Origin: Micrococcales bacterium | GTDB lineage: Bacteria; Actinomycetota; Actinomycetes; Actinomycetales; WQXJ01 | Reading direction: 5' to 3' | Assembly (NCBI GenBank): GCA_009784895.1 | Contig: WQXJ01000004.1 | Location: 3,193-67,192, forward strand | Length of the DNA stretch: 64,000 bases | Part shown: positions 1-64,000 of the stretch, in pieces | Numbering within the stretch: position 1 is the first letter of the stretch | Layout of the letters: every line of letters starts with the position of its first letter | The notes under the pieces: generated by a model | The model's database searches: none | What the model was told of the DNA's origin: nothing | Seen by the model: the letters and a program-made list of their open reading frames with translations, nothing else | Program-made: the position numbers and the translations under genes

Positions 1-656
<656 letters not shown>

Positions 657-691
657 GCTAGAGGGCTGCCAAGCGGCAGGCCGTGAGGGCT

Positions 692-2908
692 TTAGCGTAC
701 GTGCACTACGTGGCCGGCCTGTCCATTTGGATCGAGCCGGAAGAAGGCTGTCTCGCCCCAAGTGAAGGCTTGGTCTGACAGCAGGTCATAGGCTTCGAAA
801 CTGTCCTGATCCGGGTCCAGGCCAAGGGCTTCAAGGTCAAATTGAACCTCGCCCTCGCGCACGGAATGCGGATCGAGGTTGAGCAGCACCACGATGGTGT
901 CGGCTTTGCCATCAGGCGAATGCTCGGCCGGGACGTGGCGAGAGAAACAAATGGTCGAATCATCAGTCGTGGTGTGGATAGTCAAATTGCGCAGCCGTCG
1001 CAGGGCGACATGTTGCCGTTTGATCCGGTTGAGCAGCGTCAGCAGGGCTGATAGCTCCTGAGCCACCGGGGTGTTGAAGTCGCGGATCTTGTATTCGTAC
1101 TTCTCGTTGTCAATGGCCTCTTCCGCCCCGGGCCTAGCGACATCCTCGACCAGCTCATAGCCGGTGTAAATGCCGTAGTTGGGCGCCCCCGTAGCAGCCA
1201 AAATGGCCCGGATCCGGTGCGCCGCCAGCCCGCCTTGCTGCATATAAGGCGTCAAAATGTCATGCGTGGTGGGCCAAAGGCTCGGCCGCATGAAGCTGCC
1301 CCATTCGCCGGCCAGCTCTTCGAGGTATTCGCAGACCTCTTCTTTAGTGTTACGCCAAGCAAAATAGGTATAGGACTGCTGGAAGCCGACCAAAGCCAGC
1401 GTGTGCATCATAGGTGGCCTGGTGAAAGCCTCGGACAGGAAAATCACATCCGGGGACTCGGCCGCAATCTGGGCAATCAACCGCTCCCAGAAGACCAGCG
1501 GCTTGGTATGCGGGTTATCGACCCTGAAGATCGTCACGCCATGGCTGACCCACAACCTGATGATCCGCAAGATCTCTAGATAAAGTCCATCCGGATCCTG
1601 GTCGAAGCTCAGCGGGTAGATGTCCTGATACTTCTTGGGCGGGTTTTCGGCGTAGGCGATCGAGCCGTCTGGCCGCTGAATAAACCATTCGGGATGTGAT
1701 TTGACCCAGGGATGGTCCGGTGAGCATTGCAGGGCAATGTCCATGGCCACTTCCATGCCCAACAACCGCGACCGAGCCACCAGGGCGTCAAAGTCGTCAA
1801 AGCTACCCAGGTCTGGGTGCAGGGCGTCATGCCCACCTTCGGCGGTGCCAATGGCGTAAGGCGAACCCGGGTCAGTTGGCCTGGCGTTGAGCGAGTTGTT
1901 CCGGCCCTTGCGATTAGTTGCTCCAATGGGGTGGATTGGCGTCAAATAGAGCACGTCAAAGCCCATTTCCGCAATCCGGTCAAGGTTGGCGGCCAGGGTC
2001 TTGAAGTTGCCTGTAACCCAACCGGTTTCAGGTGAAAAGGTCGCCCCAACCGAACGTGGGAAAACCTCATACCAAGAACCGACCAAGGCCCGCTCGCGCT
2101 GCACCACCAGGTGGTAGGTGGCCGATTTAGTTACATCCAGCCGCAACGGTTTGGCCCGCATCAGGTCGAAGACCTCACCTCCAGCCCCGGCGGCCAGACG
2201 TTCGGCCGCCGGCAAGGCGCCGTTGCGCATTTTGGCGGCGGCCTCAATCAGCAGTTGGCGGCCGTCCGCTGCCGGCCCATCGGTCAATTCCTTGGCGTGT
2301 TTGCCGCCACCTTGGCCTTTAGCCGGAGCCTCGCCGCCCAGGGCCGTGGCCGCCTGTTCCAGCAGCCTGGCACCCATTTCCAGCATCAGGTCGGTGTCAA
2401 CATCGGCTTCGACCTTGATAACCGCGTCATGGTGCCAGGTGGCATAGGGGTCGAACCAGCCCTCGACCCTAAAAGACCACTCACCGAGCGCGTCCGGCAC
2501 TACCGACCCGCCCCAACGGGCCAAGCCTCGGCTGAGTTCCGTCATCGGCCACCGGGTGACCTGCCCGGTTGGCGAAACCAGTACCGCCGTGGCGCCTACG
2601 GCATCGTGCCCCTCTTTGAAAACCGTGGCCTCGATTGGCACGGCCTCGCCTACCACCGCCTTGGCCGGCCAACGCCCGCCTTCGCAGGTCGGTGAGACCT
2701 CAGTTACGCCGATCCGACCGATGCCGGCTCTATCAGCTGGGCGGGGAGTCCTGACTTGCCAATGGATGACAGGGGCTGTGTCTTTCGCCGTTGAGTTCAC
2801 GCCAACAAATCTATCGCGCCCAGGGGAAATCCGGGCGGCCACAAGCCGGTCGAATTGCGCTGGGTCGGTGACCTCACCGCCGTCTACCTGAGGCGCTGGC
2901 CTAAGCAA
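692..2908 (-). CDS. glgE: Alpha-1,4-glucan:maltose-1-phosphate maltosyltransferase GlgE
   Basis: 738-aa ORF with RVDNPHTKPLVFWERLI and the N-terminal GRIGVTEV...GRWPAKAVVGE...VFKEGHD pattern of GlgE. The exact start is uncertain because the first ~60 aa are not GlgE-like. Confidence 0.9.
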   Translation of the reverse strand: MLRPAPQVDGGEVTDPAQFDRLVAARISPGRDRFVGVNSTAKDTAPVIHWQVRTPRPADRAGIGRIGVTEVSPTCEGGRWPAKAVVGEAVPIEATVFKEGHDAVGATAVLVSPTGQVTRWPMTELSRGLARWGGSVVPDALGEWSFRVEGWFDPYATWHHDAVIKVEADVDTDLMLEMGARLLEQAATALGGEAPAKGQGGGKHAKELTDGPAADGRQLLIEAAAKMRNGALPAAERLAAGAGGEVFDLMRAKPLRLDVTKSATYHLVVQRERALVGSWYEVFPRSVGATFSPETGWVTGNFKTLAANLDRIAEMGFDVLYLTPIHPIGATNRKGRNNSLNARPTDPGSPYAIGTAEGGHDALHPDLGSFDDFDALVARSRLLGMEVAMDIALQCSPDHPWVKSHPEWFIQRPDGSIAYAENPPKKYQDIYPLSFDQDPDGLYLEILRIIRLWVSHGVTIFRVDNPHTKPLVFWERLIAQIAAESPDVIFLSEAFTRPPMMHTLALVGFQQSYTYFAWRNTKEEVCEYLEELAGEWGSFMRPSLWPTTHDILTPYMQQGGLAAHRIRAILAATGAPNYGIYTGYELVEDVARPGAEEAIDNEKYEYKIRDFNTPVAQELSALLTLLNRIKRQHVALRRLRNLTIHTTTDDSTICFSRHVPAEHSPDGKADTIVVLLNLDPHSVREGEVQFDLEALGLDPDQDSFEAYDLLSDQAFTWGETAFFRLDPNGQAGHVVHVR

Positions 2909-2979
2909 ACGCCGCCGGCCAGGGCCCTGGACGGCTCACCGGGCCGGTTGGCGCCACCCTCGGCGGCCGAATACCGGTA

Positions 2980-5580
2980 GTGTCTTTGCGCGTGAGACTG
3001 ATTCGTCGCTTCACCGTAAGGACCGTCCTGCCTGAGGCCATCGCCGCCCTGGACCAACTGGCTACCAATCTGCGTTGGTCTTGGCACGCCCCCACCCGTG
3101 AACTGTTCAGGCAGATCGACCCAGAGGCCTGGGATGAGTTGCACGGTGACCCGGTCGCACTACTGGGCTCACTTGGACCTGGCCGGCTTGATGAACTGGC
3201 CGCCAACGCCGGCTTTATTGACCAGGTCAACGGCGCAGCCAATGATTTGAGCGAATACATGCACTCGCCGCGCTGGTACCAACAGCAACCGGCTGATCTA
3301 CCAGCTGGTATTGCCTATTTCTCACCTGAATTCGGCATCACCGCGGCTTTGCCGCAATACTCCGGCGGCCTTGGCATTTTGGCCGGCGACCACCTCAAGT
3401 CCGCCTCTGACCTGGGAGTTCCCCTAATCGGGGTGGGGTTGTTGTACTCCTCGGGTTATTTCAAACAGGCCCTAACTCGCGACGGCTGGCAATCTGAGAC
3501 CTATCCCGTGCTCGACCCAGATGGGCTGCCCTTATGCCTGCTGCGTGACCAAGACGCAAGGCCCGTCATGGTCGAACTGGCTCTACCGGAGAATCGCAGG
3601 CTGCGAGCCCACATTTGGAAGGCCCAAGTCGGTCGGGTGCCGCTGCTGCTGTTGGACTCCAATGTGCCTGCCAACGACGAACAGGCCCGTTTGGTGACAG
3701 ACCGGCTTTACGGCGGCGGTGGCGAACACCGGCTAGAACAAGAACTGCTGCTCGGCATGGGTGGGGTCAAGGCCGTGCGGGCCTACTGCGCCCTAACATC
3801 AACCACCGCGCCGGAGGTGTTCCACACAAACGAGGGACACGCCGGCTTCCTGGGCATCGAACGGATCAAGGAATATGTGGCCGGAGGCTTGAGCTTCGCC
3901 GAGGGGTTGGAGGCCGTGCGCGGCTCAACCGTCTTCACCACCCACACCCCGGTGCCGGCTGGCATTGACCGTTTCGACACCTCCTTGGTGGCGCACTACT
4001 TCAGCGGCGATCTGGCCATCGAAGGGATCAGCACCGAAGACATCTTGAGCCTTGGCGCCGAAGACTACGAAGGCGGCAACCGGCAGGTTTTCAACATGGC
4101 GGTAATGGGCCTGCGCCTGGCCGGGCGGTCAAACGGTGTCTCGCTGCTGCACGGCGAGGTCTCAAGGAAAATGTTTTCCGGCCTGTGGCCTGGTTTCGAT
4201 GCCAGCGAGGTGCCAATCAGCTCAATCACCAACGGCGTGCACGCGCCGACCTGGACCGAACCGGCTTTCAGCGAGATCGAAGCTTCGTTTGGGGTCGACG
4301 CCGGCTCTGGAGTCGGGGCTTGGGCCCACGCTGCGGCAGCCTGGCTTGACCCTTCCGATGTCAGCGATGAACGTCTTTGGACCCTGCGGCGTGAAGCCCG
4401 AGCCCAGTTGGTGCTTGACGCTAGGCGACGGTTGCGCCAAAGCCACCTGCGCCGCGGCGCCAGCCCAGCCGAGCTCGGCTGGATCGACCAGGCCCTCTCG
4501 CCTGACGTCCTGACAATCGGTTTTGCCCGGCGGGTGCCGACCTACAAACGTCTGACCTTGATGTTGCGTGACCCAGAACGACTGCGGCAGCTGCTCTTGG
4601 ACCCCGACCGGCCAATCCAGCTGGTCATTGCTGGCAAAGCCCATCCAGCTGACGAACAAGGCAAGTCATTGATCCGCGAGCTGGTCCGTTTCACCGATGA
4701 TCCGGAATTGCGCCACCGCATTGTCTTCTTGCCCAACTACGACATGGGCATGGCCCGGACCTTGTTCCCGGGCTGTGACGTTTGGCTAAACAATCCGCTT
4801 AGGCCGCTGGAGGCCTGCGGCACCAGTGGTATGAAAGCCGCCTTGAACGGCGCGCTGAACCTGTCCATCCTCGATGGCTGGTGGGACGAGTGGTACGACG
4901 GCACCAACGGCTGGGCCATTCCCACGGCCGATGGCGTTCAAGACGCCGGCCGGCGCGACGACTTGGAAGCAGCCGCCCTCTACGACCTGATTACCGACCA
5001 GGTGGCGCCGCGTTTCTACAACAATGATGACCGCGGTCTGCCGGCGACTTGGCTCGAGATGGTCCGCCACACCCTGGCCACATTGGCGCCCAAGGTTCAG
5101 GCCACCCGGATGGTGGCGGAATACGTCGACCGGCTCTACGCCCCGGCCGCCGCCCTGGGCCGGGATTTGAGCCAGAACGGCGCCACCGCGGCCAAAGAAC
5201 TGGCCGCCTGGAAAGCCAAGATTCGCCGGGCTTGGCCCCAGGTCAAAGTCGAACATGTCGAATCTGGTGGCGTCGACGACGTGGTCCAGGTTGGCGACAC
5301 TCTGACGGTGACGGCTTACGTTTGCCTGGGCGAGCTAACGCCTGATGATGTCGAAGTGCAGGTGGCCTTCGGCCGGGCGACAGAGGGCGACAGCCTGAAG
5401 CCCGGCTATGCCACACTGCCGCTTGGGGTTCTCCACACCTACGATGCCGGTAACTTCGGTTTTGTTGGCGATGTCACCTTGGACATTTCCGGACCATTTG
5501 GTTACACCGTGCGGATTGTGCCGCGCCATCGCCACCTGGTCTCGTCAGCCGATATGGGCCTGGTGGCCAGCGCCAGCTAA
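2980..5580 (+). CDS. glgP: Alpha-glucan (glycogen/maltodextrin) phosphorylase, GT35 family
   Basis: 866-aa ORF. It carries [10 protein letters not shown] near the N-terminus, TNEGHAGF, and the PLP-lysine motif [11 protein letters not shown]. Confidence 0.9.
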
Positions 5581-5717
5581 CCGAACCCCAAATCCCGCGA
5601 GTCCAGGCTTTGGCATGACCACGATCTATCGGCGTGGCAGCAGATAGACTGGCGAGGAGTGATCGTCTGGGGCCAATGGCGTGCCCCGACGGCCTCCGAT
5701 TTGCGAAAAGGTGGAGT

Positions 5718-7946
5718 ATGAGCATGGACCTCGTCCCCGTCCCGGTTGATTCATCAGTACTTTGGGAAGTCGCCCACGGTATGAACCACGACCCACACGC
5801 AGTGCTTGGGCCGCATGCCTACCAGGGCGGCGTCACCATTAGGACCCTGCGACCCCTGGCCGACGAAGTCCTGATTGTGACACCTGATGGTCGGGTCGAA
5901 GCCTCGCACGAACAGGACGGCATTTGGGTGGCCGTGATCGAAGGCGAAGAGGTACCGGACTACCGCGTCAGGACCACCTACGGTGACGCCGTCGAGCTGG
6001 TCGACGACCCTTACCGCTTCATGCCATCACTGGGTGAACTCGACTTGCAGCTAATCCACGAGGGCCGCCACGAAGAGCTCTGGCGCGCCCTGGGCTCGCA
6101 GGTGCGGACCTACCCCTCAGTCCTAGGTGAGGTCCGGGGTACCTCATTTGCCGTCTGGGCTCCTGAGGCCCAAGCCGTCAGGGTGATTGGCGATTTCAAC
6201 TCCTGGACCTCGGGCGCCACAGCCATGCGCTCCCTGGGCAACACCGGGGTTTGGGAAGTGTTCGTACCCGATGTCACCCCGGGCAACCTCTACCGCTACG
6301 AAATCCAGACCAAGGACGGCATGTGGGTGCAAAAGGCCGACCCGATGGCCCGGCGCTGCGAACTGCCGCCCGCCACCGCCTCGATGGTGGAGGAATCCGC
6401 CTACACCTGGCAAGACCAGGACTGGCTCGACCAGCGGGCCTCGTTTGACCCGCACCACGGCCCGATGTCGGTCTACGAAGTTCACATGGGTTCGTGGCAG
6501 GAAGGTTTGAGCTACTCTCAGGCCGCCGATGAACTGGTCGAATATGTCTCCGCCTTGGGTTTCACCCACGTTGAGTTTATGCCGCTGGCCGAGCATCCTT
6601 ACGCGCCCTCATGGGGTTACCAAGTCACCGGCTACTTCGCCCCGACTTCCCGCTTTGGCTCACCAGACGACCTGCGCTACCTGATCGACAAACTGCACCA
6701 GGCCGGCATCGGCGTCATCATGGACTGGGTGCCGGCGCATTTCCCCAAAGATGGCTTTGCGCTAGCCCGTTTCGATGGTTCGGCTCTCTACGAATATGCC
6801 GACCCCCGCCAGGGCGAACACCCGGACTGGGGCACGCTGGTGTTCAACTATGGCCGGACCGAAGTGCGTAACTTCCTGGTGGCCAACGCCTGCTATTGGT
6901 ACGAGGAGTTCCATGTCGACGCTCTTAGGGTCGACGCGGTCGCTTCGATGCTTTACCTCGATTACTCGCGCGACGAGGGCCAATGGGTGCCAAACGCCTA
7001 TGGCGGACGCGAAAACCTCGAGGCCATTGGCTTCTTGCAGGAAACCTGCGCCACAGCCTACAAACGCTATCCCGGTGTCATCATGATTGCCGAAGAATCG
7101 ACCGCTTGGCCCGGGGTGACACAGGCGACCTCAGCCGGTGGGCTGGGCTTTGGGCTGAAGTGGAATATGGGTTGGATGAACGACACTCTGCGCTACTTAG
7201 AAGAGGATCCGGTTCACCGCAAGTATCACCACGGCGAGGTCACCTTCTCGCTGGTTTACGCCTTCTCAGAGAACTTCATCCTGCCGCTGTCGCACGATGA
7301 GGTTGTGCACGGCAAGGGTTCGCTGGTCGGCAAGCTGCCGGGCGACCGTTGGCAAAAGCTGGCCGGTCTGCGCGGGCTGTACTCCTATCAGTGGTCCCAT
7401 CCGGGCAAACAGCTGCTCTTTATGGGCAGCGAGTTTGGTCAAGAAGCCGAGTGGAACTCTGGCCAATCGCTCGACTGGTGGTCGATGGACAACGCCGATC
7501 AGGCCGGTGTGGCTGCCCTGGTGGCGCGGCTCAACACGGTCTACAAGCAGCACCCGGCGCTGTGGCAGCAGGATTCCGACCCGGCCGGCTTTGAGTGGAT
7601 CGACGCCGATGACGCCGACCACAACGTACTGGCCTACATTCGCAAGGCCGAGGATGGCTCAATGGTGGTGGCTGTGATCAACTTCGCCGGCACTCCGCAT
7701 GAGGGCTACCGGCTGGCCTTGCCTAAGGGCGGCGCCTGGACGGAGATCATGAACTCTGACGCCACCGAATATGGCGGCTCTGGCGTGGGCAACCTTGGCG
7801 CGGTTGAGGCCGAGGCCCTGCCCTGGCACGGTCGCGATCATTCTGCTGTCATCCGGATTGGCCCGCTGGGTGCGGTCTGGTTCGCGCCGGCTGAAGGCTC
7901 TAAGGACCCTAAGGGCTCTGAAGACCCTGAAGACACTGAGGACTGA
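5718..7946 (+). CDS. glgB: 1,4-alpha-glucan branching enzyme GlgB
   Basis: GH13 branching-enzyme motifs DWVPAHFPKD, RVDAVASMLY and IAEESTAWP. The ORF opens at 5634, but the ATG at 5718 preceded by aaaggtggag fits better (MSMDLVPVP...HDPHAVLGPH). Confidence 0.93.
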   Translation: MSMDLVPVPVDSSVLWEVAHGMNHDPHAVLGPHAYQGGVTIRTLRPLADEVLIVTPDGRVEASHEQDGIWVAVIEGEEVPDYRVRTTYGDAVELVDDPYRFMPSLGELDLQLIHEGRHEELWRALGSQVRTYPSVLGEVRGTSFAVWAPEAQAVRVIGDFNSWTSGATAMRSLGNTGVWEVFVPDVTPGNLYRYEIQTKDGMWVQKADPMARRCELPPATASMVEESAYTWQDQDWLDQRASFDPHHGPMSVYEVHMGSWQEGLSYSQAADELVEYVSALGFTHVEFMPLAEHPYAPSWGYQVTGYFAPTSRFGSPDDLRYLIDKLHQAGIGVIMDWVPAHFPKDGFALARFDGSALYEYADPRQGEHPDWGTLVFNYGRTEVRNFLVANACYWYEEFHVDALRVDAVASMLYLDYSRDEGQWVPNAYGGRENLEAIGFLQETCATAYKRYPGVIMIAEESTAWPGVTQATSAGGLGFGLKWNMGWMNDTLRYLEEDPVHRKYHHGEVTFSLVYAFSENFILPLSHDEVVHGKGSLVGKLPGDRWQKLAGLRGLYSYQWSHPGKQLLFMGSEFGQEAEWNSGQSLDWWSMDNADQAGVAALVARLNTVYKQHPALWQQDSDPAGFEWIDADDADHNVLAYIRKAEDGSMVVAVINFAGTPHEGYRLALPKGGAWTEIMNSDATEYGGSGVGNLGAVEAEALPWHGRDHSAVIRIGPLGAVWFAPAEGSKDPKGSEDPEDTED

Positions 7947-7954
7947 TCGGGGTG

Positions 7955-7982
7955 GGCGCGAGGTCTGCCTGACCTGCGCGCC
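7955..7982 (+). terminator. GC-rich hairpin 9 nt after the glgB stop; candidate intrinsic terminator without a U-tract
   Basis: ggcgcgaggtc-tgcct-gacct(g)cgcgcc forms an 11-bp stem with a 1-nt bulge and a 5-nt loop. Read directly from the sequence. Confidence 0.35.
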
Positions 7983-8097
7983 GCCTCATTGTGGCCGGAG
8001 TTAGGCCATTGGCCGGGCCAGAGGTTGCCAGCCCAAAGGCCACGCCGCGCCATCGGGGCCGGATTTAGTCCATTGGCCGGCCCCTTAGGATGGGGCG

Positions 8098-9390
8098 ATG
8101 AGCTTTACTGACGACGCCGTAGCCGCCATCGTTCCGGCCCAGGTGGTGTCGGTTGGCCCGGACCGGCTGGAAGAAGTGATGGACTTCGACGGTTTGGTTT
8201 GGGGCGAGGAACACCCGGCATCGGAGGCTGCCTACCTGCGTGACCTGATCGAATGGGACCGCAGCTTTGGCCTGGAGACCGACAGGCAATTGGTTGGCTT
8301 TTGTTCGGCCTTTAGCTTCGATGTGCCGGTGCCCGGCGGCCAGCGCCTCGACATTGGCGGGCTGACCGCTGTGGGAGTTCATCCGGCCTACCGCCGGCGC
8401 GGTTTCCTCAAAGCCCTCCTGGCCAGGCATTTCCAGGACTGTTGGGACCGGGGCGAACCGGTCTCACTGCTTTTCGCCAGTGAACCGGAGATCTACGGTC
8501 GCTTTGGCTACGGCGTTACCAGCCGGGCAGCCTGCCTAACGATCCCGCGCGGCACCGAACTGAGGCCCGTTCCGGGCTGCGACGCCACGTCGGTGGTCAT
8601 AGAGACGGCCGAATACGATCGCCACGCCGCCATAGTCAAGGAAGTCTGCCTGGCCGCAGGCCAAGGGCCCTTGGCCCGGCCGGCCTGGACCTTGCCGACA
8701 ACTGAGGGCGAGTGGCGCCGGTGGTTCTACAACCCACCAGAGACCCATCGCAAAGTCGAAAGACGGCGCATCGCGGTGGTTTGGACGGACGGACGGCCCA
8801 CCGGGGTGGCCATTTTCCGCCGGGACGGCAAATGGGGCGACTGGGTGCCCGAAGCCACCTTAGAGGTGATCCTTTTGGTGGCCCTAGACCCAGCCAGTCA
8901 CCACTCGCTTTGGTCGACTCTGCTCCACATGGATCTGGTCAAGACCATCAAAACTGATTTGATGCCGCTCGACGAGCCGCTCTTCGCCCAGGTGACTGAC
9001 CCGCGGCCAATTCGCGCACCAGTCATCGACTGCCTGCACGCCCGTGTCCTGGACTTGCCGGCAGCCCTGGAGGCGCGGCGTTACGGCGCGCCGATCGATG
9101 TCGCCATGGCGGTAACCGACCGACATTTTCCGTCGAACGCTGGTTTGTGGAGACTGGTCGGTGGGCCAGATCGGGCCACCGTGACTCGATTGGGCGAGCC
9201 GCCGGTTGACCCGACTGTGGCCGATCTGACACTCGACATCAGGGAAGTCGGAGCGATTTTCTTCGGCGGCATCTCGGCCGCCGCCTTGGTCGCAGGGGGC
9301 TTGATCCAAGCCCGCGATTCCTCCCCAGCACACGCGGTTGACCTGGCCTTCCGCTCACCGTTGCATCCGGCTTCGCCCTACGGCTGGTGA
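8098..9390 (+). CDS. GNAT family N-acetyltransferase, Eis-like (UPF0256-type multi-domain)
   Basis: 430-aa ORF with the acetyl-CoA motif VHPAYRRRGFLKALL. The length and long C-terminal extension resemble Eis-type enzymes. Confidence 0.7.
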   Translation: MSFTDDAVAAIVPAQVVSVGPDRLEEVMDFDGLVWGEEHPASEAAYLRDLIEWDRSFGLETDRQLVGFCSAFSFDVPVPGGQRLDIGGLTAVGVHPAYRRRGFLKALLARHFQDCWDRGEPVSLLFASEPEIYGRFGYGVTSRAACLTIPRGTELRPVPGCDATSVVIETAEYDRHAAIVKEVCLAAGQGPLARPAWTLPTTEGEWRRWFYNPPETHRKVERRRIAVVWTDGRPTGVAIFRRDGKWGDWVPEATLEVILLVALDPASHHSLWSTLLHMDLVKTIKTDLMPLDEPLFAQVTDPRPIRAPVIDCLHARVLDLPAALEARRYGAPIDVAMAVTDRHFPSNAGLWRLVGGPDRATVTRLGEPPVDPTVADLTLDIREVGAIFFGGISAAALVAGGLIQARDSSPAHAVDLAFRSPLHPASPYGW

Positions 9391-9485
9391 TGTCGAGACC
9401 TTGTTGGCGACCCTCCGGTTTAGAGCGGACCTGATCGATTGACCACGGCTCGCGGAGCCGTCGCGGTTCGCTTGGACCTGGTCGG

Positions 9486-10028
9486 TTAGTGACCTGAGGC
9501 GACCAGCTCAGCCAGGGCGCCGGCACCGGCGGACAGCTCCGCCCAGGTGCAGGCGAAATCAAGGACTGCTCGGGCCGCAGTGGGCATGCCCCGCTGCAAG
9601 CAGGCCAAGGCCTGGCCGTTTGAGGCTGGGCCCGCCAGGGCCTTGGCGGTGGCGGACATAGTCGGTTCGTGGCCCACGACAAGCACCCGGTGCCAGGCCG
9701 GGTCGACCTGTCTCAACAGCTCGAGCAGCTCATCGACGTAGGCCCGGTAGAGCTCGCCGCTTAGCTGGGGCGCCAACTTCCAACCGGCGTTCACCGCGAC
9801 CAGCTGATAGGTCTGCTCGGTCCTTTTGGCGCTGGAGACCAAGGCCAAATCCGGTTCGAAACCGGTTGCAGCTAGGTCGCGGCCCACAGCGGCGGCCTGA
9901 CGCTGGCCGCGAGGGGCCAATGATCGTTCGCTGTCTAGACCCCATTCGCCGGTGACCGCCTTGGCGTGACGCAACAAAACCAGCCGGCGAGCGCCGAAAG
10001 CTTGGACCTCAAGGTGACTAGACGACAT
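9486..10028 (-). CDS. Histidine phosphatase family protein, SixA-like
   Basis: LVLLRHAKA (RHG-type catalytic motif) and VVGHEPT. The ATG at 10028 was chosen although the ORF opens at 10070. It overlaps the upstream DUF885 stop by 11 nt. Confidence 0.7.
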   Translation of the reverse strand: MSSSHLEVQAFGARRLVLLRHAKAVTGEWGLDSERSLAPRGQRQAAAVGRDLAATGFEPDLALVSSAKRTEQTYQLVAVNAGWKLAPQLSGELYRAYVDELLELLRQVDPAWHRVLVVGHEPTMSATAKALAGPASNGQALACLQRGMPTAARAVLDFACTWAELSAGAGALAELVASGH

Positions 10029-11730
10029 CGGGCAGCCCGAGCAGCGCTTGGCGCAGCGTGTCCAACCCAAGCGACCCCAGCGCCAGCGCCTGGGCGTGGA
10101 ACGACTTCAGGTCGAAGTTCGCGCCGCCCGCTTCAGCCGCCGCCTGGCAGCTGCGGCGCAGGTCCTGCCACTGTTGCAGGCCAATTAGATAGCTGGGTGC
10201 CTGGCCTGGCCAACCCAAGTAACGTTCAAGCTCAAAGTCGACAAACGAATCATCCATGGCCACGTTGGCGCGCAGGAAACGATGCGCCTTGGCCGCATCC
10301 CACCTCCCGCCGCCACCCCAACGCTTAGGGAAGTCTTTGCCCAGGTGAACGCCGATATCCAGGGCCACGCGGGCTGCCCTCAGCCGCATCGCGTCGAGCA
10401 TGCCCAGGCGGTCGCCCGCATCGTCCATGAAGCCCAGCTCGCCCATCAGAGCCTCGGCGTAAAGCGCCCAGCCTTCGCCGTGACCAGAACACCACAGGCC
10501 CAGTCGCCGCCAGCGGTTGAGACTGTCCGCTAAGTAGGTGGCCAGGCCGAGCTGGAGGTGGTGGCCGGGCACGCCCTCGTGGAAAACGGTGGTCCGCTCG
10601 CGCCAGGTGTGGAAGGTCTCGATGCCGGCCGGCACCGACCACCACATGATGCCTGGCCTGGAGAAGTCTTCAGTTGGCGCAGTGTAGTAAATGCCTCCGG
10701 AGCCGCTCGGCGCGATTCTGCCCTCTAGACGTTTGACCGGCTCGGGCAGGTCGAAAGAGGTCCCGTCCAGCTCAGACATGGCTTGGTTGGCCAGGTCATT
10801 CATGTATCGCTCAAGGGCGTCCGCGCCGGTTAGGGTGTAGCGCGGGTCCTGGTCGAGGCGCTGGTAGGCCGCCTCGACGCTGGTGCCTTGGCCGTACAGC
10901 GCCTGGGCCAAGTCGCCTTGCTCGGCCGTGATCGCCTCCAGTTGGTCCAGACCCCACTGGTAGGTCTGGTCCAGGTCGACGGCCGTGCCCAGGAAGTAGC
11001 GCGACCACAGCTTGTAGCGCTCGCGGCCAACACCATCTGGCTTTGGGGCGGCCGGGGCGATCTGGGTGGCCAGGTGTTCCGCCAGGTCGGCGAAGCCTCG
11101 CCGGGCCTCGGAGGCGGCTACGGCCAGGTCCCCAGCCAGGGCCGGACCGACTTGCGCGGCGCCTCGCTGGGCCAATTGATCGAGACTCGAGCCCGCCTGG
11201 GCCAGTTCTTCGGCTTGCCCGATGCCGACACTCACCTGCCTGCCAGCCGGCAGTTGGCCCGTGCGCAGGCCCAGGTCAAGGGTCCGCGCGTATGAACGCA
11301 AGGCTTCTGGTACGGCGGCCAGGCGGCGAGCGATAGTGGCCCAATCGTGCTCAGTGGTGGTCTCCATCAGGTCGAAGACATCGCGTATGTACTGGATTGG
11401 GCTGTCGACGTTGTTTAGGTTTCGCGTGAACTCACCGGCCTGGTCTAGTTCAAGCTCCAGGCCCAGCCGTTCACGCAGCGCCGCCGCCGTCACTTGATCA
11501 GTGGAGTCTTGCGGGGTCAGCTTGTCGAGTCTGGCCAGCGACTGGCGGACCAAGTCAATGCGGGTTTGCTGAGCGGCGGGCGAAAAGTCATCGAGCTCTG
11601 CGTCATGTCCCTTGACACCCAGCGAGGTGGCCAGGATGGGGCTAAGCGCGACTACACCGTCGTGGTAGCGCTCGGCCAATTGGTCGATTGGGCTTGGGCT
11701 CCGCCCGGCCGGGGCGGTGTTGGGGCTCAC
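10018..11730 (-). CDS. DUF885 family protein (putative metallopeptidase-like)
   Basis: 570-aa ORF with the HEGVPGHHLQ motif characteristic of DUF885. Confidence 0.75.
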   Translation of the reverse strand: MSPNTAPAGRSPSPIDQLAERYHDGVVALSPILATSLGVKGHDAELDDFSPAAQQTRIDLVRQSLARLDKLTPQDSTDQVTAAALRERLGLELELDQAGEFTRNLNNVDSPIQYIRDVFDLMETTTEHDWATIARRLAAVPEALRSYARTLDLGLRTGQLPAGRQVSVGIGQAEELAQAGSSLDQLAQRGAAQVGPALAGDLAVAASEARRGFADLAEHLATQIAPAAPKPDGVGRERYKLWSRYFLGTAVDLDQTYQWGLDQLEAITAEQGDLAQALYGQGTSVEAAYQRLDQDPRYTLTGADALERYMNDLANQAMSELDGTSFDLPEPVKRLEGRIAPSGSGGIYYTAPTEDFSRPGIMWWSVPAGIETFHTWRERTTVFHEGVPGHHLQLGLATYLADSLNRWRRLGLWCSGHGEGWALYAEALMGELGFMDDAGDRLGMLDAMRLRAARVALDIGVHLGKDFPKRWGGGGRWDAAKAHRFLRANVAMDDSFVDFELERYLGWPGQAPSYLIGLQQWQDLRRSCQAAAEAGGANFDLKSFHAQALALGSLGLDTLRQALLGLPDVV

Positions 11731-11798
11731 ACAACCAACCTAGCGTGATCGGGTCTCGCCTATGTCTTCGCACCAACCAAGGTCCGGTGGGCCAGCTC

Positions 11799-12569
11799 CT
11801 ATTGCCCCATGGCGTGCGCCCCGCCGTCGACGTGCACAATTTCGCCCGTGGTGGCCGGAAACCAGCCTGAGGCCAGTGCCAAGACGGCTTTGGCCGCCGG
11901 CACCGGGTCAGCCGAATCCCAGCCCAAAGGTGCCCGCTTGGCCCAAGCCCCTTCCATTTGGTCGAAGCCAGGGATGGCTTTGGCCGCCGTGGTTTTGACC
12001 GGTCCGGCGCTGACCAGATTTACCCTGACGCCTTGGGGTCCAAGGTCTCGTGCCAGGTAGCGGGCGGTTGACTCGAAGGCGGCCTTGGCCACACCCATCC
12101 AGTCGTAGACCGGCCAAGCGAAACTAGCGTCAAAGGTCAAGCCGACGATGCCGGCCCCAGGGCTCAGCAGCGGCAGCGTCGCCTGGGCCAAGGACTTCAG
12201 TGAAAAGGCCGAGGTCTCGACCGCGGTTGAGACGTCCTGCCAGGTGCCTTCCATGAAATTGCCTCCCATGACCGCCTGCGGCGCAAAACCAATCGAGTGA
12301 ACCACCGCATCCAAACTGGGCAGATGCTGTTGGAGCCGCCCGGCCAGAGAATCAAGATCGGCCGCGTCGGTGACGTCAAGCAGCTCCATCGGCGCCTCGA
12401 CCGGCAGCCGCTTGGCCGTGGCAGCCGTCAGCCGGGCGCCTTTGCCAAACGCGGTTAGAACCACATTGGCGCCTTCTTCCTGGGCCAACCGGGCCACCTG
12501 AAACGCAATCGACGCGTCCGTCAATACGCCTGTCACCAGGATGTTTTTGCCACAGAGGAGTCCCACCAT
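11799..12569 (-). CDS. inhA: NADH-dependent enoyl-ACP reductase (InhA/FabI)
   Basis: Collinear similarity to mycobacterial InhA: GLLCGKNILVTGV.TD.SIAF..AR, VVHSIGF, WMGVAKAA.ES, ATTGEIVHVDGGAH. It follows fabG as in the mycobacterial fabG1-inhA operon. Confidence 0.9.
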   Translation of the reverse strand: MVGLLCGKNILVTGVLTDASIAFQVARLAQEEGANVVLTAFGKGARLTAATAKRLPVEAPMELLDVTDAADLDSLAGRLQQHLPSLDAVVHSIGFAPQAVMGGNFMEGTWQDVSTAVETSAFSLKSLAQATLPLLSPGAGIVGLTFDASFAWPVYDWMGVAKAAFESTARYLARDLGPQGVRVNLVSAGPVKTTAAKAIPGFDQMEGAWAKRAPLGWDSADPVPAAKAVLALASGWFPATTGEIVHVDGGAHAMGQ

Positions 12570-12589
12570 GGTCCCTTTCTGCCTGGGGG

Positions 12590-13330
12590 CTAGTGCCCCA
12601 TACCTAAACCGCCATCAACCGGAATGACCGCACCGGAAACATAGCCTGTGTCAGCTGAGGCCAACCAACGAACCGCAGCGACGACATCGGCCACTTGACC
12701 CAACCGGCCGGCCGGCACCTGCGCCAAAATGGCCTGCCGCCTATCTTCGCCCAGTTCGGCGGTCATGGCGGTTTCGATGAAACCCGGCGCCACCACATTG
12801 GTGGTGATGCCGCGGCCACCCAGTTCGTGGGTCAGCGACCGGGCCACGCCAACCAGACCGGCCTTCGAGGCCGCGTAGTTGGCCTGGCCAAAACCACCGG
12901 ACAGGCCAACAACCGAGCCGATCAGCACGATCCGGCCCCGCTTGAGCCGCAGCATCGACTTGACGGCTCGCCGGGCACAGCGCAGCGCTCCAACCAGATT
13001 GGCGTCGATTACCTGGGTCAGCTCGTCCTCGCTCATCCTCATCAGCAGTTGGTCACGCACAATCCCGGCGTTGGCGACTAGTACCTCGACCGGGCCGTGG
13101 GCCTTTGCAGCAGCGGCGAACGCCGCCTCGACCGATGCCGCATCCGTGACGTCGCCTTCCAGTTGGAGGAGTTGGCCCCGCACTGCGCCGGCCGCTGCCG
13201 CCGCGGCGTCTGGTTGCGCCGCGCGGTCCAAACTGGCCACGTTGTCGCCTGCCGCCAAAAAGTCCTGGGCGATGGCCGCGCCTATCCCCCGGCCCGCGCC
13301 GGTGATCAAAACACTACGTCTACTGTCCAA
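12590..13330 (-). CDS. fabG: 3-oxoacyl-ACP reductase FabG (MabA-like SDR)
   Basis: TGAGRGIGAAIA Rossmann motif and the YAASKAG catalytic YxxxK. It lies immediately upstream of inhA on the same strand. Confidence 0.85.
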   Translation of the reverse strand: MDSRRSVLITGAGRGIGAAIAQDFLAAGDNVASLDRAAQPDAAAAAAGAVRGQLLQLEGDVTDAASVEAAFAAAAKAHGPVEVLVANAGIVRDQLLMRMSEDELTQVIDANLVGALRCARRAVKSMLRLKRGRIVLIGSVVGLSGGFGQANYAASKAGLVGVARSLTHELGGRGITTNVVAPGFIETAMTAELGEDRRQAILAQVPAGRLGQVADVVAAVRWLASADTGYVSGAVIPVDGGLGMGH

Positions 13331-13529
13331 TGTTGTCTCCTGGCTGGTTCCATGGCTGGTAGCGACTTGCGCCTGTGCAGACTACTTCTGTGGCGGCCCG
13401 ATCGCCCTGCCACTGGTATCCAACAAGTCTGGCCCCGCCTTGTGCGATCCCTCCAAATGCTGCCGCCGGCCTGGCCCAAAGAATTGGCTGGGCGGCGGCG
13501 CGGTTCGGGCCAGATTAGACTGGGATGCC

Positions 13530-15218
13530 ATGTCACCTCGCATTGCCCTAGCGCAGATCAACCCGACTGTGGGTGACCTGGCAGGCAACGCAGATTTGAT
13601 CTACTCCTGGGCCGCCGAGGCCACCCAAAGCGGCGCCCAGGTGGTCGTTTTCCCGGAAATGGCCCTGACCGGCTATCCGATTGACGACCTGGCGGGCAAA
13701 CCCGGCTTGCAGCGAGCCGCCAAACTGGCCATAGCCAAGCTGGCCCAAAGACTGGACCGCGGCGGCATGGGCGCCTGCCAGGTAGTGGTCGGTGGGCTTG
13801 GTACCAACGACCAGGGCCAGCCCGTTGACATTGCCGCCGTCTTGCACCGAGGCCAGGTCCAGCAGGTTTACGCCAAACGCCACCTGCCAGCCACCGGCGA
13901 CTATGACCAGTGTCGCGTTTTCGCCGCTGGCCACCGATCGGCTACTTTCGCCGCCCACGGCGCCAGATTAGGTCTCGCCATTGGCCACGACATTTGGTCG
14001 GCCGGCCAAGCGACAGGCGCCGGCCAGGCAGGCAAACAGCCCGCTGGCCGTTTGGCCAACCGATCCCCGGCCCTGGACCAGGATCAGGGCGCCCCTGGCC
14101 TCGACGCCCTTTTGGTGTTGGGCGGCTCCGCCTTTGAGCTGGGCCAAGACCAGGCCTGTCTGGCCCACGCCCGCAGGCAGACCAAACGGCTAGACGCCGC
14201 GGTGGTTTACGTCAACCTGGTTGGCGGCCAAGACGATCTTGTATTTGATGGTGGGTCTTTTGCGCTCAACGCCCAGGGCGACCTGGTTTGCCAGGCCGGC
14301 CGCTTCGCCCAGGAGTTGGTGTCTTTCGACCTGGCTGAACCTGCCACCGAGTTGGTGCCAAAACCTGAACTGGCCGAAGAAGAAGCGGTCTACCGGGCCA
14401 TCACTTTGGGTCTAGGCGACTACGCCCGTAAGGGCGGTTTCGCCAAAGCCATCTTGGGTCTTTCCGGCGGCATCGATTCAGCCCTGGTGGCGACTTTGGC
14501 AGTTGACGCCTTGGGGGCGGCCAATGTCACCGGTGTGGCCATGCCTTCGGCCATTTCCTCACAGCATTCCCTGGACGATGCCGCAGATCTGGCCTCACGC
14601 TTGGGCCTGGATTTCCGTACCGTACCGATCAACGACTTGGTGGAACCTTTTGTGCGAAAGCTCAACCTGGCGGCGGTGGGGGCGGAGAACATCCAGGCCA
14701 GAGTGCGCGGCATGGTCCTGATGGGGATCTCCAACATGGAGGGCCACCTGGTCTTGGCCACCGGTAACAAATCCGAGTTGGCAGCGGGATATTCCACTAT
14801 CTACGGCGATGCCGTAGGCGGCTACGCGCCAATCAGAGATGTCTACAAGACCCAGGTTTGGGCCTTGGCCCGCTGGCGCAACACCCTGGCCCGCCAAAGC
14901 GGTCAAGTCGAACCGATCCCGGAGCGGTCGATTGCCAAGCCGCCTTCGGCCGAGCTGCGTCCCGGCCAACTCGACACCGACTCGCTGCCCGAGTACGACA
15001 TCCTCGATCCGGTTTTGCAGCGATATGTCGAACAAGGCTGGGGCCCGGCCGAGCTGGCCAGTGAAGATCACCCGGCCGCAGCGGTCGAATTGGCAGTCAG
15101 GCTGGCCGACAAGGCAGAATGGAAACGTCGCCAGTACCCGCCTGGCCCAAAGGTCACCGCCGTGGCGTTCGGGCGCGACCGGCGTTTGCCCATGACCAAC
15201 CGCTGGCAGGAGGTTTGA
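13530..15218 (+). CDS. nadE: NAD+ synthetase NadE with an N-terminal CN-hydrolase-like domain that appears catalytically degenerate
   Basis: Homology starts at MSPRIALAQINPTVGDL (ATG 13530). The PP-loop is LGLSGGIDSALV. The 779-aa ORF starting at 12879 is an antisense-of-fabG artefact. Confidence 0.9.
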   Translation: MSPRIALAQINPTVGDLAGNADLIYSWAAEATQSGAQVVVFPEMALTGYPIDDLAGKPGLQRAAKLAIAKLAQRLDRGGMGACQVVVGGLGTNDQGQPVDIAAVLHRGQVQQVYAKRHLPATGDYDQCRVFAAGHRSATFAAHGARLGLAIGHDIWSAGQATGAGQAGKQPAGRLANRSPALDQDQGAPGLDALLVLGGSAFELGQDQACLAHARRQTKRLDAAVVYVNLVGGQDDLVFDGGSFALNAQGDLVCQAGRFAQELVSFDLAEPATELVPKPELAEEEAVYRAITLGLGDYARKGGFAKAILGLSGGIDSALVATLAVDALGAANVTGVAMPSAISSQHSLDDAADLASRLGLDFRTVPINDLVEPFVRKLNLAAVGAENIQARVRGMVLMGISNMEGHLVLATGNKSELAAGYSTIYGDAVGGYAPIRDVYKTQVWALARWRNTLARQSGQVEPIPERSIAKPPSAELRPGQLDTDSLPEYDILDPVLQRYVEQGWGPAELASEDHPAAAVELAVRLADKAEWKRRQYPPGPKVTAVAFGRDRRLPMTNRWQEV

Positions 15219-15224
15219 AACGAC

Positions 15225-16106
15225 GTGACCGAGATGCCCACCGCTTACAACCCGGCGCCCAAGGCGAGCTTGCCCGCAACCGGCCAGGGGGCGGCATCGG
15301 CCCTATCGCAGCAGGCCAAGGTTAGGATCCACCACCTTGGCCAAGCCAAACAGGCCGGCGAAAAGCTGACCATGCTAACCGCCTACGACCGGCCCACGGC
15401 CGAGGTCTTCGACCAGGCCGGCATCGATGTGCTGCTGGTAGGCGATTCCATGGCCAACGTCATGTTGGGCTATGACACGACCCTGCCGGTCACATTGGAA
15501 CAGATGGAAAGCGCCACGCGGGCCGTGGCCAAGGCGGTCAAACGGGCCCTAGTGGTGGTAGACCTGCCCTTTGGCACCTACGAGTCCAGCCCTGAAGGCT
15601 GTTTTGACTCAGCTGTGCGGCTGATGAAAGCCGGCGCCCAAGCCGTCAAGTTTGAAGGCGGCGCGCGGGTTAGAGACCAGATCCGCCTGCTGTCCAGCTC
15701 AGGTATTCCGGTGATGGCACATCTCGGTTTTACGCCGCAATCGGTCAACACCCTGGGCGGCAACCGGGTTCAAGGTCGCGGCGACCAGGCCGCCCGCGCG
15801 CTGGCATTAGACGCTCGGGCCGTACAAGAAGCCGGCGCCTTTGCGCTGGTACTTGAGATGGTGCCGGCCGCCTTGGCCAGCCAGCTGACCGCTGATCTTG
15901 ATATCGCCACCATCGGCATTGGGGCCGGCGCTGGCTGCGACGGTCAGGTGCTGGTTTGGACTGATATGGCTGGCCTTGAAGCCTGGACACCGTCTTTTGT
16001 GCGGCGCTTTGGCCAGCTGCGCCAAGATTTGGCCGATGCCGCTTCCGCCTACGCCCGGGCCGTTAGGCTGGGCCAGTACCCCGACCAGGAGCACTCTTTC
16101 GAATGA
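15225..16106 (+). CDS. panB: 3-methyl-2-oxobutanoate hydroxymethyltransferase PanB
   Basis: LTMLTAYD...[16 protein letters not shown]...VKFEGG motifs. GTG start at 15225, with an alternative ATG at 15234. Confidence 0.9.
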
Positions 16107-16984
16107 GTTCCGCTTTGGCCCCAATTGGCTCACTCAAGCCGGGCGTTGTTAGCCCCACCCGCTTGGTGCCGAAGGAAATAGAGCGGCCCGAATACGTTGG
16201 CAAGGCACAACCCGACTTAGAACCTTGGCCCGGCAGCGAAATCAACGATGCCGTCACCATTGCGGCGATTAGGCGGGCCTGCCAGTTGGCGGCCGAGGCC
16301 CTGGCCTATGTGGGAAAACACGTGGCACCAGGTGTCACCACCGATGAGCTGGACAGGCTTGGCCACGACTTCCTTATTGGCCGGGGCGCCTACCCGTCGA
16401 CTTTGGGCTACAAGGGTTTTCCCAAGTCGCTGTGCACTTCGCTGAACGAGGTGATTTGCCACGGCATACCCGATTCGACCGTGATCCAAGACGGCGACAT
16501 TGTCAACATCGACATCACCGCCTTCACCGATGGCGTTCACGGTGACACTAATGCCACCTTCTTGGCCGGTCAGGTTGACCCAGAGTCCCGGCTTTTGGTT
16601 GAGCGCACCCACCAGGCTATGACGCGCGGCATCAAGGCCGCCAAACCCGGGCGGGAAATCAACGTGATTGGTCGCGTGATCGAGGCCTACGCCAAACGCT
16701 TTGGCTACGGCGTGGTACGTGACTACACCGGCCACGGCGTTGGCCAGGCCTTTCACTCCGGCTTGGTCATCCCCCACTACGACACCGCCCCTGACTTTGA
16801 TCAACTAATTGAGCCAGGCATGGTCTTTACGATTGAACCGATGCTGACTTTAGGTACCTACGACTGGCGGCTCTGGGACGACGGTTGGACCGTGGTGACG
16901 GCCGATTCAAAACGGACCGCCCAATTTGAGCACACCATCTTAATCACCGAAACAGGATCCGAGATTTTGACGCTTACCCAGTAG
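16103..16984 (+). CDS. map: Type I methionine aminopeptidase with N-terminal extension
   Basis: [31 protein letters not shown] and FEHT metal-ligand motifs. It overlaps the panB stop by 4 nt. Confidence 0.92.
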
Positions 16985-17028
16985 CGGGCGGATCGGCAGC
17001 CAGACCAAGCGACTAGGAGACACAACCG

Positions 17029-19605
17029 GTGCCAGGCAGCAACTTGACCCGAGCCGAGGCCCAAGCCCGAGCCCAACTGATCGACACAGTGACATATCGG
17101 GTCGAACTGGATCTAACCGGCGGGGCCGCCCAATTCGACTCGGTCACCACCGTGGAGTTTGGCTGCCGCCAGGTCGGAGCGAGCAGTTTCATCGACTTGA
17201 TCGCCCCAGAAGTGACTTCGGTCGAACTCAACGGCCAGGCACTTGAAGTAGACAAGGTCTTCCAAGACTGTCGGATTACCCTGCCAGCCTTGGCCGCCCA
17301 GAACCGGTTGGTGGTCAAAGCCCGGCCGGCCTACTCTCACAGTGGCGAAGGCTTGCACCGCTTTGTCGACCCAGTTGACCAGGAAATCTATCTCTACACC
17401 CAGTTCGAACCAGCCGACGCCCGGCGGGTCTTCGCGGTCTTCGAACAGCCCGATATCAAAGCTAGCTTCAGCTTTGTTGTCTGGGCGCCTAAGTCCTGGA
17501 CGGTGCTGTCAAACCAGCCAGCCCGCCTGGTTGAACCCACAGCTGGCGGCCAAAACCAAATCCACCATTTTGAGCCCACGGCCAAACTGTCCTCTTACCT
17601 GACTGCCATCTGCGCCGGCCCGTTGGCCGCCTGGCACGACCAGGTCACCTCGACCGATGGCCGGACAATTCCGCTGGGTCTGTACGCCCGCGCCTCGCTG
17701 GCCCAACACGTCGACGCCGCCAATATCTTTGCCACCACCAAACAAGGTTTTGGTTTCTTTGAGCCGACCTTCGATTTCCCCTTCCCGTTCTCCAAATACG
17801 ACCAGGTCTTTTGCCCGGAATACAACTTTGGCGCCATGGAAAACGCCGGCCTGGTCACCATCACGGAAGGTTATGTTTTCCGTTCAGTACCAGTTCAGGC
17901 CCGTCTTGAGCGGCGCGCCATCACCATTCTGCATGAGCTGTCCCATATGTGGTTTGGCGATCTGGTGACTATGCGCTGGTGGGACGACCTCTGGTTGAAC
18001 GAATCGTTCGCCGAGTTTGTCTCGCATCTGGCCGCTGTGGCCGTGACCGAATGGCGCCAGGCTTGGACCACTTTCGCCTATTCGGAAAAGCTCTGGGCCT
18101 ATCGCCAGGACCAGCTGCCAACCACCCATCCAGTCCTGGCCCCTATCGAAGACCTTGATGATGTCCAAAACAACTTCGACGGCATCACCTACGCCAAAGG
18201 CGCTTCGGTGCTGCGCCAGCTGGTCGCCTGGGTTGGCCAGGACGCCTTCATTGAGGCCTTGCGCTCCTATTTCTCCAAGCACGCCTGGTCCAACACCACT
18301 TTGGCCGATCTGCTGGCCGAGTTGGCTCTGGCCTCAGGCCGAGACCTTGGCCAGTGGTCTGAAAAGTGGCTCAAGACCGCCGGTGTCAACACTATGACCG
18401 GCCAGTTGACCGGCCAGACACTGAGCATCCGGCAATCAGCACCAAAGGAACACCCCACGCTGCGGCCCCATCGAATGGGTCTGGGCGGCTTCGGCCTGGC
18501 GGGCGGCCAACTGACCCGGATCTGGAATCGCGAGATTGACGTGCCACCTGACGGCGTCAGTCTTCTGCTCGATGGCGAGGCCGGCGATCTGGTGCTGCTA
18601 AACGACCGTGACCTGACCTACTCCAAGATCCGGCTCGACCCGGCTTCGTTTGAAGTGGCCCTTCTCCATGTTTGGCAAGTCGACGATTCGCTGGCCAGGG
18701 CGGTGATCTGGGGAGCCTTGTTTGACGCCGTGCGCGATGGCGAGTACCCGGCCTCGGGTTATGTCCGCGCGGTTCTGCGTAGCATTGGCAACGAGTCCCA
18801 TGCCACCGCCCGCCAGATCCTGCTGCGTCAGTTGGACACCTGTCTGCGCTGGTACGTCGATCCGGCCAGGCGCCTAGACCAGCTGCGTCATGCGACTCAA
18901 AGACTGGCGAGCCTGGCTGAGGCGGCCGGTCCGGGATCAGACAGTCAGCTCTTGTTGATCAAAACACTGGCCCGGCAGGCCCAAGACCCTGCGGCCCTTG
19001 ACCTGGTCGAAGCGCTGCTGAACGGTCAGCGTAGCCTTCCTGGGCTGTCGATCGACACCGACCTGCGCTGGGAGCTGCTAATGCCGCTGATAGCGGCCGG
19101 GCGCCAAGGCGAGGTAGCCATCGACGCCCAGCTGGCGGCCGACCCAACCGCGACAGGTCGTGAGCAGGCCGCGGCCCTTCGCGCAGCGCTGCCCAATAGC
19201 GAAGCCAAAACCGCGGCCTGGCTGCGGGCCGTGGAGGACCCGGCCACCGCCAACGCCACTCAACGTCAACTGATCGACGGCTTTGGCCGGGTGGTTGACC
19301 GCAGCTTGTTGCGGCCTTTCGCCCAGACCTACTTTGATTCGGTCGAACGGGTTTGGGATGCCCGCAGTGGTGAGATGGCCGCCAATGTGGCTGAGGGCCT
19401 CTACCCGGCTTGGCTTCTGAACGACCCCGAAGTCGACGTTTTGGCCTTGACCAGTGATTTCTTGGCCGCATTGGGTGACCGCAAGCCACCACTGAGGCGG
19501 CTGGTGGTAGAGGGCATGTCAGGTGTTCAGCGAGCCTTGGCCGCCCAGGCTTGCGACGCAGCCAGAGGGGCGTCACTGGCCGGCCGGCTTGGGGACGTGG
19601 TCTGA
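17029..19605 (+). CDS. pepN: Aminopeptidase N (M1 family)
   Basis: GAMENAGLVT exopeptidase motif and the HELSHMWFGDLVTMRWWDDLWLNESFAE zinc site (HExxH-18-E). Confidence 0.92.
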   Translation: MPGSNLTRAEAQARAQLIDTVTYRVELDLTGGAAQFDSVTTVEFGCRQVGASSFIDLIAPEVTSVELNGQALEVDKVFQDCRITLPALAAQNRLVVKARPAYSHSGEGLHRFVDPVDQEIYLYTQFEPADARRVFAVFEQPDIKASFSFVVWAPKSWTVLSNQPARLVEPTAGGQNQIHHFEPTAKLSSYLTAICAGPLAAWHDQVTSTDGRTIPLGLYARASLAQHVDAANIFATTKQGFGFFEPTFDFPFPFSKYDQVFCPEYNFGAMENAGLVTITEGYVFRSVPVQARLERRAITILHELSHMWFGDLVTMRWWDDLWLNESFAEFVSHLAAVAVTEWRQAWTTFAYSEKLWAYRQDQLPTTHPVLAPIEDLDDVQNNFDGITYAKGASVLRQLVAWVGQDAFIEALRSYFSKHAWSNTTLADLLAELALASGRDLGQWSEKWLKTAGVNTMTGQLTGQTLSIRQSAPKEHPTLRPHRMGLGGFGLAGGQLTRIWNREIDVPPDGVSLLLDGEAGDLVLLNDRDLTYSKIRLDPASFEVALLHVWQVDDSLARAVIWGALFDAVRDGEYPASGYVRAVLRSIGNESHATARQILLRQLDTCLRWYVDPARRLDQLRHATQRLASLAEAAGPGSDSQLLLIKTLARQAQDPAALDLVEALLNGQRSLPGLSIDTDLRWELLMPLIAAGRQGEVAIDAQLAADPTATGREQAAALRAALPNSEAKTAAWLRAVEDPATANATQRQLIDGFGRVVDRSLLRPFAQTYFDSVERVWDARSGEMAANVAEGLYPAWLLNDPEVDVLALTSDFLAALGDRKPPLRRLVVEGMSGVQRALAAQACDAARGASLAGRLGDVV

Positions 19606-19824
19606 CAAGCTCGCCACGGGCGCTAGAGTAGCTTCGGTGGTTGGGCCGGAGCCCATGCCGCCTAAACGCCCCCGGGGGCTTGGCCATGAGCCGGGTCCCG
19701 CGGCCTCAGTCGACTCGGTTGGCGCCTCGCGCTGACATCGGCAAACGCGGCAGGACAACACAGTTTCAGGCTAGGAAACGGGTGTTACTCACCGGTCTTC
19801 CAGCCCGGCAATAAGGAGACTCTA

Positions 19825-20454
19825 ATGACTTACTTGGCAACACCCGAATTCGCCACTGACTGGCCGGAGTGGGCTCGCTGGTTAATTGGCGACCCGCTGG
19901 CGGTGGTGCTCTATCTGCTGGGGGCGCTGGTTGTCTTAGCCATTGCCCACGCTGTTATCGGTCACACTGTTAAGAGGTTGGCAGCCAAACCGTGGACGCT
20001 AGGTGGGGATGGCGATGTCAGCGAAGCCGAGCGAGCCCACAACCAAGCTCGCAGAGAGGCCCGGATCAAGACCCTGGGTTCGGTGGCGCATTCGACGGTC
20101 AAAGCCGTGGTCTGGATCTTGACGATCTGCCTGGTCCTGGAGCGGCTCGGTGTGTCGATGGGCCTGATTATTACCACTTTGGGCGTATTAGGCGTTGGCG
20201 TTGGCTTGGGTGCGCAGTCGATGGTCAAAGACATGATTGCCGGGATGTTCATTTTGGCCGAGGACCAATTCGGTATTGGCGACCAGGTCGACGCCGAACA
20301 GGCCAGCGGCAAGGTCGTGTCGATGTCTCTGCGCATCACCACACTGAGGGATGATGACGGCGTTATTTGGTATGTGCCCAACGGCACTGTCACCCGAATC
20401 GGCAACTCCTCCCAGCACCGGCCACCAGCCACCGGCGAGGCGGCGACCAGTTAG
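19825..20454 (+). CDS. Mechanosensitive ion channel family protein (MscS-like, short)
   Basis: TM helices followed by MVKDMIAGMFILAEDQFGIGDQV...VVSMSLRITTLRDDDGVIWYVPNG. Only 209 aa, so the usual C-terminal domain is missing or short. Confidence 0.7.
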   Translation: MTYLATPEFATDWPEWARWLIGDPLAVVLYLLGALVVLAIAHAVIGHTVKRLAAKPWTLGGDGDVSEAERAHNQARREARIKTLGSVAHSTVKAVVWILTICLVLERLGVSMGLIITTLGVLGVGVGLGAQSMVKDMIAGMFILAEDQFGIGDQVDAEQASGKVVSMSLRITTLRDDDGVIWYVPNGTVTRIGNSSQHRPPATGEAATS

Positions 20455-20684
20455 CCTGTGGCGGCGCTGATCTCGGCCGCTAGCTGGCCTGACTTTGCGC
20501 CAAGCACGACTTGGACCACTCGGCCAGAGATGACCACGCCATAGGCGCCAAGGGACTTCAAGGCAGCCTCGTCAACCAGGCTGGCGTCCTTTAGCTCAAC
20601 CCTTAGATGCGCCTGGACCGGTGTCACCCTGACCAAGTTGTCCCGGCCACCAAGATGCTGTAGGACCAGCTCAGCCGTGTTCAA
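20451..20684 (-). CDS. Stand-alone PTS EIIB-like domain protein lacking the phospho-cysteine
   Basis: 77 aa. LGGRDNLVRVTPVQAHLRVEL...LKSLGAYGVVISG..VQVVLG aligns with the glucose-family EIIB pattern LGGKENI...C.TRLRV...G..V. Val replaces the Cys. Confidence 0.6.
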   Translation of the reverse strand: MNTAELVLQHLGGRDNLVRVTPVQAHLRVELKDASLVDEAALKSLGAYGVVISGRVVQVVLGAKSGQLAAEISAATG

Positions 20685-20813
20685 TTGAGCCCTCCTTAGT
20701 TGGCACCACCGCCAGTTTAGGGGGCCGGTGAATCTTTCCCCGCAGTAGCTTCTGGCCGTCGATGCGCACTATTCGCCAACTTCCAGGCGAGCGAAAAACC
20801 TTCGCCGCCACGG

Positions 20814-22496
20814 TTAGTCTCTCCGCAAGCGCCTATGAGTCACCCGATGCGGCCTGGCCGCCTCGGGCCCCAGACGGTCCACCTTATTGGCCTCGTAGGC
20901 GGCGAAATTGCCTTCGAACCAGAACCAACGGCTCGGGTCCTCATCGGTGCCTTCCCAGGCCAGGATGTGGGTGGCCACCCGATCTAGGAACCAGCGGTCG
21001 TGAGAGACCACCACGGCGCAGCCCGGGAACTCCAGTAGGGCGTTTTCGAGCGAACCCAGTGTCTCAACGTCTAGGTCGTTTGTTGGCTCGTCCAGCAACA
21101 ACAGGTTGCCACCTAGTTTTAGGGTCATGGCCAAGTTGAGCCGATTGCGTTCTCCGCCTGACAGCACGCCAGCCGGTTTCTGCTGGTCGGGGCCCTTGAA
21201 CCCAAAGGCCGAGACATAGGCCCGAGATGGCATTTCGACCTGGCCAACGTGGATGTAGTCCAGCCCGTCACTGACCACTTCCCAGACCGAACGTTTCGGG
21301 TCAATCCCGCTGCGCCCCTGGTCAACGTAGGCCACTTTGACCGTCTCGCCAATCTTGAGGTCGCCACCGTCAAGCGGTTCCTCTCCCACTATGGCCTTGA
21401 ACAAGGTTGTCTTTCCCACCCCGTTGGGCCCAATCACCCCGACAATGCCGTTCTTGGGCAAGGTGAAAGACAACCCGTCTACCAGAACCCTGTCGTCAAA
21501 GCCCTTGCGCAGCTTTGAGGCCTCCAGGACTATCGAACCCAGGCGCGGGCCCGGTGGGATTTGGATCTCGTCAAAGTCGAGTTTGCGGGTCCGCTCGGCC
21601 TCGGCCGCCATTTCTTCATAACGCTGCAACCTGGCTTTGGACTTTGCCTGGCGGCCTTTGGCGTTTTGGCGCACCCAGGCCAGCTCCTCGGCCAGGCGCT
21701 TGGCCAGCTTGGCGTCCTTTAGGCCCTGGACCTCGAGCCGCTCGCGCTTTTTCTCCAGGTAAAGCGAATAGTTGCCTTCATAGGCATAAGCCCGGCCACG
21801 ATCAAGCTCCAAAATCCACTCAGCCACATTGTCAAGGAAGTAGCGGTCGTGGGTGACCGCCAAGACGGCGCCGGGATACTTGTCCAGGTGCTGCTCCAGC
21901 CATTGGATCGACTCAGCGTCAAGGTGGTTAGTCGGCTCGTCTAAGAGCAGCAGATCGGGCTGCTCCAATAGAAGCTTGCACAGCGCCACTCGCCGCCTCT
22001 CGCCCCCCGACAGGACGTTGACCGGTGTGTCAGGCGGCGGACAGCGCAACGCGTCCATGGCCTGATCCAACCGCGAGTCGAGATCCCAGGCGCCAGCGTG
22101 GTCAAGGCTTTCTTGAAGCTCTCCCATTTCTGCCAGCAGCTTGTCGTAGTCGGCCTCGGGGTCAGCTAATTGCTCGCTGATCTGGTTGAAGCGGTCAAGT
22201 TGAGCCTTGATTTGGGCCACGCCCTGCTCAACGTTGCCCAAAACCGTGGTCGAGTCATCCAACGATGGTTCCTGTTGCAGCATGCCAACGCTGTAACCAG
22301 GGGTCAGCGTGGCATCGCCGTTCGATGGCACGTCCAAGCCAGCCATGATCCTCAAAACCGAGGATTTGCCAGCACCATTGGGCCCAACCACGCCAATTTT
22401 GGCTCCCGGGTAAAACGCCAAGGTGACATCGTCCAAAATCAACTTGTCACCGTGGGCCTTACGGGCACGTTTCATTACGTAAATGAATTCAGGCAC
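20814..22496 (-). CDS. ettA: ABC-F translational throttle protein EttA
   Basis: N-terminus (V)PEFIYVMKRARKAHGDKLILDDV. Two ABC cassettes (GPNGAGKSS, GPNGVGKTT; LSGGERRR / LSGGERNR). GTG 22496 fits the family N-terminus better than the ORF opening at 22535. Confidence 0.9.
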   Translation of the reverse strand: MPEFIYVMKRARKAHGDKLILDDVTLAFYPGAKIGVVGPNGAGKSSVLRIMAGLDVPSNGDATLTPGYSVGMLQQEPSLDDSTTVLGNVEQGVAQIKAQLDRFNQISEQLADPEADYDKLLAEMGELQESLDHAGAWDLDSRLDQAMDALRCPPPDTPVNVLSGGERRRVALCKLLLEQPDLLLLDEPTNHLDAESIQWLEQHLDKYPGAVLAVTHDRYFLDNVAEWILELDRGRAYAYEGNYSLYLEKKRERLEVQGLKDAKLAKRLAEELAWVRQNAKGRQAKSKARLQRYEEMAAEAERTRKLDFDEIQIPPGPRLGSIVLEASKLRKGFDDRVLVDGLSFTLPKNGIVGVIGPNGVGKTTLFKAIVGEEPLDGGDLKIGETVKVAYVDQGRSGIDPKRSVWEVVSDGLDYIHVGQVEMPSRAYVSAFGFKGPDQQKPAGVLSGGERNRLNLAMTLKLGGNLLLLDEPTNDLDVETLGSLENALLEFPGCAVVVSHDRWFLDRVATHILAWEGTDEDPSRWFWFEGNFAAYEANKVDRLGPEAARPHRVTHRRLRRD

Positions 22497-22554
22497 CGCA
22501 TAAGGATACGGCCAGTCGCTGAACCAAAGTCGCATCTAGGCGATTGGTGGCCCC

Positions 22555-23190
22555 CTAGGCCGCCAGCGGCGCCTGAGCAGCCACCTGACCTTCGGGGCCC
22601 TGCTGGCGCCGTGTTGGCGCCTCCTGGCCACCAACTTGGCCCGGCATTTCCTGCCCGGGCTGGGTTGGAGCCAGGGCAGCCCCGGGGCTTAGGCCGGCCG
22701 GCTCGCCCTCGGCCCCGCTAACGGGACTGCCGCCTGTGCCACCGGCTGGTCCGCCACGGGCAAGATCATCCACCTGGTCTTGCCCTGCCGCTTGATCCTG
22801 CCCTTCCGGGCCCCGACGGTGGGCCGCCATGGCCACTTTGGTGAAACGAGTGTCTCCCCAGCGCAGGTCATGGCCCACCAGATCAGCTTGGACCTGCATG
22901 GCCCAATTGGTTGAACCGTCTTTGGCCTCCCACTGGTGACTTGTCAGCCGGCCAACCACAATCACCGGGTCGCCCTTGCGCACCGAATGGCGCACGTTGT
23001 TGCTCAAGGCTTTGCCCCGGATCTTGATGTCGAACCACTCGGTTTTCAGCTCGGCGTACTCGCCGTCGGCTTGGCGGTAGCGCGGCGTTGACCCCATCCT
23101 GAAGGTCATAAAGTCGCCATTTGGTCCCGCTCGCAACTGCGGCTCGGACGAGACCCAGCCATTGACCGTCACCCGCACATCGTTTTCCAT
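22555..23190 (-). CDS. Single-stranded DNA-binding protein paralogue (OB fold, no acidic C-terminal tip)
   Basis: MENDVRVTVNGWVSSEPQLR...WFDIKIRGKALSNNV..SVRKGDPVIVVGRLTSHQWE is an SSB-like OB fold. The Gly/Pro/Gln-rich tail ends ...QVAAQAPLAA rather than in a DDDIPF-type tip. Confidence 0.7.
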   Translation of the reverse strand: MENDVRVTVNGWVSSEPQLRAGPNGDFMTFRMGSTPRYRQADGEYAELKTEWFDIKIRGKALSNNVRHSVRKGDPVIVVGRLTSHQWEAKDGSTNWAMQVQADLVGHDLRWGDTRFTKVAMAAHRRGPEGQDQAAGQDQVDDLARGGPAGGTGGSPVSGAEGEPAGLSPGAALAPTQPGQEMPGQVGGQEAPTRRQQGPEGQVAAQAPLAA

Positions 23191-23373
23191 TTTTTCTCCC
23201 AAAAGTTTGGCTGCGGCCGGCCCCACGCCGGCCTATCGCCAAGCATCATTGCGTGGACCACCGACGCCTAGACGACCACCGCTGCCTCGCCTGTGGAGGA
23301 CCGGTTTGCCGGACGTTATCAGTCGACAACCCAGACTTGCCTCTGGTCGGGAGCCGGTGGCCTAGCCGGGTCG

Positions 23374-24741
23374 CTAGCCGGTAACCTCGGCGGATCCCTG
23401 ATCGGGTGCCTGGCCGGTTTCGGCACCACCAAGGCCCCCGGGCGAGCTGGCCAAGGAGCGCAACTCGGCGGCGACGTCTTTCAGATCTGACAGGGCATAG
23501 TTCACCGGATCACTCAGCGCCTTTTCGACAACGGTCACAACCGAGCCTTTGACCTTGACCAGCCAGGCCGCCCGCCATTTCTCCCTGGCACCAGCCCCGC
23601 CAAAAAGTCGGCTCAGCCAACCTGGCTTGGCAGGCTGGCTAAGGTCCGCCAAAGATTCGTTCAGCCTGGTGGCGAGGTTGGCCGCCGATGCAGTGGCCAG
23701 TGCCGCGACATCCTGCCACGGCTCGGGCAACACGGCGGTGGCAGCCCCGATGTAGCCTTTGACCAGCGGGCGCACTTCGGCTGCTGTCACCTCGACCAAC
23801 CCAGGCGAAAATGGCTCCGGCGAGCCGTCGAGCGCTAGCGCCTCTAGGGCCTCGGCCACCGTTTTCCCCGCCGCCGCCAGGCCCTGGCCGTAAGCGGCCA
23901 TTTGATCTGCGCCCAGGTATTCCGCCAAAGGCGCCTGAGCCAACACCTCGCCGGCCTCCCGGGCCAGGTCACCGGCTACTCGCCGGGCCGCCACAGTCTC
24001 CTCCGCCGTCCGTTCGACCAAGACTGAGCGCAAATCCTCGATCCCCTCACCCGTCACCGTCGAGGTGACCAGCAGCTTGGGGTTGGCCCACCCACCTGAC
24101 TCCAAAAGCGAGGTCAAAGCCTCGCTCACCGGGGCGGCATCGGCCTGGGACAACTGATCGACCTGGTTCAAGACCACCAAATTGACCCGGCTGACCTGCT
24201 CCAAGGCTGAGGGCAGAAACAGTTCACGCAAGCCTGGATCGGCGTACTTCTGCGGGTCGGTCACCCAGATCAAAATGTCCGCCAAGGGCAGTATCCGCTG
24301 GGCCACCTTGTGGTGCTCAACATCGGCTGAATCCGAATCCGGCAGATCAACCAGAATCATGCCGCCCCACTCCCCCAGCTCCGGTTCGAGCACCGAATCG
24401 CGTTGGATGGTGTCATCCGGGTTGACCCCGGCCCACTCCAGCAGCGGCGCCGCGCCGGGCCCCCAAACGCAGGCGTTAGCCTTAGTCGTTGTCGGCCGCA
24501 GTGCCCCGACCTGCGCAAACTCCATTTTGGCCAGTGCGTTGAAAAGTGAGGACTTGCCCGAGCCACTGCCACCAACCAACGCCACCAGGGTGTGGTCAAC
24601 GCCTCGCTCAAGGCGCCCGATGACGCCGGCCAAGCTTTCGGGGCAACCTGACCAGGCCTCGTCCCCTAGGCGCTTGGTCAGCAAATCGCATAGCTGGTAC
24701 AACCGGTTGGCCCTTTGGCGCAGGGGTTCGATTCCGCTCAT
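23374..24741 (-). CDS. P-loop GTPase domain protein (dynamin/YfjP-like), second of a pair
   Basis: G1 motif GGSGSGKSSLFNAL, then LVDLPDSDS and IWVTDPQKYAD. The ATG at 24741 overlaps the upstream TGA (ATGA). Confidence 0.6.
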   Translation of the reverse strand: MSGIEPLRQRANRLYQLCDLLTKRLGDEAWSGCPESLAGVIGRLERGVDHTLVALVGGSGSGKSSLFNALAKMEFAQVGALRPTTTKANACVWGPGAAPLLEWAGVNPDDTIQRDSVLEPELGEWGGMILVDLPDSDSADVEHHKVAQRILPLADILIWVTDPQKYADPGLRELFLPSALEQVSRVNLVVLNQVDQLSQADAAPVSEALTSLLESGGWANPKLLVTSTVTGEGIEDLRSVLVERTAEETVAARRVAGDLAREAGEVLAQAPLAEYLGADQMAAYGQGLAAAGKTVAEALEALALDGSPEPFSPGLVEVTAAEVRPLVKGYIGAATAVLPEPWQDVAALATASAANLATRLNESLADLSQPAKPGWLSRLFGGAGAREKWRAAWLVKVKGSVVTVVEKALSDPVNYALSDLKDVAAELRSLASSPGGLGGAETGQAPDQGSAEVTG

Positions 24742-26573
24742 GGTGTTGTTGCCACCACCTCCGGGATAGCGTCGACCGTCTTGGCGCATAGGGACAGACG
24801 GCGGGCCAGGCCGGACAGGCCCGTCGGCTGAGCCGTGGCCGTTTCGATGGCTTCGCCAAACAGGGCTAAGTCCAGGTCAACGGCCCCGGCCAAGGCTCGA
24901 GCCTGGGCCTCAAGTCCAAGTCTAACCAGGTCGTTGACGCGGTCTGGTGCCAGGGCCTCAAGGTAGACCGCAGCGTTGTCCGCGCCCAGGGCTACTGCCT
25001 GGACTAGTCGGGCCATTCCGTCCTTGGTTAGTGCTTTGGTGGCGAGCACAATGGTCTCGTCCCCGGTTTCGGCTAGCCGGCTGGCCAGGTGTCGCCTCCA
25101 GAGCAGATGCGGGTCGTTGTCACCGGGCCTCAAACGCAACCAATGGCGAGGGTGACTGGTTTTGCTGGCCTGGCTGGGGCCGTCATCGGGCCGGAGCAGT
25201 CCCCCCGGCTGGGCCAGCGCGCGGGTACCTTCCGGCACCTGGCCTGATTGCCACAGCCCAACAACCCGGCGGCGCGCCCGCCGTGTGACTTGGTCTGCCA
25301 CCTGTTTGACCGCCTGGGCCAAGGGCTGCTCGAGCCGGTCGAGCGCCAGCCTGACCTTTTCTGCCACCGCCGCATGCGGCGCCAGCTCCTTGTGCTGGTC
25401 GATGAAGGCAATCAGCCCCTCGGTCTCTGATTCCCAAATCAGTCGCAGCTGGGCCTCGGGTTCGATGGCGTCAGCGTTGGCGGTGGGCCCGTTTCCGGCG
25501 CCCAAAGCGGCCTTAGGCGCGGTGGCGGCCAGCGCGGCGCTGGTGGCGGCGCCGCCTGCATCGACGGCCGCCCGGAGGGCCTGAGCCGCCTGGTTGACCA
25601 CCTCGGCGGTGGCTTCATCGGTCGCCTGGCGCAGCAAGTCCAAGGTCGCTTGATGCACCTTTTCCGCTCTAACCAGGCGTTTTGTCTTGTCTAGCGCTCT
25701 GACAACTGACTCGTGAATCGAACTGACGTTGTCCACGGCCTGCGGCCATGGGTCGAGGCCTTGTTCCGCCAACCAGCTCTGAATTGGCTCAGCAGCGACC
25801 GTGTCGAGGGCGGTGACAGGGCCTTTGGCTCGCAGCACTGTCATAACCGGCAAGTCCGGCCAGCCCCGATCAGCCAGCATCTGCTTGGCGTCTGCCACAA
25901 CCACGTCGACTGACTCCCTGGGCAACCGGTTGATCAGGAAAAGTGTCGGCACCTGGGCTGGCATGATGGCGCCGAGCAGATCCCAAACCAGTGCATCGCC
26001 GTAACGCAGACCACTGGCCACCACAATCCAGCAGTCGACCGGCAACTCCACCTGGTCCAAATTGTCTGGGTTTCCGGCCGCGAAAGGATCGGACAGGTCT
26101 AGGACCGCCCGGCCCGGCAGCACCTCATCTCCCAGGCAAAGCGCGCTTTGGGTCAAGGCTGGGTGGCCGGCCATGAGGGCCGCCGTCGACGGCCTGACCA
26201 GGATTTGCGGTTGGGCTGTGGTCGGTCGCAGAGCCGAAACTGTCGCCAGATCCTGCCCCGCCAGGGTGTTGGCCACAACTGATTTGCCGGTACCGGTCGG
26301 TCCGGCCACACCAATAACCTTCGGTTCGCCCACTTGACGCAGCCGAGGCAACAGCTCATGATCCAGGTAGTACCGCAATTGGTCCTGCGCCAGGCGAGCC
26401 TCAGCCGAGGCTATCGAGGGAAAAGGGAATGTCACGGCGTCCAGTTCGCTGCGAAGCGCGCTGACCACTTCAAGCGTGGCGCCGTCGCCCTGCTCAGGCC
26501 GCATCATCCAAGTTTTGCCTACATCAAGGCCTTGTGCAACGATGCGCGCCCGGCAGGCAGTGATTGGGCCCAA
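24738..26573 (-). CDS. P-loop GTPase domain protein (dynamin/YfjP-like), first of a pair
   Basis: G1 motif GVAGPTGTGKSVVANTL, then VLDLSD. Long Ala-rich helical C-terminal region. Start codon uncertain. Confidence 0.55.
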   Translation of the reverse strand: MGPITACRARIVAQGLDVGKTWMMRPEQGDGATLEVVSALRSELDAVTFPFPSIASAEARLAQDQLRYYLDHELLPRLRQVGEPKVIGVAGPTGTGKSVVANTLAGQDLATVSALRPTTAQPQILVRPSTAALMAGHPALTQSALCLGDEVLPGRAVLDLSDPFAAGNPDNLDQVELPVDCWIVVASGLRYGDALVWDLLGAIMPAQVPTLFLINRLPRESVDVVVADAKQMLADRGWPDLPVMTVLRAKGPVTALDTVAAEPIQSWLAEQGLDPWPQAVDNVSSIHESVVRALDKTKRLVRAEKVHQATLDLLRQATDEATAEVVNQAAQALRAAVDAGGAATSAALAATAPKAALGAGNGPTANADAIEPEAQLRLIWESETEGLIAFIDQHKELAPHAAVAEKVRLALDRLEQPLAQAVKQVADQVTRRARRRVVGLWQSGQVPEGTRALAQPGGLLRPDDGPSQASKTSHPRHWLRLRPGDNDPHLLWRRHLASRLAETGDETIVLATKALTKDGMARLVQAVALGADNAAVYLEALAPDRVNDLVRLGLEAQARALAGAVDLDLALFGEAIETATAQPTGLSGLARRLSLCAKTVDAIPEVVATTP

Positions 26574-26660
26574 GCCCGGGTGGCGCTGGCTGATTCGCCA
26601 TCGCTCCTAGGCACCTTTGTAGCGGCTTGGCGGCTGCGGCGCTGACTGACCTAGTACCGA

Positions 26661-26833
26661 TGCAGGTCAACTCGCCGTGACCTTGTATCAAAGCAGCCCA
26701 GGCCGCCGCGACCTTGTATCAAAGCAGCCCAGGCCGCCACGACCTTGCACCAAAGCAGGTCGACTCGCCGTGACCTTGTATCAAAGCAGCCCAGACCACC
26801 ACGACCTTGCACAGAAACAGGTGCGACTTTCGG
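26661..26833 (+). repeat. Tandem array of about 5.5 contiguous 31-bp units
   Basis: GACCTTG recurs at 26679, 26710, 26741, 26772 and 26803, an exact 31-bp period. There are two unit subtypes (gaccttgtatcaaagcagcccaggccgcc.. and gaccttgcaccaaagcaggtcgactcgccgt). An inverted partial copy, gctgctttgatgctaagtc, lies at 26911-26929. Confidence 0.85.
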
Positions 26834-26924
26834 GGGACACGCGTCTGGCCTGGTCACCACCGCGGCCTCAAAACCCCGACCTGTCTTTGCACTAAGTCAC
26901 GGCCGGCCCAGCTGCTTTGATGCT

Positions 26925-27178
26925 AAGTCGCGGCAGATCCGTGCCGGCCGTCACGGCGGCAAGCTCTACCACATTGGTGTTGGCCGACCCCACGCCGGAA
27001 CCCACATCACCATGTTGATCCAAAACCTCGACGTTACGATCGTGGCCACCGCCACCGGAGAAATACTCCGCGAACTCGTACTCGATCCCACCAGGAACTA
27101 TCAACCACAAGGCTAGACAAAAACGCGGCGAACCCACGTTTCGTGGGTTCACCGGTTTCCTATGTCCCGAGACATCAC
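26925..27178 (+). pseudogene. 3' remnant of an IS481-family-like transposase (integrase-core C-terminus); decayed
   Basis: GKLYHIGVGRPHAGTHITMLIQNLDVTIVATATGEILRELVLDPTRNYQPQG resembles the conserved C-terminal segment of IS481-type transposases. An in-frame TAG at 27114-27116 is followed, in another frame, by KNAANPRFVGSPVSYVPRHH, the usual family tail. No upstream catalytic region is present. Confidence 0.6.
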
Positions 27179-27182
27179 AACG

Positions 27183-27255
27183 CGCCCCCGAAAGGATTCG
27201 AACCTTCGACCATTGGATTAGAAGTCCAGTGCTCTATCCACTGAGCTACGGGGGC
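27183..27255 (-). tRNA. tRNA-Arg (anticodon TCT)
   Basis: Manually folded cloverleaf: GCCCCCG-TA-GCTC-AGTGGATA-GAGC-A-CTGGA-CTTCTAA-TCCAA-TGGTC-GAAGG-TTCGAAT-CCTTT-CGGGGGC-G. 73 nt, CCA not encoded. Confidence 0.9.
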
Positions 27256-27298
27256 ATGGGCGCCCAGTCAGCCTAACCCACGCAGGTAGGGTTGAAGA

Positions 27299-27928
27299 AT
27301 GAGCGTTCCCGAACACGGCGTGACCGGCCCAATTGTCTGGGTCGACTGTGAAATGACCGGCCTCGACCTGACGGCCGATGCCTTGATCGAGATCGCCGTT
27401 GTTGTGACCGATTCGACCCTGGGGACCCTGGGCGAGGGCCTGGACATCATCATCAAGCCGCCGCAGGCCGCCCTCGACCAGATGTCGGACTTTGTCCGGC
27501 GGATGCACACTACTTCGGGTTTGTTGGACGCTCTTGATGCTGGCCTCGCTCTAGACGAGGCCCAACGCCAGGTCATGGCCTATGTCCGCTCTCATGTGCC
27601 GCACGCCGGAAAGGCACCTTTGGCCGGCAATTCGGTGTCTACTGATCGCGGCTTCATCGACCGGGATTTGCCCAAACTGGGTCGGTTTCTGCACTACCGG
27701 ACCATCGATGTGTCGTCCATTAAGGAGCTCGCCCGGCGTTGGTATCCAAGGGCCTATTTCGCCGCCCCGGAAAAGCACGGCGGCCACCGGGCGCTGGGTG
27801 ACATTTTCGACTCCATCGACGAGCTGCGCTATTACCGACAAGCCCTCTTCGCCGAATCGCCGGGCCCAGATACCGACACCTCCAGGGCCATCGCGGCCCA
27901 AATCGCCGAGACCTCAGTTCGCGGCTAA
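27299..27928 (+). CDS. orn: Oligoribonuclease Orn (DEDDh exonuclease)
   Basis: VWVDCEMTGLD, GNSVSTDRGF and HRALGDIFDSIDELRYYR motifs. Confidence 0.92.
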   Translation: MSVPEHGVTGPIVWVDCEMTGLDLTADALIEIAVVVTDSTLGTLGEGLDIIIKPPQAALDQMSDFVRRMHTTSGLLDALDAGLALDEAQRQVMAYVRSHVPHAGKAPLAGNSVSTDRGFIDRDLPKLGRFLHYRTIDVSSIKELARRWYPRAYFAAPEKHGGHRALGDIFDSIDELRYYRQALFAESPGPDTDTSRAIAAQIAETSVRG

Positions 27929-27933
27929 GCCCG

Positions 27934-27990
27934 TACCCTTGCCCGATGCCGTGTGCCCGGGCCGGCAGCGCGTCGTCCGGTAGTTGCCAC
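27934..27990 (+). repeat. Diverged third copy of the 60-bp palindromic dispersed element
   Basis: tacccttgcccgatgccgtgtgcccgg matches the 5' half of the element at 47594 and 56879 with a 2-nt insertion and 2 mismatches. The 3' half is only loosely similar (ccgg-t-a-gttgc). It starts 6 nt after the orn stop. Confidence 0.5.
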
Positions 27991-28110
27991 GACGCTCAGC
28001 CAAACGGGGCCAACCCGTCTGGCTCGCCCGGTGACGGGCGCTGGCGGTGTCAGCCCGCCAGCAAAACCGGTAGACTCCATCACCGGCCTTGGCCTAGCGG
28101 CCAGCGCCAT

Positions 28111-28184
28111 GGTGGCTGTAGCTCAGTTGGTAGAGCTCCTGGTTGTGGTCCAGGCGGCCGCGGGTTCAAGTCCCGTCAGCCACC
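28111..28184 (+). tRNA. tRNA-His (anticodon GTG) with encoded G-1
   Basis: Manually folded: G-GTGGCTG-TA-GCTC-AGTTGGTA-GAGC-T-CCTGG-TTGTGGT-CCAGG-CGGCC-GCGGG-TTCAAGT-CCCGT-CAGCCAC-C. G-1 pairs with C73, a His hallmark. Confidence 0.92.
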
Positions 28185-28531
28185 CTTGAGTGTTCAAGAT
28201 TGAACCTGCGGTTCCATGAACCGCCTCCCCCACGGCCCCATCCACAGTCCCCGAGCCCAGATCTGCCGTTCCACTTTCCACCTGCCCAAACACCGCTGCT
28301 GGAGTTGACCCCATCAGCCAGGTTCTCAAACGTGGCGTGTGTAGCAGTACCCAAGAGCGAATACGCCCTCGGATGACCGCCCCACCAGCCGAACCACCGA
28401 CGGGCGGGAGGTGCCGGCTTGAGTGGCGAACTGGCTGAGGGTTAGCCAAACCGCCACTGGGCCTTGATTTCGGAGATGAGACGGCAGTCATTGGCGAGTA
28501 AGCTCTGCCCGGCCTCAACTCCAGCCCGGAC

Positions 28532-28816
28532 TCAGCGGGTGGCGTGGATCAGGCGAACCAGCCGCATTGGTTGAAGTGCGTCACGGCGGTCCCAGAACCC
28601 GACCGGAACCGCATTGGCCTCCTCGACAGCACGAACCCCACGCCAGCCAGCGGCTTCCAACCAGCGGGCGGTTTCTCCGGGGCTGGGTGTCGAGAGCCAT
28701 GGTTCTTGGCCGCCCAGTGCAGCGGCCAGGGCCTTGGCGTAGTCCTGTCCGGTGGCGTCGCGGGCCGCCATCGACATCAACGCTGAGGCATTTACCGGAG
28801 CTTTAGGATTCTTCAC
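28532..28816 (-). pseudogene. Possible 3' fragment of a SAM-dependent (leucine carboxyl methyltransferase-like) O-methyltransferase
   Basis: The 94-aa ORF (…GQEPWLSTPSPGETARWLEAAGWRGV…) resembles only the C-terminal end of such ~300-aa enzymes. No upstream coding continuation is seen before azlD. The assignment is from memory and weak. Confidence 0.3.
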
Positions 28817-28998
28817 CTCAATTAACTACCATGCCAACCGGGCTTGGTGGGGCAGGCTTTCGGCACCACGACAGTGACGATTTGAGCTTTTCTTGACGTG
28901 CAAATGCGCTCCGTCTTCTGTTCGTTGGTTGGCATCCCGATACGGCCCCTGCCAACCAGTCCAAGGCCAACCGCCTGGGCACTCAACCATGGCTCAGG

Positions 28999-29334
28999 TC
29001 AAAAGACAGCCCAGAGGATGGCGAAGGCGGTGACGCCGACCACCGCGCTCCACACCAGTGACCGGGACAACCAGGCGATTAGGAACACCGGAATGGCCGC
29101 CAGCAACGGCAAGAAGGCGCTCAGCTCGCCCGAAGCCAGGGCACCGGGATTAAACAGGTCGGTCGCCACCAGAGCGGCAAACACTGCCGGCGGGATGAAA
29201 CCAATTGTCTTCTCCGCCTGCGGTGGCAGCTTTCTACCCCGAAGCAAAAAGACGGGCAATACCCGGCAGGCCAACATCGACAAGGCGCAGCCGGCGAAGA
29301 TTATGGAGAAACTGGTCCAGGTCAACTGCGCCAC
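28999..29334 (-). CDS. azlD: AzlD family branched-chain amino acid transport protein
   Basis: 111-aa hydrophobic protein immediately downstream of azlC and overlapping it by 13 nt, the typical azlCD pairing. Confidence 0.75.
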   Translation of the reverse strand: MAQLTWTSFSIIFAGCALSMLACRVLPVFLLRGRKLPPQAEKTIGFIPPAVFAALVATDLFNPGALASGELSAFLPLLAAIPVFLIAWLSRSLVWSAVVGVTAFAILWAVF

Positions 29335-30014
29335 TCCTGCCGAACTGAAGTCGCCGCCATCGCGCCTGCTACCCCAAGCAAGGCACCGATGAGTATGGCC
29401 GCTCCACCCAGACCAACCAGCTTTGCCATCACCACCCCGCCGGCCGCGACCAGGGCGGCTAACACGGTCCCAAACGACCGCCGCTGCATCAACAGCAGGC
29501 AGATGAAGATTGACGTCATGGCGAAGGACGCAATCGGCAAAGGGATGTCCAGGGCATTACCAACAAAAACCCCGGCCACGCAGCTGGCCGTCCATGAGGT
29601 CTGCGAAAACAAATTGACCAGTGTGGCCCGTCCCACCGACCACTCTCGCGACGCAAATTGGTGGGTGTTCACGCCAAAGCTTTCGTCGGTCACACTGGCG
29701 GCAAACAAGTAGGTCAGTCGCTTGTCGGTGTTTTGGCAGTGCCGTGCCAAGGACACGCCGTAAAGAATTTGCCGGGTGTTGACCAGCGAAACACTTGCCA
29801 CAATCGAAGCGATCGGATTGGCCGCGATCCACATATTCGGGATCATGAACTGCCCGGCGCCGGAATAGAACAAGACCGCCAGGAGCAGCACCTGCAGGGC
29901 GTTCATGCCGACTGACGCGCTCAGCACACCGCAGGGTATGCCAATCACCAAATAACCGAGCATCACCGGTAGGGCCGCGCGCAGCGACTGCGATAGATGC
30001 TCCCGTTTCGGCAC
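29322..30014 (-). CDS. azlC: AzlC family branched-chain amino acid transport permease
   Basis: 230-aa polytopic protein with the ...LPVMLGYLVIGIPCG...LFYSGAGQFM... pattern of AzlC. Confidence 0.8.
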   Translation of the reverse strand: MPKREHLSQSLRAALPVMLGYLVIGIPCGVLSASVGMNALQVLLLAVLFYSGAGQFMIPNMWIAANPIASIVASVSLVNTRQILYGVSLARHCQNTDKRLTYLFAASVTDESFGVNTHQFASREWSVGRATLVNLFSQTSWTASCVAGVFVGNALDIPLPIASFAMTSIFICLLLMQRRSFGTVLAALVAAGGVVMAKLVGLGGAAILIGALLGVAGAMAATSVRQEWRS

Positions 30015-30263
30015 GAAACGCCATCCTAGTTTGCGCCAACCCTTGAGGGGCGCGTTGTCGCCAAGGCATTTTTGGCCGGTCGTTGCGCCAGCCTTGGCCG
30101 ATGGCGCCGGCCAGTTGGCTTTCGGGCGGGGTCACCCGGTGGGCGGGGGTGGTAGGCACTAACGTAGGTGGCGGCTTGGTCGCGCAGAGCGAGCCAAGGC
30201 GGACCAGCACGGCGAAGATCCCCTCGCCGCAGGTCGAGTGCCAGGACAAACAAGGAGAAAACA

Positions 30264-31124
30264 ATGCAGCAACGGAAAATCGGCGACTTCTCGGTTGGCG
30301 CCATCGGGTTGGGGGCCATGCCCATGTCCATTGAGGGACGACCCGAGCCTGAACAGGCCATTCGCACCATCCACGCGGCCTTGGATGCCGGTGTCCGGCA
30401 CATCGATACCGCCAACTCTTACCACCTGAACGCGGGCGAAGTTGGGCACAACGAGCGTTTGGTCGCCCGGGCCCTGGCCTCGTGGACCGGCAACGTTGAC
30501 GAAGTATTGCTTGCCACCAAGGGCGGACACCTCAGGCCGGGCGACGGCAGCTGGACCCAGAATGGCGATCCAAGCTACCTGGTGGCGGCAGCCAAACAGT
30601 CAGCCCGCGACCTTGGAGTCGAGTCGATTGGTCTGTATTACTTCCACCGCCCCGACCCTGCCGTGCCATATGAGGATTCGCTCGGTGCGTTAACTCAACT
30701 CCTCCAAGAAGGAGTCATTCAGCAAGCCGGCATCTCCAACGCCTCGGTCGAACAAATCCACCAGGCACAAGCAATTGTGGGCCCTCAAATGGTGGCCGTC
30801 CAAAACGAATTCTCGCCGGCCTACCGTTCGACCCTGGACACGCTGCATGAATGTGCTCGCCTGGGTATTGCCTTCCTGCCGTGGAGTCCGCTTGGCGGAA
30901 TCAGGTCGGCTAAGTCGTTTGGCGCGACCCATGGCGTCTTCCAGCAGGTTGCCGCCGCGCACGGAGTTTCGCCACAACAGGTTGGATTGGCCTGGTCGTT
31001 GGCCCAGGGGCCGCATGTAATCCCGATCCCCGGGGCATCGCGGCCTGAAACCATCATGGACTCGGCTTTGGCGGCAGATTTGGTTCTGACCGACACTGAG
31101 CTGGCGTTATTGGACGCCGCCTAG
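30264..31124 (+). CDS. Aldo/keto reductase
   Basis: MQQRKIGDFSVGAIGLGAM, IDTANSYH, LATKGG and IPIPGASR motifs. The ATG at 30264 is preceded by aaggagaaaaca; the ORF opening at 30168 is Arg-rich and unlikely. Confidence 0.88.
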   Translation: MQQRKIGDFSVGAIGLGAMPMSIEGRPEPEQAIRTIHAALDAGVRHIDTANSYHLNAGEVGHNERLVARALASWTGNVDEVLLATKGGHLRPGDGSWTQNGDPSYLVAAAKQSARDLGVESIGLYYFHRPDPAVPYEDSLGALTQLLQEGVIQQAGISNASVEQIHQAQAIVGPQMVAVQNEFSPAYRSTLDTLHECARLGIAFLPWSPLGGIRSAKSFGATHGVFQQVAAAHGVSPQQVGLAWSLAQGPHVIPIPGASRPETIMDSALAADLVLTDTELALLDAA

Positions 31125-31663
31125 ACCAGGCCGAAGGCCAAAACCACCCCGCCGAAGCCAACAAACACGCCAAACTCGGCGTACAAAAGGTTCCTGGCCA
31201 GCAGCTCGCTGCGGTACAACGCCAGCAGAACCAACATGAAAGCCGCGTAGGCGGCTGTCACTCCGATCAGCCAGCCTGTCCCCCGCAGCCAGGCTTGCGC
31301 CACCAACAAATACGACAAGATGAAGCAGCCGGCCACCGCCCGCCAGGCCGCCCGCCGGTGAACCCGAACCCGCCAGCCGGAGGTGTGTGGAATCAGCGCG
31401 GCCACCACCACGAGGACCTGGATTGCGCTGATCAACAGGCAGTTCACCAGCCAGAGGCGCGACTGGCCGTAGAGCACCTGCCACACATAGAGCGCCAGCG
31501 CCAGATTGGCCGTGGTCTCGACAACCGCGAAGACCACCACCGAGGCCCGGCGCATAGCCACATGGCGCGAAATGGTGATTGTCCGGTCCCAACCGGCGAC
31601 CGCTGATAGCACTACACAAACCACAGTCGGCACAACCACCGCCGCCAGCGCCAGCCAAAACAC
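31121..31663 (-). CDS. Hypothetical integral membrane protein
   Basis: 180-aa ORF with about 5-6 hydrophobic helices. No recognisable family motif. Confidence 0.45.
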   Translation of the reverse strand: MFWLALAAVVVPTVVCVVLSAVAGWDRTITISRHVAMRRASVVVFAVVETTANLALALYVWQVLYGQSRLWLVNCLLISAIQVLVVVAALIPHTSGWRVRVHRRAAWRAVAGCFILSYLLVAQAWLRGTGWLIGVTAAYAAFMLVLLALYRSELLARNLLYAEFGVFVGFGGVVLAFGLV

Positions 31664-31749
31664 CGTTCAAGCTTAGGACCTGCCGGACAAGGCTCACCGG
31701 TGAGCGCGGCGCCAACGGACTACCCGGCATCGGCGCAGGCGTGCTGCAA

Positions 31750-32409
31750 TCAAGTCGAGGAAGGCGCAGACGCCACCACCACGCAGACGGCACCTTTCTT
31801 CAAGGCCAGGCCAGCCTCGAGACCAAGACCGCGCAGCTCTTCGACCAGCCCCTGGGGGCTTAGTAGCCGCTCCCGGAACCGTGCCAGCCGCAGGAATGCG
31901 TTCACCGGCGCGCGTATCACCGCGGGAATGACTGGTTCCGCCAGGTAGACCTTGCCTCCAGGCCCCAGGCTTCGTTTGGCCTCGTTGACAAAACCGGCCC
32001 GGTCATCGAAGTGGTGGTAGGCCAGGCAAGCGACGATCCCGTCGACTGAAGCATCCTCAACGGGCAGGGCGCCGCAGGAGCCCGCCAGGATCTCCATATC
32101 CGGGCAAGCGGCCCGGGCCACCCGGACCATGGCAGCCGACGGGTCCACGCCAATCCCCGTGATCCCAAAGCTCCGTTCCAGCTGGGCTAGCAGCCGGCCA
32201 GTGCCGCAACCGACATCGAGCACGCGGTCGCCCGGCCTGAGGTTGGGGCCGGCAACGCGGATCAAGGCTCGGTAATAACGGTCAGCCAGCCTCCCCTTGC
32301 GGCCGGCATCGTATTGGTCCGCCCCGGCCGAAAAGTCGATGGCCCGGCTGGCGTGGTGGCGGCGCCCCCAATGCCGGTGCGCTCTCCGGTTGGCCTTAGG
32401 CTGTGGCAT
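31750..32409 (-). CDS. Class I SAM-dependent methyltransferase
   Basis: Motif I VLDVGCGTGRL. Start uncertain, with in-frame Met codons at 32469, 32439 and 32409. It lies downstream of the CDF gene on the same strand. Confidence 0.75.
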   Translation of the reverse strand: MPQPKANRRAHRHWGRRHHASRAIDFSAGADQYDAGRKGRLADRYYRALIRVAGPNLRPGDRVLDVGCGTGRLLAQLERSFGITGIGVDPSAAMVRVARAACPDMEILAGSCGALPVEDASVDGIVACLAYHHFDDRAGFVNEAKRSLGPGGKVYLAEPVIPAVIRAPVNAFLRLARFRERLLSPQGLVEELRGLGLEAGLALKKGAVCVVVASAPSST

Positions 32410-33412
32410 TGGGCACCTCCGCGGGTTTGGCTTTGACATGGACGATGGCGCTGTCCAGTTCCGGAACACCGTTCAGCACCGTAGCGGCGAGGTGATCAGA
32501 CAGGTCACTGGCCTGACCCAGTGTCAGGTTGGGATTGGTGACCACCGTTGCCTCGGCGGTCAGTTCATGGCCAAGCCAGCGAGCTCTAACAGTTCCGTTT
32601 TCGGTACCGGTTTCCTGGTTCAGGATCGCCTCGATCGATTCCACCAGGGCCGGATCGACTCCATCCATTATTCGCCGCAGCACATCGCGGCCTGCCCCGA
32701 AGAACACCGCCGCAATGGCAAGCGCGATCAGCAAGCCAATAATCGGATCGGCCAGGGGTAATCCCAGCCAGACCCCGAACGCGCCCAGAGTCACCGCCAG
32801 TGAAGTAACGCCGTCAGTCCGGGCGTGGTAGCCGTCGGCTACCAGTGCGACCGACCCGATCCGGCGGCCCACCCGAATCCTGTACCGAGCCACCAGCTCG
32901 TTGCCCAAACAACCCACCAGGCCCGCGCCTGCGACCCACCCAAGGTGGGTCATCACCTGCGCATTCGACAGCCGCTCAATCGCCTGCCAAGCGGCGATCA
33001 CAGCGGACAGACCAATCATGACGACAATCAGCAGCCCGGCAATATCCTCGGCCCGGCCGTAGCCATAGGTGAACCGCTTGGTGGGGCGGCGCCTGGCCAA
33101 GACAAAAGCGATCCAAAGTGGCACGGCTGTTAGGGCGTCGGAGAAGTTGTGCAAGGTGTCGGCCAGGAGGGCCGCAGACCCAGAAAGGAACACAACGACC
33201 AATTGGGCCAAGGCAGTGGCCATCAACCAGGCCAGCGACACTTTGACGGCCCGGATGCCCTCGGTCGTTTTCGTCAGAGGGTCGTTTCGGGGCGTAGAGA
33301 CGGCGTGTGAATGTGGCCTGATGCGATGACCGAGTCGATGCCACCGGCCGCCGTGGCCGTGCTTGCGGCCTGGCCTGCCTGGCCGGGCCTCGGCTGCTAA
33401 ACCGCCGGTCAT
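32396..33412 (-). CDS. Cation diffusion facilitator (CDF) family metal efflux transporter
   Basis: His-rich N-terminus (HGHGGRWHRLGHRIRPHSH), LLADTLHNFSDALT, and TM domains followed by a C-terminal cytoplasmic domain. The start overlaps the arsR stop (ATGA). Confidence 0.85.
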   Translation of the reverse strand: MTGGLAAEARPGRPGRKHGHGGRWHRLGHRIRPHSHAVSTPRNDPLTKTTEGIRAVKVSLAWLMATALAQLVVVFLSGSAALLADTLHNFSDALTAVPLWIAFVLARRRPTKRFTYGYGRAEDIAGLLIVVMIGLSAVIAAWQAIERLSNAQVMTHLGWVAGAGLVGCLGNELVARYRIRVGRRIGSVALVADGYHARTDGVTSLAVTLGAFGVWLGLPLADPIIGLLIALAIAAVFFGAGRDVLRRIMDGVDPALVESIEAILNQETGTENGTVRARWLGHELTAEATVVTNPNLTLGQASDLSDHLAATVLNGVPELDSAIVHVKAKPAEVPNATA

Positions 33413-33807
33413 GACGGGTTGTCACCTTCGACGGCCGGGGCGGCGGCGTCATCGACGTGGTGGGAGGGAACACCGGGCATGGCGTGTTCAGCGTTTTGGA
33501 CAGCGTCGGTGACCAACCGCTCAACGTGGGCGTTTTCGAGACTGTAGTAGATCCTGGCGCCGTCCCGACGGGCTCTTACCAAACGCGCCATGCGCAGTTT
33601 GGCTAGATGCTGCGAGACGGACGGCTGTGGCTTGCCCACAACCCCGGCCAGGTTGGAAACCGTCAGTTCGCCGCCGGTCAAGGCCCACAACAGCCGGATA
33701 CGTGTCCCGTCTGCCAGCAACCGGAAGACCTCGGCCGTCAAACTAGCCAGATCATCATCCAGGCGGGTTCGGCCGTCCCCGGCGGGCGGACATTCGTTCA
33801 TGCGCAT
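33409..33807 (-). CDS. ArsR/SmtB family metalloregulator
   Basis: wHTH segment LADGTRIRLLWAL..GELTVSNLAGVVGKPQPSVSQHLAKLRMARLVRARRDGARIYYSL. Confidence 0.88.
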   Translation of the reverse strand: MRMNECPPAGDGRTRLDDDLASLTAEVFRLLADGTRIRLLWALTGGELTVSNLAGVVGKPQPSVSQHLAKLRMARLVRARRDGARIYYSLENAHVERLVTDAVQNAEHAMPGVPSHHVDDAAAPAVEGDNPS

Positions 33808-33815
33808 ATGCTAAC

Positions 33816-34232
33816 ATGACTATTGTGGATGCGCACAAGACCCAGATTCGGGCTTACCGACCCAAGGATGAAGACGCCCTCTTCCGGCTGATACAAGGCG
33901 AAGGCGCCGAGTGGCAAGACTATTGGCGGGGCGCCAACCGGCAGAAGTACGCCAAGGCATTGGCATCGTCTATCGTCTACCTGCTCTTCGCAGGGGACGA
34001 ACTCGCCGGCTACGCCCGCTGCCGCGACGACTCCGGCTATGGCGTCTACATCCTCGACCTGCTGGTTGACCAAAAACACCGCGGACTTCACTACGGCCAA
34101 AGCCTGATTGAACAGGTCCGCGGCGACCATCCCGGGGTCGAGGTCTACATCACCAGTGACGTCGATCCGTACTACCAGAAGCTGGGCTACCAAGTAGTCG
34201 GCACTCTCTTCGCAGTCCCCCGCAAGCCGTGA
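33816..34232 (+). CDS. GNAT family N-acetyltransferase
   Basis: 138 aa with the acetyl-CoA motif LLVDQKHRGLHYGQSLIE. Confidence 0.75.
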   Translation: MTIVDAHKTQIRAYRPKDEDALFRLIQGEGAEWQDYWRGANRQKYAKALASSIVYLLFAGDELAGYARCRDDSGYGVYILDLLVDQKHRGLHYGQSLIEQVRGDHPGVEVYITSDVDPYYQKLGYQVVGTLFAVPRKP

Positions 34233-34295
34233 GGCACCAGTCCGGTCCGGGAGCCGGCATCGGCCAAGAGCACCCACCGGAAGCACTACCAGCTG

Positions 34296-34312
34296 CTATC
34301 ATTTGCATGCAA
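34296..34312 (+). promoter_or_regulatory. Candidate -10-like hexamer plus a perfect 10-bp palindrome upstream of the RelB/DinJ-MazF operon
   Basis: TATCAT (34296-34301) and TTGCATGCAA (34303-34312) lie directly upstream of the AGGAGG (34321-34326) and ATG 34332. TA operons are typically autoregulated at such sites. Confidence 0.3.
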
Positions 34313-34331
34313 TCGTTAGCAGGAGGCCACA

Positions 34332-34577
34332 ATGAGTACCGTTCAGCTTGCCACGAGGGTCGAAGAGTCTCAGGACCGGCTCTTTCGGGAAACCACCAAG
34401 CAGCTGGGAACAACCCCGGCAGACGCTATGCGTATGTTTGTGGCTGCTTTTAACCAGCACCGCGGCTTCCCTTTCGACGTGCGCCTCGACCGGAGTGTCG
34501 AGTTGCTCGAGACCGAGGAGGACGCCGTTGAATTCGCCTCCCATCTGTCTCGGAAGGTGCTCAATGAAGCGAGGTGA
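34332..34577 (+). CDS. RelB/DinJ family antitoxin
   Basis: VQLATRVEESQDRLFRETTKQLGTTPADAMRMFVAAFNQHRGFPFDVRL matches the RelB/DinJ ribbon-helix-helix pattern. Strong AGGAGG RBS. Confidence 0.8.
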   Translation: MSTVQLATRVEESQDRLFRETTKQLGTTPADAMRMFVAAFNQHRGFPFDVRLDRSVELLETEEDAVEFASHLSRKVLNEAR

Positions 34578-34914
34578 CATTTGGACCCTCCATGACGGGC
34601 GATACGCGTCAAAGGCCCGTCCAGTGGTCCTAGTGCAACACGACTTTGCGGGTTTCGACTCGGTGATCGTGTGCCTACTCACGTCGTTCAACCGAAGAGG
34701 GACACCGTCGCGCGTTTCGGTGGAACCCACTCCGACAAACGGACTGAACAAGACCAGCTACGTGATGGCAGACAAGTTACTCACCGTCAGTCAGGATGAG
34801 CTCGGCGACAGGGTCGGGAATCTGACCGACGAACAGGTGCATGAGGTGTCATGTTCGTTGGCAAGGGTGCTCGCCATTGGCCGGAGCCAAGCACAGCCCG
34901 ATCCGTCTGACTGA
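34564..34914 (+). CDS. PemK/MazF family toxin (endoribonuclease)
   Basis: MKRGDIWTLHDG...SKARPVVLVQHD...VIVCLLTS...NGLNKTSYVMADKLLTV. The ATG at 34564 overlaps the antitoxin 3' end by 14 nt. Confidence 0.8.
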   Translation: MKRGDIWTLHDGRYASKARPVVLVQHDFAGFDSVIVCLLTSFNRRGTPSRVSVEPTPTNGLNKTSYVMADKLLTVSQDELGDRVGNLTDEQVHEVSCSLARVLAIGRSQAQPDPSD

Positions 34915-34985
34915 TTCGACGATCAGTGTGAGCAAAGCACCCGGCCCGGCAGCCGGCATCGGGCAAGAAGCGCGCCGCCCGCGCC

Positions 34986-35723
34986 CTAGGTCAACCAGGC
35001 CACCAACCCCGCCAACAAAGGCGCCACGATCAGGGCAGGCAATAGGTCGCCGATCGGAACCTTCTTGATCCCCGCCAGCCGCACGCCCAAACCGAGCAGA
35101 ATAACGCCGCCTGTGACCGTCAGCGCATCGACGTAACCGATGGGCAAAAAGTCGCCCAACCAGAAGCCCAATAGCGTCAGCAACCCCTGGTAGATGGTCA
35201 GCGGGATAATCGAAGCCATCACGCCAATGCCAAATCGAGAAGCGAAGGCAATGGCGGCAAAACCATCCATGATGGCTTTGACAATCAGCTGTTCGGCGCC
35301 CGTTCCTAGGCCGTCAGAAATTGAACCCAAAATGGCCAGCGGGCCAACGCAGAAGATCAGGGTGGCTGTCACAGCGCCTTCGATAAAGGTGCTTTCATCA
35401 GCACGTTTGGCAACTTTGGTGCGCAGCCAGGCGGCCGAGCCATCCAGTCGTTGCTCAAGGCGTGCACCGGAACCAATCAGCCCGCCTACCAGCAATGCAC
35501 CCAAGACCACCAGCAGCCGGGCGTTGGCGCCAACCTCTTCCGCGAAGGCCGCCGACATCCCCGAAGCCACTGACATTCCGCCAATCACCAGCGTGACCAG
35601 GCCTAGGACCAGGGTGACTATGTCCCGGCTGCGCGCCGGCAGCCGGTGGCCCGCTGCCATGCCGATCAGGCTGCCAACGATCACCGTCGCCACGTTGATG
35701 GCCGTGCCCGCCCCGATGAACAT
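34986..35723 (-). CDS. DUF554 family membrane protein (YqgA/YdfK-like)
   Basis: Collinear with E. coli YqgA as recalled: MFIGAGTAINV..V..GSLIG...RLP ... ILGS..DGL.G ... LLGLG.RL.GIKK.P.GDLLPAL. Confidence 0.75.
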   Translation of the reverse strand: MFIGAGTAINVATVIVGSLIGMAAGHRLPARSRDIVTLVLGLVTLVIGGMSVASGMSAAFAEEVGANARLLVVLGALLVGGLIGSGARLEQRLDGSAAWLRTKVAKRADESTFIEGAVTATLIFCVGPLAILGSISDGLGTGAEQLIVKAIMDGFAAIAFASRFGIGVMASIIPLTIYQGLLTLLGFWLGDFLPIGYVDALTVTGGVILLGLGVRLAGIKKVPIGDLLPALIVAPLLAGLVAWLT

Positions 35724-35837
35724 GATCTACAGTCAACCACCGAGCCCAGGCCTGGCACCACAAGCCAATTGCCTGGTGGGATCATCTGGGTGGCCACTTG
35801 GCCCGGCCAAGGCCTGAACTCGCGTCATCGGCACGGC

Positions 35838-38800
35838 TCAGACCGGCTGTTCGGTTTCGGTAACCAGGCCGTTTTCGACCGCCAGACGGCCCTCTCTGAG
35901 CGCGCCCTCCAATACGCCGTCCAGCCGCTGGCGCGCCTCGGAGTCCATCTGGACGCCAAAAGCACTGGCGGTCCTGGCAAAGGTTTCGTCACGCCCCTTA
36001 CCTGGGTCACGGCACACGGCCTCGATCATGGCATTACGCAGCTCGTGGTACGGGATTTCGTCGAGCTGCCGCCTGTCACCCGGCACGCGGAAACCGGCGT
36101 AGCTGGGAGGGTCAACGCCAGCTGGCCAGGCGATTGAGTCGCCGTTTTGAGCGGCGTGGAGTAGCCCCACCGGCAGGGACTTGCGAAGGGACTTGCGCTG
36201 TTCATCGGTCATTTGCCCGATGCCGAAGCGCGCCGCCACGATCCGTATCAGCCGGTCAGCCACGACTGGGCCTTCTTCGCTGACCACCGCGATGGCGACC
36301 TGGCCTACCGGGCTGACCTCCTTTTTGGAACGGCTGACCATGTCCTCTGGTCGGTGGCCGGCCTGCTCGGCGGCGGCCTTGAAGACTAGGGTGTCAGCGG
36401 TTCGCTCTGGGCCCTCTAAGGCCTGTGGCACAGCGGAGTCGTGGTCAATGGCCGGGGTGGCGGTCGGGGGTTGCGCTGGATCTTGCGAACTGGGCTCTGC
36501 CTCGGCCACCGGTGGCGGTCCAAAGTCAGCCGGCATCGGCTGCAGAACCTCGGTCTCATGCGACGTGCCGGGGGCATGCGGAAGCTCGGTCTCGCGAGAA
36601 AGGGGCAGATCAGCTGGGGATGGCGGTGACACCTCGGCGTCATGCGAAAGCTCGGACTCGCGAGAAAGGGGCAGGTCAGTTGAGGGTTGATGCGGAAGCT
36701 CGGTCTCGCGGGAAACAGGCAGATCAGTTGGGGATTGCTGCGAAAGCTCGGTCTCGCGGGAAACAGGCAGATCAGCTGGGGATGGCGGTGGCACCTCAAG
36801 GTCATGCGAAAGCTCGGACTCGCGGGAGATGGGCAGATCGGTTGGGGATGGCTGTGACACCTCGGGGTCATGCGGAAGCTCGGACTCGCGGGAAACAGGC
36901 AGATCAGCTGGGGGTTGCTGCGAAAGCTCGGACTCGCGGGAAACAGGCAGATCAGTTGGGGGTTGCTGCGAAACCTCGGACTCGCGGGAAACAGGCAGAT
37001 CAGTTGGAGGTTGCTGCGAAACCTCGGACTCGCGGGAAACAGGCAGATCAGTTGGGGGTTGCTGCAGAACCTCGGACTCGGGGGGTAGGTCAAACCCAGC
37101 CGGCACCGGCTGCAGAACCTCGGTCTCGCGGGAAAGGGGCAGGTCAGTTGAGGGTTGATGCGGAAGCTCGGTCTCGCGGGAAAGGGGCAGATCAGTTGGG
37201 GGTGGCTGTGGAACTTCAGACTCGGGTAGTGGCTCAAAGTCAGCCGACATCGGCTGCGGAAGCTCGGACTCGCGGGAAACAGGCAAATCAGTCGGGGATG
37301 GCGGTGGCACCTCGGGGTCATGCGAAAGCTCGGACTCGCGGGAAATGGGTGGGGTCGGGTCGGGGTTGGTTAGTCTGACAATTGCCTCGACCTCGCTTTG
37401 CGGTGACTTCAGCCAGGCAGGCAGCCAAATCCGGTGGACCGCCAACCAATCGAGTTGCCCAGCCAAGATCCAAGCTGGCAGCCCGTCGCGATCGCCCACA
37501 CTGGGCCGCCTGGCCCAATTGGGCCCATCAAGCATGACCGCCACCCAAGACGGCGACCCCTCGCGCCTGACCGCCAAGTCGACCCGGAAGCTCGACAGCC
37601 CATAGTTTTCGACCACCTCTAGGCCAGCCGCCCTCAACGCCGCCGCCACCTGGTCCTGGTGCAAATCCTGAGGTGCTTTATCCGCCCCTACCAGCCAGCG
37701 CTGGCCGTGTTCGGCCGCCAGGAGGTAGTCCTTAAGGTGGGCCAGGCCCAGCGAACTCGAACCCGACAAGTCCCAACCAGTGGGGTCGAACGAGGTCAAA
37801 ACCACCACCTGGCGGCGAGCCCTGGTCACCGCTACGTTCAGCCACCTCTCGCCGTCCACCCGGGTCAGCAGACCCCAATTGGACGGCGCCCGTCCCTCGC
37901 CATCTGGCGCCACCGCCAAGGTCATAATGATGACGTCGCGCTCATCGCCTTGGACACTGTCCAGGTTCTTGACAAACAACGGCGCGTCGGTCCGGCTCAG
38001 GGCCGAATCAAGCCGGGCATCAGACACGCGTACCTCGTCCAGCAAATCCAGAATCAGATCGCGCTGCTGATCGCTGAACGCCACCACTCCAAAGGTCCAC
38101 TGAGGATGCGACGCCAGTTGATCGCGCAGCTCGTGCACCACGCCGTAGGCCTCAGACCGGTTGACACCACCCACCCCGGTAACGTCGTTTTCCCAAGTGC
38201 CAGTGACCCGCCGCAACACGACTCCGCGCGGCGCACCGGCATCGGCCGGAGGGCTGGGGAACGTCGCCAAACGCCCGCCGTAGTACTGGGTGTTGGAGAA
38301 GGCCAACAACGACTCATCGAGTGATCGATAGTGCCAGGTCAGGTCGAGCTTTGGCCAACCCAGCCGGGCCGCCTCGACCAGAATCGAGTCCTCGGCGGCC
38401 GGAACCAAGCTAGCCTCCTCCCGGCCAGAACTGGCCGGATCTGAGGCGTTCTGTTCAGCCGAAACTGAGCCAATTGAGGCCGGCGCTTGCTTCGAGTCCC
38501 CAACCACCACCACGGCCTGGCCACGCCCGGCGGCGCCAATCGCTTCCGGCACCCGGATCTGGGAAGCCTCGTCGAAGACGACCACGTCAAAGCCCTCAAG
38601 ATCGCCGGGCAAGTAGCGAGCCACCGAGGCCGGGCTCATCAAGAAACAGGGCACCAGCTTGCGCACCTCCTGTCCGCCAACCTCTAACAGTTGACGGAAG
38701 GTGAGCCCCCCTCGCCGCCGAGCCAGCTGAGAGAACAACTCGCCGATCTGGGCGAACGAAACATCGCCGTCAAAGTTGCGGGCCGCCACGATTCGGGCCG

Positions 38801-41800
38801 GCAGCTCAGTACAGAGACGTTGGCGCAGATCAGCCGCCTGGGTGATGAACCGATCAACCCGCCCCTGATAGGCCACTGGATCGAAGCCTCGCAAACCGGT
38901 GCCATCCAACCGCTCAACTAGGGTGGCTTGAGCGATCGCCGCCTGGATCATTTCGTCTAGCTGGCCGCCATCGACGGCGCCTTGGTCGAGAACTTGGTCG
39001 GCCCCTTGCACACCCAGTTGAGCCAGACGGTCCAATTCGCGGCGAACCCGAAGGAAGGCCGCCAGCCGCGGCGCGCCTTTCTCCAGATCGGCCTGCCAGT
39101 CATCAAGCCTGTTTACAATCTGATCGAGAAGCGATTGGTTGCCTCGCCACTGCTCCAGCCGCTCCGGCGTGACATCTAGAAGCCTGAACAACTCCCGCAG
39201 GACCTCAGCCGTCCGTTTGACGTCTCGAGCCGACCAACCCCGGGCCCTGTGCCCGGCTTGGTCCCTCACTTGCTCGGCCGCCTGGTCGAAGGTCGCCTGA
39301 TCGATCAACCCGTTGCCTCGAAGCAACCAACCTGCCCGCACAGCTCTTTCTGCCAGCCAGAGCGACTGTTCGACCTGCGAATAGTCGGCCTCGACATAAG
39401 GGTTCCAGCGTTTGGGCAGGTCGATGCCAGGAAGGGCAGCCAGGGCCGCCTCGACATCAAGTACGGCCAATTCGGCCCGCTCAGCGCCTTGCAGTATCTC
39501 CGTCAATTGCTTCAGCGGCACGTTTTCGGCATCACGCCAATAGCCCTCGAGCTCGGTCACAATCTCCCGGCGCATCCTGGCCTTGCCAATTCGGCTGGAA
39601 TCAGCCCGGTGGGCCAGCCCAATCACCGCACCCCATTCGAAACCAATCACTTCAGGGTCAAACCACTCCAGCAAGGGTTTGTACTCGATACGCAGACGCC
39701 TCAATCGTTTCGTCGCCACTTCAGCCGTGCGCAGCCATTCTTCGGCCCCGATGCCCTCAACTTGGCGCGGTGTTAACGCGTCTTTGGCCCCAATTGTGTC
39801 CAGCCACTGGGCCAAGGCGTCCAACCCGGCTGGGTCACGCGCAGCACAGGCTAGTTGCCAAACCGGCCCTTCAAGACCGGACGCCACCTCCCCTAAAGCC
39901 TCAACTGCCTGCGCCAGGCTCTTCAGGTCAAGCCCAGGCTGTGCCGCTCGCCGCTCCAGGCCGGCATCGGCCGGTTTTGTGTCAACTTGGCCGGCCACGG
40001 ACAGATTCGCGCCAACCAGCCGCCAAGGCGAATCTGCCACCAAACCGCCCATTTGGCCTAGGTCTTGGGCCAACCGGCCTCCCGCCTCGACCACCGCCGC
40101 CAACCGCTGATCCTGCCGCAGAACCTCAGGCCCCACCGTCAAGACCGGGTCTGGGCCACGCGTTTCGACCACGGCCGCAGCCCCCAGAAGATCCTGGTGG
40201 GCCTGCCAAACCGACTTGCCCATGGGGCCCGGGCTGTGCAGCCGCTGCGGGTACTGCGACAAATGCGCCACCTCTTCGCGCTGAGCCGCTAGGGCAACGT
40301 CCCAGCCAGGTGAAGTGCCCGGAGTGAATTCGATGGCTCGGCGCAGTTGGTCTATGACGGCCGCCACGGTCTGGTGCCGGCCATACAGGTCCAGGCAGAA
40401 CGGCGCCAACCCAACCGAGTCCAGGCGCCGTTTGACCACGTCCAAGGCAGTTTGCTTCTGAGCCACAAAAAGGACCGATTTGCCCGTCACCAGGCAATGC
40501 GCAATCAGGTTGGTGATGGTCTGAGATTTGCCTGTCCCCGGCGGGCCTTCTAGGACAAATGAATGGCCACCGGCAGCCCAACGAACGGCCTGGGCCTGGC
40601 CTGAATCGGCTGCCAAAGGTAGGTAGCTGGCAAACTCGCCGGCCTCTGGCAGGGAGGGTGTGGCGGGAGTCGCCATCCCGGTCTGGTTGGCTCCCAGAGC
40701 TAGGCCGTGAACAGGCTCACGCTGGCTCAAATGAGACCAGTTCATGGACAAGTCGTGCCAAATATCCATGGTGTGGGTCTGAAGGCAAATCAGGTAGGCC
40801 ACTGGCTCGACCCGGAAACAGTCGAACCTGGAGCCGGCGATGGCCCGGCCCGTCGCCTCCAGGATCTGTTCAACTTCGAGACTGCCTTCGTCACCGGTTA
40901 GCTGAGCCAGCGCTGGGATTTCCAGGCCCCAAACTGTCCGCAGTTTCTCAGCCAGGCAGAGGTTAGGGACAGCCCGGCGCGCCGGATCCAACACCATTTC
41001 GAAGTGCTGGCCACTGCGTGACTCGGTCAAATCAACCGGCACCAGACAAAGCGGCGCGTCGCCGCGTCCCTGGCGGTCCGCTTCCATCCATTGCAGCGCA
41101 CCAAGGGCCAAGTAGAGGCTGGCCTGGCTGGTCTCTTCCATGGCCAGGCGCGAGCGCCGGTCAAGGCTCCTCAGCCTGGCCGCGAAAGCGCCTTTTGACA
41201 CAGTGGCATAAGCCACGCCAGAGACCTCCAGAGCGTCAATTAGGCCCCCTCCGTCCGCCATTTGGGACCCTTCGCCGCCTCCTGGCCTGCTGGCCTGGGC
41301 TAACGAGTCCTTTGGCAATAGCTTGACCGGGCGCCCGGCGGCGACCACGGACCCCAAACGGCCCAGGCCGGCGGCAGGTAGATGCAGCGGCACCGTCAAG
41401 CCGGATCTGCGTTTGGTCAGCGGATTGCAGTCTGACGAATCGACTAGCGCCCGCTGCCAGGCCTGCACCCGGCTGGGGATCGCGGCATCGGGCGCAATAC
41501 TGGCTGATGCCGGTGGCTTCGCTGGGGCAGGTGGCGGCGACGGCGGCACCGGGGCAGGTGGCGGCGACGGCGGCACCGGGGCAGGTGGCGGCGACGGCGG
41601 CACCTGGGCAGGCGGCCCGGACGGCTTAGAGGTTTGGTCTGGCGGCAGCGGCCGGCGGGCCTGACGCGGCTGCGGCGACCGGCGCGGCTGCGGTGGCCGG
41701 CGAGGCTGACGCCGCTGGGCCGGCCGATCTGACTCGGTTGACTGCGGTGGCCGGGTTAGCTCGGGCTTTTGGACTGGCGGCGCAGTTGGCTGGGCTGGCT

Positions 41801-43829
41801 CGGGTGGCGCGGTTGGCGCAGGTTCCGGCGGCGACGGCCTCGCTTGTGGTGCCGGATGCGGCTGTGGCGGGTGGACCGGGCCGTCTTTGGCCACGCGGCC
41901 ACGAAGACCCGCGCCTGGCGGCAACCCGGCGACAGCCTGGCCCAGCTGGCCCACGATTGGCAGAGGTTTGACCACCCCGTGGGCGGCATGGACATCAACC
42001 AGGTAGGTGATCTGGTCCTGACCGGATTGGAGATGCTTGGCGGCAATCGTGCTGGCCTGCTCAAAGGTCAGCGCCTGGAAGCGCAAACACAAGGCGGTGG
42101 CCTCGACCCCAACCAAACGTCTCGACGCCGCCACCGAGGCCAGCGTTCTCTTGTCTTCGACGGCCACCACCGGCAGTTGGGCATCCTCAGTCAGAAAGCC
42201 GGCGAAGGCGTGGTCCGCCGTGACGGCGATGACTGGGTGGATGCCAGCCCGCTCCAAAGCTGCGGTGTAAATGCAGGTCAAATCCAGGCAAGTGCCCCGC
42301 CTGTCATGCAGAACTTCCCAGTGGGTGCGAATGCGCTGGCCAGAGCCCTCGAATGTCCCGGCCGGATCAGACAGCAGCAGACGGCGGCTGGCCAAAGCGT
42401 CGTAGATGGCAGCGGCAATCGCCATGACCCTTTCGGGGCCCGACTCATAACCATTCAGGCTGGCCGAACCAGTCTTCTGCTCGAGGCGCTGGCTGGCCGC
42501 CCTGAGCACTGCGTCAATGGCCGGGTCCTCGGGGCGGACAAAAGCAGCAATGGCCTCTGGCACGGACATAGCCCACCACTCGTTGGCGGCCAGTAGCCGG
42601 ATCACGCCCGATCCCCAGGCCTTGGCCTCACCGGCGTCCAGTCCTAGGCGGATTGTCGTCATGACGGCCTCATTCAGCCCGCCAAATACGGCCGGATCAA
42701 CCGAAATCACCCGCCTGGTGGCGGGCAACTCCAACAATTCCCCCGGCCCCAACGGTCCAACCTGGATGTCAACCTGGGCAGTGACTTCATCAGTTCTTGG
42801 GCCCGGCGCATCAATCACAACTGATAACGTCACCGGCTTGGTCCTGGTATCGGTGGTGTTGACCACGGCCACAGTGGTCAGCGGCGTGGCCCGGTTGGAA
42901 GCGAGGGCCAAGTTGAAAGCGTCACGATAGGCCAGATAAGCCACCACGCCGTTCGACTGGGTTGTGCAGGATCGGATACCGGGACCAAGTTCACGCTCGG
43001 CGAATGGTGCCAGCCCCCTAGCCGTCACTGAGCCCGGACCGGAACCAACAGCCGCACCGGCGTCGACGCCCACGGCACCTCCGCCAGGAGTCGGGCCCAA
43101 AGCGGCTCTGGAGCCCTCAACCGGTTTTCGGCCCGGTGCCGCGCCTGGCTGGTGGTCTGGGCGTTCTTTGGCTGTCGAATCCGCCTTTGGGTCTGGCCGG
43201 CGCCTTGGGCCCAGGGAGCCTTTCTGGTCCGCCGGCTCGGCGACAGTGACAACTACCGGGATCTCTTGGGTGCCAAAATCGGTCAGAGTCGGCTGGTAGG
43301 GAAGCGATTGATGCCCATCACCGGCGTCTAGCAAGCCGATCAAGAAGCCCACCTCTTGGTCCAAGTTGAGCGCCTGGGCCAGCTGGGCCATAGTGTCCAA
43401 AGCGCGGTCGGCCTGCCGGCGGGTGATGGAATCTGGCCGGGAGACTCGGCCGGCTTGGCGGACAATCTCCCCCACCATGGCTCGGTACTCCTGGCCAAAG
43501 GCCGGCATGACCCTGGTGTGGGCTTCGATTGCCTGCAGCAACTGCTCTAGGTTCTGGGCCGAGCCGACGCTGGGCTCTTGGCCTGGTTGCGGGTCTGGCC
43601 TGGGCGTTGGTTTTGGCCTTGGCTGCTCGGGCCAGGTTCCGGGCAAGATCTGACTGTTCTGTCCCCACAAGGGGTCCTGCGCAGATGACGGCAAGGCCGC
43701 CTCGACCATGGATCTGAGGGCTGTTTCGAGCGCGCTAAGGCCCATGGCCAACCGCTCGGCGTCGCTCTGGTTGGTCGTCATTGCCCTATTGAACCTGTCC
43801 AATCTTGCGGCTCGAAGCCACTGGCCCAT
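35838..43829 (-). CDS. Giant (2,663-aa) multidomain helicase. Modules in order are a transglutaminase-like N-module, a Pro-rich linker, a DUF4011-like region, an Upf1-like SF1 helicase (AAA_11/AAA_12), a DUF559/Vsr-like nuclease fold, a tandem-repeat tract and a DUF3320-like C-terminus.
   Basis: Uninterrupted ORF. Transglutaminase-like motifs RGTCLDL...DHAFAGF, with the Cys codon at 42288-42290. DUF4011-like motifs RVQAWQRALVDSS and LYLALGALQW..APLCLVPV. Helicase motifs are Walker A GPPGTGKSQT (40518-40547), FDEASQ (~38560-38580), WHYRSLDESLLAFSN, VQGDERDVII and VAVTRARRQV. Nuclease-fold motifs SSFRVDLAV...VAVMLDG...DRD...HRIW (~37400-37650). C-terminal EEGPVVADRLIRIVAARFG...IAWPAGVD. Confidence 0.85.
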   Translation of the reverse strand: MGQWLRAARLDRFNRAMTTNQSDAERLAMGLSALETALRSMVEAALPSSAQDPLWGQNSQILPGTWPEQPRPKPTPRPDPQPGQEPSVGSAQNLEQLLQAIEAHTRVMPAFGQEYRAMVGEIVRQAGRVSRPDSITRRQADRALDTMAQLAQALNLDQEVGFLIGLLDAGDGHQSLPYQPTLTDFGTQEIPVVVTVAEPADQKGSLGPRRRPDPKADSTAKERPDHQPGAAPGRKPVEGSRAALGPTPGGGAVGVDAGAAVGSGPGSVTARGLAPFAERELGPGIRSCTTQSNGVVAYLAYRDAFNLALASNRATPLTTVAVVNTTDTRTKPVTLSVVIDAPGPRTDEVTAQVDIQVGPLGPGELLELPATRRVISVDPAVFGGLNEAVMTTIRLGLDAGEAKAWGSGVIRLLAANEWWAMSVPEAIAAFVRPEDPAIDAVLRAASQRLEQKTGSASLNGYESGPERVMAIAAAIYDALASRRLLLSDPAGTFEGSGQRIRTHWEVLHDRRGTCLDLTCIYTAALERAGIHPVIAVTADHAFAGFLTEDAQLPVVAVEDKRTLASVAASRRLVGVEATALCLRFQALTFEQASTIAAKHLQSGQDQITYLVDVHAAHGVVKPLPIVGQLGQAVAGLPPGAGLRGRVAKDGPVHPPQPHPAPQARPSPPEPAPTAPPEPAQPTAPPVQKPELTRPPQSTESDRPAQRRQPRRPPQPRRSPQPRQARRPLPPDQTSKPSGPPAQVPPSPPPAPVPPSPPPAPVPPSPPPAPAKPPASASIAPDAAIPSRVQAWQRALVDSSDCNPLTKRRSGLTVPLHLPAAGLGRLGSVVAAGRPVKLLPKDSLAQASRPGGGEGSQMADGGGLIDALEVSGVAYATVSKGAFAARLRSLDRRSRLAMEETSQASLYLALGALQWMEADRQGRGDAPLCLVPVDLTESRSGQHFEMVLDPARRAVPNLCLAEKLRTVWGLEIPALAQLTGDEGSLEVEQILEATGRAIAGSRFDCFRVEPVAYLICLQTHTMDIWHDLSMNWSHLSQREPVHGLALGANQTGMATPATPSLPEAGEFASYLPLAADSGQAQAVRWAAGGHSFVLEGPPGTGKSQTITNLIAHCLVTGKSVLFVAQKQTALDVVKRRLDSVGLAPFCLDLYGRHQTVAAVIDQLRRAIEFTPGTSPGWDVALAAQREEVAHLSQYPQRLHSPGPMGKSVWQAHQDLLGAAAVVETRGPDPVLTVGPEVLRQDQRLAAVVEAGGRLAQDLGQMGGLVADSPWRLVGANLSVAGQVDTKPADAGLERRAAQPGLDLKSLAQAVEALGEVASGLEGPVWQLACAARDPAGLDALAQWLDTIGAKDALTPRQVEGIGAEEWLRTAEVATKRLRRLRIEYKPLLEWFDPEVIGFEWGAVIGLAHRADSSRIGKARMRREIVTELEGYWRDAENVPLKQLTEILQGAERAELAVLDVEAALAALPGIDLPKRWNPYVEADYSQVEQSLWLAERAVRAGWLLRGNGLIDQATFDQAAEQVRDQAGHRARGWSARDVKRTAEVLRELFRLLDVTPERLEQWRGNQSLLDQIVNRLDDWQADLEKGAPRLAAFLRVRRELDRLAQLGVQGADQVLDQGAVDGGQLDEMIQAAIAQATLVERLDGTGLRGFDPVAYQGRVDRFITQAADLRQRLCTELPARIVAARNFDGDVSFAQIGELFSQLARRRGGLTFRQLLEVGGQEVRKLVPCFLMSPASVARYLPGDLEGFDVVVFDEASQIRVPEAIGAAGRGQAVVVVGDSKQAPASIGSVSAEQNASDPASSGREEASLVPAAEDSILVEAARLGWPKLDLTWHYRSLDESLLAFSNTQYYGGRLATFPSPPADAGAPRGVVLRRVTGTWENDVTGVGGVNRSEAYGVVHELRDQLASHPQWTFGVVAFSDQQRDLILDLLDEVRVSDARLDSALSRTDAPLFVKNLDSVQGDERDVIIMTLAVAPDGEGRAPSNWGLLTRVDGERWLNVAVTRARRQVVVLTSFDPTGWDLSGSSSLGLAHLKDYLLAAEHGQRWLVGADKAPQDLHQDQVAAALRAAGLEVVENYGLSSFRVDLAVRREGSPSWVAVMLDGPNWARRPSVGDRDGLPAWILAGQLDWLAVHRIWLPAWLKSPQSEVEAIVRLTNPDPTPPISRESELSHDPEVPPPSPTDLPVSRESELPQPMSADFEPLPESEVPQPPPTDLPLSRETELPHQPSTDLPLSRETEVLQPVPAGFDLPPESEVLQQPPTDLPVSRESEVSQQPPTDLPVSRESEVSQQPPTDLPVSRESELSQQPPADLPVSRESELPHDPEVSQPSPTDLPISRESELSHDLEVPPPSPADLPVSRETELSQQSPTDLPVSRETELPHQPSTDLPLSRESELSHDAEVSPPSPADLPLSRETELPHAPGTSHETEVLQPMPADFGPPPVAEAEPSSQDPAQPPTATPAIDHDSAVPQALEGPERTADTLVFKAAAEQAGHRPEDMVSRSKKEVSPVGQVAIAVVSEEGPVVADRLIRIVAARFGIGQMTDEQRKSLRKSLPVGLLHAAQNGDSIAWPAGVDPPSYAGFRVPGDRRQLDEIPYHELRNAMIEAVCRDPGKGRDETFARTASAFGVQMDSEARQRLDGVLEGALREGRLAVENGLVTETEQPV
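36540..37350 (-). repeat. In-frame 48-bp tandem-repeat tract inside the giant helicase gene, encoding PTDLP(V/L)SRE(S/T)E(L/V)(S/P)QQP-type 16-aa units with 22-aa variants
   Basis: There are 13 clear DLPxSRE(S/T)E units plus about 3 degenerate ones. Four near-identical consecutive 48-bp units occupy 36879-37070 (ctcggactcgcgggaaacaggcagatcagttgggggttgctgcgaaac). Confidence 0.9.
41524..41604 (-). repeat. Perfect 3 x 27-bp tandem repeat encoding (PPSPPPAPV)x3 within the Pro-rich linker of the giant gene
   Basis: ggggcaggtggcggcgacggcggcacc repeated three times without mismatch (41524-41550, 41551-41577, 41578-41604). Confidence 0.9.
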
Positions 43830-43852
43830 CGTAATCTCAGGTGGGCCATCTA

Positions 43853-43870
43853 GGTGGCGAATTGGCCACC
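43853..43870. promoter_or_regulatory. Inverted repeat in the divergent intergenic region upstream of the giant gene; candidate operator
   Basis: GGTGGC-gaattg-GCCACC lies 24 nt upstream of the ATG at 43829. A related half-site GGTGGGCC sits at 43840-43847. TGGCCCA (43822-43828) and TGGGCCA (43842-43848) also form an inverted pair around the start codon. Confidence 0.2.
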
Positions 43871-44074
43871 GGCGAGCCGCCTATCCCCCATTCCAAGGTG
43901 GCCGGGCCTGGGTTGCAGCTCAAGTCTGCGGCGACCCGGGCGTGGCTCGGCTTGCCGACATTGCGGCTGGTAAGGGCGCATTTGCCCGATGGCGTCGCTT
44001 GTCACTGCCGTTAATCTAAGGCAGCATTACCTTGTTACGGGGAAGGTCATGATCACACAGCTATTCACCGCCAA

Positions 44075-45274
44075 TTGGCAAATCTGGCTCGAAAACGATC
44101 ACCAGGGCGCGCTTCGCTTAGGCCGGGTTCTGCCCGCGCGGTCGTTGGGACAACTGACGTGACCCACCACCCCGGACCGTCCGTTAGTGCGGCTGTCCTG
44201 CTGCTGACCGAGCGCCTTGAGCCGCTAATACGCCGCAGGCTAGAACCGATGCTGGGCTCTGCGCCGTGGACTGATGCCCTGGTGGAGCTCGACCGGGTCA
44301 GGGGCTGTGAGCCGGTCACATTTGAAGCCAATGACCCGAAAGCCCAGCTGCGGCTGGTAACCGAACGGCTAGGCCAGCTGGGGTACCCGTTCGAACCCGA
44401 CGATGGCCACGGGTCGGTAACCAATTCGGGCCTGGCCCTTCGAGTGACGGTTTGCCGTTTGGCTCAAGGCAGCCAGTTCACCGCACCCGAGGCTTGGCGG
44501 GCCTACGACCTGGTCCGCCAACTGCTCGACGCACTGGGCGATAGTGAAGGTGCCGTCGCGGCCTCGACCGGCCAGGCTGCCTTGGTCGAGTTGGCCAGCG
44601 AACAAGAGGGTCTGACCTTGGATGAGATCCGGGGGCCGGAACTAGTGAACCTGCCGGCCAAACCTCGGTCGAAAAGAAAGGAGCCAGACCAGCCCGTTGT
44701 GCCGGCATCGGAAGTCTGGGATCTCCCGTTTGACAGCCTCAAGCGGCTGATTGGCCGCCGCCGCCCTGCGTTCGAACCGTGGGTGGCGGTACCCGTTGGT
44801 CAACCAGATCAGCTTTCCCGAACCGACCAGCCAGCCGTCAGAGACCAAATTAGGGCTCTGGCCCTGGAAATCGCCAAGTTCGAAGGCCCCATTCACGTCC
44901 ACCGGTTGGCCACCCTGATCGCTCACTCGTTCGGTGTGCCCCGCCTGTTCCCAAAGCGCTCGGTCGATATCACCGACCAGATCCTCCTGACCCAGGGCCT
45001 CGAGGTTGACGTAGACGACTTCATCTGGCCATTTGCCGTCGACCGGGTGGGCTGGCGCCAGTTCAGGCCCAATGATTCAACCGTCGACCGCCCGGCCTGG
45101 GCCATCAGCCCGGTTGAGATCGCCAATGCGGCCGAGTTTTGGCTGGAGCGATCGGTTGGAGGCAGCGACCTGGAAGGGACTATTCTGCGAACCTTTGGCC
45201 AACACCGAGCCAGTCGAGACAACCGCAGGCACATCCGCTTGAGCATCCAAGACCTGGCCCTGGCCCACGCCTGA
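44075..45274 (+). CDS. DUF3320-like domain protein with an N-terminal helical domain resembling a degenerate Swt1-like HEPN; divergent partner of the giant helicase
   Basis: The C-terminal half (ALEIAKFEGPIHVHRLATLIAHSFGVPRL...DFIWPFAVDRVGWRQFRP...ILRTFGQHRASRDNRRHI) aligns by eye with the giant protein's C-terminus (VSEEGPVVADRLIRIVAARFGIGQM...DSIAWPAGVDPPSYAGFRVP...TFARTASAFGVQMDSEARQRL). The ORF opens at TTG 44075. GTG 44159 is a likelier start. Confidence 0.65.
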   Translation: MANLARKRSPGRASLRPGSARAVVGTTDVTHHPGPSVSAAVLLLTERLEPLIRRRLEPMLGSAPWTDALVELDRVRGCEPVTFEANDPKAQLRLVTERLGQLGYPFEPDDGHGSVTNSGLALRVTVCRLAQGSQFTAPEAWRAYDLVRQLLDALGDSEGAVAASTGQAALVELASEQEGLTLDEIRGPELVNLPAKPRSKRKEPDQPVVPASEVWDLPFDSLKRLIGRRRPAFEPWVAVPVGQPDQLSRTDQPAVRDQIRALALEIAKFEGPIHVHRLATLIAHSFGVPRLFPKRSVDITDQILLTQGLEVDVDDFIWPFAVDRVGWRQFRPNDSTVDRPAWAISPVEIANAAEFWLERSVGGSDLEGTILRTFGQHRASRDNRRHIRLSIQDLALAHA

Positions 45275-45456
45275 CCAGCCCCTTTACGCGAGTCCAGGCT
45301 TTCGCACCACCCCAGCCAACCGTCATCGGGCACCGCGTGGGCCGCCTCGACACTAGACTGGACTGACAACACAACCGCAGCCATTACCTGGATTGGCAGC
45401 AACCATCAGCCACTGTCAACCGCTTGAGGTTGTTGTCTTGGAGGGGGAGTCCCAAG

Positions 45457-46890
45457 ATGCCAAGAACGCCCAGAATCACAGCGCTGTGGCCGTTGCTGGC
45501 GGCGGCCTTGATCGTGAGCTTGTCTGCCTGCTCGGGGCAGGATAATCCTCCCAAGGCGGGGGAAGGCCAGGATGCCGACTGGTCCGTCGTTTTCGATGCC
45601 TACACCTACGTTTTTCCGCTGGTGATGATGGATGCCACACGGGAGACCTCGACCAACACTGTGCAGGCGGACGCCGCCAGGGCTCCAATCAACCAGATCA
45701 GCCACAGCGACCAGCTTGTCGACGCGAGCTACAAGACGGTCGTCACCCCGAACGTGGACACCGTCTATTCCAAGGCCTGGCTCGACCTCAGCCAGACTGC
45801 AATGGTGTTCCACAAACCCGAGGCTGATCGTTTCTTGTCAGTGGAGCTGCTCGATGCCTACACCAATTCTGCGGCCATTTTGGGGACGGGTGGCGATACT
45901 CAAGAAGCGCGCACCTACGCCCTAGTTGGCCCCAGCTGGACCGGTTCGCTGCCGGACGATCTCACCCGCGTCGACCTCCCGACCGAAAGCGTGTTCATGG
46001 TGGTACGGACCCTGGTGAAAGGTGAGGCTGATCTGGTCAACGTGCGGGCGCTGCAAGACCAGATGTGGCTAATGCCTCTTGCTGACTACAGCAGCGGATT
46101 TGACACCTATCAGGCTCCCGATGGCGCCTATTCGGCCGAAAGTGACTTTGTCCCGGTCGAGCACGTGCTGTCACTTAGCCCTCAAGAGTTTTTCGACCGG
46201 GCCAACGCCCTGTTGGCTCTCAATCCGCCGCCCGGCCAGGACGAGGCAGCCTTGACCGCCATGGAGGGCATCGGCGTGGGCCCCGACCTTGCATTTGACG
46301 CGGTCGCACTGGGGAGTGACTACCAGGATCGGTGGCAGACGATGCTTGATGATGCTGCCGCACGCTGGATGGAACAGAGCCAGCAGTACAAGCAGCAATG
46401 GGGCGCTTGGGAGTTCTTTGGCGCACCAATTGCCGAGTTTGGCACGAGCTACGCCTTTAGAGCGCTGGTGGCCCTTGACGGCCTAGGCGCCAACCCGGTC
46501 TCGGTGGCTATCTACCCCATGGCCCCCACGGATGACGCTGGCGAGATCCTGGACGGTACGAACAACTATGTGGTCCATTTCGCGCCGGACCAGCTGCCGC
46601 CTGTTGAACAGTACGGCTTTTGGTCGGTCACCGCCTACGGCGAGGACGATTTCCTCATCGACAACGAGCTGGGCCGCTATTCCATCAACGACCGCAGTGA
46701 GTTTGTCCTGGGCGACGACGGCGCGCTGGACATACTTGTCCAAGCCGAAAGGCCATCAAACGAGGCCATGGTTGGCAACTGGCTTCCCGTCAAACAAGAG
46801 CAGTTCCACCTCTACCTCAGGATCTACCTCCCCGCTGAAGCCGCGCAAAACGGATCCTGGTCAGCCCCTTCCATCACGGTGTCAGGCTGA
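45457..46890 (+). CDS. DUF1254/DUF1214 domain lipoprotein
   Basis: Lipobox LIVSLSACSGQ after a basic N-terminus. YTYVFPLVMMD...VVTPNVDTVYS (DUF1254-like) and FWSVTAYG..DFLIDN...RYSINDRS (DUF1214-like). The ATG at 45457 is preceded by ggagggggag. Confidence 0.7.
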   Translation: MPRTPRITALWPLLAAALIVSLSACSGQDNPPKAGEGQDADWSVVFDAYTYVFPLVMMDATRETSTNTVQADAARAPINQISHSDQLVDASYKTVVTPNVDTVYSKAWLDLSQTAMVFHKPEADRFLSVELLDAYTNSAAILGTGGDTQEARTYALVGPSWTGSLPDDLTRVDLPTESVFMVVRTLVKGEADLVNVRALQDQMWLMPLADYSSGFDTYQAPDGAYSAESDFVPVEHVLSLSPQEFFDRANALLALNPPPGQDEAALTAMEGIGVGPDLAFDAVALGSDYQDRWQTMLDDAAARWMEQSQQYKQQWGAWEFFGAPIAEFGTSYAFRALVALDGLGANPVSVAIYPMAPTDDAGEILDGTNNYVVHFAPDQLPPVEQYGFWSVTAYGEDDFLIDNELGRYSINDRSEFVLGDDGALDILVQAERPSNEAMVGNWLPVKQEQFHLYLRIYLPAEAAQNGSWSAPSITVSG

Positions 46891-47023
46891 TCCAGATACA
46901 GCCTGGCCAGCGTGACAATGATCCAGAATCAACCATTACGGCAGCTTAAGGTCGGTTGGCGAAGGCCCCTAACTGCACGCCATTGCCACCGGATGCGACC
47001 CACTGTGACCCTGATCTGGCGCG

Positions 47024-47290
47024 TCATCGGTTTCGGTTGTAAATGTCGCGGCGGTGGCCCACCGCGATCACTAGTACCACCAGAATGTCGTTTTCGATCT
47101 GATAGATGACCCTGTAGTCGCCGGTGCGCACGCGCCAGGCGCCTTTGACACCGGCCAGTTTGATCGCGCCGGGCGGGCGGGGCGCGGTGGCTAAAAGATC
47201 AATCGCCACCTGGACATGCCGACGAGCGGCTAGGTCGAGCTTGGCCAACTGTCGCTGAGCCCGACCGGTCAGCTTGACCCGGTAGTTCAT
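47024..47290 (-). CDS. relE: RelE/ParE family toxin
   Basis: 88 aa. MNYRVKLTGRAQRQLAKLD...AWRVRTGDYRVIYQIENDILVVLVIAVGHRRDIY is the classic RelE/ParE pattern. It overlaps the antitoxin stop by 4 nt. Confidence 0.85.
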   Translation of the reverse strand: MNYRVKLTGRAQRQLAKLDLAARRHVQVAIDLLATAPRPPGAIKLAGVKGAWRVRTGDYRVIYQIENDILVVLVIAVGHRRDIYNRNR

Positions 47291-47550
47291 TCCAGACCTA
47301 GATCAGCCTTGACCTGCTCCCATGGCACCGGATCCTCCCCGGCAGCCATTTCCTTGCGGGCGGCCTTGACCTGCTCCAGGTCCGCTTGGTCCTCCGCCGC
47401 CGCGATCAGGCGGTCTAAATCCGACGCGTCAATTACGGCCGCCACCCGGCGCCCTCGCCGGGTCAAGTAAACCGGCTCATGGTCCACCCGGGCAGCGTCA
47501 ACCACATCAGCCAGCCTGGCCCGGGCGGCCGTTACCGTCATCTCGCTCAC
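47287..47550 (-). CDS. yefM: Phd/YefM family antitoxin
   Basis: MTVTAARARLADVVDAARVDHEPVYLTRRGRRVAAVIDASDLDRL. Start is either GTG 47550 or ATG 47541. Confidence 0.85.
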   Translation of the reverse strand: MSEMTVTAARARLADVVDAARVDHEPVYLTRRGRRVAAVIDASDLDRLIAAAEDQADLEQVKAARKEMAAGEDPVPWEQVKADLGLE

Positions 47551-47557
47551 GCCCGCG

Positions 47558-47597
47558 AGTATAGCGCTGAAGCCGCGGTTTTGTACAGAACAGTACT
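47558..47597 (-). promoter_or_regulatory. Candidate yefM-relE promoter/operator: TATACT -10-like box plus two GTAC-core palindromes
   Basis: On the minus strand, TATACT (47563-47558) lies upstream of the start codon. TGTACA (47582-47587) sits 18 nt further upstream at the -35 position. AGTACT (47592-47597) is centred 10 bp from it. YefM-type operators in E. coli are recalled to use TGTACA cores. Confidence 0.35.
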
Positions 47598-47653
47598 TGC
47601 CCGATGTCGCGTGCCCGGCTCAGCCGGTCTCTCCCCCGGGTGTTGCGGGCGTA
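47594..47653 (+). repeat. 60-bp palindromic dispersed element, copy A (identical to copy B)
   Basis: tacttgcccgatgtcgcgtgcccggctcagccggtctctcccccgggtgttgcgggcgta. It folds as an imperfect hairpin (TAC/GTA, GCCCG/CGGGC, CCCGG/CCGGG arms). Confidence 0.85.
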
Positions 47654-47778
47654 GTGACCCGGTAATCTCCTGTACGCGAACGCCAGGCTACTTTTCGCAC
47701 CGGTCATCAAGCGCGTTGGACGGGCCCGGCGCGGTCCGGCCAAAACGCCAAGCGCCACCCAACACAAACCAGGTGCGG

Positions 47779-49200
47779 CTAGTCCGGGGCAATGGCCACC
47801 GAAACCTTGGCCTCGCCATCGATCGCGAAAGCGTTGACTTGGCCGCCCGGCCAGCGGATGCGTTGGGTCAGGGCAACGTCGTCGTCGACAAAGACTTCAA
47901 TCAGGTCACCCTCTAAGACGACGTGGACGGTTGCCGAGCCGGAATCAGCTTCCGGCGACCTCTTCGCGCAGGCCAAGGCAGGCCCATCGACCTCACGGTA
48001 GCTTGAACCCGTCCCGGTCAGGTCTGCCCAAAAGTCGTCCAAAGGCTGGGGTTCCTGGGTTATCCGGACCAGGCGACGGCGGTTGTCAACCAGGATTCGG
48101 TACGCCGTTTCCCCCGTCACCAGGTCGATGCCAACGGCGGCGGCATCTACAGCCTCGAAAGTGGCCTTGATGACGGTATTTCGGGGCACTTCAGCTTGTG
48201 CCACAGCCCCACCAAACATGCCCGGGGCGCCCAGCTGGACCTCCAAGAACTGATCGAAAGCCGGGTCGCCGACAACTGGCCTGACACCCATCCACTGCCC
48301 AGATTCGTCCGGCCGAAGAACCCGGTTCAGGGCAAAGTCCCCGCCCCAGAGCCAGCGCGGCCCCGCCTCGGTGTTGACCCGGTCGTGGATCCAGCCAAAA
48401 AATGCCCGGCCGTGCTCGAAGGGAGCCGATTTCGCCGCGTACCAACGCCGCCCGCCGAGCTCCTCACGCAGGGGTGTGCGGAAAGGACCGCGAGGTGAGT
48501 CAGCGACTCGAAATACCGTGCCAGCCTGCTCGGAGAAGCGCGAATAGACCAGATACCACTTGTCGCCGAAAGGCCACAGCTCGGGGCATTCCGGACAGAA
48601 GGTTGTCCCCGGGGTGTAGAGCGGTTCTGTCTCCACCTCCCAGTGGATCAGGTCGTTGGATGTGGCCAAGGCCAAGGTGCCACCGTGCCACCGGCTCTGA
48701 ACCATTGATGCCTCAGACACCCTGGTAGCAACCAACATGAACCAACACTCTTCCACCTGGTTGAAGAACACGTAGGGATCACGCCAATCAACCTGGCTGA
48801 ACTGTGGTGGGGGGTACAGGATTGGGTTGTCCGGGTGCCGCTCGAAGTTGACCAGGTCGCGGCTTGTAGCCAGGGCGATTGTCTGCGGATTTGCCCGGTT
48901 GGTCGGATCGTGTGCGGTGTAGTACAGGTAGAAGATCCCGGCGTTTTCGACCACGGACCCGGTCCAGATTCCACCAGCGTCATACGTTCCCGGGCGGCCT
49001 GGAGCCAAGGCCGGTGCAAGCAGATCCCAGCTCTTCAGATCGGTCGACGCCATATGCTGCCAGGTGGTTGCGACCCGTTCTGGATAGTCCTGCGTGCCTG
49101 GTGGGGAGGAGAGGAAGAACAGGTGGACGCGACCATCGTGCGCAAACGGAATCGGGTCGCCCACCGCGGCGACTCCTGGGGGGCGTGCAATTCTCATCAC
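47779..49200 (-). CDS. Glycoside hydrolase family 32 protein (beta-fructofuranosidase/levanase-like), cytoplasmic
   Basis: GDPIPFAHDGRVHLFF (variant of the WMNDPNG block), WRDPYVFF (RDP motif), and FCPECPELW (EC motif). A C-terminal beta-sandwich region is present. No signal peptide. Confidence 0.8.
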   Translation of the reverse strand: MMRIARPPGVAAVGDPIPFAHDGRVHLFFLSSPPGTQDYPERVATTWQHMASTDLKSWDLLAPALAPGRPGTYDAGGIWTGSVVENAGIFYLYYTAHDPTNRANPQTIALATSRDLVNFERHPDNPILYPPPQFSQVDWRDPYVFFNQVEECWFMLVATRVSEASMVQSRWHGGTLALATSNDLIHWEVETEPLYTPGTTFCPECPELWPFGDKWYLVYSRFSEQAGTVFRVADSPRGPFRTPLREELGGRRWYAAKSAPFEHGRAFFGWIHDRVNTEAGPRWLWGGDFALNRVLRPDESGQWMGVRPVVGDPAFDQFLEVQLGAPGMFGGAVAQAEVPRNTVIKATFEAVDAAAVGIDLVTGETAYRILVDNRRRLVRITQEPQPLDDFWADLTGTGSSYREVDGPALACAKRSPEADSGSATVHVVLEGDLIEVFVDDDVALTQRIRWPGGQVNAFAIDGEAKVSVAIAPD

Positions 49201-49871
49201 GTGATCCTTTCGATCATTGGCAGGACGCGGGTGGCCAGGGACTGCCGGGCCACCACACGGACGGCGTTGGGCTGGTCAACCTGAGCCACCCAATTGGCGG
49301 CCGCCTCGGGTGTTTTGCCGAAGGCAATGTGCCGCCGCTCAAGCCAAGCCCGGCGCGAAGCGTCATTGGCCAAGCAGAACCAAGACTCCGCCAGCAGATC
49401 CCTGACTCTTGGCCACGGCTCCGCCTCATCGAGCAGGTAGTTGCCTTCCGCGATAATCAACCGGCAGCCGGGAACCACCGCGATCGCTCCCGCTACCGGT
49501 TGTTCGATTTCGCGGTCAAAGGCCGGCGCGTAGATGGTGTGATTGGTCTCTTCAAGGCAACGGCGTAGCAAGTTGAGGTAACCGAAACCATCGAAAGTCT
49601 CGATTGCGCCCTTTCGCTGCAGCCGGCCCAAACGCACCAATTCGACATCAGCCAGGTGGAAACCGTCCATGGGGACAACGCAACAAGGAAGGCCGGCAGC
49701 ACAAAGGTCCGCGGCCATCGCGCGTGCCAGAGTTGTCTTGCCCGAGCCTGGAGCACCAACGATTCCCAAAACGGCGCGGCTTGTTCTTGGCAAGCCGGCG
49801 GCCCGGGCCAGCACTTCATTGGCCAACTCCACTCCCAAGAGCCCGGCGGTTTGACCTTCAGCGCCAGACAT
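49197..49871 (-). CDS. P-loop nucleoside/sugar kinase family protein (FrcK-like)
   Basis: Walker A GAPGSGKTTLARAM and a PRK/uridine-kinase-like fold pattern. The ATG at 49871 was chosen because the ORF's upstream 101 aa overlap the epimerase gene in another frame. Confidence 0.6.
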   Translation of the reverse strand: MSGAEGQTAGLLGVELANEVLARAAGLPRTSRAVLGIVGAPGSGKTTLARAMAADLCAAGLPCCVVPMDGFHLADVELVRLGRLQRKGAIETFDGFGYLNLLRRCLEETNHTIYAPAFDREIEQPVAGAIAVVPGCRLIIAEGNYLLDEAEPWPRVRDLLAESWFCLANDASRRAWLERRHIAFGKTPEAAANWVAQVDQPNAVRVVARQSLATRVLPMIERIT

Positions 49872-50739
49872 GATTTGCCGTCGCCTCAAGGTGAGCCTCA
49901 ATGAAGGCGTGTGCGTGTTGCGCCAATGCGAAACCGTCATCCCACAGGTCGCGCCAAATCGCCAAATCAGTGGAAAGCCCCTTGGCCACAACAGTCGAGG
50001 AAAACGACTCAAAGGTGATTGGCCCCAAGTAGCTGACGCCACGCAGTGCGTGAAAGAAACCGGTGAAGTCAACATGCCCCGAGCCAAGGTGGCCACGGTG
50101 GTTTTCTCCAACGTGGACGTAGCCGAGGCGATCTCCAGCTGCCACGACAGGGGCCACAAAGTCGTCTTCCTCAATGTTCATGTGATAGGTGTCGAGGTGG
50201 AGGTAGACGCCGTCCTCTCCAATGGCGTCAATCAACCGCAAGGCTTGGGCGGCTGTGTTGACACAATTCGTTTCGTAGCGATTGCAGACCTCGATCCCCA
50301 GCGAGATTCCAAGCGTCTGGGCTTCTTGGGCCAGCTCCTTGATAACGGATGTGGCATTGGCGATTCCCCTGGCCGTAACTGGCCTAGGGTATTTGCCCAA
50401 GGCGCCGTACAAGGCCCCGGTGTACAGCGTCGCGCCCATTCCAGCCGCGGCCTGAATGGAGTCTCGCAACAGGCCGGCGCCACGCTCGACCACAGCCGGG
50501 TCGTCGCTTGATGGGTCAGCGTCAAAGGTGAGGCCCCGTGAGCAGACCAGTTGCAGGCCAGCCTGTTCCAGTTTGGCCTTGGTCCTGTCCGTGTCAAGAC
50601 GGCCCAGATCATGGAGCGACAACTCGAGAATGTCATAGCCCGTGCCTTTTGCCCCAGAAATCGCCTCGTCAATTGACCCGTCACTGGTGTCACCTGCAAA
50701 GACGAGCGCGTGGATGCCAAGCTTGTTGGTCGGATTCAT
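49858..50739 (-). CDS. Ketose 3-epimerase (D-psicose/D-tagatose 3-epimerase family, xylose-isomerase-like TIM barrel)
   Basis: Collinear with Agrobacterium DPEase as recalled: IEVCNRYE, NTAA, LHLDTYHMNIEEDDF, LGYVHVGENHRG, FESF, IWRDLW. All four metal-ligand positions (E/D/H/E) are present. Confidence 0.85.
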   Translation of the reverse strand: MNPTNKLGIHALVFAGDTSDGSIDEAISGAKGTGYDILELSLHDLGRLDTDRTKAKLEQAGLQLVCSRGLTFDADPSSDDPAVVERGAGLLRDSIQAAAGMGATLYTGALYGALGKYPRPVTARGIANATSVIKELAQEAQTLGISLGIEVCNRYETNCVNTAAQALRLIDAIGEDGVYLHLDTYHMNIEEDDFVAPVVAAGDRLGYVHVGENHRGHLGSGHVDFTGFFHALRGVSYLGPITFESFSSTVVAKGLSTDLAIWRDLWDDGFALAQHAHAFIEAHLEATANHVWR

Positions 50740-51722
50740 GTCTCTACCTGACGTTCGGCCGACCCGACGTCGAGCCTGTCAATCAACCGGCAAATCTCGG
50801 TCACCACCCGAGCACCGTCCACGCCATCCATGACCCTGGCTGGTGACCCTGCCGCCGCTCCTAGTATGGTGCGGCCGCGCTCTGGTCCATCGCAAGTGTC
50901 GATGGCCACGCGAACCTCACGCCATGAGCCGGTCGTTGGCTCGGCCGCCGCCATCATGGCCAGTGGGTCATAGAGCACACACCCGTGAGAGAGGTCAAAC
51001 ATGGGATGAGCCAAGTAGGTTCGGCAGACTTGGTGGAAGATCCGGCCCACTGGCCCTCGTTGCCCCACCATCTCGAGCTGGGCCGGCGTTAGGACCAGTC
51101 CGGTGTCCGGGTTCGTCACGTCCAAGCCGACATAGCTGACCGGAATGCCGCTTCTGAGAACGGTTTCGGCAGCCAGAGGATCGAAGTAGATGTTGCATTC
51201 GGCCTGATCGGTGATGTTGCCGCCACCGTAGCGCTGGTGCAGCCCGAAGGCACCCCCCATCGCCACAACGCCTGGGATAAGCTCAGCCAGACCTGGATCC
51301 TCAAGCAGCGCCGTTGCCAGGTTGGTTTGCGGGCCGATGGCGACAACGGTCACCTCGCCAGGGTTGTCTCTGATCACCTTTTTGATCAACTCGGCCGCTG
51401 GCCCATAATTCGGCGCTTTGGGCAGCGCCACCTCACCCTCGCGGCCCCTGGGTCCGCGGTAGGCCTCTACCAGTATTGGGCTGAGTTGGCCTGCCACCGG
51501 CTCCGAGCTGCCAAAAGCCACCGGAACATCCAGCCGATCTGCAGCCTGCAGAACAGCTAACGCTCCTCTGGCGGAGAGCTGCGGCGGACAATTACCAAAG
51601 GTCGTCGTCACCGCCAGCAGCTCCAGGTTCGGGTGGGCCAGAGCCAGCAGTAAGGCAATCGGGTCGTCGGCGTCAGTGCCGGGGATGCCTACTCCCGGAT
51701 CGGTGTCAAGCAGGATCTTCAT
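50736..51722 (-). CDS. Nucleoside hydrolase (IUNH) family protein with an atypical N-terminal Asp motif
   Basis: MKILLDTDPGVGIPGTDADDPIALLLAL. The canonical DxDxxxDD cluster is interrupted by a ~7-residue insertion. The rest is collinear with the IUNH fold. Confidence 0.75.
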   Translation of the reverse strand: MKILLDTDPGVGIPGTDADDPIALLLALAHPNLELLAVTTTFGNCPPQLSARGALAVLQAADRLDVPVAFGSSEPVAGQLSPILVEAYRGPRGREGEVALPKAPNYGPAAELIKKVIRDNPGEVTVVAIGPQTNLATALLEDPGLAELIPGVVAMGGAFGLHQRYGGGNITDQAECNIYFDPLAAETVLRSGIPVSYVGLDVTNPDTGLVLTPAQLEMVGQRGPVGRIFHQVCRTYLAHPMFDLSHGCVLYDPLAMMAAAEPTTGSWREVRVAIDTCDGPERGRTILGAAAGSPARVMDGVDGARVVTEICRLIDRLDVGSAERQVET

Positions 51723-52515
51723 CAGTTCTCTCTAGGGTGTCTTGGGCTATTCCGCCCGAAAGCGAGACGGCTCCGGTCATGATGGCGACCGCGTCAGCTG
51801 ATGTATGCGTTGTGGGCCGGATGATTCCGGCCAACTGTCCAAGTCGCAGGATCTGGATGCGGTCGGCAACATCAAACACATTGGGCATGTTGTGGCTGAT
51901 CAGAATGATGCCCAGACCTGAATCCCGCAGTTGTTTGATGACCTCAAGCACCTGCGCGGTCTCGCGGACACCGAGTGCTGCAGTCGGTTCGTCCAGAACC
52001 ACGACTCGGCTGCCAAAGGCCACCGCCCGGGCGATGGCTACTGCCTGGCGCTGGCCCCCCGAAAGCGTTTCGATCAGCTGGGTAATGTCTTGGATTGTCC
52101 GTATGCCTAGTGCCTTGACCTTCTGCTCGGCCAACCGGCGCATTTCCTTGTGGTCGAGTAGACGGAATACCGAACCCAACGGACCTTTGCGCCTTACCTC
52201 CCGGCTCAAAAACAGGTTCGTCGCGATGTCCAACCCAGGCGCCAGAGGAAGCGTCTGGTAGACAGTCTCAATGCCCATGTCTCGGGCGTCTTGCGGCCGC
52301 CGTAGGTGGACGATGCTTCCGTCTAACTTGATGGTGCCGACATCGGCGCTTTCCGCGCCCGTGATGCACTTGATAAGAGTCGACTTGCCAGCCCCGTTGT
52401 CGCCGATGATGGCCAGCACTTCACCTGGGAAGAGATCCAGGTCAACGCCGTCAAGAGCAACAACCGGCCCATAGGTTTTGACCATACCCCTAGCGCTGAG
52501 AATTGCCTCGCTCAT
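51706..52515 (-). CDS. Sugar ABC transporter ATP-binding protein (FrcA-like)
   Basis: GDNGAGKSTL Walker A, LSGGQRQ signature, VVLDEPT Walker B. The ATG at 52515 overlaps the permease TGA (ATGA). Confidence 0.88.
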   Translation of the reverse strand: MSEAILSARGMVKTYGPVVALDGVDLDLFPGEVLAIIGDNGAGKSTLIKCITGAESADVGTIKLDGSIVHLRRPQDARDMGIETVYQTLPLAPGLDIATNLFLSREVRRKGPLGSVFRLLDHKEMRRLAEQKVKALGIRTIQDITQLIETLSGGQRQAVAIARAVAFGSRVVVLDEPTAALGVRETAQVLEVIKQLRDSGLGIILISHNMPNVFDVADRIQILRLGQLAGIIRPTTHTSADAVAIMTGAVSLSGGIAQDTLERTDEDPA

Positions 52516-53552
52516 CTCGACTCCCTGCTGTCGCCTCGGATCCATTGGTCCAATGCCACCGCTCCGAGAATCAGTAGGCCCACCGCCAGCGTCTGGTACA
52601 GCACATCGAGCCGGGCCAATGACAAGCCATTCCTAAAGACGCCAACCGTCACGGCTCCCAGCAATGTCCCCGAGAGCCGGCCTCGGCCCCCGAAAAGACT
52701 GGTCCCGCCTATCACCACGGCCGTGATGGAATCGAGGTTGACATCTACAGCGGTCGAAGTGGTGGCGGCGTTGTTTCGACCGATCAGGATCCAGGCCGAT
52801 AGCACTACCAGAAAACCGGCCACAACGTAAACGCTTAGAAGCACCCGTTTGGTTCGCACGCCAGTCAGTCTGGCGGCGGTTTCGTCACTGCCAACGGCGT
52901 AAACACGTCGACCCCAGGCGGTGTTGTTGAGAACAAAGGCCATGACTAGGTACATCGACAGCATCAAAGCCACGCCGGTGGTGAACTGGAACGGTCCAAT
53001 GGCGAATGCGTTTGAGGTCCAGGTCAAGAAGGAACCAAGGTTTTCGCCTTGGATCGACCTGCCGTGCGACATCAGCAGGGCCAACGCGGTGAACACGCTG
53101 AGGGTGCCGAGGGTGGTAATGAACGGTGGCAGCCTGATGTAGGCGACCAGGGCGCCGTTGGCCAGCCCGGCGGCGATGCCGACAAGCGCGCCGCCCAGAA
53201 AGGCCACAGGGCTCGGTAGCCCCGCCTCCCCGGCCAGCGCGCCCATCGCCATCGATACAAACACCATTAGGGCCCCCACCGACAAGTCGATACCTGCTGT
53301 GAGAATGACAAGCGTCTGGCCCACCGCCAGGGCGCCTATTACGGCGACCTGCTGCAGGATCAGCGAAAGGTTGCTTGGCAACAAGAACCTGTCGCTGACC
53401 AGACCAAACACCACCGTCGTGATGACCAACACCGCTAGCGGACTGATTTGCGGGTAACGATGAAGCAGCCGTCGCAGTCGCTGCATCAGAGTCAGCGGAC
53501 GCTGCCGATACACCTCGGCCGCGGTTAGTTCCGCCAACTCCGGCTCAGCCAT
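52512..53552 (-). CDS. Sugar ABC transporter permease (ribose/fructose type, FrcC-like)
   Basis: 346-aa polytopic protein with ILTAGIDLSVGA and the typical RbsC/FrcC-family layout. Confidence 0.85.
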   Translation of the reverse strand: MAEPELAELTAAEVYRQRPLTLMQRLRRLLHRYPQISPLAVLVITTVVFGLVSDRFLLPSNLSLILQQVAVIGALAVGQTLVILTAGIDLSVGALMVFVSMAMGALAGEAGLPSPVAFLGGALVGIAAGLANGALVAYIRLPPFITTLGTLSVFTALALLMSHGRSIQGENLGSFLTWTSNAFAIGPFQFTTGVALMLSMYLVMAFVLNNTAWGRRVYAVGSDETAARLTGVRTKRVLLSVYVVAGFLVVLSAWILIGRNNAATTSTAVDVNLDSITAVVIGGTSLFGGRGRLSGTLLGAVTVGVFRNGLSLARLDVLYQTLAVGLLILGAVALDQWIRGDSRESR

Positions 53553-53585
53553 TGGCCTTTCCCCTCACAAATCAGACCGGATTGG

Positions 53586-54680
53586 TCAGTAGCAGGATGC
53601 TAGACCTTCAGCAACGGAAATTGATTCGACGCCAGGCTGCGGCTGGTCGGTAACCAGCGTGATGCCAGTGTTAATGAAATCGGCTCCGGCCGGAGTCACA
53701 GGTTTTTCGCCCGTTTTGGCGAAGTTGACCACGGCTTCAACGCCCATTGAACCCATTTTGCTTGGGTACTGCTGCGCGTCGGCGCCAAAGATTCCATCCG
53801 CCACACCCTTGATGCCGTCACATGACCCATTGATTGAGACCACGATGGCCGAGGTGTTGCCTGCTGCCTTCAGCGCCTGGTAGGCGCCAAGCGCTGCAGG
53901 TTCATTCGGCGTGTAGACAACATTGATGTTCGGGTTCAAAGAGAGGCACTTTTCCATTGCTGTGCGACCGCCATCTTCGGCGCCATCGGTCGCTTCATTG
54001 CAGACAATCTCGTAGTCCCCGCCAGAGTAGGTGCCTGTCTGGTCCTCGTCGGCGTTCTTGTTGGGATCCTTGACGTCAATGCCCATCCCTTCAACAAAGC
54101 CTTGATCGCGCTCGTAGTCGATGCCAACGACCTTGTCTGCAAAGAGGTCCAGCAAGGCGATGGTGGCCTTCTCGCCGTCGAGTTTGGCGGCAGTCCATTG
54201 GCCAATCAGCTTGCCCGCCAGTCGGTTGTCGGAGGCAAAGGTTGCCGAGACCAGGTCCGGCGGTGTGGTCGGAGTATCAACCGCCATCACAATCAATCCG
54301 GCGTCTTGGGCCTTGGAGATGGCATCGTTGACGGCCGGGCCGTTGTTGGCAATAAGAATGCCGGTGTCTCCGCGGGTGATGGCATCTTCGATTGCCCGGA
54401 TTTGACCGTCGGCGTCAGTCTGGTCACGACCGGAGGCAAGGGTGATTTCTGCACCCAGCTCTTCGGCTTTGGCTTTGGCGCCGTCCATCATGGCAACCCA
54501 GAATGGGTCATTTGGGTCTTTCGTGATTAGTGTGATCTGAATTGTCTCGCCCTTGTCACCGGCGGGGGCAGAGGCGTCTGTGCCTCCATCACCGGAACAC
54601 GCGGCCAGGCCCAGTGCCAACGCCGCTACTAGACCGAGCGTCGCCATTTGCTTAGAGCTTGTCTTTGTAGGCAGAGTCAT
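53586..54680 (-). CDS. Sugar ABC transporter substrate-binding lipoprotein (FrcB-like, periplasmic binding protein type I)
   Basis: Lipobox GLAACSGD and the ITLITKDPNDPFWVAM pattern. AGGAG RBS at 54686-54690. Confidence 0.85.
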   Translation of the reverse strand: MTLPTKTSSKQMATLGLVAALALGLAACSGDGGTDASAPAGDKGETIQITLITKDPNDPFWVAMMDGAKAKAEELGAEITLASGRDQTDADGQIRAIEDAITRGDTGILIANNGPAVNDAISKAQDAGLIVMAVDTPTTPPDLVSATFASDNRLAGKLIGQWTAAKLDGEKATIALLDLFADKVVGIDYERDQGFVEGMGIDVKDPNKNADEDQTGTYSGGDYEIVCNEATDGAEDGGRTAMEKCLSLNPNINVVYTPNEPAALGAYQALKAAGNTSAIVVSINGSCDGIKGVADGIFGADAQQYPSKMGSMGVEAVVNFAKTGEKPVTPAGADFINTGITLVTDQPQPGVESISVAEGLASCY

Positions 54681-54697
54681 TGTCGCTCCTTATGTTG

Positions 54698-54779
54698 GTG
54701 CTAGCACAGGATTGTGCTTACGACACAGGCTAGCCAGGTTATGACTTTGGGAACAAGGGTTATGCTTTTTGATAGCATA
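54698..54779. promoter_or_regulatory. Divergent frcB/rok control region with two palindromes; candidate operators
   Basis: The perfect 10-bp palindrome GTGCTAGCAC (54698-54707) lies just upstream of the frcB RBS. TATGCT-n7-AGCATA (54761-54779) lies just upstream of the ROK gene start. Confidence 0.3.
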
Positions 54780-54784
54780 TCCCC

Positions 54785-56005
54785 GTGGATAGGCCAACAC
54801 CCCAGGTGGGGTCATCACCCGCCACCTGGCTGAGAACAACCCCAGGCGAGCTCCTCGACATCATTCGGCACGAAGACCGGCCCATCACCAAGCTTGAACT
54901 GGCCAAGCGGACAGGGCTTTCTCGCAGCGCAGTGACCCAACGTGTTTCTTCGCTGCTCAACGCGGGATTGGTGATACCAACCAGACACCTCGCTGAAGAC
55001 ACCGGCGGGCGACCGGCCGAACGCTACGCCGTAAATCCGAATTGGGGCGTCTCCCTTATTGCCGACACAGGCGCCACGGGCATGCGCACCGCCGTCTGCG
55101 ACTTGTCGGGGCACCTGCTCAATGAACACTTCGACTGGATTGACATCACCCAAGGACCGGATGCCATTCTCGGAGCCATTTCGAAGCGCTTCAGTTCGCA
55201 TCTGGTCAGCCGAAGGCTTTCTCCCGGTCACGTTAGAGGCATAGGCATCAGCGTCCCAGGCCCGGTCGATGCCCGAACCGGCCGAGTTGTCAGTCCACCG
55301 ATTATGACCGGATGGCATGACTACGACATTCCAGGCTTTTTTTCCGCCCAATTTGACTGCCCGGTCACAGTCGAAAAGGACACCAACGCAATGGTCTACG
55401 GGGCTTTTCGATCGTCAACTGCCGCGGAACAGAACATGGTCTTCGTCAAGGTCGGCACCGGGATTGGCGCCGGGCTGATGCTCTCAGGTCGGCTCTATCG
55501 CGGAGCCGATGGCGCCGCTGGTGACGTCGGTCATACCCGCCTTGACTCAGCCGGCGAGGTAGCGCCGGCATGCCGCTGCAACAACCTCGGCTGCGTCGAA
55601 GCCTACGCCGGAGGCTGGGCCATACTACGCGACCTGCAGGCGGCTGGGGTTGAGGTCTACACCATCGATGAATTGGTCAAAGCCGTCCATGAGGGCAACG
55701 CTGAAGCCCGAGCCATGGTCCTAGAATCCGCCAGCATCATCGGCACGGCAGTCGCGCACCTGGTCAACATGGCTAACCCAAGGGCCGTTGTTCTTGGTGG
55801 GCAACTGGTTGGCCTGGGCGATCTTGTCCTCGCGACGGTCCGCGAGCAGGTCTACAGGCTTTCGTTGCCCTTGGCGACTCGTAACCTCACGATCACAACC
55901 TGCGAACTACCTAACCCCGGGGTACTGGGCCTGGCGGCCCTGGTCTCGGACCTCGTGCTTGGGCCAGATAACGTCGACCGCCTTTTGGCTGACCGGCGTG
56001 GCTGA
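54785..56005 (+). CDS. ROK family transcriptional regulator
   Basis: N-terminal wHTH ITKLELAKRTGLSRSAVTQRVSSLLNAGLV. ROK domain with the Zn motif GHTRLD...CRCNNLGCVEAYAGG. The GTG start at 54785 is uncertain. Confidence 0.88.
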   Translation: MDRPTPQVGSSPATWLRTTPGELLDIIRHEDRPITKLELAKRTGLSRSAVTQRVSSLLNAGLVIPTRHLAEDTGGRPAERYAVNPNWGVSLIADTGATGMRTAVCDLSGHLLNEHFDWIDITQGPDAILGAISKRFSSHLVSRRLSPGHVRGIGISVPGPVDARTGRVVSPPIMTGWHDYDIPGFFSAQFDCPVTVEKDTNAMVYGAFRSSTAAEQNMVFVKVGTGIGAGLMLSGRLYRGADGAAGDVGHTRLDSAGEVAPACRCNNLGCVEAYAGGWAILRDLQAAGVEVYTIDELVKAVHEGNAEARAMVLESASIIGTAVAHLVNMANPRAVVLGGQLVGLGDLVLATVREQVYRLSLPLATRNLTITTCELPNPGVLGLAALVSDLVLGPDNVDRLLADRRG

Positions 56006-56101
56006 ACCAGACCAAACCAACCCCGGCCTAACACGCCCAGGCCAAGCACGCCATCGGGCACCTCACAAAACAAGCCATAGCTAGATAGGGAGACAGATCA
56101 C

Positions 56102-56857
56102 ATGGCAGGGAGACTACAAGGCAAGGCTGTTTTGATCACGGGCTCGGCCACAGGCATCGGGGCTGCCGTTGCTAAGAGGATGGCCAAGGAAGGCGCCCAG
56201 CTCATGCTGGGGTACCACAACACGCCCAATGACGGGCTGGTGGCCGAGATTAGAGCCAGCGGCGGGGTTGCCGATCGGGTTCGGATCGACGCCACAAACG
56301 AGGAAGACTGCCGGGCCGGAGTGGCTGCGACCCTCGAAGAATACGGTCGGTTGGACGTGGCTTTCAACAACCACGGTGTCTTGCCCCGGGGCGGTTTGCT
56401 ACATGAATGTCCTACTGAGGAGTTCGACTGGACCATCGCCGCTAATCTCAAAGGCGTGTTCTTGATGATGAAACACGAGGTACCGGCGATGCTGGCGTCC
56501 GGCGGCGGTTCGATCATCAACACCGCCTCGTTGGTTGGCATCACGGCCGATCCAATGACTACGCCGTATGTGGCTGCGAAACATGGCGTGGTTGGCCTGA
56601 CCAAGGGCGCCGCCCTGGACTACGCCCAACAGGGCATTAGGGTGAACGCCATCGCGCCAGGCTTGACCGAAACGGCCATGGCCAGACCCATCATGAATGA
56701 AGCCGGCTTCAGCGAGGCCATCAAGACCAGGAACCCGATGGGTCGGATTTCTCAGCCGGATGAGCAGGTTGGAATGGTCATCTACCTGGCCTCAAACGAA
56801 TCGACCTTTACCACCGGCCAGACCTTTCTAGTCGACGGTGGGCAAGCGGCCCACTAG
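56102..56857 (+). CDS. SDR family oxidoreductase
   Basis: TGSATGIGAA cofactor motif, NNHG, and the YVAAKHG catalytic YxxxK. Confidence 0.88.
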   Translation: MAGRLQGKAVLITGSATGIGAAVAKRMAKEGAQLMLGYHNTPNDGLVAEIRASGGVADRVRIDATNEEDCRAGVAATLEEYGRLDVAFNNHGVLPRGGLLHECPTEEFDWTIAANLKGVFLMMKHEVPAMLASGGGSIINTASLVGITADPMTTPYVAAKHGVVGLTKGAALDYAQQGIRVNAIAPGLTETAMARPIMNEAGFSEAIKTRNPMGRISQPDEQVGMVIYLASNESTFTTGQTFLVDGGQAAH

Positions 56858-56878
56858 GCCAAGAAAGGCTCGACAACA

Positions 56879-56938
56879 TACTTGCCCGATGTCGCGTGCC
56901 CGGCTCAGCCGGTCTCTCCCCCGGGTGTTGCGGGCGTA
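56879..56938 (+). repeat. 60-bp palindromic dispersed element, copy B (identical to copy A)
   Basis: 60/60 identity with 47594-47653. It starts 22 nt after the SDR stop and contains the last 10 codons and the stop codon of the convergent lacI-family gene. Confidence 0.85.
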
Positions 56939-57921
56939 AGCGGAGTGCTGCCTCGAACCACCAGCGCGGAGGCAAAGCGCACGTCGCGCGGCGGCAATGA
57001 AGGATCTTCGATTCGCTCGAGTAGCAGCCTGGCTCCAACCGACGCCATTTCGCGGCTCGGTTGACGAACTGTGGTCAGGCTGAAGCTGGGCCACGACGCC
57101 ATGGCGATGTCGTCATAGCCAACGATCCAGCATTGATGGGCCGGTACGCCCATCTCTTGCCGGGCGTCAAGGGCACCAAGCGCCATGAAGTCATTGGCAC
57201 AAAAGATGGCCCGGGGGTGTGGGGATCGAGACAGCAGTCGCCTTGTAGCCTGTTCGGTCCGGTCGTGGGAAAAGCCTCCGGCCACCCGCAAATGCTCTGG
57301 CACCGGATACCCCAGATGGGCCATGCGCTGGAGAAACCCTTTTTGACGGTCCCGCGAGGTGGCGGCCTGTTCGTCGCCACTGATGAAGGCAACGTCGGTG
57401 CGACCGTTTTCGAGGAAGAAGTCCGCCACCGACGCCCCGCCGTCAGCGTTGTCGCTCGAAACTCGGTCGCATTCGACGCCTTCGACAATGCGGTTGATCA
57501 GCACGATTGGCCGGCGGACATCACTAGCTGCTCGCAGCTCACTGGAGTCTCCGGTGGCCGTGGCAAAGACCACCCCGTCGACGGCGGCCTCTCCAATGGC
57601 CTTGATGGCGTCCTTGTTTCCCGTCTTGCCAGAGTTCCAAACCACGACCCGGAAACCGGCCGCGTCCAGGGATCGGGTCAGTTCGTCGAGCACTTCCGGG
57701 TAAAACGGATTGGCCAGGTCCGCCACGACGACTCCAATGGTCCGGGTCCGGCGCGTTTTCATGGCCTTTGCCCCAGCGTGAGGGACGTAGCGAAGCTGTT
57801 CCATAGCAGCCATCACACGGGCGCGCGTGGCTGGAGAGACCTCTGAGTTTGCGGTCATCGCCCGGGAGACCGTCGCCTGAGACACGCCCGCAAGCCGAGC
57901 CACGTCTCGACTCGTCACCAT
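56905..57921 (-). CDS. LacI family transcriptional regulator
   Basis: N-terminal HTH MVTSRDVARLAGVSQATVSRAM followed by a periplasmic-binding-protein-like sugar-binding core. The C-terminal tail TPATPGGETG is encoded by the repeat element. Confidence 0.88.
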   Translation of the reverse strand: MVTSRDVARLAGVSQATVSRAMTANSEVSPATRARVMAAMEQLRYVPHAGAKAMKTRRTRTIGVVVADLANPFYPEVLDELTRSLDAAGFRVVVWNSGKTGNKDAIKAIGEAAVDGVVFATATGDSSELRAASDVRRPIVLINRIVEGVECDRVSSDNADGGASVADFFLENGRTDVAFISGDEQAATSRDRQKGFLQRMAHLGYPVPEHLRVAGGFSHDRTEQATRRLLSRSPHPRAIFCANDFMALGALDARQEMGVPAHQCWIVGYDDIAMASWPSFSLTTVRQPSREMASVGARLLLERIEDPSLPPRDVRFASALVVRGSTPLTPATPGGETG

Positions 57922-57989
57922 TGCCTCATCCTCACTTCACTAGAACTAGCTTTCGGGGGGCTAGTGAACCGGTGACTGCCACCAGTATT

Positions 57990-59375
57990 CTAGGCGACCG
58001 GTCCAGGGCGGCGCCGGTGCCAGGATGTACCGGCTTGGTAGCCTTTGGCGACTTTGAGCAGGCCGGCCTCGCAGTGCCTCTTTCCGATCAGTTGAATTCC
58101 GGCTGGAAGGCCGTCCTGGTCAAAGCCACAAGGCACAGAAATGGCCGGCAGTCCGGCGGCGCTGGCGTAGGCGGAGTAACGCAGCGCCGCCGCAATCATC
58201 GTTTCGCTTACGCCGGACCTCAAAGTGACCGATGTTTCGCCTATTCGTGGCGCCACAAAACCAACCGTGGGCGTCAGAATCGCGTCGACCTGGGTCAAGG
58301 CACTGGCAAACGATCTGGCCAGGATTTGCCGTGTCTGCTGGGCTTGTAGGTATTCCAGTGAGGAAATGGTTTGCCCGGCGTAGATCAGGGTGCGGATGTC
58401 CTGGCCATATTTGGCAGCATTGGTGTTGATCCAGCCGGCGTGAACCACGCTTGGTTCAGCCAGGTCAACGAGCATCAAGGCGGCGTGGGCGACATCGATC
58501 CCAGGAATTGAGACCTCGACAATCTGCGCCCCAAGTCGCATCAGATCGTCTTGGGCGGCCTCGAACAGCTCCAGGACACCCGCCTCTAGCGCCTCCATGT
58601 CAAGCCCGGCCACAACTCCCAGCCTGACACCAGCCAGTGGCTGGGCCTTTTTGAGGTCCAGGCCAAACTCATGCCGGTGGCTCCCGCCGGACAAAGCTTC
58701 GTAGACCAAGGAGACATCCTCAGCGGTTCTGGCCAGTGGCCCGCAAGTGTCCAGCGTCCAAGCCAATGGCAAGACCCCATCATTGCTAACCGCCCCGACG
58801 GAAGGCCTCAGCCCAACAAGGCCGTTCAGGGCCGCCGGAACTCGGACTGATCCGCCTGTGTCGGAACCCAGCGCTACGAGGCAAAGCCCCGATGCCACGG
58901 CCGCGGCCGAACCGCCACTCGAACCACCGGCATAGCGTTCTCGGTCCCAGGCGTTGCGAACAGGACCCCGCCAGTGGCTTTCACTGGTCAATCCGTGAGC
59001 GAATTCGTGCATTGCCAGAGTCAGGGTCGGGATGGCACCGCAGCTGCGCATTAGACGTACCACCGCGGCATCGTCCGGAGCGATACGACCCTCGAGCACC
59101 CGGCTACCGGCCACGGTTTCAACGCCAGCGACATCCATGTTTTCCTTTACGCCAAAGGGAATGCCGTGCAGTGGGTGGAGACCAGGAGTCTTAGCTCGTT
59201 GCGCGTCGGCCTGAGCAGCCGCCTGCAAAGCTGACTCTTCCAGGCACCGCACCACAGAGTTGGTCGAGTCATGTTTGGCGGCCAAGACCATGTCTTCGAC
59301 CAACTCGACCGAGCTGACCTGACCATCTCTCAGGGCCTGGGCGGTCGCGCTAATCGAGTCGTAGGCATTGCTCAT
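57990..59375 (-). CDS. Amidase-signature family amidohydrolase (AtzE/GatA-like)
   Basis: AS signature GGSSGGSAAAVA and the catalytic Lys context FGVKENMDVAG. 461 aa. The start overlaps the stop of the upstream small ORF by 4 nt. Confidence 0.85.
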   Translation of the reverse strand: MSNAYDSISATAQALRDGQVSSVELVEDMVLAAKHDSTNSVVRCLEESALQAAAQADAQRAKTPGLHPLHGIPFGVKENMDVAGVETVAGSRVLEGRIAPDDAAVVRLMRSCGAIPTLTLAMHEFAHGLTSESHWRGPVRNAWDRERYAGGSSGGSAAAVASGLCLVALGSDTGGSVRVPAALNGLVGLRPSVGAVSNDGVLPLAWTLDTCGPLARTAEDVSLVYEALSGGSHRHEFGLDLKKAQPLAGVRLGVVAGLDMEALEAGVLELFEAAQDDLMRLGAQIVEVSIPGIDVAHAALMLVDLAEPSVVHAGWINTNAAKYGQDIRTLIYAGQTISSLEYLQAQQTRQILARSFASALTQVDAILTPTVGFVAPRIGETSVTLRSGVSETMIAAALRYSAYASAAGLPAISVPCGFDQDGLPAGIQLIGKRHCEAGLLKVAKGYQAGTSWHRRRPGPVA

Positions 59376-59572
59376 GGCTGCCCTGGTTCCTCAAACAGGC
59401 CAGTTACGGCAAACGGGGCGGTCGCGTGATGGCCGGCGACAAACGAGCTCACCCGCTGGGCGTGTTGGACCAGTTCTTCGACGATCCCCAGGGCCTGGTC
59501 TTGTTCGGCTTGGGCAATGCCGAGCCGGCTGAGCCGGTCGACAGCTTGTTTTCTAGTGTCGCCTTGAGTCAT
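59372..59572 (-). CDS. Small (66-aa) protein, candidate AtzG/GatC-like (DUF4089-type) partner of the amidase
   Basis: The call rests on position (directly upstream of the amidase, translationally coupled at both ends), size, and the helical LGIAQAEQDQALGIVEELVQHAQRV pattern. Family assignment is from memory of DUF4089/AtzG context. Confidence 0.5.
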   Translation of the reverse strand: MTQGDTRKQAVDRLSRLGIAQAEQDQALGIVEELVQHAQRVSSFVAGHHATAPFAVTGLFEEPGQP

Positions 59573-60276
59573 CGCAAGCCCAAGTATTCCTGCTGCATGG
59601 CCTCGTTGGCGCGAAGCTCCGCCGGTGGGCCGGAATGGACAATCCGTCCAGAGTCCATCACGAACAGCCGGCCAACAATGCTGGTAACAAAGTCAAAGTT
59701 CTGTTCCACCAAGAGCACAGAAATCCCTTGGTCCGAGGCGAGGTCAGCAATGATTTCGCCAATTTGCTGGACAATTGTCGGTTGAATGCCTTCCGAAGGC
59801 TCGTCCAGCAGGAGCAGTTTGGGCTTGGACACCAGGGCCCGGGCAATGGCCAGGATCTGCTGCTGGCCGCCGGACAGTTCGCCGCCCGGTTGGTCTTTCT
59901 TTTCGTTCAGCATTTCGAAATTGGCTAGAACCTCGTTGACCACGACGCTCGGTTTGGCCACGCCCGCTCCGTGGCAGGCCACTTTGATGTTGTCTTGGAC
60001 CGACATGCCGGCGAAGATCTGGCGGCCCTGCGGCACATAGGCAATGCCCCGCCTGGCTCGCCGGTGGGTGCGCTCGTTGGTGATTTCTTGGCCGTCGAAG
60101 GTGATGGTGCCGGACTTGACCGGCAGCAGACCCATGATGGTCTTAAGCGCAGTTGACTTACCGACACCGTTTCTGCCCAGAAGGCCAGCAATCTCGCCTG
60201 GTTTAACCTCAAGGCTGCAATTGTCTAACACCATGGTCCGCTTGTAGCCCGAGGTTACTTGGGAGACCTTCAGCAT
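59569..60276 (-). CDS. livF: Branched-chain amino acid/amide-type ABC transporter ATP-binding protein (LivF-like)
   Basis: GRNGVGKST Walker A, LSGGQQQ signature, LLLDEPSEG Walker B. Confidence 0.88.
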   Translation of the reverse strand: MLKVSQVTSGYKRTMVLDNCSLEVKPGEIAGLLGRNGVGKSTALKTIMGLLPVKSGTITFDGQEITNERTHRRARRGIAYVPQGRQIFAGMSVQDNIKVACHGAGVAKPSVVVNEVLANFEMLNEKKDQPGGELSGGQQQILAIARALVSKPKLLLLDEPSEGIQPTIVQQIGEIIADLASDQGISVLLVEQNFDFVTSIVGRLFVMDSGRIVHSGPPAELRANEAMQQEYLGLR

Positions 60277-60279
60277 GGC

Positions 60280-62157
60280 TCAGCTCCTCCCCAGGTACAC
60301 CCGTTGCACCTGCTCATTGTCGCGCAGCTCCTCCAGCGTGCCGGTAACGAGCAATTCGCCCTGGTGGAGCACCGAAATGGGGGCATCGAGCTGGCGGACG
60401 AACTCCATGTCGTGGTCCACCACAATGACCGGAATGTGCTGGGCGACCTTTCGCACCATTTCCGCCACCCGAGACGATTCGACTTTGCCCATGCCGGCCG
60501 CCGGTTCGTCCAAGAATAGGGTTCTGGGCTGCTGAGCCAACGCCATGGCGATATCCAGCCACTGCTGGTCGCCGTGGGCGACGTTTTCTACTGGCGCGGC
60601 CGCTCCAAACTCGTCATAGCCGAGCCAGGCCAAAACGCTGGCCGTGACGTGATCCGCCTCGGCGACGCTATTGGCGGTGGCTTGAGCGGCGATCCAAACG
60701 TTTTCTCTGACCGACAGCTCCGGGAACAAGCTTGGCACCTGTGACTTGATGGATATGCCGTGGCGGACTCGCCACGAGGCGTCTCGGTTGGACACTGATG
60801 TGCCGTTGACGGTGACGCTGCCACCGGTCAGCGTGTGGGTACCAACCAGGGCATGAAAGAAAGTTGACTTGCCGGCCCCGTTTGGGCCGATCAAACAGTA
60901 GGCGCCCACTGGGCCAAACTTGGCTGACACATCCCTGACGGCATTTACCCCGCCGAACGATTTCTTGACGTGAACGGCCTCGAGCACAAGACCGTTAGAT
61001 AGCCGCAGCGAGTCCAGCAGCTCTGCCATATCTTTCCCGGATGACTTTGACGGCTCGCCGGCGCCAGGCGTTTGCTGCTTTTTGGTCAGGCGTGACCTAA
61101 GCCAGCCCAGCCCGGCGCCAATCGCGGGCGCGATGCCCTTAGGCAGGGTCAGCACAATCACAATCAGGATCAGGCCAAGCACTAAAGGTGTGTAGGTACT
61201 CCCAGTGGACGCGATTTTGTTGGTGACCTGCTGGATCAAGAAAACGCCAACAAAAGCGCCAACCACCGAGGACTTGCCGCCAGCCACCACCCAAACGGCC
61301 AAAAGCGTTGCCATTTGCAGGCCAAATGCGGTCGGGTCGACAAAGTTGCCCCAGGCCGCGTACAGGCCTCCAGCCAAACCGGCCATGCCGCCACTTATGA
61401 CCAGGGCCAGTAGTTTTTGCCGCGGCACCCGAATCCCAAGTAGCGCGGCTCGAGACTCGTTGACCCGGATCGCCGCGAGCTTCCGCCCAAAGGCGGTTTG
61501 GCGCAGCATCACGATGACAAGTGCCACGATCACTGCCACTACCCCAACCAAGACGAAGTAGTCCCTGCCAAAAAAGGTGAAAGAGAGGTCTTTGTTTAGG
61601 CCCAGGTTCAGCGACGGGATGCCGATCATGCCGTTGAAGCCGCCCAGATGGGCTTTGCCAATGGTGTACTTGGCATCAGCCGTCGAGGACATGAAGGTGT
61701 AGAAGACCAGTGAGACCGCCAAGGTGGCGATGGCGACATAGACATCTGAGACGTTGCCGTAGAACAGGAAATAGCCGATCAGTGCAGCCAAGAGACCGCC
61801 GGCAATGACTCCGGCCAGCAAAGCCGTACCTGTCTCCCCCGTCACCGAGACCAGGTTCAGTGAGACCACCCCGTAGGTGTAGGCACCCAAACCAAAGAAC
61901 GCCACCTGGGCGAACGAGAAGACCCCGCCATGCCCCCAGACCCAGACAAAGCTGAGCGCCAAAATGGAGAAGACCAGCCATTGCGACCACTGCCGCATCT
62001 GGAAGTCGCTGCCCAGGAAACTCAAGGCCACCACCGCCACAATGGTGCCGGCGGTACCCCACCAGTGGCTGCGGCCCGCAAAGGCGCGCGATAGGAGTTT
62101 TCCTGGCCCAGGCGAGGCCATTGGCGGCCGTTTCTCGACGGTTTCGACGGGGCTCAT
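60280..62157 (-). CDS. Fused permease (LivM-like) and ATP-binding (LivG-like) ABC transporter protein
   Basis: The ATG at 62157 overlaps the livH TGA (ATGA). The N-terminal polytopic LivM-type domain is followed by GPNGAGKSTFFHAL, and by VVVDHDMEFV, typical of LivG. The 851-aa ORF opening at 62835 overlaps livH and is an artefact. Confidence 0.85.
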   Translation of the reverse strand: MSPVETVEKRPPMASPGPGKLLSRAFAGRSHWWGTAGTIVAVVALSFLGSDFQMRQWSQWLVFSILALSFVWVWGHGGVFSFAQVAFFGLGAYTYGVVSLNLVSVTGETGTALLAGVIAGGLLAALIGYFLFYGNVSDVYVAIATLAVSLVFYTFMSSTADAKYTIGKAHLGGFNGMIGIPSLNLGLNKDLSFTFFGRDYFVLVGVVAVIVALVIVMLRQTAFGRKLAAIRVNESRAALLGIRVPRQKLLALVISGGMAGLAGGLYAAWGNFVDPTAFGLQMATLLAVWVVAGGKSSVVGAFVGVFLIQQVTNKIASTGSTYTPLVLGLILIVIVLTLPKGIAPAIGAGLGWLRSRLTKKQQTPGAGEPSKSSGKDMAELLDSLRLSNGLVLEAVHVKKSFGGVNAVRDVSAKFGPVGAYCLIGPNGAGKSTFFHALVGTHTLTGGSVTVNGTSVSNRDASWRVRHGISIKSQVPSLFPELSVRENVWIAAQATANSVAEADHVTASVLAWLGYDEFGAAAPVENVAHGDQQWLDIAMALAQQPRTLFLDEPAAGMGKVESSRVAEMVRKVAQHIPVIVVDHDMEFVRQLDAPISVLHQGELLVTGTLEELRDNEQVQRVYLGRS

Positions 62158-63020
62158 AGCCTCTTCCCAAGCTTTCCGGAGATGCCGGTGGGCAAGAAAC
62201 GCAGGGCAATGATCGCCGCGAACAAAAGGGCCGCGATGCCCGCCATCGGACCTGACCACTGCGCCACCAGGCGCTCGATCGCGCCCAAACCCGAGGCCGA
62301 AAGCGACACGCCGGTGATAACTCCAGGCCCGCCAACCACAACCGTCATGAAGGCCCGGGCAATGTAAACCGTGCCCATAGTGGCGGCGATGGCGACGACC
62401 GGCGACAAAAGTGCCCCGCCGGCCCCCGCCAACGCACTGCCAAATCCGAAGGTGAACATATTGACATTTGAGATGTTGATGCCCAGGCTCGAGGCCATTT
62501 CGGGCCGCTCGGTGGCCGCCCGCGCCATCAACCCGACTCGGGTCCGGGTGAACACCATCCAGGCCAGCACTAGCAGGCCGGCCGCTCCGACTATCAACAC
62601 CAGGCGGTAGTTGGCGATCGAATAGCTGCCGATCGTCATTTTGCCCAGTGGCGTGGCGATGCCCTCCGGGCTGGTCCCCCAGATCAGCAGCGCTACCTGG
62701 GTCAGGACCAGGCTCAGCCCAAAAGTGGCCAGGATTGTCACTTCGGTCCGGCCGTAGAAGCGCCTGATGAGCGCCCTTTCCACGACTACTCCAAGTAGTC
62801 CGGTGCCTAGGCTCGCCAGGATCATCGAGATCCACAGCGGGATCCCCAGCCTGACTCCGGTCAACGTGAAGAACGCCCCTAGCATGAGGAACTCGCCGTG
62901 TGCGAAGTTGATCACCTTCATCATGCCGAAAATCACGGCCAGGCCCAACGAGATCAAAACCAGCGTTGCAATTCCCGTCGCAATCCCCAGAAGGAGGATG
63001 ACAACCTCATCAATGCCCAT
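62154..63020 (-). CDS. livH: Branched-chain amino acid/amide-type ABC transporter permease (LivH-like)
   Basis: 288-aa polytopic protein, with INFAHGEFLMLGAF typical of LivH. Confidence 0.88.
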   Translation of the reverse strand: MGIDEVVILLLGIATGIATLVLISLGLAVIFGMMKVINFAHGEFLMLGAFFTLTGVRLGIPLWISMILASLGTGLLGVVVERALIRRFYGRTEVTILATFGLSLVLTQVALLIWGTSPEGIATPLGKMTIGSYSIANYRLVLIVGAAGLLVLAWMVFTRTRVGLMARAATERPEMASSLGINISNVNMFTFGFGSALAGAGGALLSPVVAIAATMGTVYIARAFMTVVVGGPGVITGVSLSASGLGAIERLVAQWSGPMAGIAALLFAAIIALRFLPTGISGKLGKRL

Positions 63021-63039
63021 CAGGCGCCCGCCCTTTCTA

Positions 63040-64000
63040 CTACGGCGTGAACTGCTCGTTTATGTCCGGGTTATTGACCAGGTCGCAAACCTCCATTTCG
63101 AATGCGGGTTCAACCGCGTTTTCGGTGGCCACGACCTCGAAACCGCCTTCCGCGGTGGTCAGGCCAATGGAGATGTTCTGGATGACGTGGTGGCTGCCTG
63201 GATCGAGCTTGACGTCCCCGGCCGGGCCGGTTGCGGTGACGCCACTTTGAAGAGCCTCAATGACAGCCTCTCGTTCGGTGGTCCCAGCTTTTTCAACTCC
63301 GGCGGCCCAGAGCATGACGCTGTTCCAAACCAGGGCGGCGGTGGCGGGAATGGCTGCGTGGTCTTCGCCATACTTGGCCACCCACTTGGCCAAGAACTCT
63401 TGGTTCTCAGGGGTGTCCATTGTCTCGAAATAGTTGTAGGCGGCGCTGATGTTCCTGGCCTCTTCGGGGCTGAGGATGTCGGTCTCTCCGCTAAGCCCAA
63501 AGGTGGTCGATGCGATATGCATCTTGTCATTCAGCCCAGCAGCCGCAAATCCCCTGTAGAAGGCGATGTGGTTGGTGCCAACCAGGTAGCTCAGAACCAG
63601 GTCTGGCTTCAAGGTTTGGAGCTCGTCGATCACTGTCTCGAAACTCGACGACTCGACCGGCACGAAGGCCTGCCCAACCACCTCGGCGCCGGCATCTTCG
63701 GCATACTTCTTGCCCCACAGGGCAGAGATTTGGCCAAAGTTGTAGTCGGCTCCAACGATGTAAACCCGCTTGCCGTAGTTCTCCATGGCCCACGGCACCA
63801 GGGCGGCCGAGGTTTGCGATGGCACCACTCCGGCGGCGAAGGTGTTGATGTCGCAGACCCCACCTTCATACAGCTCGGGATAGAAGTAGAGCGTCTTGTT
63901 CTGGCTAAAGATTGGGCGGATCGCCTCCCGTGATGCACTAGAAATGCCGGCAATCACGACGTCTGGCTTGTCCTGGAGGGCCAACTGATTGGCGTACTGC
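63040..64000 (-). CDS. ABC transporter substrate-binding protein, amide/urea (AmiC/FmdD/UrtA-like) type. The 5' end lies beyond the window.
   Basis: The frame is open to the window edge. LYFYPELYEGGVCD...VVPSQ resembles the LFYP.QYEG.E block of urea/short-chain-amide binding proteins. Confidence 0.8.
   Translation of the reverse strand, partial: QYANQLALQDKPDVVIAGISSASREAIRPIFSQNKTLYFYPELYEGGVCDINTFAAGVVPSQTSAALVPWAMENYGKRVYIVGADYNFGQISALWGKKYAEDAGAEVVGQAFVPVESSSFETVIDELQTLKPDLVLSYLVGTNHIAFYRGFAAAGLNDKMHIASTTFGLSGETDILSPEEARNISAAYNYFETMDTPENQEFLAKWVAKYGEDHAAIPATAALVWNSVMLWAAGVEKAGTTEREAVIEALQSGVTATGPAGDVKLDPGSHHVIQNISIGLTTAEGGFEVVATENAVEPAFEMEVCDLVNNPDINEQFTP

What the first reader, a model, noticed from the sequence alone, without database searches (positions are those of the whole stretch)
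35838..43829. Giant 2,663-aa helicase-nuclease ORF: an expanded Hhe-like (DUF4011 / Upf1-like SF1 helicase / Vsr-DUF559 fold / DUF3320) candidate defence protein
Seen directly: one uninterrupted 7.99-kb ORF with these modules in order.
- An N-terminal module ends in a transglutaminase-like Cys/His pair (RGTCLDLTCIYTAALERAGIHPV...DHAFAGF). It is preceded by the ...LLAANEWW...FVRPEDPAIDAVL...LNGYESGPERV... block that I associate with DUF4011-helicase N-termini.
- A ~160-aa Pro-rich linker follows.
- The DUF4011-like region carries RVQAWQRALVDSS and LYLALGALQW..APLCLVPV.
- The SF1 helicase has GPPGTGKSQT, a ~650-aa insertion, then FDEASQ, GDSKQAPAS, WHYRS, VQGDERD and VAVTRAR.
- Next come a DUF559/Vsr-like fold, about 16 tandem 16-aa repeats, and a DUF3320-like end.

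Established knowledge, from memory: this core layout (DUF4011 + Upf1-like helicase + Vsr-like endonuclease) is the one reported for the single-gene anti-phage system Hhe (Gao et al. 2020). Upf1-like helicases also occur in Nhi and Mokosh.

Inference: this copy carries three extra low-complexity or repeat expansions and a dedicated divergent partner, and it lies between two TA modules in an accessory stretch. It may therefore be an undescribed two-gene variant rather than a plain Hhe.
Basis: partly seen in the sequence, partly recalled or inferred. Interest (0 to 1): 0.85.

Follow-up and report, generated by a model that had tools for sequence, protein, structure and literature searches.

The report
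Divergent ProA-type giant helicase-nuclease gene
This 8-kb gene encodes a very divergent member of an already described family of giant helicase-nuclease proteins labelled as anti-phage (ProA/PDC-S37, related to Hhe), and the neighbouring gene is not a regular partner of that family, so the find is a curiosity rather than a new system.

Summary
The ORF is 35838-43829 (-), 2,663 aa, and every quoted motif, the Pro-rich linker and the roughly 16 tandem 16/22-aa repeats are present.

The interpretation needs correcting in four ways.
- The protein matches NCBIfam "anti-phage protein ProA" end to end at 1294 bits (cut-off 1500), and PADLOC PDC-S37. Hhe models match only its C-terminal half.
The full layout (HEPN, transglutaminase-like domain, SF1 helicase, Vsr-type nuclease, wHTH/DUF3320) was described in 2013 for MTES_1575 and related actinobacterial giants.
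- The "650-aa helicase insertion" is typical of the family. Only the three low-complexity stretches are extras.
- The divergent neighbour is a stand-alone HEPN+DUF3320 protein. Its family usually sits behind a type IIG R-M gene and an SNF2/PLD gene. None of 80 genomic loci with giant homologues carries it. It lies near a giant only in Mycolicibacterium smegmatis-type islands.

Two things are peculiar to this locus. Both HEPN domains lack the catalytic Rx4-6H residues, whereas 105 of 107 partner homologues keep them. Both proteins are also outliers at otherwise conserved positions.

Verdict: a new, divergent member of a known kind. Interest is low to moderate.

The parts
35838..43829 (-). Giant ORF of 2,663 aa. 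The likely true start is Met17 (ATG at 43781), giving 2,647 aa.
   Evidence: A gene caller on the near-identical ENA contig starts at MTTNQ. The family HEPN profile starts aligning at aa 22.
43347..43766 (-). Swt1-like HEPN domain (aa 22-161) with a degenerate catalytic motif: 'QAGRVSR' where relatives have xNxxAH or RNxxAH.
   Evidence: Pfam HEPN_Swt1 E=0.0018 on aa 1-290. A profile built from the HEPN domains of 18 related giants scores 46 bits. Motif alignment.
42960..43247 (-). Gly/Ala/Pro-rich low-complexity linker (aa 195-290).
   Evidence: Composition G 18%, A 16%, P 14%. No family match.
41946..42914 (-). ProA N-terminal module (aa 306-628): a beta-sandwich followed by a transglutaminase-like alpha/beta core with invariant C514, H540, E576 and D612.
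   Evidence: ProA model positions 1-317, 254 bits. Invariant columns. AlphaFold2 model pLDDT 86.9. Foldseek hits to factor XIII, PNGase and BDI_1141 are weak, E>1e-3. Pfam Transglut_core E=0.07.
41505..41945 (-). Pro-rich linker (aa 629-775, 37% Pro). It includes a 27-nt x3.4 tandem repeat at 41524-41616 (PSPPPAPVP).
   Evidence: Relatives have 25-50 aa here. The ENA contig has one copy fewer of the 27-nt unit.
40941..41447 (-). DUF4011 domain (aa 795-963).
   Evidence: Pfam PF13195, 62.6 bits against a gathering score of 22.2.
40416..40607 (-). N-terminal part of the SF1 helicase domain with Walker A GPPGTGKSQT (K1101).
   Evidence: AAA_11, AAA_19 and AAA_30 hits. Motif position. The nearest solved relative is IGHMBP2, and the match is weak.
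38640..40412 (-). Large region of about 590 aa between Walker A and Walker B. This is typical of the family.
   Evidence: Aligns with ProA model positions 716-1287, 159 bits. No Pfam family.
37794..38621 (-). Helicase Walker B to motif VI (FDEASQ, GDSKQAPAS, WHYRS, VQGDERD, VAVTRAR).
   Evidence: AAA_12, 50.1 bits. Motifs. Unusual substitutions at near-invariant sites: P1784A, G1992D, R1996W.
37377..37658 (-). Vsr-type restriction-endonuclease fold (REase_MTES_1575, aa 2058-2151).
   Evidence: Pfam PF18741, 46.8 bits against a gathering score of 38.2.
36429..37370 (-). Acidic Pro/Ser/Glu-rich tandem-repeat insert (aa 2154-2467), 15-16 units of 16 or 22 aa.
   Evidence: Tandem Repeats Finder: 36575-37292, periods 48 and 66 nt. 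Unit list. This is the longest Vsr-to-C-terminus spacer among about 95 full-length relatives that could be measured (356 aa; typical 50-170, maximum 207).
35949..36428 (-). C-terminal DUF3320 / winged-helix region (aa 2468-2627).
   Evidence: ProA model positions 1739-1902, 61 bits. Pfam DUF3320 19-23 bits, below threshold.
43782..44158 (.). Divergent intergenic region between the two refined start codons.
   Evidence: Sequence read. No sigma-70-like promoter, terminator or inverted repeat was detected.
44159..45274 (+). Neighbouring gene for a stand-alone Swt1-HEPN + DUF3320 protein. It is 371 aa from GTG 44159; the ORF is open from 44075. Its HEPN motif is dead ('VCRLAQG' where relatives have 'VRNRWAH').
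   Evidence: Pfam HEPN_Swt1 E=0.0024 and DUF3320 25.9 bits. More than 100 homologues. Motif comparison: 105 of 107 keep Rx4H. Start refined from the family consensus. AlphaFold2 pLDDT 88.

Best explanation
The ORF encodes a highly divergent member of the ProA / PDC-S37 clade of DUF4011 helicase-nucleases. This clade is a sister group of Hhe. The protein belongs to the actinobacterial 'MTES_1575-type' sub-architecture, which has an N-terminal Swt1-like HEPN domain.

Shown by the analysis:
- Domain order is HEPN, beta-sandwich plus transglutaminase-like Cys-His core, DUF4011, Upf1-like SF1 helicase with the family's long internal region, Vsr-type nuclease, and a wHTH/DUF3320 tail.
- Three disordered expansions are specific to this copy.

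Inferred mechanism:
- The protein acts as a single polypeptide.
- The wHTH/DUF3320 tail and DUF4011 engage nucleic acid.
- The ATP-driven SF1 motor translocates or unwinds.
- The Vsr-fold nuclease cuts foreign or replicating DNA.
- The transglutaminase-like module serves as a sensor or regulatory module.

In relatives the HEPN domain is probably a second, RNase effector. Here it has lost the catalytic Asn/His and can at most bind or dimerise.

The adjacent gene belongs to a separate, widespread family of stand-alone HEPN+DUF3320 proteins. These resemble the two ends of the giant without its enzymatic middle. They normally accompany type IIG R-M + SNF2/PLD operons. Its juxtaposition with the giant here is lineage-specific and not a defining feature of the system.
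For: - NCBIfam ProA covers the protein in three ordered blocks: aa 306-628 to model 1-317, aa 775-2153 to model 347-1702, and aa 2468-2627 to model 1739-1902.
- PADLOC PDC-S37 scores 677 bits.
- Pfam DUF4011, AAA_11, AAA_12 and MTES_1575 are all above threshold.
- The HEPN domain is confirmed with a family profile.
- The same architecture is described in PMC3710099.
- The M. smegmatis homologue MSMEG_1252 is about 36% identical in each of the BLAST-aligned blocks. It passes the ProA cut-off at 1820 bits.
- MSMEG_1252 lies between an Ssp-like DNA-phosphorothioation cluster with a ScoMcrA-SBD gene and the experimentally validated type III Druantia system MSMEG_1253/1254.
- Another relative sits beside an SNF2/MTase/ResIII cluster.
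- The family occurs on 434 plasmid records, many conjugative.
- There is no synteny between the window's flanks and the loci of homologues, so the gene is accessory.
- Walker A and B, motifs V and VI, and the Cys/His pair are retained.
Against: - The ProA score (1294) is below NCBI's equivalog cut-off (1500).
- I could not find the paper that named ProA. The anti-phage label therefore rests on database names and genomic context.
- No experiment bears on this protein.
- It deviates at 22 of 181 family positions that are at least 90% conserved (median 5). These include R1996W, G901S and P1784A (motif III). Catalytic competence is therefore uncertain.
- Apart from two toxin-antitoxin pairs, the neighbours in the window are ordinary metabolic and transport genes.
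- In Pseudomonas aeruginosa a large DUF4011 gene is a core gene (PMC10250203).
- MSMEG_1252 protein is lower in a pafBC mutant, together with RecA, RecB and RecQ (PMC5656591). This leaves room for a role in DNA metabolism.
Confidence: 0.68

Rival explanations
1. This is a true two-gene system. The giant and the divergently transcribed HEPN+DUF3320 protein work together, for example as a HEPN-HEPN heterodimer in which both dead HEPN domains act as a regulatory or dimerisation interface. The small protein would deliver or restrain the helicase-nuclease.
For: - The two genes are adjacent and divergent, with a 377-bp shared upstream region.
- The small protein is homologous to both ends of HEPN-bearing giants: the partner profile hits giants at their N- and C-termini.
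- A homologue lies 3.5 kb from the giant in M. smegmatis and 2.4-8.8 kb away in two metagenome loci.
- Both HEPN motifs are lost only here. In the partner family 105 of 107 members keep Rx4H.
- Both proteins are outliers at conserved sites, which fits co-evolution.
Against: - None of 80 genomic loci of giant homologues has a stand-alone partner within 10 kb of the match.
- Nor do the loci of the closest relative or of another HEPN-dead giant.
- Of the full-length partner loci sampled, about 18 of 42 have an SNF2-type gene close by. In at least 10 it lies immediately upstream, often preceded by a type IIG R-M gene. Only 2 metagenome loci, plus M. smegmatis, have a giant nearby.
Confidence: 0.17
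2. It is a housekeeping or stress-response enzyme of DNA metabolism (a repair or recombination helicase-nuclease) and not an immune protein.
For: - A large DUF4011 gene, with a small hypothetical neighbour, is core in all P. aeruginosa isolates.
- MSMEG_1252 protein drops in a pafBC mutant along with RecA, RecB and RecQ.
- The window is a chromosomal region with GlgE/GlgB, NadE and PepN, and no integrase.
Against: - Distribution is patchy, with no conserved synteny.
- The family occurs on many conjugative plasmids.
- Relatives are embedded in defence islands.
- Curated labels call it anti-phage.
- Fusion to HEPN and Vsr-type nuclease domains is typical of conflict systems.
Confidence: 0.1
3. 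The locus is a decaying relic. Both genes are under relaxed selection and are no longer functional.
For: - Both HEPN sites are dead.
- Substitutions fall at positions that are 98-100% conserved.
- Repeat and low-complexity regions have expanded, and the 27-nt repeat differs in copy number between assemblies.
- A fragmented copy exists on a Microbacterium plasmid.
Against: - An uninterrupted 8-kb reading frame and an intact 1.1-kb neighbour argue for maintenance.
- The core ATPase motifs, the Vsr-fold match and the Cys/His pair are kept.
- Two other family members deviate even more.
Confidence: 0.08

Closest known systems
ProA (NCBIfam NF058533 'anti-phage protein ProA') = PADLOC candidate PDC-S37
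   Same: The order of modules is the same along the whole model: N-terminal beta-sandwich/transglutaminase-like module, DUF4011, split SF1 helicase, Vsr-type nuclease, DUF3320 tail.
   Different: The score is below the equivalog cut-off (1294 against 1500). This copy has an extra N-terminal HEPN domain and three low-complexity expansions. It has many substitutions at conserved sites. I could not locate the primary publication for ProA.
MTES_1575-type giant proteins (Microbacterium testaceum MTES_1575; Brachybacterium squillarum gi 380301041), described by Anantharaman et al. 2013, Biol Direct 8:15
   Same: The architecture is identical, including the Swt1/Abi2-family HEPN at the N-terminus, the transglutaminase-like domain, the SF-I helicase, the Vsr REase and wHTH domains overlapping DUF3320. 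The host phylum is also actinobacterial.
   Different: That paper rates the HEPN of this group as 'active'. Here the Asn/His of the motif are replaced. This copy is about 500 aa longer because of its linkers and repeats.
MSMEG_1252 of Mycolicibacterium smegmatis mc2 155 (2,121 aa)
   Same: It is about 36% identical in each of the three BLAST-aligned blocks and has the same domains. A homologue of the small HEPN+DUF3320 gene lies nearby.
   Different: It passes the ProA cut-off (1820 bits) and has an intact RNKWAH motif. It lies in a clear defence island next to type III Druantia. Its small gene is on the same strand and separated by an SBD gene, an insertion sequence (IS) and a DUF732 gene.
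Hhe (Gao et al. 2020; NCBIfam NF042953, PADLOC PDLC02194)
   Same: It is a single-gene DUF4011 + SF1 helicase + Vsr-like nuclease defence protein. The C-terminal helicase and nuclease half is homologous. The mechanism of Hhe is still unknown, and phage DNA-metabolism genes act as triggers.
   Different: The Hhe models match only aa 1559-2160 (453 bits against a cut-off of 2000). In those searches they did not align the N-terminal transglutaminase-like module, the HEPN domain or the DUF3320 tail.
Stand-alone Swt1-HEPN + DUF3320 proteins of Actinomycetota (e.g. P0112 of M. smegmatis, annotated 'Swt1 family HEPN domain-containing protein')
   Same: The neighbouring gene is a full-length member (325 bits against the family profile). 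It has the same two-domain layout.
   Different: It lacks the RNxxAH motif that 105 of 107 relatives keep. It is not preceded by the usual type IIG R-M + SNF2/PLD genes.

Membership tests
ProA (NF058533) | Whole-protein score at or above NCBI's curated equivalog cut-off (1500 bits) | tested here: not met
   1294.4 bits. For comparison, MSMEG_1252 scores 1820 and a Muribaculaceae protein 2190.
ProA (NF058533) | Colinear coverage of the whole 1,903-position model (N-module, DUF4011, helicase, nuclease, C-tail) | tested here: met
   Model positions 1-317, 347-1702 and 1739-1902 are matched in order.
ProA (NF058533) | Demonstrated anti-phage activity | not testable with these tools
   There is only a database label. 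Ten literature searches did not find the source paper.
PADLOC PDC-S37 | Significant match to the PDLC05009 profile | tested here: met
   E=2e-203, 677 bits, aa 876-2154 against profile positions 96-1338 of 1550.
Hhe (Gao 2020) | Full-length match to the Hhe models (NF042953 cut-off 2000; PDLC02194) | tested here: not met
   453 bits covering only aa 1559-2160, and 326 bits covering only aa 1669-2152.
Hhe (Gao 2020) | DUF4011 + SF1 helicase + Vsr-like nuclease in one polypeptide | tested here: met
   Pfam DUF4011, AAA_11, AAA_12 and MTES_1575 are all above the gathering score.
MTES_1575-type HEPN giants (Anantharaman 2013) | N-terminal Swt1/Abi2-family HEPN domain | tested here: met
   Pfam E=0.0018. 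A profile of related giants' HEPN domains scores 46 bits on aa 22-161.
MTES_1575-type HEPN giants (Anantharaman 2013) | Catalytically competent HEPN (Rx4-6H) | tested here: not met
   'QAGRVSR' in place of xNxxAH or RNxxAH.
MTES_1575-type HEPN giants (Anantharaman 2013) | Transglutaminase-like peptidase domain | tested here: inconclusive
MTES_1575-type HEPN giants (Anantharaman 2013) | Vsr-family REase (PF18741) followed by wHTH/DUF3320 | tested here: met
   PF18741 scores 46.8 bits against a gathering score of 38.2. The C-tail matches ProA model positions 1739-1902. Pfam DUF3320 is below threshold.
   0 of 80 genomic loci of giant homologues have it. Only 2 of about 42 full-length partner loci from metagenomes, plus M. 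smegmatis, have a giant within 10 kb.

The most novel reading that the evidence does not exclude
In this lineage a ProA-type giant and a stand-alone HEPN+DUF3320 protein have become a dedicated pair. Their HEPN domains, both stripped of the RNase motif, would have been repurposed as a heterodimerisation or regulatory switch for the helicase-nuclease. That would be a pseudo-enzyme-controlled two-gene variant of ProA.
Probability: 0.15. Interest if true: 0.5.

Novelty: new member of a known kind. Interest (0 to 1): 0.3.

Why it matters
Nothing is known in the accessible literature about how the ProA/Hhe clade of giant helicase-nucleases works.

This copy shows how far the family can drift while keeping an intact 8-kb frame. 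Its HEPN site is dead, and it carries long disordered and tandem-repeat linkers.

The work also points to a tractable model. MSMEG_1252, with an intact HEPN domain, sits in M. smegmatis mc2 155 next to a validated Druantia system and near a homologue of the small HEPN+DUF3320 gene.

The observation that the small protein equals the two ends of the giant may help to dissect what those end domains do. The window's locus itself adds little beyond that.

Tried and rejected
- **Source of the name 'ProA' and of PDC-S37.** Six of the ten paper searches targeted this and found nothing usable. One search was wasted on word-start matches.
- **First whole-protein homologue search.** It was swamped by low-complexity words (8,000-candidate limit) and gave only 37 hits. 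The exhaustive search with aa 1-640 replaced it.
- **Scan of the genome collection with alignment A1.** A tighter alignment, A2, worked.
- **Profile searches of PDB sequences.** They found nothing for the N-module or the partner, and only a weak IGHMBP2 match for the helicase.
- **Hhe membership.** Rejected.
- **'650-aa insertion' as a special feature.** Rejected, because it is typical of the family.
- **Conserved divergent partner.** Rejected.
- **The 367-aa gene upstream of the closest relative as a possible partner.** Rejected, because it does not match the partner profile.
- **Promoter, terminator and inverted-repeat scans of the intergenic region.** Nothing was found.
- **Host taxon.** It was not determined beyond 'Actinomycetota-like'. 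The best relatives are Microlunatus, Isoptericola, Promicromonospora and Nocardioides.
Full report
**Observation**

The window holds a single ORF of 2,663 codons at 35838..43829 on the minus strand.

Pfam gives four hits above the curated thresholds:
- DUF4011, aa 795-963, 62.6 bits
- AAA_11
- AAA_12, aa 1816-2012
- the Vsr-type nuclease family REase_MTES_1575, aa 2058-2151, 46.8 bits

DUF3320 is just below threshold (19-23 bits). The Pro-rich linker spans aa 629-775 and is 37% proline. Tandem Repeats Finder reports 48-nt and 66-nt periods over 36575-37292, which corresponds to 15-16 units of 'PPTDLPVSRESEVSQQ' with 22-aa variants.

**Family assignment**

PADLOC's best model is the candidate system PDC-S37 (677 bits). 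The Hhe model matches only aa 1669-2152. NCBIfam's best model is NF058533, 'anti-phage protein ProA' (1294 bits, cut-off 1500). The Hhe model NF042953 gives 453 bits against a cut-off of 2000 and covers only aa 1559-2160.

Scanning pieces of the protein shows that the ProA model is matched end to end, in order:
- aa 306-628 to model positions 1-317 (254 bits; this holds the Cys/His pair)
- aa 775-2153 to model positions 347-1702
- aa 2468-2627 to model positions 1739-1902

It is therefore a family feature.

Relative to ProA, the real extras are:
- an N-terminal extension of about 300 aa
- the Pro-rich linker
- the repeat insert

In a table of about 120 relatives of at least 1,500 aa, the transglutaminase-to-DUF4011 spacer is usually 25-50 aa, against 153 here. 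The nuclease-to-tail spacer is usually 50-170 aa with a maximum of 207, against 356 here, which is the longest seen.

**The N-terminal extension is a HEPN domain**

Pfam gives a weak Swt1-like HEPN hit (E=0.0018 on aa 1-290). A profile I built from the N-termini of 18 related giants scores 46 bits on aa 22-161.

The literature search then showed that this complete architecture was described in 2013 for 'giant proteins' of Actinobacteria. It comprises a Swt1/Abi2-family HEPN, a transglutaminase-like peptidase, an SF-I helicase, a Vsr-family REase and two wHTH domains overlapping DUF3320. The examples were MTES_1575 of Microbacterium testaceum, after which the Pfam nuclease family is named, and a Brachybacterium protein (PMC3710099).

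**Transglutaminase-like module**

Alignments with HEPN-bearing relatives and with HEPN-less ProA proteins show that C514 and H540 are invariant. An acidic residue is invariant as well (E576 and D612).

**How widespread, and how divergent**

An exhaustive search with aa 1-640 found the N-module in 2,583 clusters at 50% identity. Of these, 1,493 have E<1e-10. The nearest non-self relative is only 40-45% identical.

A scan of one genome per species returned 80 loci. The best are Microlunatus endophyticus (52% in the module), Isoptericola, Promicromonospora, Nocardioides, Cellulomonas and Kocuria. More distant copies occur in Bacteroidota, Desulfobacterota, Firmicutes and others. The family is also on 434 plasmid records, many of them conjugative, and on three phage records.

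The window's flanking genes are not syntenic with any of these loci.

At 181 family columns that are at least 90% conserved, this protein deviates at 22. The median is 5 and the 95th percentile is 12, so it ranks third of 90. The changes include R1996W, G901S, G1992D and P1784A in helicase motif III. Walker A and B and motifs V and VI are intact.

**The neighbouring gene**

The ORF at 44075-45274 (+) has a Swt1-like HEPN N-terminal half and a DUF3320 C-terminal half that matches the ProA tail. Comparison with the family's N-terminal consensus places its start at GTG 44159, giving 371 aa. The gene caller's 341-aa version cuts off the first HEPN helix.

The gene belongs to a populous actinobacterial family of about 365 aa. 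Members occur in Dietzia, Gordonia, Rhodococcus, Mycobacterium, Kribbella, Corynebacterium and M. smegmatis.

A profile of this family hits HEPN-bearing giants at both their N- and C-termini. The small protein therefore resembles the two ends of a giant without the enzymatic middle.

**Is it a dedicated partner?**

In the 80 genomic loci of giant homologues, which extend 10 kb either side of the N-terminal-module match, no stand-alone copy occurs. None occurs beside the closest relative or beside another HEPN-dead giant either.

Looking from the partner side, I counted about 42 full-length loci from metagenomes.
- About 18 have an SNF2-type gene close by. In at least 10 it lies immediately upstream, often preceded by an Eco57I-like gene.
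- The named-genome loci sampled separately show the same operon. One is DISARM-like.
- PADLOC identifies these neighbours as a type IIG R-M enzyme (800 bits) and 'HKD+Snf2'/DrmD.
- A giant lies within 10 kb only in two metagenome loci and in M. smegmatis.

The 'undescribed two-gene variant' is thus not supported as a conserved system.

**What is peculiar here**

In the partner family, 105 of 107 members keep the HEPN catalytic motif RNxxAH. The window's copy has 'CRLAQG' at those positions.

The giant's HEPN has 'AGRVSR' where relatives have xNxxAH, and MSMEG_1252 has RNKWAH. Two other giants are similarly degenerate.

The partner is also an outlier at conserved columns: 19 of 109, against a median of 2.

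Loss of both HEPN sites together with adjacency is compatible with co-evolution of a pair. It is equally compatible with relaxed constraint, or with a deep, poorly sampled host lineage.

**Context and function**

The window is chromosomal. It carries GlgE, GlgP and GlgB, NadE, aminopeptidase N, an ABC-F protein and sugar-transport genes. Two tRNA genes lie 8-9 kb downstream of the giant's stop codon. There is no integrase. RelB/PemK and Phd/ParE pairs lie on either side of the locus.

The best functional lead is M. smegmatis. The 2,121-aa homologue passes the ProA cut-off at 1820 bits and is about 36% identical in each of the three BLAST-aligned blocks. It is MSMEG_1252. Upstream of it lie, in order:
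- an Ssp-like phosphorothioation cluster
- the partner homologue
- a ScoMcrA-SBD gene
- an insertion sequence (IS)

Immediately downstream lie MSMEG_1253/1254, the experimentally validated type III Druantia system.

Evidence pointing the other way:
- a large DUF4011 gene is core in P. aeruginosa
- MSMEG_1252 protein falls 1.5-fold in a pafBC mutant, along with RecA, RecB and RecQ

For Hhe, the only related system with published phenotypes that I could read, the mechanism is unknown and phage DNA-metabolism genes act as triggers.

**Mechanism (inferred)**

- A single polypeptide binds nucleic acid through DUF4011 and the wHTH tail.
- It translocates with the Upf1-like SF1 motor and cuts with the Vsr-fold nuclease.
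- The transglutaminase-like module and the HEPN domain act as sensor or regulatory modules.
- In relatives with an intact motif, HEPN would be a second RNase effector.

None of these steps is shown by my data. Only the domain composition and motif states are.

**Verdict**

This is a real and correctly described ORF. It is a divergent new member of a known kind: the ProA/PDC-S37 clade with the MTES_1575-type architecture. The partner hypothesis is largely refuted as a general rule, though it is not excluded for this lineage. I rate interest at about 0.3.

Noticed in passing
window 41524-41616: The 27-nt tandem repeat encoding PSPPPAPVP has one more copy in the window than in the otherwise identical ENA metagenome contig ERZ27264051 k141_5728192. 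The two differ by a single 27-nt indel over 27.9 kb. This is either a copy-number polymorphism or an assembly difference.
   Followed up: partly
window 44075-45274: The gene caller's start for the small gene (341 aa) truncates the first HEPN helix. The family consensus supports GTG 44159 (371 aa). Likewise the giant probably starts at Met17 (43781).
   Followed up: yes
L170 (M. smegmatis CP102342.1 1322083-1348448): A defence island with this gene order: Ssp-like phosphorothioation genes, a 478-aa gene, a HEPN+DUF3320 gene, a ScoMcrA-SBD gene, an insertion sequence (IS), DUF732, the ProA-type giant MSMEG_1252, type III Druantia DruH/DruE, and a UvrD-like helicase.
   Followed up: partly
L009 6786-7436; L171 17183-17842: A DUF6308 gene of about 216 aa lies just downstream of the giant in two independent loci. 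It may be a recurrent neighbour. The window has no such gene.
   Followed up: no
L133, L134, L140, L142, L148: The partner-type HEPN domain is also fused to the N-terminus of otherwise unidentified proteins of about 1,130-1,200 aa in metagenome contigs.
   Followed up: no
L173 (Microbacterium chocolatum plasmid 2, NZ_CP015812.1): A 17.5-kb plasmid carries a homologue that is annotated as several separate CDS (hypothetical, DUF4011, DEAD/DEAH helicase, hypothetical). It is probably a frameshifted or fragmented copy.
   Followed up: no
window 34300-34914 and 47024-47550: Two type II toxin-antitoxin pairs flank the locus: RelB-like/PemK(MazF) and Phd(YefM)/ParE. PADLOC gave no defence-system hit for the PemK, Phd or ParE proteins; the RelB-like gene was not submitted.
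   Followed up: partly
window 23374-26573: A dynamin/GTPase-like gene (471 aa) is followed by an overlapping 611-aa ORF with no Pfam match. They may be a bacterial dynamin-like pair.
   Followed up: no

What the first reader, a model, noticed from the sequence alone, without database searches (positions are those of the whole stretch)
36540..37350. About 0.8 kb of in-frame 48-bp tandem repeats (PTDLPVSRESELSQQP units) between the nuclease-like and DUF3320 domains
Seen directly: 13 clear DLPxSRE(S/T)E units plus about 3 degenerate ones. Four consecutive 48-bp units (36879-37070) differ at only a few positions, while flanking units are progressively diverged and include 22-aa variants (…SHDPEVPPPSPTDLP…). 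Near-identical central units imply recent expansion or ongoing unequal recombination, so repeat number is probably variable between strains. The tract is an acidic Ser/Pro-rich disordered spacer with a fixed short motif, which could act as a multivalent docking array. It also generates long artefactual ORFs in other frames (36425-37378 on the plus strand, 36416-37321 on the minus strand). I do not recall such repeats in this helicase family.
Basis: seen in the sequence. Interest (0 to 1): 0.6.

Follow-up and report, generated by a model that had tools for sequence, protein, structure and literature searches.

The report
Repeat-expanded acidic linker in defence helicase-nuclease
A giant helicase-nuclease of a predicted anti-phage type, from an uncultured Micrococcales bacterium, has had the floppy acidic linker between its DNA-cutting and DNA-binding ends stretched about threefold by 16 in-frame copies of a 15-23-residue unit, which is a real but fairly ordinary kind of protein evolution with no shown special function.

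Summary
Window 36513-37361 (minus strand) holds 16 in-frame tandem units of 45-69 bp. Twelve carry an exact DLPxSRE(S/T)E, and four neighbouring 48-bp units differ by only 1-4 nt.

The gene (35838-43781, 2647 aa) is a giant DUF4011 / SF1 helicase / Vsr-type REase (MTES_1575) / tandem winged-helix (DUF3320) protein. This type was described by Anantharaman et al. 2013. It matches the PADLOC models PDC-S37 and Hhe.

The tract sits in the linker between the nuclease and the winged helices. In 144 relatives this linker is 52-236 aa (median 104.5), net acidic in 94%, and unconserved. Here it is 346 aa, the longest seen.

AlphaFold gives pLDDT 35-48 and no secondary structure across the tract, with confident domains on both sides. 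Eleven of 144 relatives carry small, unrelated tandem repeats in the same linker. None of 132 folded control segments does. None of the relatives has this motif.

I read it as a lineage-specific minisatellite expansion of a permissive acidic disordered linker. Evidence for selection on the motif is weak (P about 0.07). Copy-number variation could not be tested. An assembly artefact is unlikely. A docking-array role is unsupported but not excluded.

The parts
36513..37361 (-). In-frame tandem-repeat tract: 16 units of 36-69 bp (12-23 aa), ORF residues 2157-2439. The core motif is (P/S)(T/A)DLP(V/L/I)SRE(S/T)E(L/V). Higher-order periods are 114, 144 and 228 bp.
   Evidence: TRF; unit segmentation; motif count; core search against shuffles
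36879..37070 (-). Youngest part of the array: four consecutive 48-bp units that differ pairwise by 1-4 nt.
36312..36512 (-). Non-repetitive remainder of the linker (ORF residues 2440-2506). The first 60 aa have net charge -8. AlphaFold pLDDT is mostly below 50 up to about residue 2479.
37377..37658 (-). Vsr-type restriction-endonuclease-fold domain (Pfam MTES_1575, residues 2058-2151), ending 5 residues before the tract starts.
   Evidence: Pfam 46.8 bits against a 38.2 cut-off; AlphaFold pLDDT 75-97
35856..36311 (-). Two winged helix-turn-helix units (the DUF3320 region, ORF residues about 2507-2658) that follow the linker.
   Evidence: Pfam DUF3320 19.4 bits, below cut-off; AlphaFold H-H-H-strand-strand twice at pLDDT 80-95; Foldseek best matches are tandem winged-helix proteins, all weak, E >= 0.006; Anantharaman 2013 equates DUF3320 with wHTH
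37794..41447 (-). DUF4011 (40941-41447) plus the SF1 Upf1-like helicase core. This comprises AAA_11 from 40607 downward, Walker A GPPGTGKS at 40524-40547, Walker B VVFDEASQ at 38559-38582, and AAA_12 at 37794-38384.
   Evidence: Pfam; motif positions; PADLOC PDC-S37 E 2e-203 and Hhe E 1e-97
35838..43781 (-). The whole gene: 2647 aa from the MTTNQ start used by both public gene calls. The longest ORF reaches 43829. It equals MCL2802613.1, 'MAG: DUF4011 domain-containing protein [Micrococcales bacterium]'.
41523..41603 (-). A second in-frame repeat in the same gene: three exact 27-bp copies (VPPSPPPAP x3) in the Pro-rich spacer between the N-terminal region and DUF4011. The ENA re-assembly has two copies.
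43368..43733 (-). Weak Swt1-like HEPN match at the N-terminus (E 0.021, below threshold).
42195..42296 (-). Possible transglutaminase-like Cys...His core (GTCLDLTC ... DHAFAGF). Seen by eye only and not detected by Pfam.
   Evidence: sequence reading; expected from the family architecture in Anantharaman 2013
44249..45274 (+). Divergently transcribed neighbour gene: a small protein with a weak HEPN_Swt1 match plus DUF3320.
   Evidence: Pfam DUF3320 25.9 bits, HEPN_Swt1 E 0.0024; gene call in L001; 26% identity to the giant protein's first winged helix

Best explanation
The tract is a lineage-specific, in-frame minisatellite expansion of the naturally disordered, acidic linker that joins the Vsr-type nuclease domain to the C-terminal tandem winged-helix DNA-binding domains of a giant HEPN/transglutaminase/SF1-helicase/REase/wHTH conflict-system protein (MTES_1575 or Hhe/PDC-S37 type).

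An ancestral 16-residue segment was multiplied by replication slippage and unequal recombination. This included multi-unit blocks, which explains the 114-, 144- and 228-bp higher-order periods and the 52-nt exact match between units 468 bp apart. Every unit length is a multiple of three, so the protein stays intact.

The product is a roughly 350-residue flexible tether with net charge about -50, about three times the family median. It lengthens the reach between nuclease and DNA-recognition module and increases their electrostatic shielding.

The recurring DLPxSRExE motif is mainly identity by descent among young copies rather than proof of a binding site.

Shown: the anatomy, the disorder, the position in the linker, the uniqueness in the family, and the family-wide acidic and repeat-prone nature of the linker. 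Inferred: the duplication mechanism and the tether role.
For: - **In-frame array of mixed ages.** Sixteen in-frame units.
- **Block duplication.** A 52-nt exact repeat at offset 468 and higher-order TRF periods point to duplication of multi-unit blocks.
- **A pure insertion.** In the alignment with 14 homologues the tract is an insertion of about 270 columns inside the linker.
- **Linker length.** Among 144 relatives with both flanking domains located, the linker is 52-236 aa (median 104.5) against 346 here.
- **Linker composition.** Ninety-four per cent of the relatives' linkers are net negative, with median 12% Pro and 17% Asp+Glu. The query is the same in kind but more extreme.
- **The linker is repeat-prone.** Eleven of 144 relatives show significant internal periodicity in this linker, with unrelated units of period 5-30 aa. 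None of 132 length-matched segments from the folded helicase/REase region does. An Actinoplanes species has several small in-frame repeats at the same place.
- **Disorder.** Charge-hydropathy position. AlphaFold pLDDT 35-48 with no secondary structure across model residues 128-448, flanked by REase at 75-97 and winged helices at 80-95.
- **Founder effect.** GC3 of the tract (0.61) is the lowest of any 283-codon window in the gene (mean 0.705), as expected when one unit's codons are amplified.
- **Family identity.**
Against: - The seven residues D, L, P, S, R, E, E never change in the 12 canonical units, although four of their codons vary synonymously. That could mean the peptide itself is selected.
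- The invariant columns were picked after the fact, however. Counting minimal events over all 12 aligned codons gives 7 non-synonymous against 7 synonymous. The binomial P is 0.07 against neutrality, and there is no significant clustering by column (P = 0.50).
- An unrelated zinc-ribbon protein family carries 3-9 tandem copies of PRP(S/G)DLP(V/A)(S/A)RE, sharing DLPxSRE at the peptide level but not the codon level. This hints that the motif may mean something.
- No read data were available, so the true copy number is unverified.
- The duplication mechanism and the tether role are inferred, not observed.
Confidence: 0.68

Rival explanations
1. Multivalent short-linear-motif array. Each DLPxSRExE unit is a docking or modification site, for example for a partner protein, or a Ser/Thr phospho-acceptor flanked by acidic residues. 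Copy number would set avidity.
For: - Seven motif positions are invariant in 12 units despite synonymous variation at four of them. Positions between and after them show pN/pS above 1.
- E(S/T)E is kept even in the degenerate units.
- A DLPxSRE-type repeat is conserved across 41-57% identical members of an unrelated zinc-ribbon family, with different codons.
Against: - The motif is absent from the equivalent linker of all 144 relatives, and [DE]LP..R[ED] occurs only once in the remaining roughly 239,000 residues of those proteins.
- It is absent from the rest of the 64-kb window in all six frames.
- The fair selection test is marginal (P = 0.07), and the column pattern is no more clustered than chance.
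- Four of the 16 units have lost part of the motif.
- With 5.8 billion proteins searched, a chance match to one other repeat family is plausible. Repeats inflate the score, and the E-value was only 3.9e-4.
- No literature mentions the motif.
Confidence: 0.12
2. Tunable acidic autoinhibitor or DNA mimic. The polyanionic tract folds back on the DNA-binding surfaces of the winged helices or nuclease, raising the threshold for DNA engagement. Expansion would strengthen or lengthen this gate in a self-toxic defence enzyme.
For: - The linker is net negative in 94% of 144 relatives, so acidity is a family property and not a quirk of the repeat.
- The tract alone contributes -44 of the protein's -87 net charge.
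- It lies directly between a nuclease and the DNA-recognition domains.
- Electrostatic autoinhibition by acidic disordered tails is an established principle in other DNA-binding proteins (my own knowledge, not tested here).
Against: - The flanking folded domains are not basic overall. The REase is -2 and the wHTH region is -2.
- AlphaFold shows no contact or confidence gain for any unit.
- Acidic Pro-rich linkers are common in bacterial multidomain proteins in general (my own knowledge).
- There is no experimental handle here.
Confidence: 0.12
3. Assembly artefact. The array or its length was created or collapsed by short-read assembly of a metagenome.
For: - The sequence comes from a metagenome-assembled genome.
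- Another tandem repeat in the same gene (27 bp) is assembled with 3 copies in one assembly and 2 in the other.
- Extra fully identical central units, if present, could have been collapsed.
Against: - Two assemblies (the window, which encodes the NCBI protein MCL2802613.1, and ENA k141_5728192) are identical across the whole tract, with 0 mismatches in 27.9 kb.
- The longest exact internal repeat is 52 nt, then 47 and 43. Any k-mer or read above about 60 nt places every unit uniquely.
- All 16 units keep the reading frame, and the flanking domains are in frame.
Confidence: 0.05
4. Contingency (phase-variable) locus that switches the gene on and off by changing repeat number.
For: A tandem array with near-identical units lies inside a defence-type gene.
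Against: Every unit length (36, 45, 48, 51, 66, 69 bp) is a multiple of three. Gain or loss of units changes length but never the frame. No variation is seen between the two assemblies.
Confidence: 0.03

Closest known systems
Giant HEPN-transglutaminase-SF1 helicase-Vsr REase-2xwHTH proteins (MTES_1575 of Microbacterium testaceum, Brachybacterium squillarum; Anantharaman et al. 2013, PMC3710099)
   Same: - Same order of domains that could be detected: DUF4011/SF1 helicase, MTES_1575 REase, DUF3320/winged helices.
- A weak HEPN_Swt1 match at the N-terminus.
- Same bacterial order (Micrococcales).
- No methyltransferase partner is evident next to the gene.
   Different: - In MTES_1575 the first wHTH starts 16 residues after the REase annotation ends (1990 to 2006). 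Here about 350 residues, mostly tandem repeats, intervene.
- The HEPN and transglutaminase domains are not confirmed by profile here.
Hhe (Gao et al. 2020 single-gene defence system) and PADLOC candidate PDC-S37
   Same: Strong profile matches: PDC-S37 E 2e-203 over residues 860-2138, and Hhe E 1e-97. These are DUF4011 helicase plus Vsr-like nuclease proteins.
   Different: - The best matching stretch of the PDC-S37 profile ends at residue 2138, where the tract begins.
- The extra roughly 790-residue N-terminal region and the repeat tract are not part of those models.
- Anti-phage activity of this protein is untested.
Tandem repeats that create new intrinsically disordered regions in proteins, as in Borg elements (Schoelmerich et al. 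2023, PMC9879509)
   Same: - In-frame nucleotide tandem repeats that arise independently and yield disordered, SLiM-like peptide arrays.
- That paper even lists an MTES_1575-domain subfamily among repeat-bearing proteins.
   Different: - Here it is a bacterial chromosomal gene.
- The units are longer (16-22 aa against mostly 3-18).
- The array is partly old and degenerate rather than perfect.
In-frame VNTRs and minisatellites in bacterial linker regions, such as the Pro/Thr linkers of actinobacterial glycoside hydrolases and the lysostaphin propeptide 13-aa repeats (my own knowledge)
   Same: Repeat expansion in a permissive, Pro-rich, disordered segment between folded domains, with every unit length a multiple of three.
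   Different: - Copy-number polymorphism, the defining property of a VNTR, could not be shown here.
- The protein is cytoplasmic and acts on nucleic acids.
Zinc-ribbon proteins with PRP(S/G)DLP(V/A)(S/A)RE(A/T)(V/I) 13-aa repeats (P0039, P0189-P0195; uncharacterised metagenomic family)
   Same: - They share the DLPxSRE core.
- They are tandem, Pro-rich, and variable in copy number (3-9) between homologues.
   Different: - Different period (13 against 16-22 aa) and different codons.
- Unrelated flanking domains: an N-terminal zinc ribbon, and in one member a transmembrane segment.
- The resemblance may be chance.

Membership tests
MTES_1575-type giant HEPN/TGase/SF1/Vsr/wHTH conflict proteins (Anantharaman 2013) | SF1 (Upf1-like) helicase core with DUF4011 | tested here: met
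   Pfam DUF4011 62.6 bits, AAA_11 46.6 bits and AAA_12 50.1 bits, all above cut-off. Walker A GPPGTGKS and Walker B DEAS are present.
MTES_1575-type giant HEPN/TGase/SF1/Vsr/wHTH conflict proteins (Anantharaman 2013) | Vsr-family REase domain C-terminal to the helicase | tested here: met
   Pfam MTES_1575 46.8 bits against a 38.2 cut-off, residues 2058-2151. AlphaFold pLDDT 75-97.
MTES_1575-type giant HEPN/TGase/SF1/Vsr/wHTH conflict proteins (Anantharaman 2013) | Two C-terminal winged helix-turn-helix domains (DUF3320) | tested here: met
   DUF3320 scores 19.4 bits, below the 25-bit cut-off. The region nevertheless aligns with DUF3320-bearing homologues. AlphaFold gives two H-H-H-strand-strand units at pLDDT 80-95. 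The best Foldseek matches are tandem winged-helix proteins, although all are weak (E >= 0.006).
MTES_1575-type giant HEPN/TGase/SF1/Vsr/wHTH conflict proteins (Anantharaman 2013) | N-terminal HEPN domain (Swt1/Abi2 family) with Rx4-6H | tested here: inconclusive
   HEPN_Swt1 E 0.021, 15.6 bits against a 27.5 cut-off. I could not find an Rx4-6H motif by eye, so the domain may be degenerate or misaligned.
MTES_1575-type giant HEPN/TGase/SF1/Vsr/wHTH conflict proteins (Anantharaman 2013) | Transglutaminase-like peptidase domain | tested here: inconclusive
   No Pfam match at E <= 0.1 in residues 1-794. A Cys...His pattern (GTCLDLTC...DHAFAGF) is visible in the sequence.
Hhe / PDC-S37 anti-phage defence candidates (PADLOC) | Match to the system's protein profile | tested here: met
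   PDC-S37 E 2.2e-203 and Hhe E 1e-97.
Hhe / PDC-S37 anti-phage defence candidates (PADLOC) | Protection against phage | not testable with these tools
   This needs an experiment. Context is only suggestive: two toxin-antitoxin pairs flank the gene.
Variable-number tandem repeat (in-frame VNTR) | Head-to-tail array with unit lengths that are multiples of three | tested here: met
   Units of 36, 45, 48, 51, 66 and 69 bp.
Variable-number tandem repeat (in-frame VNTR) | Copy number differs between strains or within the population | not testable with these tools
   No close relative exists in any collection searched. The two assemblies of the same population are identical in the tract.
Short-linear-motif (SLiM) array | Motif conserved within the array beyond what common descent explains | tested here: inconclusive
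   There are no non-synonymous changes in the 7 motif codons. The unbiased event count, however, gives P = 0.07, and the column pattern is not clustered.
Short-linear-motif (SLiM) array | Motif conserved at the equivalent place in orthologues | tested here: not met
   Absent from all 144 relatives' linkers.
Intrinsically disordered interdomain linker | Low hydropathy and high net charge, no predicted structure, unconserved among homologues | tested here: met
   Charge-hydropathy position; AlphaFold pLDDT 35-48; linkers unalignable between relatives.

The most novel reading that the evidence does not exclude
DLPxSRExE is a genuine bacterial short linear motif that has arisen as tandem arrays at least twice: once here, and once in the zinc-ribbon PRPxDLPxSRE family. 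In this giant defence enzyme the array would work as a copy-number-tunable, polyanionic docking or autoinhibitory module between nuclease and DNA sensor, so that repeat gain and loss adjusts the firing threshold of a self-toxic immune protein.
Probability: 0.1. Interest if true: 0.6.

Novelty: new member of a known kind. Interest (0 to 1): 0.27.

Why it matters
The finding shows how a very large, poorly studied class of predicted anti-phage helicase-nucleases is built. These proteins have a conserved nuclease and a conserved DNA-recognition module, joined by an acidic disordered linker that is free to change length. The linker repeatedly picks up in-frame tandem duplications, and this MAG is the extreme case so far. 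For anyone expressing or dissecting Hhe/PDC-S37/MTES_1575-type proteins, this marks a natural domain boundary and a natural experiment in linker length. If the motif proved functional, it would be a rare example of a repeat-encoded short linear motif array in a bacterial immune protein. As it stands, it is an ordinary example of repeat-driven growth of a disordered region.

Tried and rejected
- **Other strains carrying the array.** An exact degenerate DNA pattern of the unit core found nothing in metagenome contigs or genome contigs. blastn of the tract found nothing in phages or plasmids. A protein-seeded scan of GTDB species genomes found 47 relatives, the best at 47% identity (Gordonia aichiensis), none with the array. 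The copy-number question therefore stays open.
- **The motif in other proteins.** The tract-only protein search returned a single hit, P0039. Oddly, it did not return the source protein itself, probably because of composition filtering. P0039's Pfam 'Lysostaphin_N' match is a sub-threshold repeat-to-repeat match (36.5 bits against 60) and means nothing functionally.
- **An alignment-seeded locus search.** This failed because the alignment had no conserved 7-10-column stretch.
- **The pairwise pN/pS table.** It looked like strong purifying selection on the motif (pN/pS = 0 in the 'strict core'). I rejected that as circular, because the columns were chosen for being invariant and the pairs are not independent. 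I replaced it with a minimal-event count.
- **A nucleic-acid-level role or another coding frame for the tract.** Rejected. The helicase frame is continuous with domains on both sides, and the two nested ORFs are the expected by-product of a stop-free repeat in a GC-rich genome.
- **Literature.** Searches for PDC-S37 and for the peptide motif returned nothing.
Full report
**1. The observation**

Tandem Repeats Finder reports overlapping arrays with periods of 48, 66, 114, 144 and 228 bp between 36575 and 37292. The region lies inside one very long minus-strand ORF, 35838-43829. Its translation shows the repeated peptide directly.

Cutting the peptide at the E(S/T)E anchor gives 16 consecutive units of 22, 17, 15, 16, 17, 15, 16, 16, 16, 22, 22, 16, 16, 22, 12 and 23 residues. 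They cover ORF residues 2157-2439, which is window 36513-37361. Twelve units carry an exact DLPxSRE(S/T)E. One has PPISRESE and three are degenerate (FEPLPESE, FDLPPESE, GTSHETE).

The 27-nt core occurs nine times with up to three mismatches, four of them exact. None occurred in 100 shuffles. Units U7, U8 and U9 differ from each other by one or two nucleotides. The other 48-nt units differ by up to 7 of 48.

They are by-products of a stop-free repeat.

**2. Is it an assembly artefact?**

The protein is in public collections twice. One copy is a 2638-aa ENA gene call. The other is the 2647-aa NCBI protein MCL2802613.1, 'MAG: DUF4011 domain-containing protein [Micrococcales bacterium]'.

The ENA contig (L001) matches the window over 27.9 kb with no mismatch and a single 27-bp gap. 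That gap removes one of three exact copies of a different repeat (VPPSPPPAP) in the N-terminal Pro-rich region of the same gene. Across the DLP tract the two assemblies agree base for base.

The longest exact internal repeats in the tract are 52, 47 and 43 nt. Ordinary reads and k-mers therefore place each unit uniquely. An artefact is unlikely, although collapsed extra copies of the identical central unit cannot be excluded without reads.

**3. The gene**

Pfam finds these domains:
- DUF4011 at residues 795-963;
- AAA_11 and AAA_12, the Upf1-like SF1 helicase core, with AAA_12 at 1816-2012;
- the Vsr-type nuclease MTES_1575 at 2058-2151;
- a sub-threshold DUF3320 at 2510-2541.

PADLOC models match strongly: PDC-S37 at E 2e-203 and Hhe at E 1e-97.

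Anantharaman et al. 2013 described exactly this class. [quoted passage not shown] Examples come from Microbacterium and Brachybacterium. The authors predicted modification-independent, restriction-like defence in which the C-terminal wHTH domains recognise invading DNA.

Here the N-terminal HEPN match is weak (E 0.021). The transglutaminase core is visible only by eye.

The surroundings fit a small defence islet:
- a divergent neighbour gene encodes a small protein with a weak HEPN_Swt1 match plus DUF3320;
- two toxin-antitoxin pairs flank the locus.

**4. Where the tract sits and what it looks like**

It begins five residues after the REase domain and ends about 70 residues before the first winged helix.

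An AlphaFold model of the last 632 residues, built on a 15-sequence alignment, gives:
- the REase at pLDDT 75-97;
- two helix-helix-helix-strand-strand units at the C-terminus at 80-95;
- pLDDT 35-48 with no secondary structure across model residues 128-448.

Foldseek's best matches for the model are tandem winged-helix proteins, though all are weak (E >= 0.006).

The tract is 22% Pro, 14% Ser, 13% Glu and 7% Asp, with net charge -44 over 283 residues. It falls on the disordered side of the charge-hydropathy boundary, while the flanking domains fall on the folded side.

**5. Comparison with relatives**

No relative closer than about 50% identity exists. The word-indexed search gives at most 39%. 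The exhaustive HMMER search of 1.84 billion representatives gives at most 51% over the helicase-C/REase part, with 9947 family members at E <= 0.001. The best named genomes are Gordonia aichiensis (47%) and Actinomyces gaoshouyii (45%).

In an alignment with 14 homologues the tract is a clean insertion of about 270 columns in the linker. For 144 relatives in which both flanking domains could be located:
- The linker is 52-236 residues, median 104.5, against 346 here.
- The linkers are unalignable, net negative in 94% of cases, with median 12% Pro and 17% acidic residues.
- The DLPxSRE motif occurs in none of them, nor anywhere else in the window.
- Eleven of the 144 linkers have significant internal tandem periodicity, with unrelated units of 5-30 residues. 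Examples are LDHTQPLD..., PGGDEASQSDGV x3 and VEPEP.
- None of 132 length-matched control segments from the folded region does.

An Actinoplanes genome shows several small in-frame repeats at the same place.

The family linker is thus a permissive, acidic, repeat-prone spacer. This MAG carries by far the largest expansion seen: periodicity z = 64 against 34 for the next.

**6. History of the array**

Three things point to duplication and conversion of multi-unit blocks as well as single units:
- the higher-order periods of 114 bp (48+66), 144 bp (51+45+48) and 228 bp;
- the recurrence of the ...QP(M/V)(S/P)A(D/G)F... subtype three times;
- a 52-nt exact match between the U4/U5 and U13/U14 junctions, 468 bp apart.

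The tract has the lowest GC3 of the gene (0.61 against 0.72). This is expected if one unit's codons were amplified.

**7. Is the motif selected?**

In the 12 canonical units the codons for D, L, P and S vary synonymously, while D, L, P, S, R, E, E never change. The x, (S/T) and spacer positions show pN/pS above 1.

That looks striking but is partly circular, because the 'core' columns were defined by being invariant. Counting minimal mutational events over all 12 aligned codons gives 7 synonymous and 7 non-synonymous changes. Under neutrality 71.5% would be expected to be non-synonymous, so P = 0.07. Seven events falling in five or fewer of 12 columns is not unusual (P = 0.50).

Most of the motif's constancy is therefore explained by recent common descent of the copies. 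Constraint on the peptide is possible but not shown.

**8. A lead that stays a lead**

The only other protein recovered with the tract as query is P0039 (E 3.9e-4). It is a 287-aa zinc-ribbon protein with six PRPTDLPVSREAV units.

Its homologues are 41-57% identical and keep 3-9 copies of PRP(S/G)DLP(V/A)(S/A)RE. Their codons differ from ours, so the similarity is at the peptide level.

With 5.8 billion proteins searched and repeats inflating scores, chance convergence is a sufficient explanation. Nothing is published on the motif.

**9. Verdict**

The tract is a real, lineage-specific, in-frame minisatellite expansion of the acidic disordered linker between the nuclease and the DNA-recognition domains of an MTES_1575/Hhe-type giant helicase-nuclease.

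The most economical functional reading is a longer, more acidic flexible tether. A motif-array or autoinhibitory role is possible but unsupported.

The general phenomenon of tandem repeats creating disordered regions is known, including in an MTES_1575-domain subfamily of Borg elements. The finding is solid but of modest novelty.

Noticed in passing
window 41523-41603 (minus strand, same gene): Three exact 27-bp tandem copies encode VPPSPPPAP x3 in the Pro-rich spacer upstream of DUF4011. The independent ENA assembly of the same population has only two copies and is otherwise identical over 27.9 kb. This is either real heterogeneity within the population or assembler behaviour.
   Followed up: partly
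window 41665-41708 (minus strand, same gene): A further 18-bp x 2.4 in-frame repeat lies in the Arg/Pro/Gln-rich stretch (RRQPRRPPQPRRSPQPRQ). Three of the four tandem-repeat loci in the 64-kb window lie in this one gene.
   Followed up: no
window 44249-45274 (+): The divergently transcribed neighbour encodes a small protein with a weak Swt1-like HEPN match and a DUF3320 winged helix. It looks like a 'mini' version of the two ends of the giant protein and is a possible partner or regulator.
   Followed up: partly
window 41400-43781 (minus strand, N-terminal ~790 residues of the giant protein): This region is almost blank to Pfam. There is only a sub-threshold HEPN_Swt1 match, with no obvious Rx4-6H. 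A transglutaminase-like Cys...His pattern (GTCLDLTC...DHAFAGF, 42195-42296) is visible by eye. This fits the 2013 description of the family but is unconfirmed.
   Followed up: partly
window 26673-26828: An intergenic direct repeat of 31 bp x 4.4 copies (GACCTTGTATCAAAGCAGCCCAG...), also read as 62 bp x 2. It looks like a set of binding sites (iteron- or operator-like). Its function is unknown.
   Followed up: no
L001 6241-6758 and 18841-19423 (window about 47.0-47.5 kb and 34.3-34.9 kb): Two toxin-antitoxin pairs (PhdYeFM/ParE and RelB/PemK) bracket the giant gene, consistent with a small defence islet.
   Followed up: no
P0039, P0189-P0195 (metagenomic proteins; L002): An uncharacterised family of zinc-ribbon proteins carries 3-9 tandem 13-aa PRP(S/G)DLP(V/A)(S/A)RE(A/T)(V/I) repeats. 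One member has a transmembrane segment and a C-terminal helical domain. Copy number varies between homologues while the motif is kept.
   Followed up: partly
tool behaviour: The word-indexed protein search with the repeat tract alone did not return the protein the tract comes from. Negative results for low-complexity queries with that tool should be read with care.
   Followed up: no

What the first reader, a model, noticed from the sequence alone, without database searches (positions are those of the whole stretch)
44049..45274. Divergent partner gene carries a second DUF3320-like domain, has an ambiguous start, and has a possible GTGA-coupled 37-codon upstream ORF
Seen directly: the C-terminal ~170 aa of this ORF align block-by-block with the C-terminus of the giant protein. 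The matching blocks are EGP(I/V)..(H/D)RL...FG, then (F/S)IWP...VD, then a (T/A)FG...R..R block. The two divergently transcribed genes therefore share one domain.

The N-terminal half (LLLTERLEPLIRRRLEPMLGSAPW...DPKAQLRLV...RVTVCRLAQGSQFTAPEAWRAYDLVRQLLDALG) looks like a Swt1-type HEPN helical domain. The position where I expect R-N-x-x-A-H reads CRLAQG, so it is probably not a nuclease.

The ORF only opens with TTG 44075 and an Arg-rich, unlikely N-terminus. A well-placed ATG at 44049 (after ggggaagg) opens a different-frame 37-codon ORF, MITQLFTANWQIWLENDHQGALRLGRVLPARSLGQLT. Its TGA (44160-44162) overlaps a GTG at 44159 in the main frame (GTGA). That indicates either translational coupling or a frameshift (error, decay or programmed) in a single gene.

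Inference: a shared DUF3320 suggests hetero-oligomerisation or regulation of the helicase by the small protein.
Basis: partly seen in the sequence, partly recalled or inferred. Interest (0 to 1): 0.65.

Follow-up and report, generated by a model that had tools for sequence, protein, structure and literature searches.

The report
Catalytically dead HEPN–DUF3320 defence-island protein
The gene is a real but inactivated member of an uncharacterised actinobacterial family whose proteins look like the two ends of giant anti-phage helicases with the middle missing; the small upstream reading frame and the pairing with the neighbouring giant are not conserved elsewhere.

Summary
The partner shares its C-terminal ~170 aa with the giant's C-terminus (hhalign 99.9%, E 1.6e-33). 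Its N-terminal half is a Swt1-type HEPN domain.

The gene starts at GTG 44159 (371 aa). That position aligns with the Met of the homologues examined.

The HEPN Arg and His, invariant in all 64 relatives, read V-C-R-L-A-Q here. This copy cannot be a canonical HEPN RNase.

New findings:
- The small family matches both ends of Hhe/ProA-type giants, so it is an "ends-only" version.
- It is normally the last gene of operons with a type IIG methyltransferase and an HKD-SNF2 helicase. Its start overlaps the upstream stop in 27 of 53 genome loci.
- The window's GTGA is that inherited Met-Thr start context.

The 37/57-codon upstream ORF has no homologue among 1.84 billion proteins. The frameshift idea is rejected.

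The giant–partner pairing is not conserved. Three giant orthologue loci lack a partner, and none of about 140 partner loci has an adjacent giant. The giant's own HEPN motif is also degenerate.

Best reading: an orphaned, non-catalytic pseudo-HEPN and winged-helix protein in a defence island. Interest is moderate.

The parts
44159..45274 (+). Partner gene, best model: 371 aa, GTG start, stop included
   Evidence: GTG 44159 aligns with the Met of the homologues examined (V-THHPGPSV against M-TFDARHSV). It is the only in-frame start codon between TTG 44075 and ATG 44249. ATG 44249, the public gene caller's choice (P0001, 341 aa), would remove the confidently modelled helix 1.
44171..44608 (+). 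Swt1/Abi2-type HEPN domain (aa 5-150, all helical)
   Evidence: Pfam HEPN_Swt1 E 0.0024. The family carries PF18731. hhalign to the giant N-termini gives 99.5%. The AF2 model shows helices 5-32, 38-47, 60-68, 86-102, 109-125 and 129-150, with mean pLDDT 91.8.
44450..44467 (+). Degenerate HEPN catalytic motif V-C-R-L-A-Q in place of R-N-R-W-A-H
   Evidence: All 64 other family members keep the Arg and the His. The window is the only exception.
44771..45271 (+). C-terminal DUF3320 module (aa 205-371), shared with the giant; probable winged-helix plus helical subdomain
   Evidence: hhalign 99.9%, E 1.6e-33 to the giant-family C-termini. PDC-S37 profile E 9e-9. NCBIfam ProA profile positions 1752-1903, E 1e-13. 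AF2 domain model pLDDT 87.7 with H-H-H-strand-strand topology. Foldseek returns only non-significant hits, mostly winged-helix domains.
44840..44956 (+). Pfam DUF3320 core (aa 228-266)
   Evidence: PF11784 scores 25.9 bits against a cut-off of 25.
44049..44162 (+). 37-codon upstream ORF (57 codons if read from ATG 43989); not conserved
   Evidence: An exhaustive phmmer search of 1.84 billion representatives finds only the ORF itself. It shows no similarity to the C-termini of relatives' upstream genes. Its codon score lies in the top 10% of the window's 443 small ORFs. 34% of stop-to-stop frames in the window are at least 37 codons long. The SD-like duplex energy is -6.4 kcal/mol.
44159..44162 (+). 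GTGA start/stop overlap
   Evidence: Read directly from the sequence. NTGA occurs at the start in 32 of 53 genome relatives.
43830..44158 (.). Divergent intergenic region between the giant and the partner (377 bp if the giant starts at M17, ATG 43779-43781)
   Evidence: No sigma-70-like promoter or terminator was found and no Rfam match. GCCAATTGGC-like palindromes lie at 43857-43866 and 44070-44079.
35838..43829 (-). Giant Hhe/ProA/PDC-S37-type protein: HEPN-like, transglutaminase-like, DUF4011, SF1 helicase, Vsr-type REase (MTES_1575), repeats, DUF3320
   Evidence: Pfam. PADLOC PDC-S37 E 2e-203 and Hhe 1e-97. NCBIfam ProA 1294 bits and Hhe 453 bits, both below their cut-offs. Orthologues of about 2150-2200 aa at no more than 43% identity.
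43368..43730 (-). Giant's N-terminal Swt1-type HEPN-like domain (aa 34-154)
   Evidence: Pfam E 0.03. Aligned with 14 orthologues. hhalign 99.5% to the small family.
43437..43454 (-). Giant's degenerate HEPN motif A-G-R-V-S-R in place of x-N-R-A-A-H
   Evidence: 51 of 58 orthologues with this domain keep both the Asn and the His. The window giant has lost both.
35877..36389 (-). Giant's C-terminal DUF3320 module (aa 2481-2651)
   Evidence: hhalign. Pfam DUF3320 19.4 bits.

Best explanation
Shown:
- Positions 44159-45274 encode a 371-aa protein of a conserved actinobacterial family. The family combines an N-terminal Swt1-type HEPN domain with a C-terminal DUF3320 module.
- Both modules are homologous to the two ends of Hhe/ProA/MTES_1575-type giant helicase-nucleases. 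The small family is therefore an "ends-only" version of those giants.
- In relatives the gene is usually the last gene of restriction-modification-like defence operons: a type IIG methyltransferase plus an HKD(PLD)-SNF2 helicase. Less often it sits in Hma, dnd-related or DISARM contexts. Its start codon overlaps the upstream gene's stop.
- The window copy sits alone, next to an Hhe/ProA-like giant, with toxin-antitoxin pairs nearby. It has lost the invariant Arg and His, and the Asn, of the HEPN site. It still keeps 63 of 78 strongly conserved family positions and folds confidently in silico.

Inferred:
- In relatives the protein supplies, in trans, the HEPN RNase and nucleic-acid-binding functions that the giants carry in cis.
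- The window copy no longer cleaves RNA. It persists as a non-catalytic nucleic-acid-binding or scaffolding pseudo-HEPN protein.
- Translation starts at GTG 44159.
- The GTGA is the inherited Met-Thr NTGACC start context. The 37-codon ORF is a lineage-specific open frame that happens to end at that TGA. It is neither a conserved gene nor a frameshifted N-terminus.
For: - Family and start: 65 homologues at E down to 1e-77 with 95-99% coverage. Their Met aligns to GTG 44159.
- Ends-only relationship: P0018 aligns to both ends of the L097 giant. The N-terminal match is 39% identical (E 2e-18) and the C-terminal match is 36% identical (E 1e-26). hhalign gives 99.5% for the N-termini and 99.9% for the C-termini.
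- Contexts.
- Start-stop overlap: 27 of 53 genome loci overlap a long upstream gene, and 32 of 53 start with NTGA.
- Motif loss: the window is the only one of 65 family members without the Arg and His. It keeps 63 of 78 conserved columns. Its mismatches include R98V, H103Q, R85G, R121Q, R139Q and R348Q.
- Intact gene: normal coding composition, GC by codon position 0.72/0.47/0.72. AF2 mean pLDDT 91.8, pTM 0.90.
- Upstream ORF: no homologue. Seven other orphan genome copies show the same pattern of a short open +1 frame ending at NTGA.
- Literature: the HEPN-transglutaminase-SF1 helicase-Vsr REase-wHTH giant architecture, and the overlap of its wHTH with DUF3320, are described in PMC3710099.
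Against: - No close orthologue of the window copy exists; the best hit is 42% identical. Selection on this copy therefore cannot be measured, and the upstream ORF cannot be tested by conservation at short evolutionary distance.
- The upstream ORF has a gene-like codon pattern (0.3% of open mononucleotide shuffles score as high). It also has a better Shine-Dalgarno match than GTG 44159 (-6.4 against -3.9 kcal/mol). Real coupling is therefore possible.
- The giant next door has also lost its HEPN Asn and His, as have only about 9-12% of its relatives. This coincidence hints at a functional link that the "orphan" reading does not explain.
- The winged-helix assignment rests on the 2013 paper and on non-significant Foldseek hits.
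- No experiment exists for any member of the small family.
Confidence: 0.6

Rival explanations
1. The partner is a dedicated regulatory or structural subunit of the neighbouring giant. Its dead HEPN domain, its DUF3320 module, or both, would pair with the giant's corresponding domains. HEPN domains normally act as dimers. The partner would then modulate the helicase-nuclease, for example as an adaptor, an inhibitor or a DNA-targeting factor.
For: - Both domains are homologous between the two proteins.
- The genes are divergent neighbours sharing one 330-377 bp control region.
- Both HEPN motifs are degenerate in this locus. That state is seen in 0 of 64 other small proteins and in about 9-12% of giants.
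- Another lineage (L097/L099) also keeps a partner and a giant in one island.
- In Dietzia (L001/L007) and L046 the partner is likewise divergent from a helicase gene.
Against: - The pairing is not conserved. Three of three giant orthologue loci lack a partner.
- None of about 140 partner loci has an adjacent giant.
- The usual neighbours of the family contain no DUF3320.
- The partner's HEPN belongs to the small-family/RNKWAH subtype, not to the subtype of the window's giant. The two N-termini give no pairwise BLAST hit.
- No complex prediction could be run.
Confidence: 0.2
2. The partner is a decaying remnant. It would be a former subunit of a methyltransferase/SNF2 defence operon, left behind after that operon was lost, no longer under selection, and on its way to becoming a pseudogene.
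For: - The gene has lost its usual operon. No trace of the upstream genes remains in the window.
- It has lost the catalytic dyad and four further conserved arginines.
- It is a long branch: mean identity to the family is 37%, against 49% among the other members.
- GTG 44159 has only a weak Shine-Dalgarno match.
Against: - The 371-codon frame is intact, with normal codon-position GC.
- 63 of 78 strongly conserved positions are kept, the same as other divergent but motif-intact members.
- The AF2 model is confident.
- Drift to about 40% identity without a stop or frameshift is implausible without purifying selection.
Confidence: 0.15
3. The 37-codon ORF is translated, and termination at UGA 44160-44162 drives re-initiation at the overlapping GUG. 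This would be genuine translational coupling that sets partner expression.
For: - The GTGA overlap and an ATG preceded by GGGGAAGG, with duplex energy -6.4 kcal/mol.
- A gene-like codon score in the upstream ORF's frame.
- GTG 44159 has only an average Shine-Dalgarno score.
- The family's start is coupled to an upstream gene in half of the relatives, so it may depend on re-initiation.
Against: - The peptide has no homologue.
- 34% of frames in this 62.5% G+C window are open for at least 37 codons, and 10% of small ORFs score as well.
- The TGA is inherent to the conserved Met-Thr start.
- Seven other orphan genome copies have unrelated open frames ending at the same position.
- No promoter or transcription start site is known.
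Confidence: 0.15
4. Positions 44049-45274 form one gene interrupted by a frameshift near 44150-44160. The frameshift could be a sequencing error, decay, or programmed.
For: Only the adjacency of the two frames.
Against: - Homologues begin at the position of GTG 44159, with at most about 6-12 extra residues.
- The upstream peptide matches nothing.
- An independent ENA assembly of the same sequence is identical across this region.
Confidence: 0.02

Closest known systems
Uncharacterised actinobacterial HEPN_Swt1 + DUF3320 proteins. NCBI names them 'DUF3320 domain-containing protein' or 'Swt1 family HEPN domain-containing protein', e.g. in Dietzia natronolimnaea, Gordonia amarae and Kribbella rubisoli.
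   Same: Full-length homology at 30-42% identity and 95-99% coverage, with the same two-domain architecture, the same start position and the same Met-Thr NTGACC start context.
   Different: The window copy is the only one of 65 without the HEPN Arg and His. It is not in a methyltransferase/SNF2 operon. It sits divergently next to an Hhe/ProA-type giant.
Hhe / ProA / PADLOC PDC-S37 / MTES_1575-type giant proteins: HEPN, transglutaminase, DUF4011, SF1 helicase, Vsr REase and wHTH (Anantharaman et al. 2013, PMC3710099).
   Same: The partner's N-terminal HEPN and its C-terminal DUF3320 module are homologous to the two ends of these proteins. The neighbouring 2663-aa gene is such a giant.
   Different: The partner lacks the roughly 1800 central residues: transglutaminase, DUF4011, helicase and REase. 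The window's giant scores below the NCBIfam equivalog cut-offs (ProA 1294 against 1500; Hhe 453 against 2000). It also carries extra Pro-rich and PTDLPVSRESE repeat insertions.
HEPN accessory subunits of helicase-containing R-M-like systems, e.g. the Ava_2192/DUF499 HEPN-AAA+ protein of Hma-type systems, and DISARM-like operons of a type IIG methyltransferase with an HKD-SNF2 helicase.
   Same: The small family occupies the same niche. It is a Swt1/Abi2-type HEPN gene at the end of operons encoding a methyltransferase and an SNF2 helicase (PMC3710099).
   Different: [quoted passage not shown] The small gene is not modelled as a component of any PADLOC system; it hits only the C-terminus of PDC-S37.
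Catalytically inactive HEPN domains, e.g. eukaryotic Swt1 and some nematode HEPN expansions, proposed to act as RNA binders or sensors.
   Same: Loss of the Rx4-6H motif with the fold retained. Inactive Swt1-type HEPN domains are described in PMC3710099.
   Different: This is a bacterial protein with a different architecture. Binding or sensing activity is purely inferred.

Membership tests
HEPN superfamily, Swt1/Abi2-like (Pfam PF18731) | Profile match to the HEPN_Swt1 helical domain | tested here: met
   The window protein alone scores 18.6 bits (E 0.0024), below the cut-off of 27.5. Its full-length homologues carry PF18731. The family profile matches the giants' HEPN domains at 99.5%, E 2.7e-22. 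The AF2 model is all-helical.
HEPN superfamily, Swt1/Abi2-like (Pfam PF18731) | Conserved Rx4-6H catalytic motif (R-N-x-x-A-H in this family) | tested here: not met
   V-C-R-L-A-Q at aa 98-103. All 64 relatives keep the Arg and the His.
HEPN superfamily, Swt1/Abi2-like (Pfam PF18731) | Endoribonuclease activity | not testable with these tools
   This needs a biochemical assay. Activity is predicted to be absent because the motif is lost.
DUF3320 (Pfam PF11784) / C-terminal wHTH module of MTES_1575-type proteins | Profile match above the curated threshold | tested here: met
   25.9 bits against a cut-off of 25. The extended 173-column module matches at hhalign 99.9%, E 1.6e-33. PDC-S37 profile E 9e-9. 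ProA profile E 1e-13.
DUF3320 (Pfam PF11784) / C-terminal wHTH module of MTES_1575-type proteins | Winged helix-turn-helix fold | tested here: inconclusive
   The AF2 domain model has H-H-H-strand-strand topology. No Foldseek PDB hit has E below 0.4. The top local matches are winged-helix domains such as cullin WHB (probability 0.8-0.87), Roquin ROQ and GntR/MntR. The wHTH assignment comes from PMC3710099.
Small HEPN_Swt1-DUF3320 family of Actinobacteria | Full-length two-domain homology of about 360-390 aa | tested here: met
   E 1e-77 to P0002. 65 members at 29-42% identity with 95-99% coverage.
Small HEPN_Swt1-DUF3320 family of Actinobacteria | Operonic or adjacent association with a DNA methyltransferase and an SNF2/HKD helicase, with the start overlapping the upstream stop | tested here: not met
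   No such genes or remnants are present in the window. In relatives, 27 of 53 genome loci overlap a long upstream gene.
Hhe / ProA / PDC-S37 (the neighbouring giant) | Full-length profile match at equivalog level | tested here: inconclusive
   PADLOC PDC-S37 E 2e-203. NCBIfam ProA 1294 bits is below its 1500 cut-off, and Hhe 453 bits is below its 2000 cut-off. The giant is a clear relative but not an equivalog by NCBI's thresholds.
Translationally coupled upstream ORF | Stop codon of the upstream ORF overlapping the start codon of the main gene | tested here: met
   GTGA at 44159-44162.
Translationally coupled upstream ORF | Conservation of the upstream ORF in related loci, or homologues of its peptide | tested here: not met
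   Only a self-hit among 1.84 billion representatives. Relatives have either a large upstream gene or unrelated open frames.
Translationally coupled upstream ORF | Evidence that the upstream ORF is transcribed and translated | not testable with these tools
   This needs transcription start site mapping or Ribo-seq. The consensus scan found no promoter.

The most novel reading that the evidence does not exclude
The dead-HEPN ends-only protein and the giant form a co-evolved pair. Both HEPN active sites were lost together because the two HEPN domains assemble into one composite, now non-catalytic, interface. The small protein would then act as a trans-acting regulator or DNA-targeting adaptor of an Hhe/ProA-type helicase-nuclease. 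More generally, ends-only proteins would be portable HEPN+wHTH "sensor/effector caps" that can plug into different helicase-nuclease cores: an SF1 core in cis, or SNF2-HKD, Hma and dnd-related cores in trans.
Probability: 0.15. Interest if true: 0.6.

Novelty: new variant of a known kind. Interest (0 to 1): 0.35.

Why it matters
The small HEPN-DUF3320 family is widespread in actinobacterial defence islands, but it has no described function and is not a component of any curated defence-system model.

It matches both ends of Hhe/ProA-type giants, and it is usually the coupled last gene of methyltransferase/SNF2-HKD operons. Together these give a Rosetta-stone-type prediction: HEPN plus winged-helix modules work together with helicase-nuclease cores, either fused or in trans. 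That prediction can be tested with existing phage-defence assays.

The window's copy is a natural catalytic-site knockout sitting beside a giant whose HEPN site is also degenerate. It is a convenient case for asking what these modules do apart from RNA cleavage.

For annotation, the result fixes the start at GTG 44159 rather than the public call at ATG 44249. It also removes a spurious upstream ORF/frameshift hypothesis.

Tried and rejected
- Relic hypothesis. I tested whether the upstream ORF is the remnant C-terminus of the ancestral upstream SNF2/methyltransferase gene. tblastn of 24 upstream proteins against 43700-44300 and against the whole window found nothing better than chance. The idea is rejected as undetectable.
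- Close orthologues. A metagenome scan with window-specific peptides found none. A second scan with the family alignment returned 80 loci, none close. L128's 60% identity applies to one short segment of an ordinary SNF2-linked copy.
- Literature. No paper was found for NCBIfam's "anti-phage protein ProA". DUF3320 appears in one paper only.
- Regulatory signals. No promoter or terminator consensus and no Rfam family were found in the intergenic region.
- Flanks of the giant. I looked for long terminal repeats that would mark an insertion and found none.
- A conserved neighbour of giants. The DEDDh exonuclease near L074 and L076 is a generic exonuclease and is absent from the window.
- Complex prediction. 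AlphaFold-Multimer of the partner with the giant could not be run with the tools available.
Full report
**What is there**

The window carries a 2663-aa ORF on the minus strand (35838-43829) and, divergently, an ORF open from TTG 44075 to 45274.

Pfam reads the giant as follows:
- a weak HEPN_Swt1 match (aa 34-154);
- a transglutaminase-like trace;
- DUF4011;
- an AAA_11/AAA_12 SF1 helicase;
- an MTES_1575 Vsr-type endonuclease;
- a sub-threshold DUF3320 match.

PADLOC calls the giant PDC-S37 (E 2e-203) and Hhe (1e-97). NCBIfam matches it to "anti-phage protein ProA" (1294 bits, cut-off 1500) and to Hhe (453 bits, cut-off 2000). This architecture was described by Anantharaman et al. 2013 (PMC3710099). 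They assign the C-terminal region that overlaps DUF3320 to two winged helix-turn-helix domains.

**The shared domain is real**

- The partner scores 25.9 bits on DUF3320, against a cut-off of 25.
- Pairwise BLASTP against the giant is marginal, E 0.001.
- The PDC-S37 profile covers partner aa 221-366 at E 9e-9.
- The ProA profile covers aa 201-350 at E 1e-13.
- A profile-profile comparison of 18 small-family C-termini against 14 giant C-termini gives 99.9% probability, E 1.6e-33, over 173 columns.

**The N-terminal half is a Swt1-type HEPN domain**

The window protein alone gives E 0.0024. Its 65 full-length homologues nearly all carry PF18731. The small-family N-termini match the giants' N-termini at 99.5%, E 2.7e-22.

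**Gene model**

Homologues are 354-392 aa. In the homologues aligned, the initiator Met aligns with GTG 44159 or lies at most a few residues upstream: V-THHPGPSV against M-TFDARHSV.

The other candidate starts fail:
- No other start codon lies in frame between TTG 44075 and ATG 44249.
- The TTG extension has non-coding codon-position composition (GC3 0.46 against 0.72 in real genes). It has no Shine-Dalgarno match (+1.2 kcal/mol) and no counterpart in any homologue.
- ATG 44249 is the public gene caller's choice (P0001, 341 aa). It would delete helix 1, which is confidently modelled and contains near-invariant residues.

The gene is therefore 44159-45274, encoding 371 aa.

**The upstream ORF and the GTGA**

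The family's start context is NTGAC(C), Met-Thr. Of 53 distinct genome loci:
- 32 start with NTGA;
- 27 have a start that overlaps the stop of a gene of about 1150-1250 aa (13 as NTGA, 14 as TGATG);
- 7 further copies lack such a gene but still have an unrelated +1 frame, open for 30-299 codons, that ends at the same TGA.

The window's GTGACC is therefore inherited. Any open +1 frame upstream must end there.

In this 62.5% G+C window, 34% of stop-to-stop frames reach 37 codons. The 57-aa peptide has no homologue other than itself among 1.84 billion cluster representatives. It does not resemble the C-termini of relatives' upstream genes.

Three points argue in favour of a real upstream ORF:
- Its codon score (+0.16) is in the top 10% of 443 small ORFs and is exceeded by only 0.3% of open shuffles.
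- Its ATG has a better Shine-Dalgarno match than GTG 44159 (-6.4 against -3.9 kcal/mol; random mean -3.6).
- The family's start may be adapted to re-initiation.

I rate real coupling as possible but unsupported (0.15).

The frameshift reading is rejected. Homologues have no extension. An independent ENA assembly is identical across the region; its only difference is a single 27-bp gap elsewhere in the 21-kb alignment.

**What the family is**

A typical member (P0018, Kribbella) aligns to both ends of a giant (L097, 2126 aa). Residues 9-121 match giant 2-125 at 39% identity (E 2e-18). Residues 161-364 match giant 1911-2108 at 36% identity (E 1e-26). The small family is therefore an ends-only version of the giants of the R-N-K-W-A-H subtype. 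It lacks the roughly 1800 residues of transglutaminase, DUF4011, helicase and endonuclease.

Its genomic contexts across 66 genome and 80 metagenome loci are defence islands:
- Most often: type IIG methyltransferase, then HKD-SNF2 helicase, then partner. The reverse order of the first two genes, and partner followed by SNF2, also occur. PADLOC assigns the neighbours to REase_MTase_IIG/DrmMI and C3a139/DrmD.
- A class 1 DISARM-like cluster in Dietzia, where the partner is divergent.
- An Hma system.
- A dnd-related methyltransferase together with a PT-DNA endonuclease-like gene.
- UvrD with a PD-(D/E)XK nuclease, a Zeta-toxin-like gene, and GmrSD.

By the usual fusion logic, the small protein probably supplies in trans the HEPN and nucleic-acid-binding modules that the giants carry in cis. 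This is inference.

**What is unusual here**

1. Catalytic motif. All 64 other family members keep the Arg and His of L-R-I-V-R-N-R-W-A-H. The window has L-R-V-T-V-C-R-L-A-Q.
2. Overall conservation. The window keeps 63 of 78 positions that are at least 90% conserved, the same as other divergent but motif-intact members. Its mismatches include R98V, H103Q and four more conserved arginines. The frame is intact with normal codon composition. The AF2 model is confident: pLDDT 91.8, pTM 0.90. This pattern fits a pseudo-enzyme better than a pseudogene.
3. Pairing with the giant. The pairing is not conserved in either direction. Three giant orthologue loci lack a partner. No partner locus has an adjacent giant. 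L036, L097 and L099 have one within 10 kb, in variable islands.
4. The giant's own HEPN motif. It reads A-G-R-V-S-R, where 51 of 58 orthologues keep x-N-R-A-A-H. Its Walker A (GPPGTGKS) and DEAS box are present, as are a VAVTRAR motif and a transglutaminase-like GTCLD…DHAF pair.

The joint loss of both HEPN sites in one locus is the one observation that favours a functional link. With a single locus it remains a coincidence to be tested.

**Mechanism adopted**

This is an orphaned, non-catalytic HEPN plus winged-helix protein translated from GTG 44159 (confidence 0.6).

Rivals:
- a dedicated regulatory or structural partner of the giant (0.2);
- a decaying remnant (0.15);
- a genuinely coupled upstream ORF (0.15; this is compatible with the others);
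- a frameshifted single gene (0.02).

**Fold evidence for the C-terminal module**

The domain model (pLDDT 87.7) has helix-helix-helix-strand-strand topology followed by a three-helix subdomain. No Foldseek PDB match is significant. The best local matches are winged-helix domains: cullin WHB, Roquin ROQ, GntR, MntR, ZBP1 and AlkX/YcaQ. This is consistent with the 2013 assignment but does not prove it.

**Verdict**

- The domain assignments, the dead HEPN site and the GTG start are supported.
- The upstream ORF is not supported, and the frameshift reading is rejected.
- Hetero-oligomerisation is not supported by comparative data.

The gene belongs to a database-known but uncharacterised family. 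Its catalytic-site loss and its neighbour make it a new variant of that family. Interest is moderate.

Noticed in passing
window 44070-44079, 43857-43866, 35764-35773, 35793-35802: GCCAATTGGC is a perfect 10-bp palindrome inside the upstream ORF. One-mismatch copies occur once more in the same divergent intergenic region and twice just 3' of the giant's stop codon. The window holds 11 matches with at most one mismatch, against 4.2 expected; 0 of 100 shuffles reach 11. Four of the 11 flank the giant gene. These could be operator or insertion-site motifs. No longer similarity between the flanks was found.
   Followed up: partly
window about 36500-37400 (giant aa about 2155-2440) and giant aa about 640-780: The giant carries a run of about 290 aa of PTDLPVSRESE(L/V)-type repeats and a Pro-rich stretch of about 140 aa. 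Its orthologues are about 2150-2200 aa long. An independent ENA assembly of the same sequence differs from the window only by one 27-bp gap in the 21-kb alignment; the gap was not located.
   Followed up: partly
window 43779-43781: By alignment with orthologues, and by the public gene call (2638 aa in the ENA assembly), the giant more likely starts at Met17 (ATG 43779-43781) than at the first ATG, 43829.
   Followed up: partly
window about 34330-34915 and 47024-47550: Toxin-antitoxin pairs lie on either side of the locus. RelB/PemK lies left of the DUF554 gene. PhD/ParE lies right of the DUF1254/DUF1214 gene. This suggests a small defence or mobile island.
   Followed up: no
window about 47589-47653 and 56875-56938: A 65-bp stretch is repeated at 98% identity between these two places. 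It appeared as a secondary BLAST hit. Its nature is unknown.
   Followed up: no
L097 9971-19971 and L099 9971-21098: Two related metagenome contigs share the same left flank: a dnd-related methyltransferase followed by the partner. A giant lies 2.5 kb or about 10 kb downstream, with different cargo genes in between. The island between partner and giant is therefore variable.
   Followed up: partly
L005 9778-9948 (same in L006): The window partner's closest relative (P0002, 42% identity) also has a small called ORF (56 aa) between the SNF2-HKD gene and the partner. That ORF is unrelated in sequence to the window's upstream ORF and does not overlap the partner's start.
   Followed up: yes
giant orthologues P0115, P0124, P0128, P0136, P0165 (N-termini): About 9% of giants with an N-terminal HEPN domain have also lost the motif His. 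Most giants have Ser, Ala or Gly instead of Arg immediately before the Asn. Whether the giants' HEPN domains are generally active RNases is therefore unclear.
   Followed up: partly
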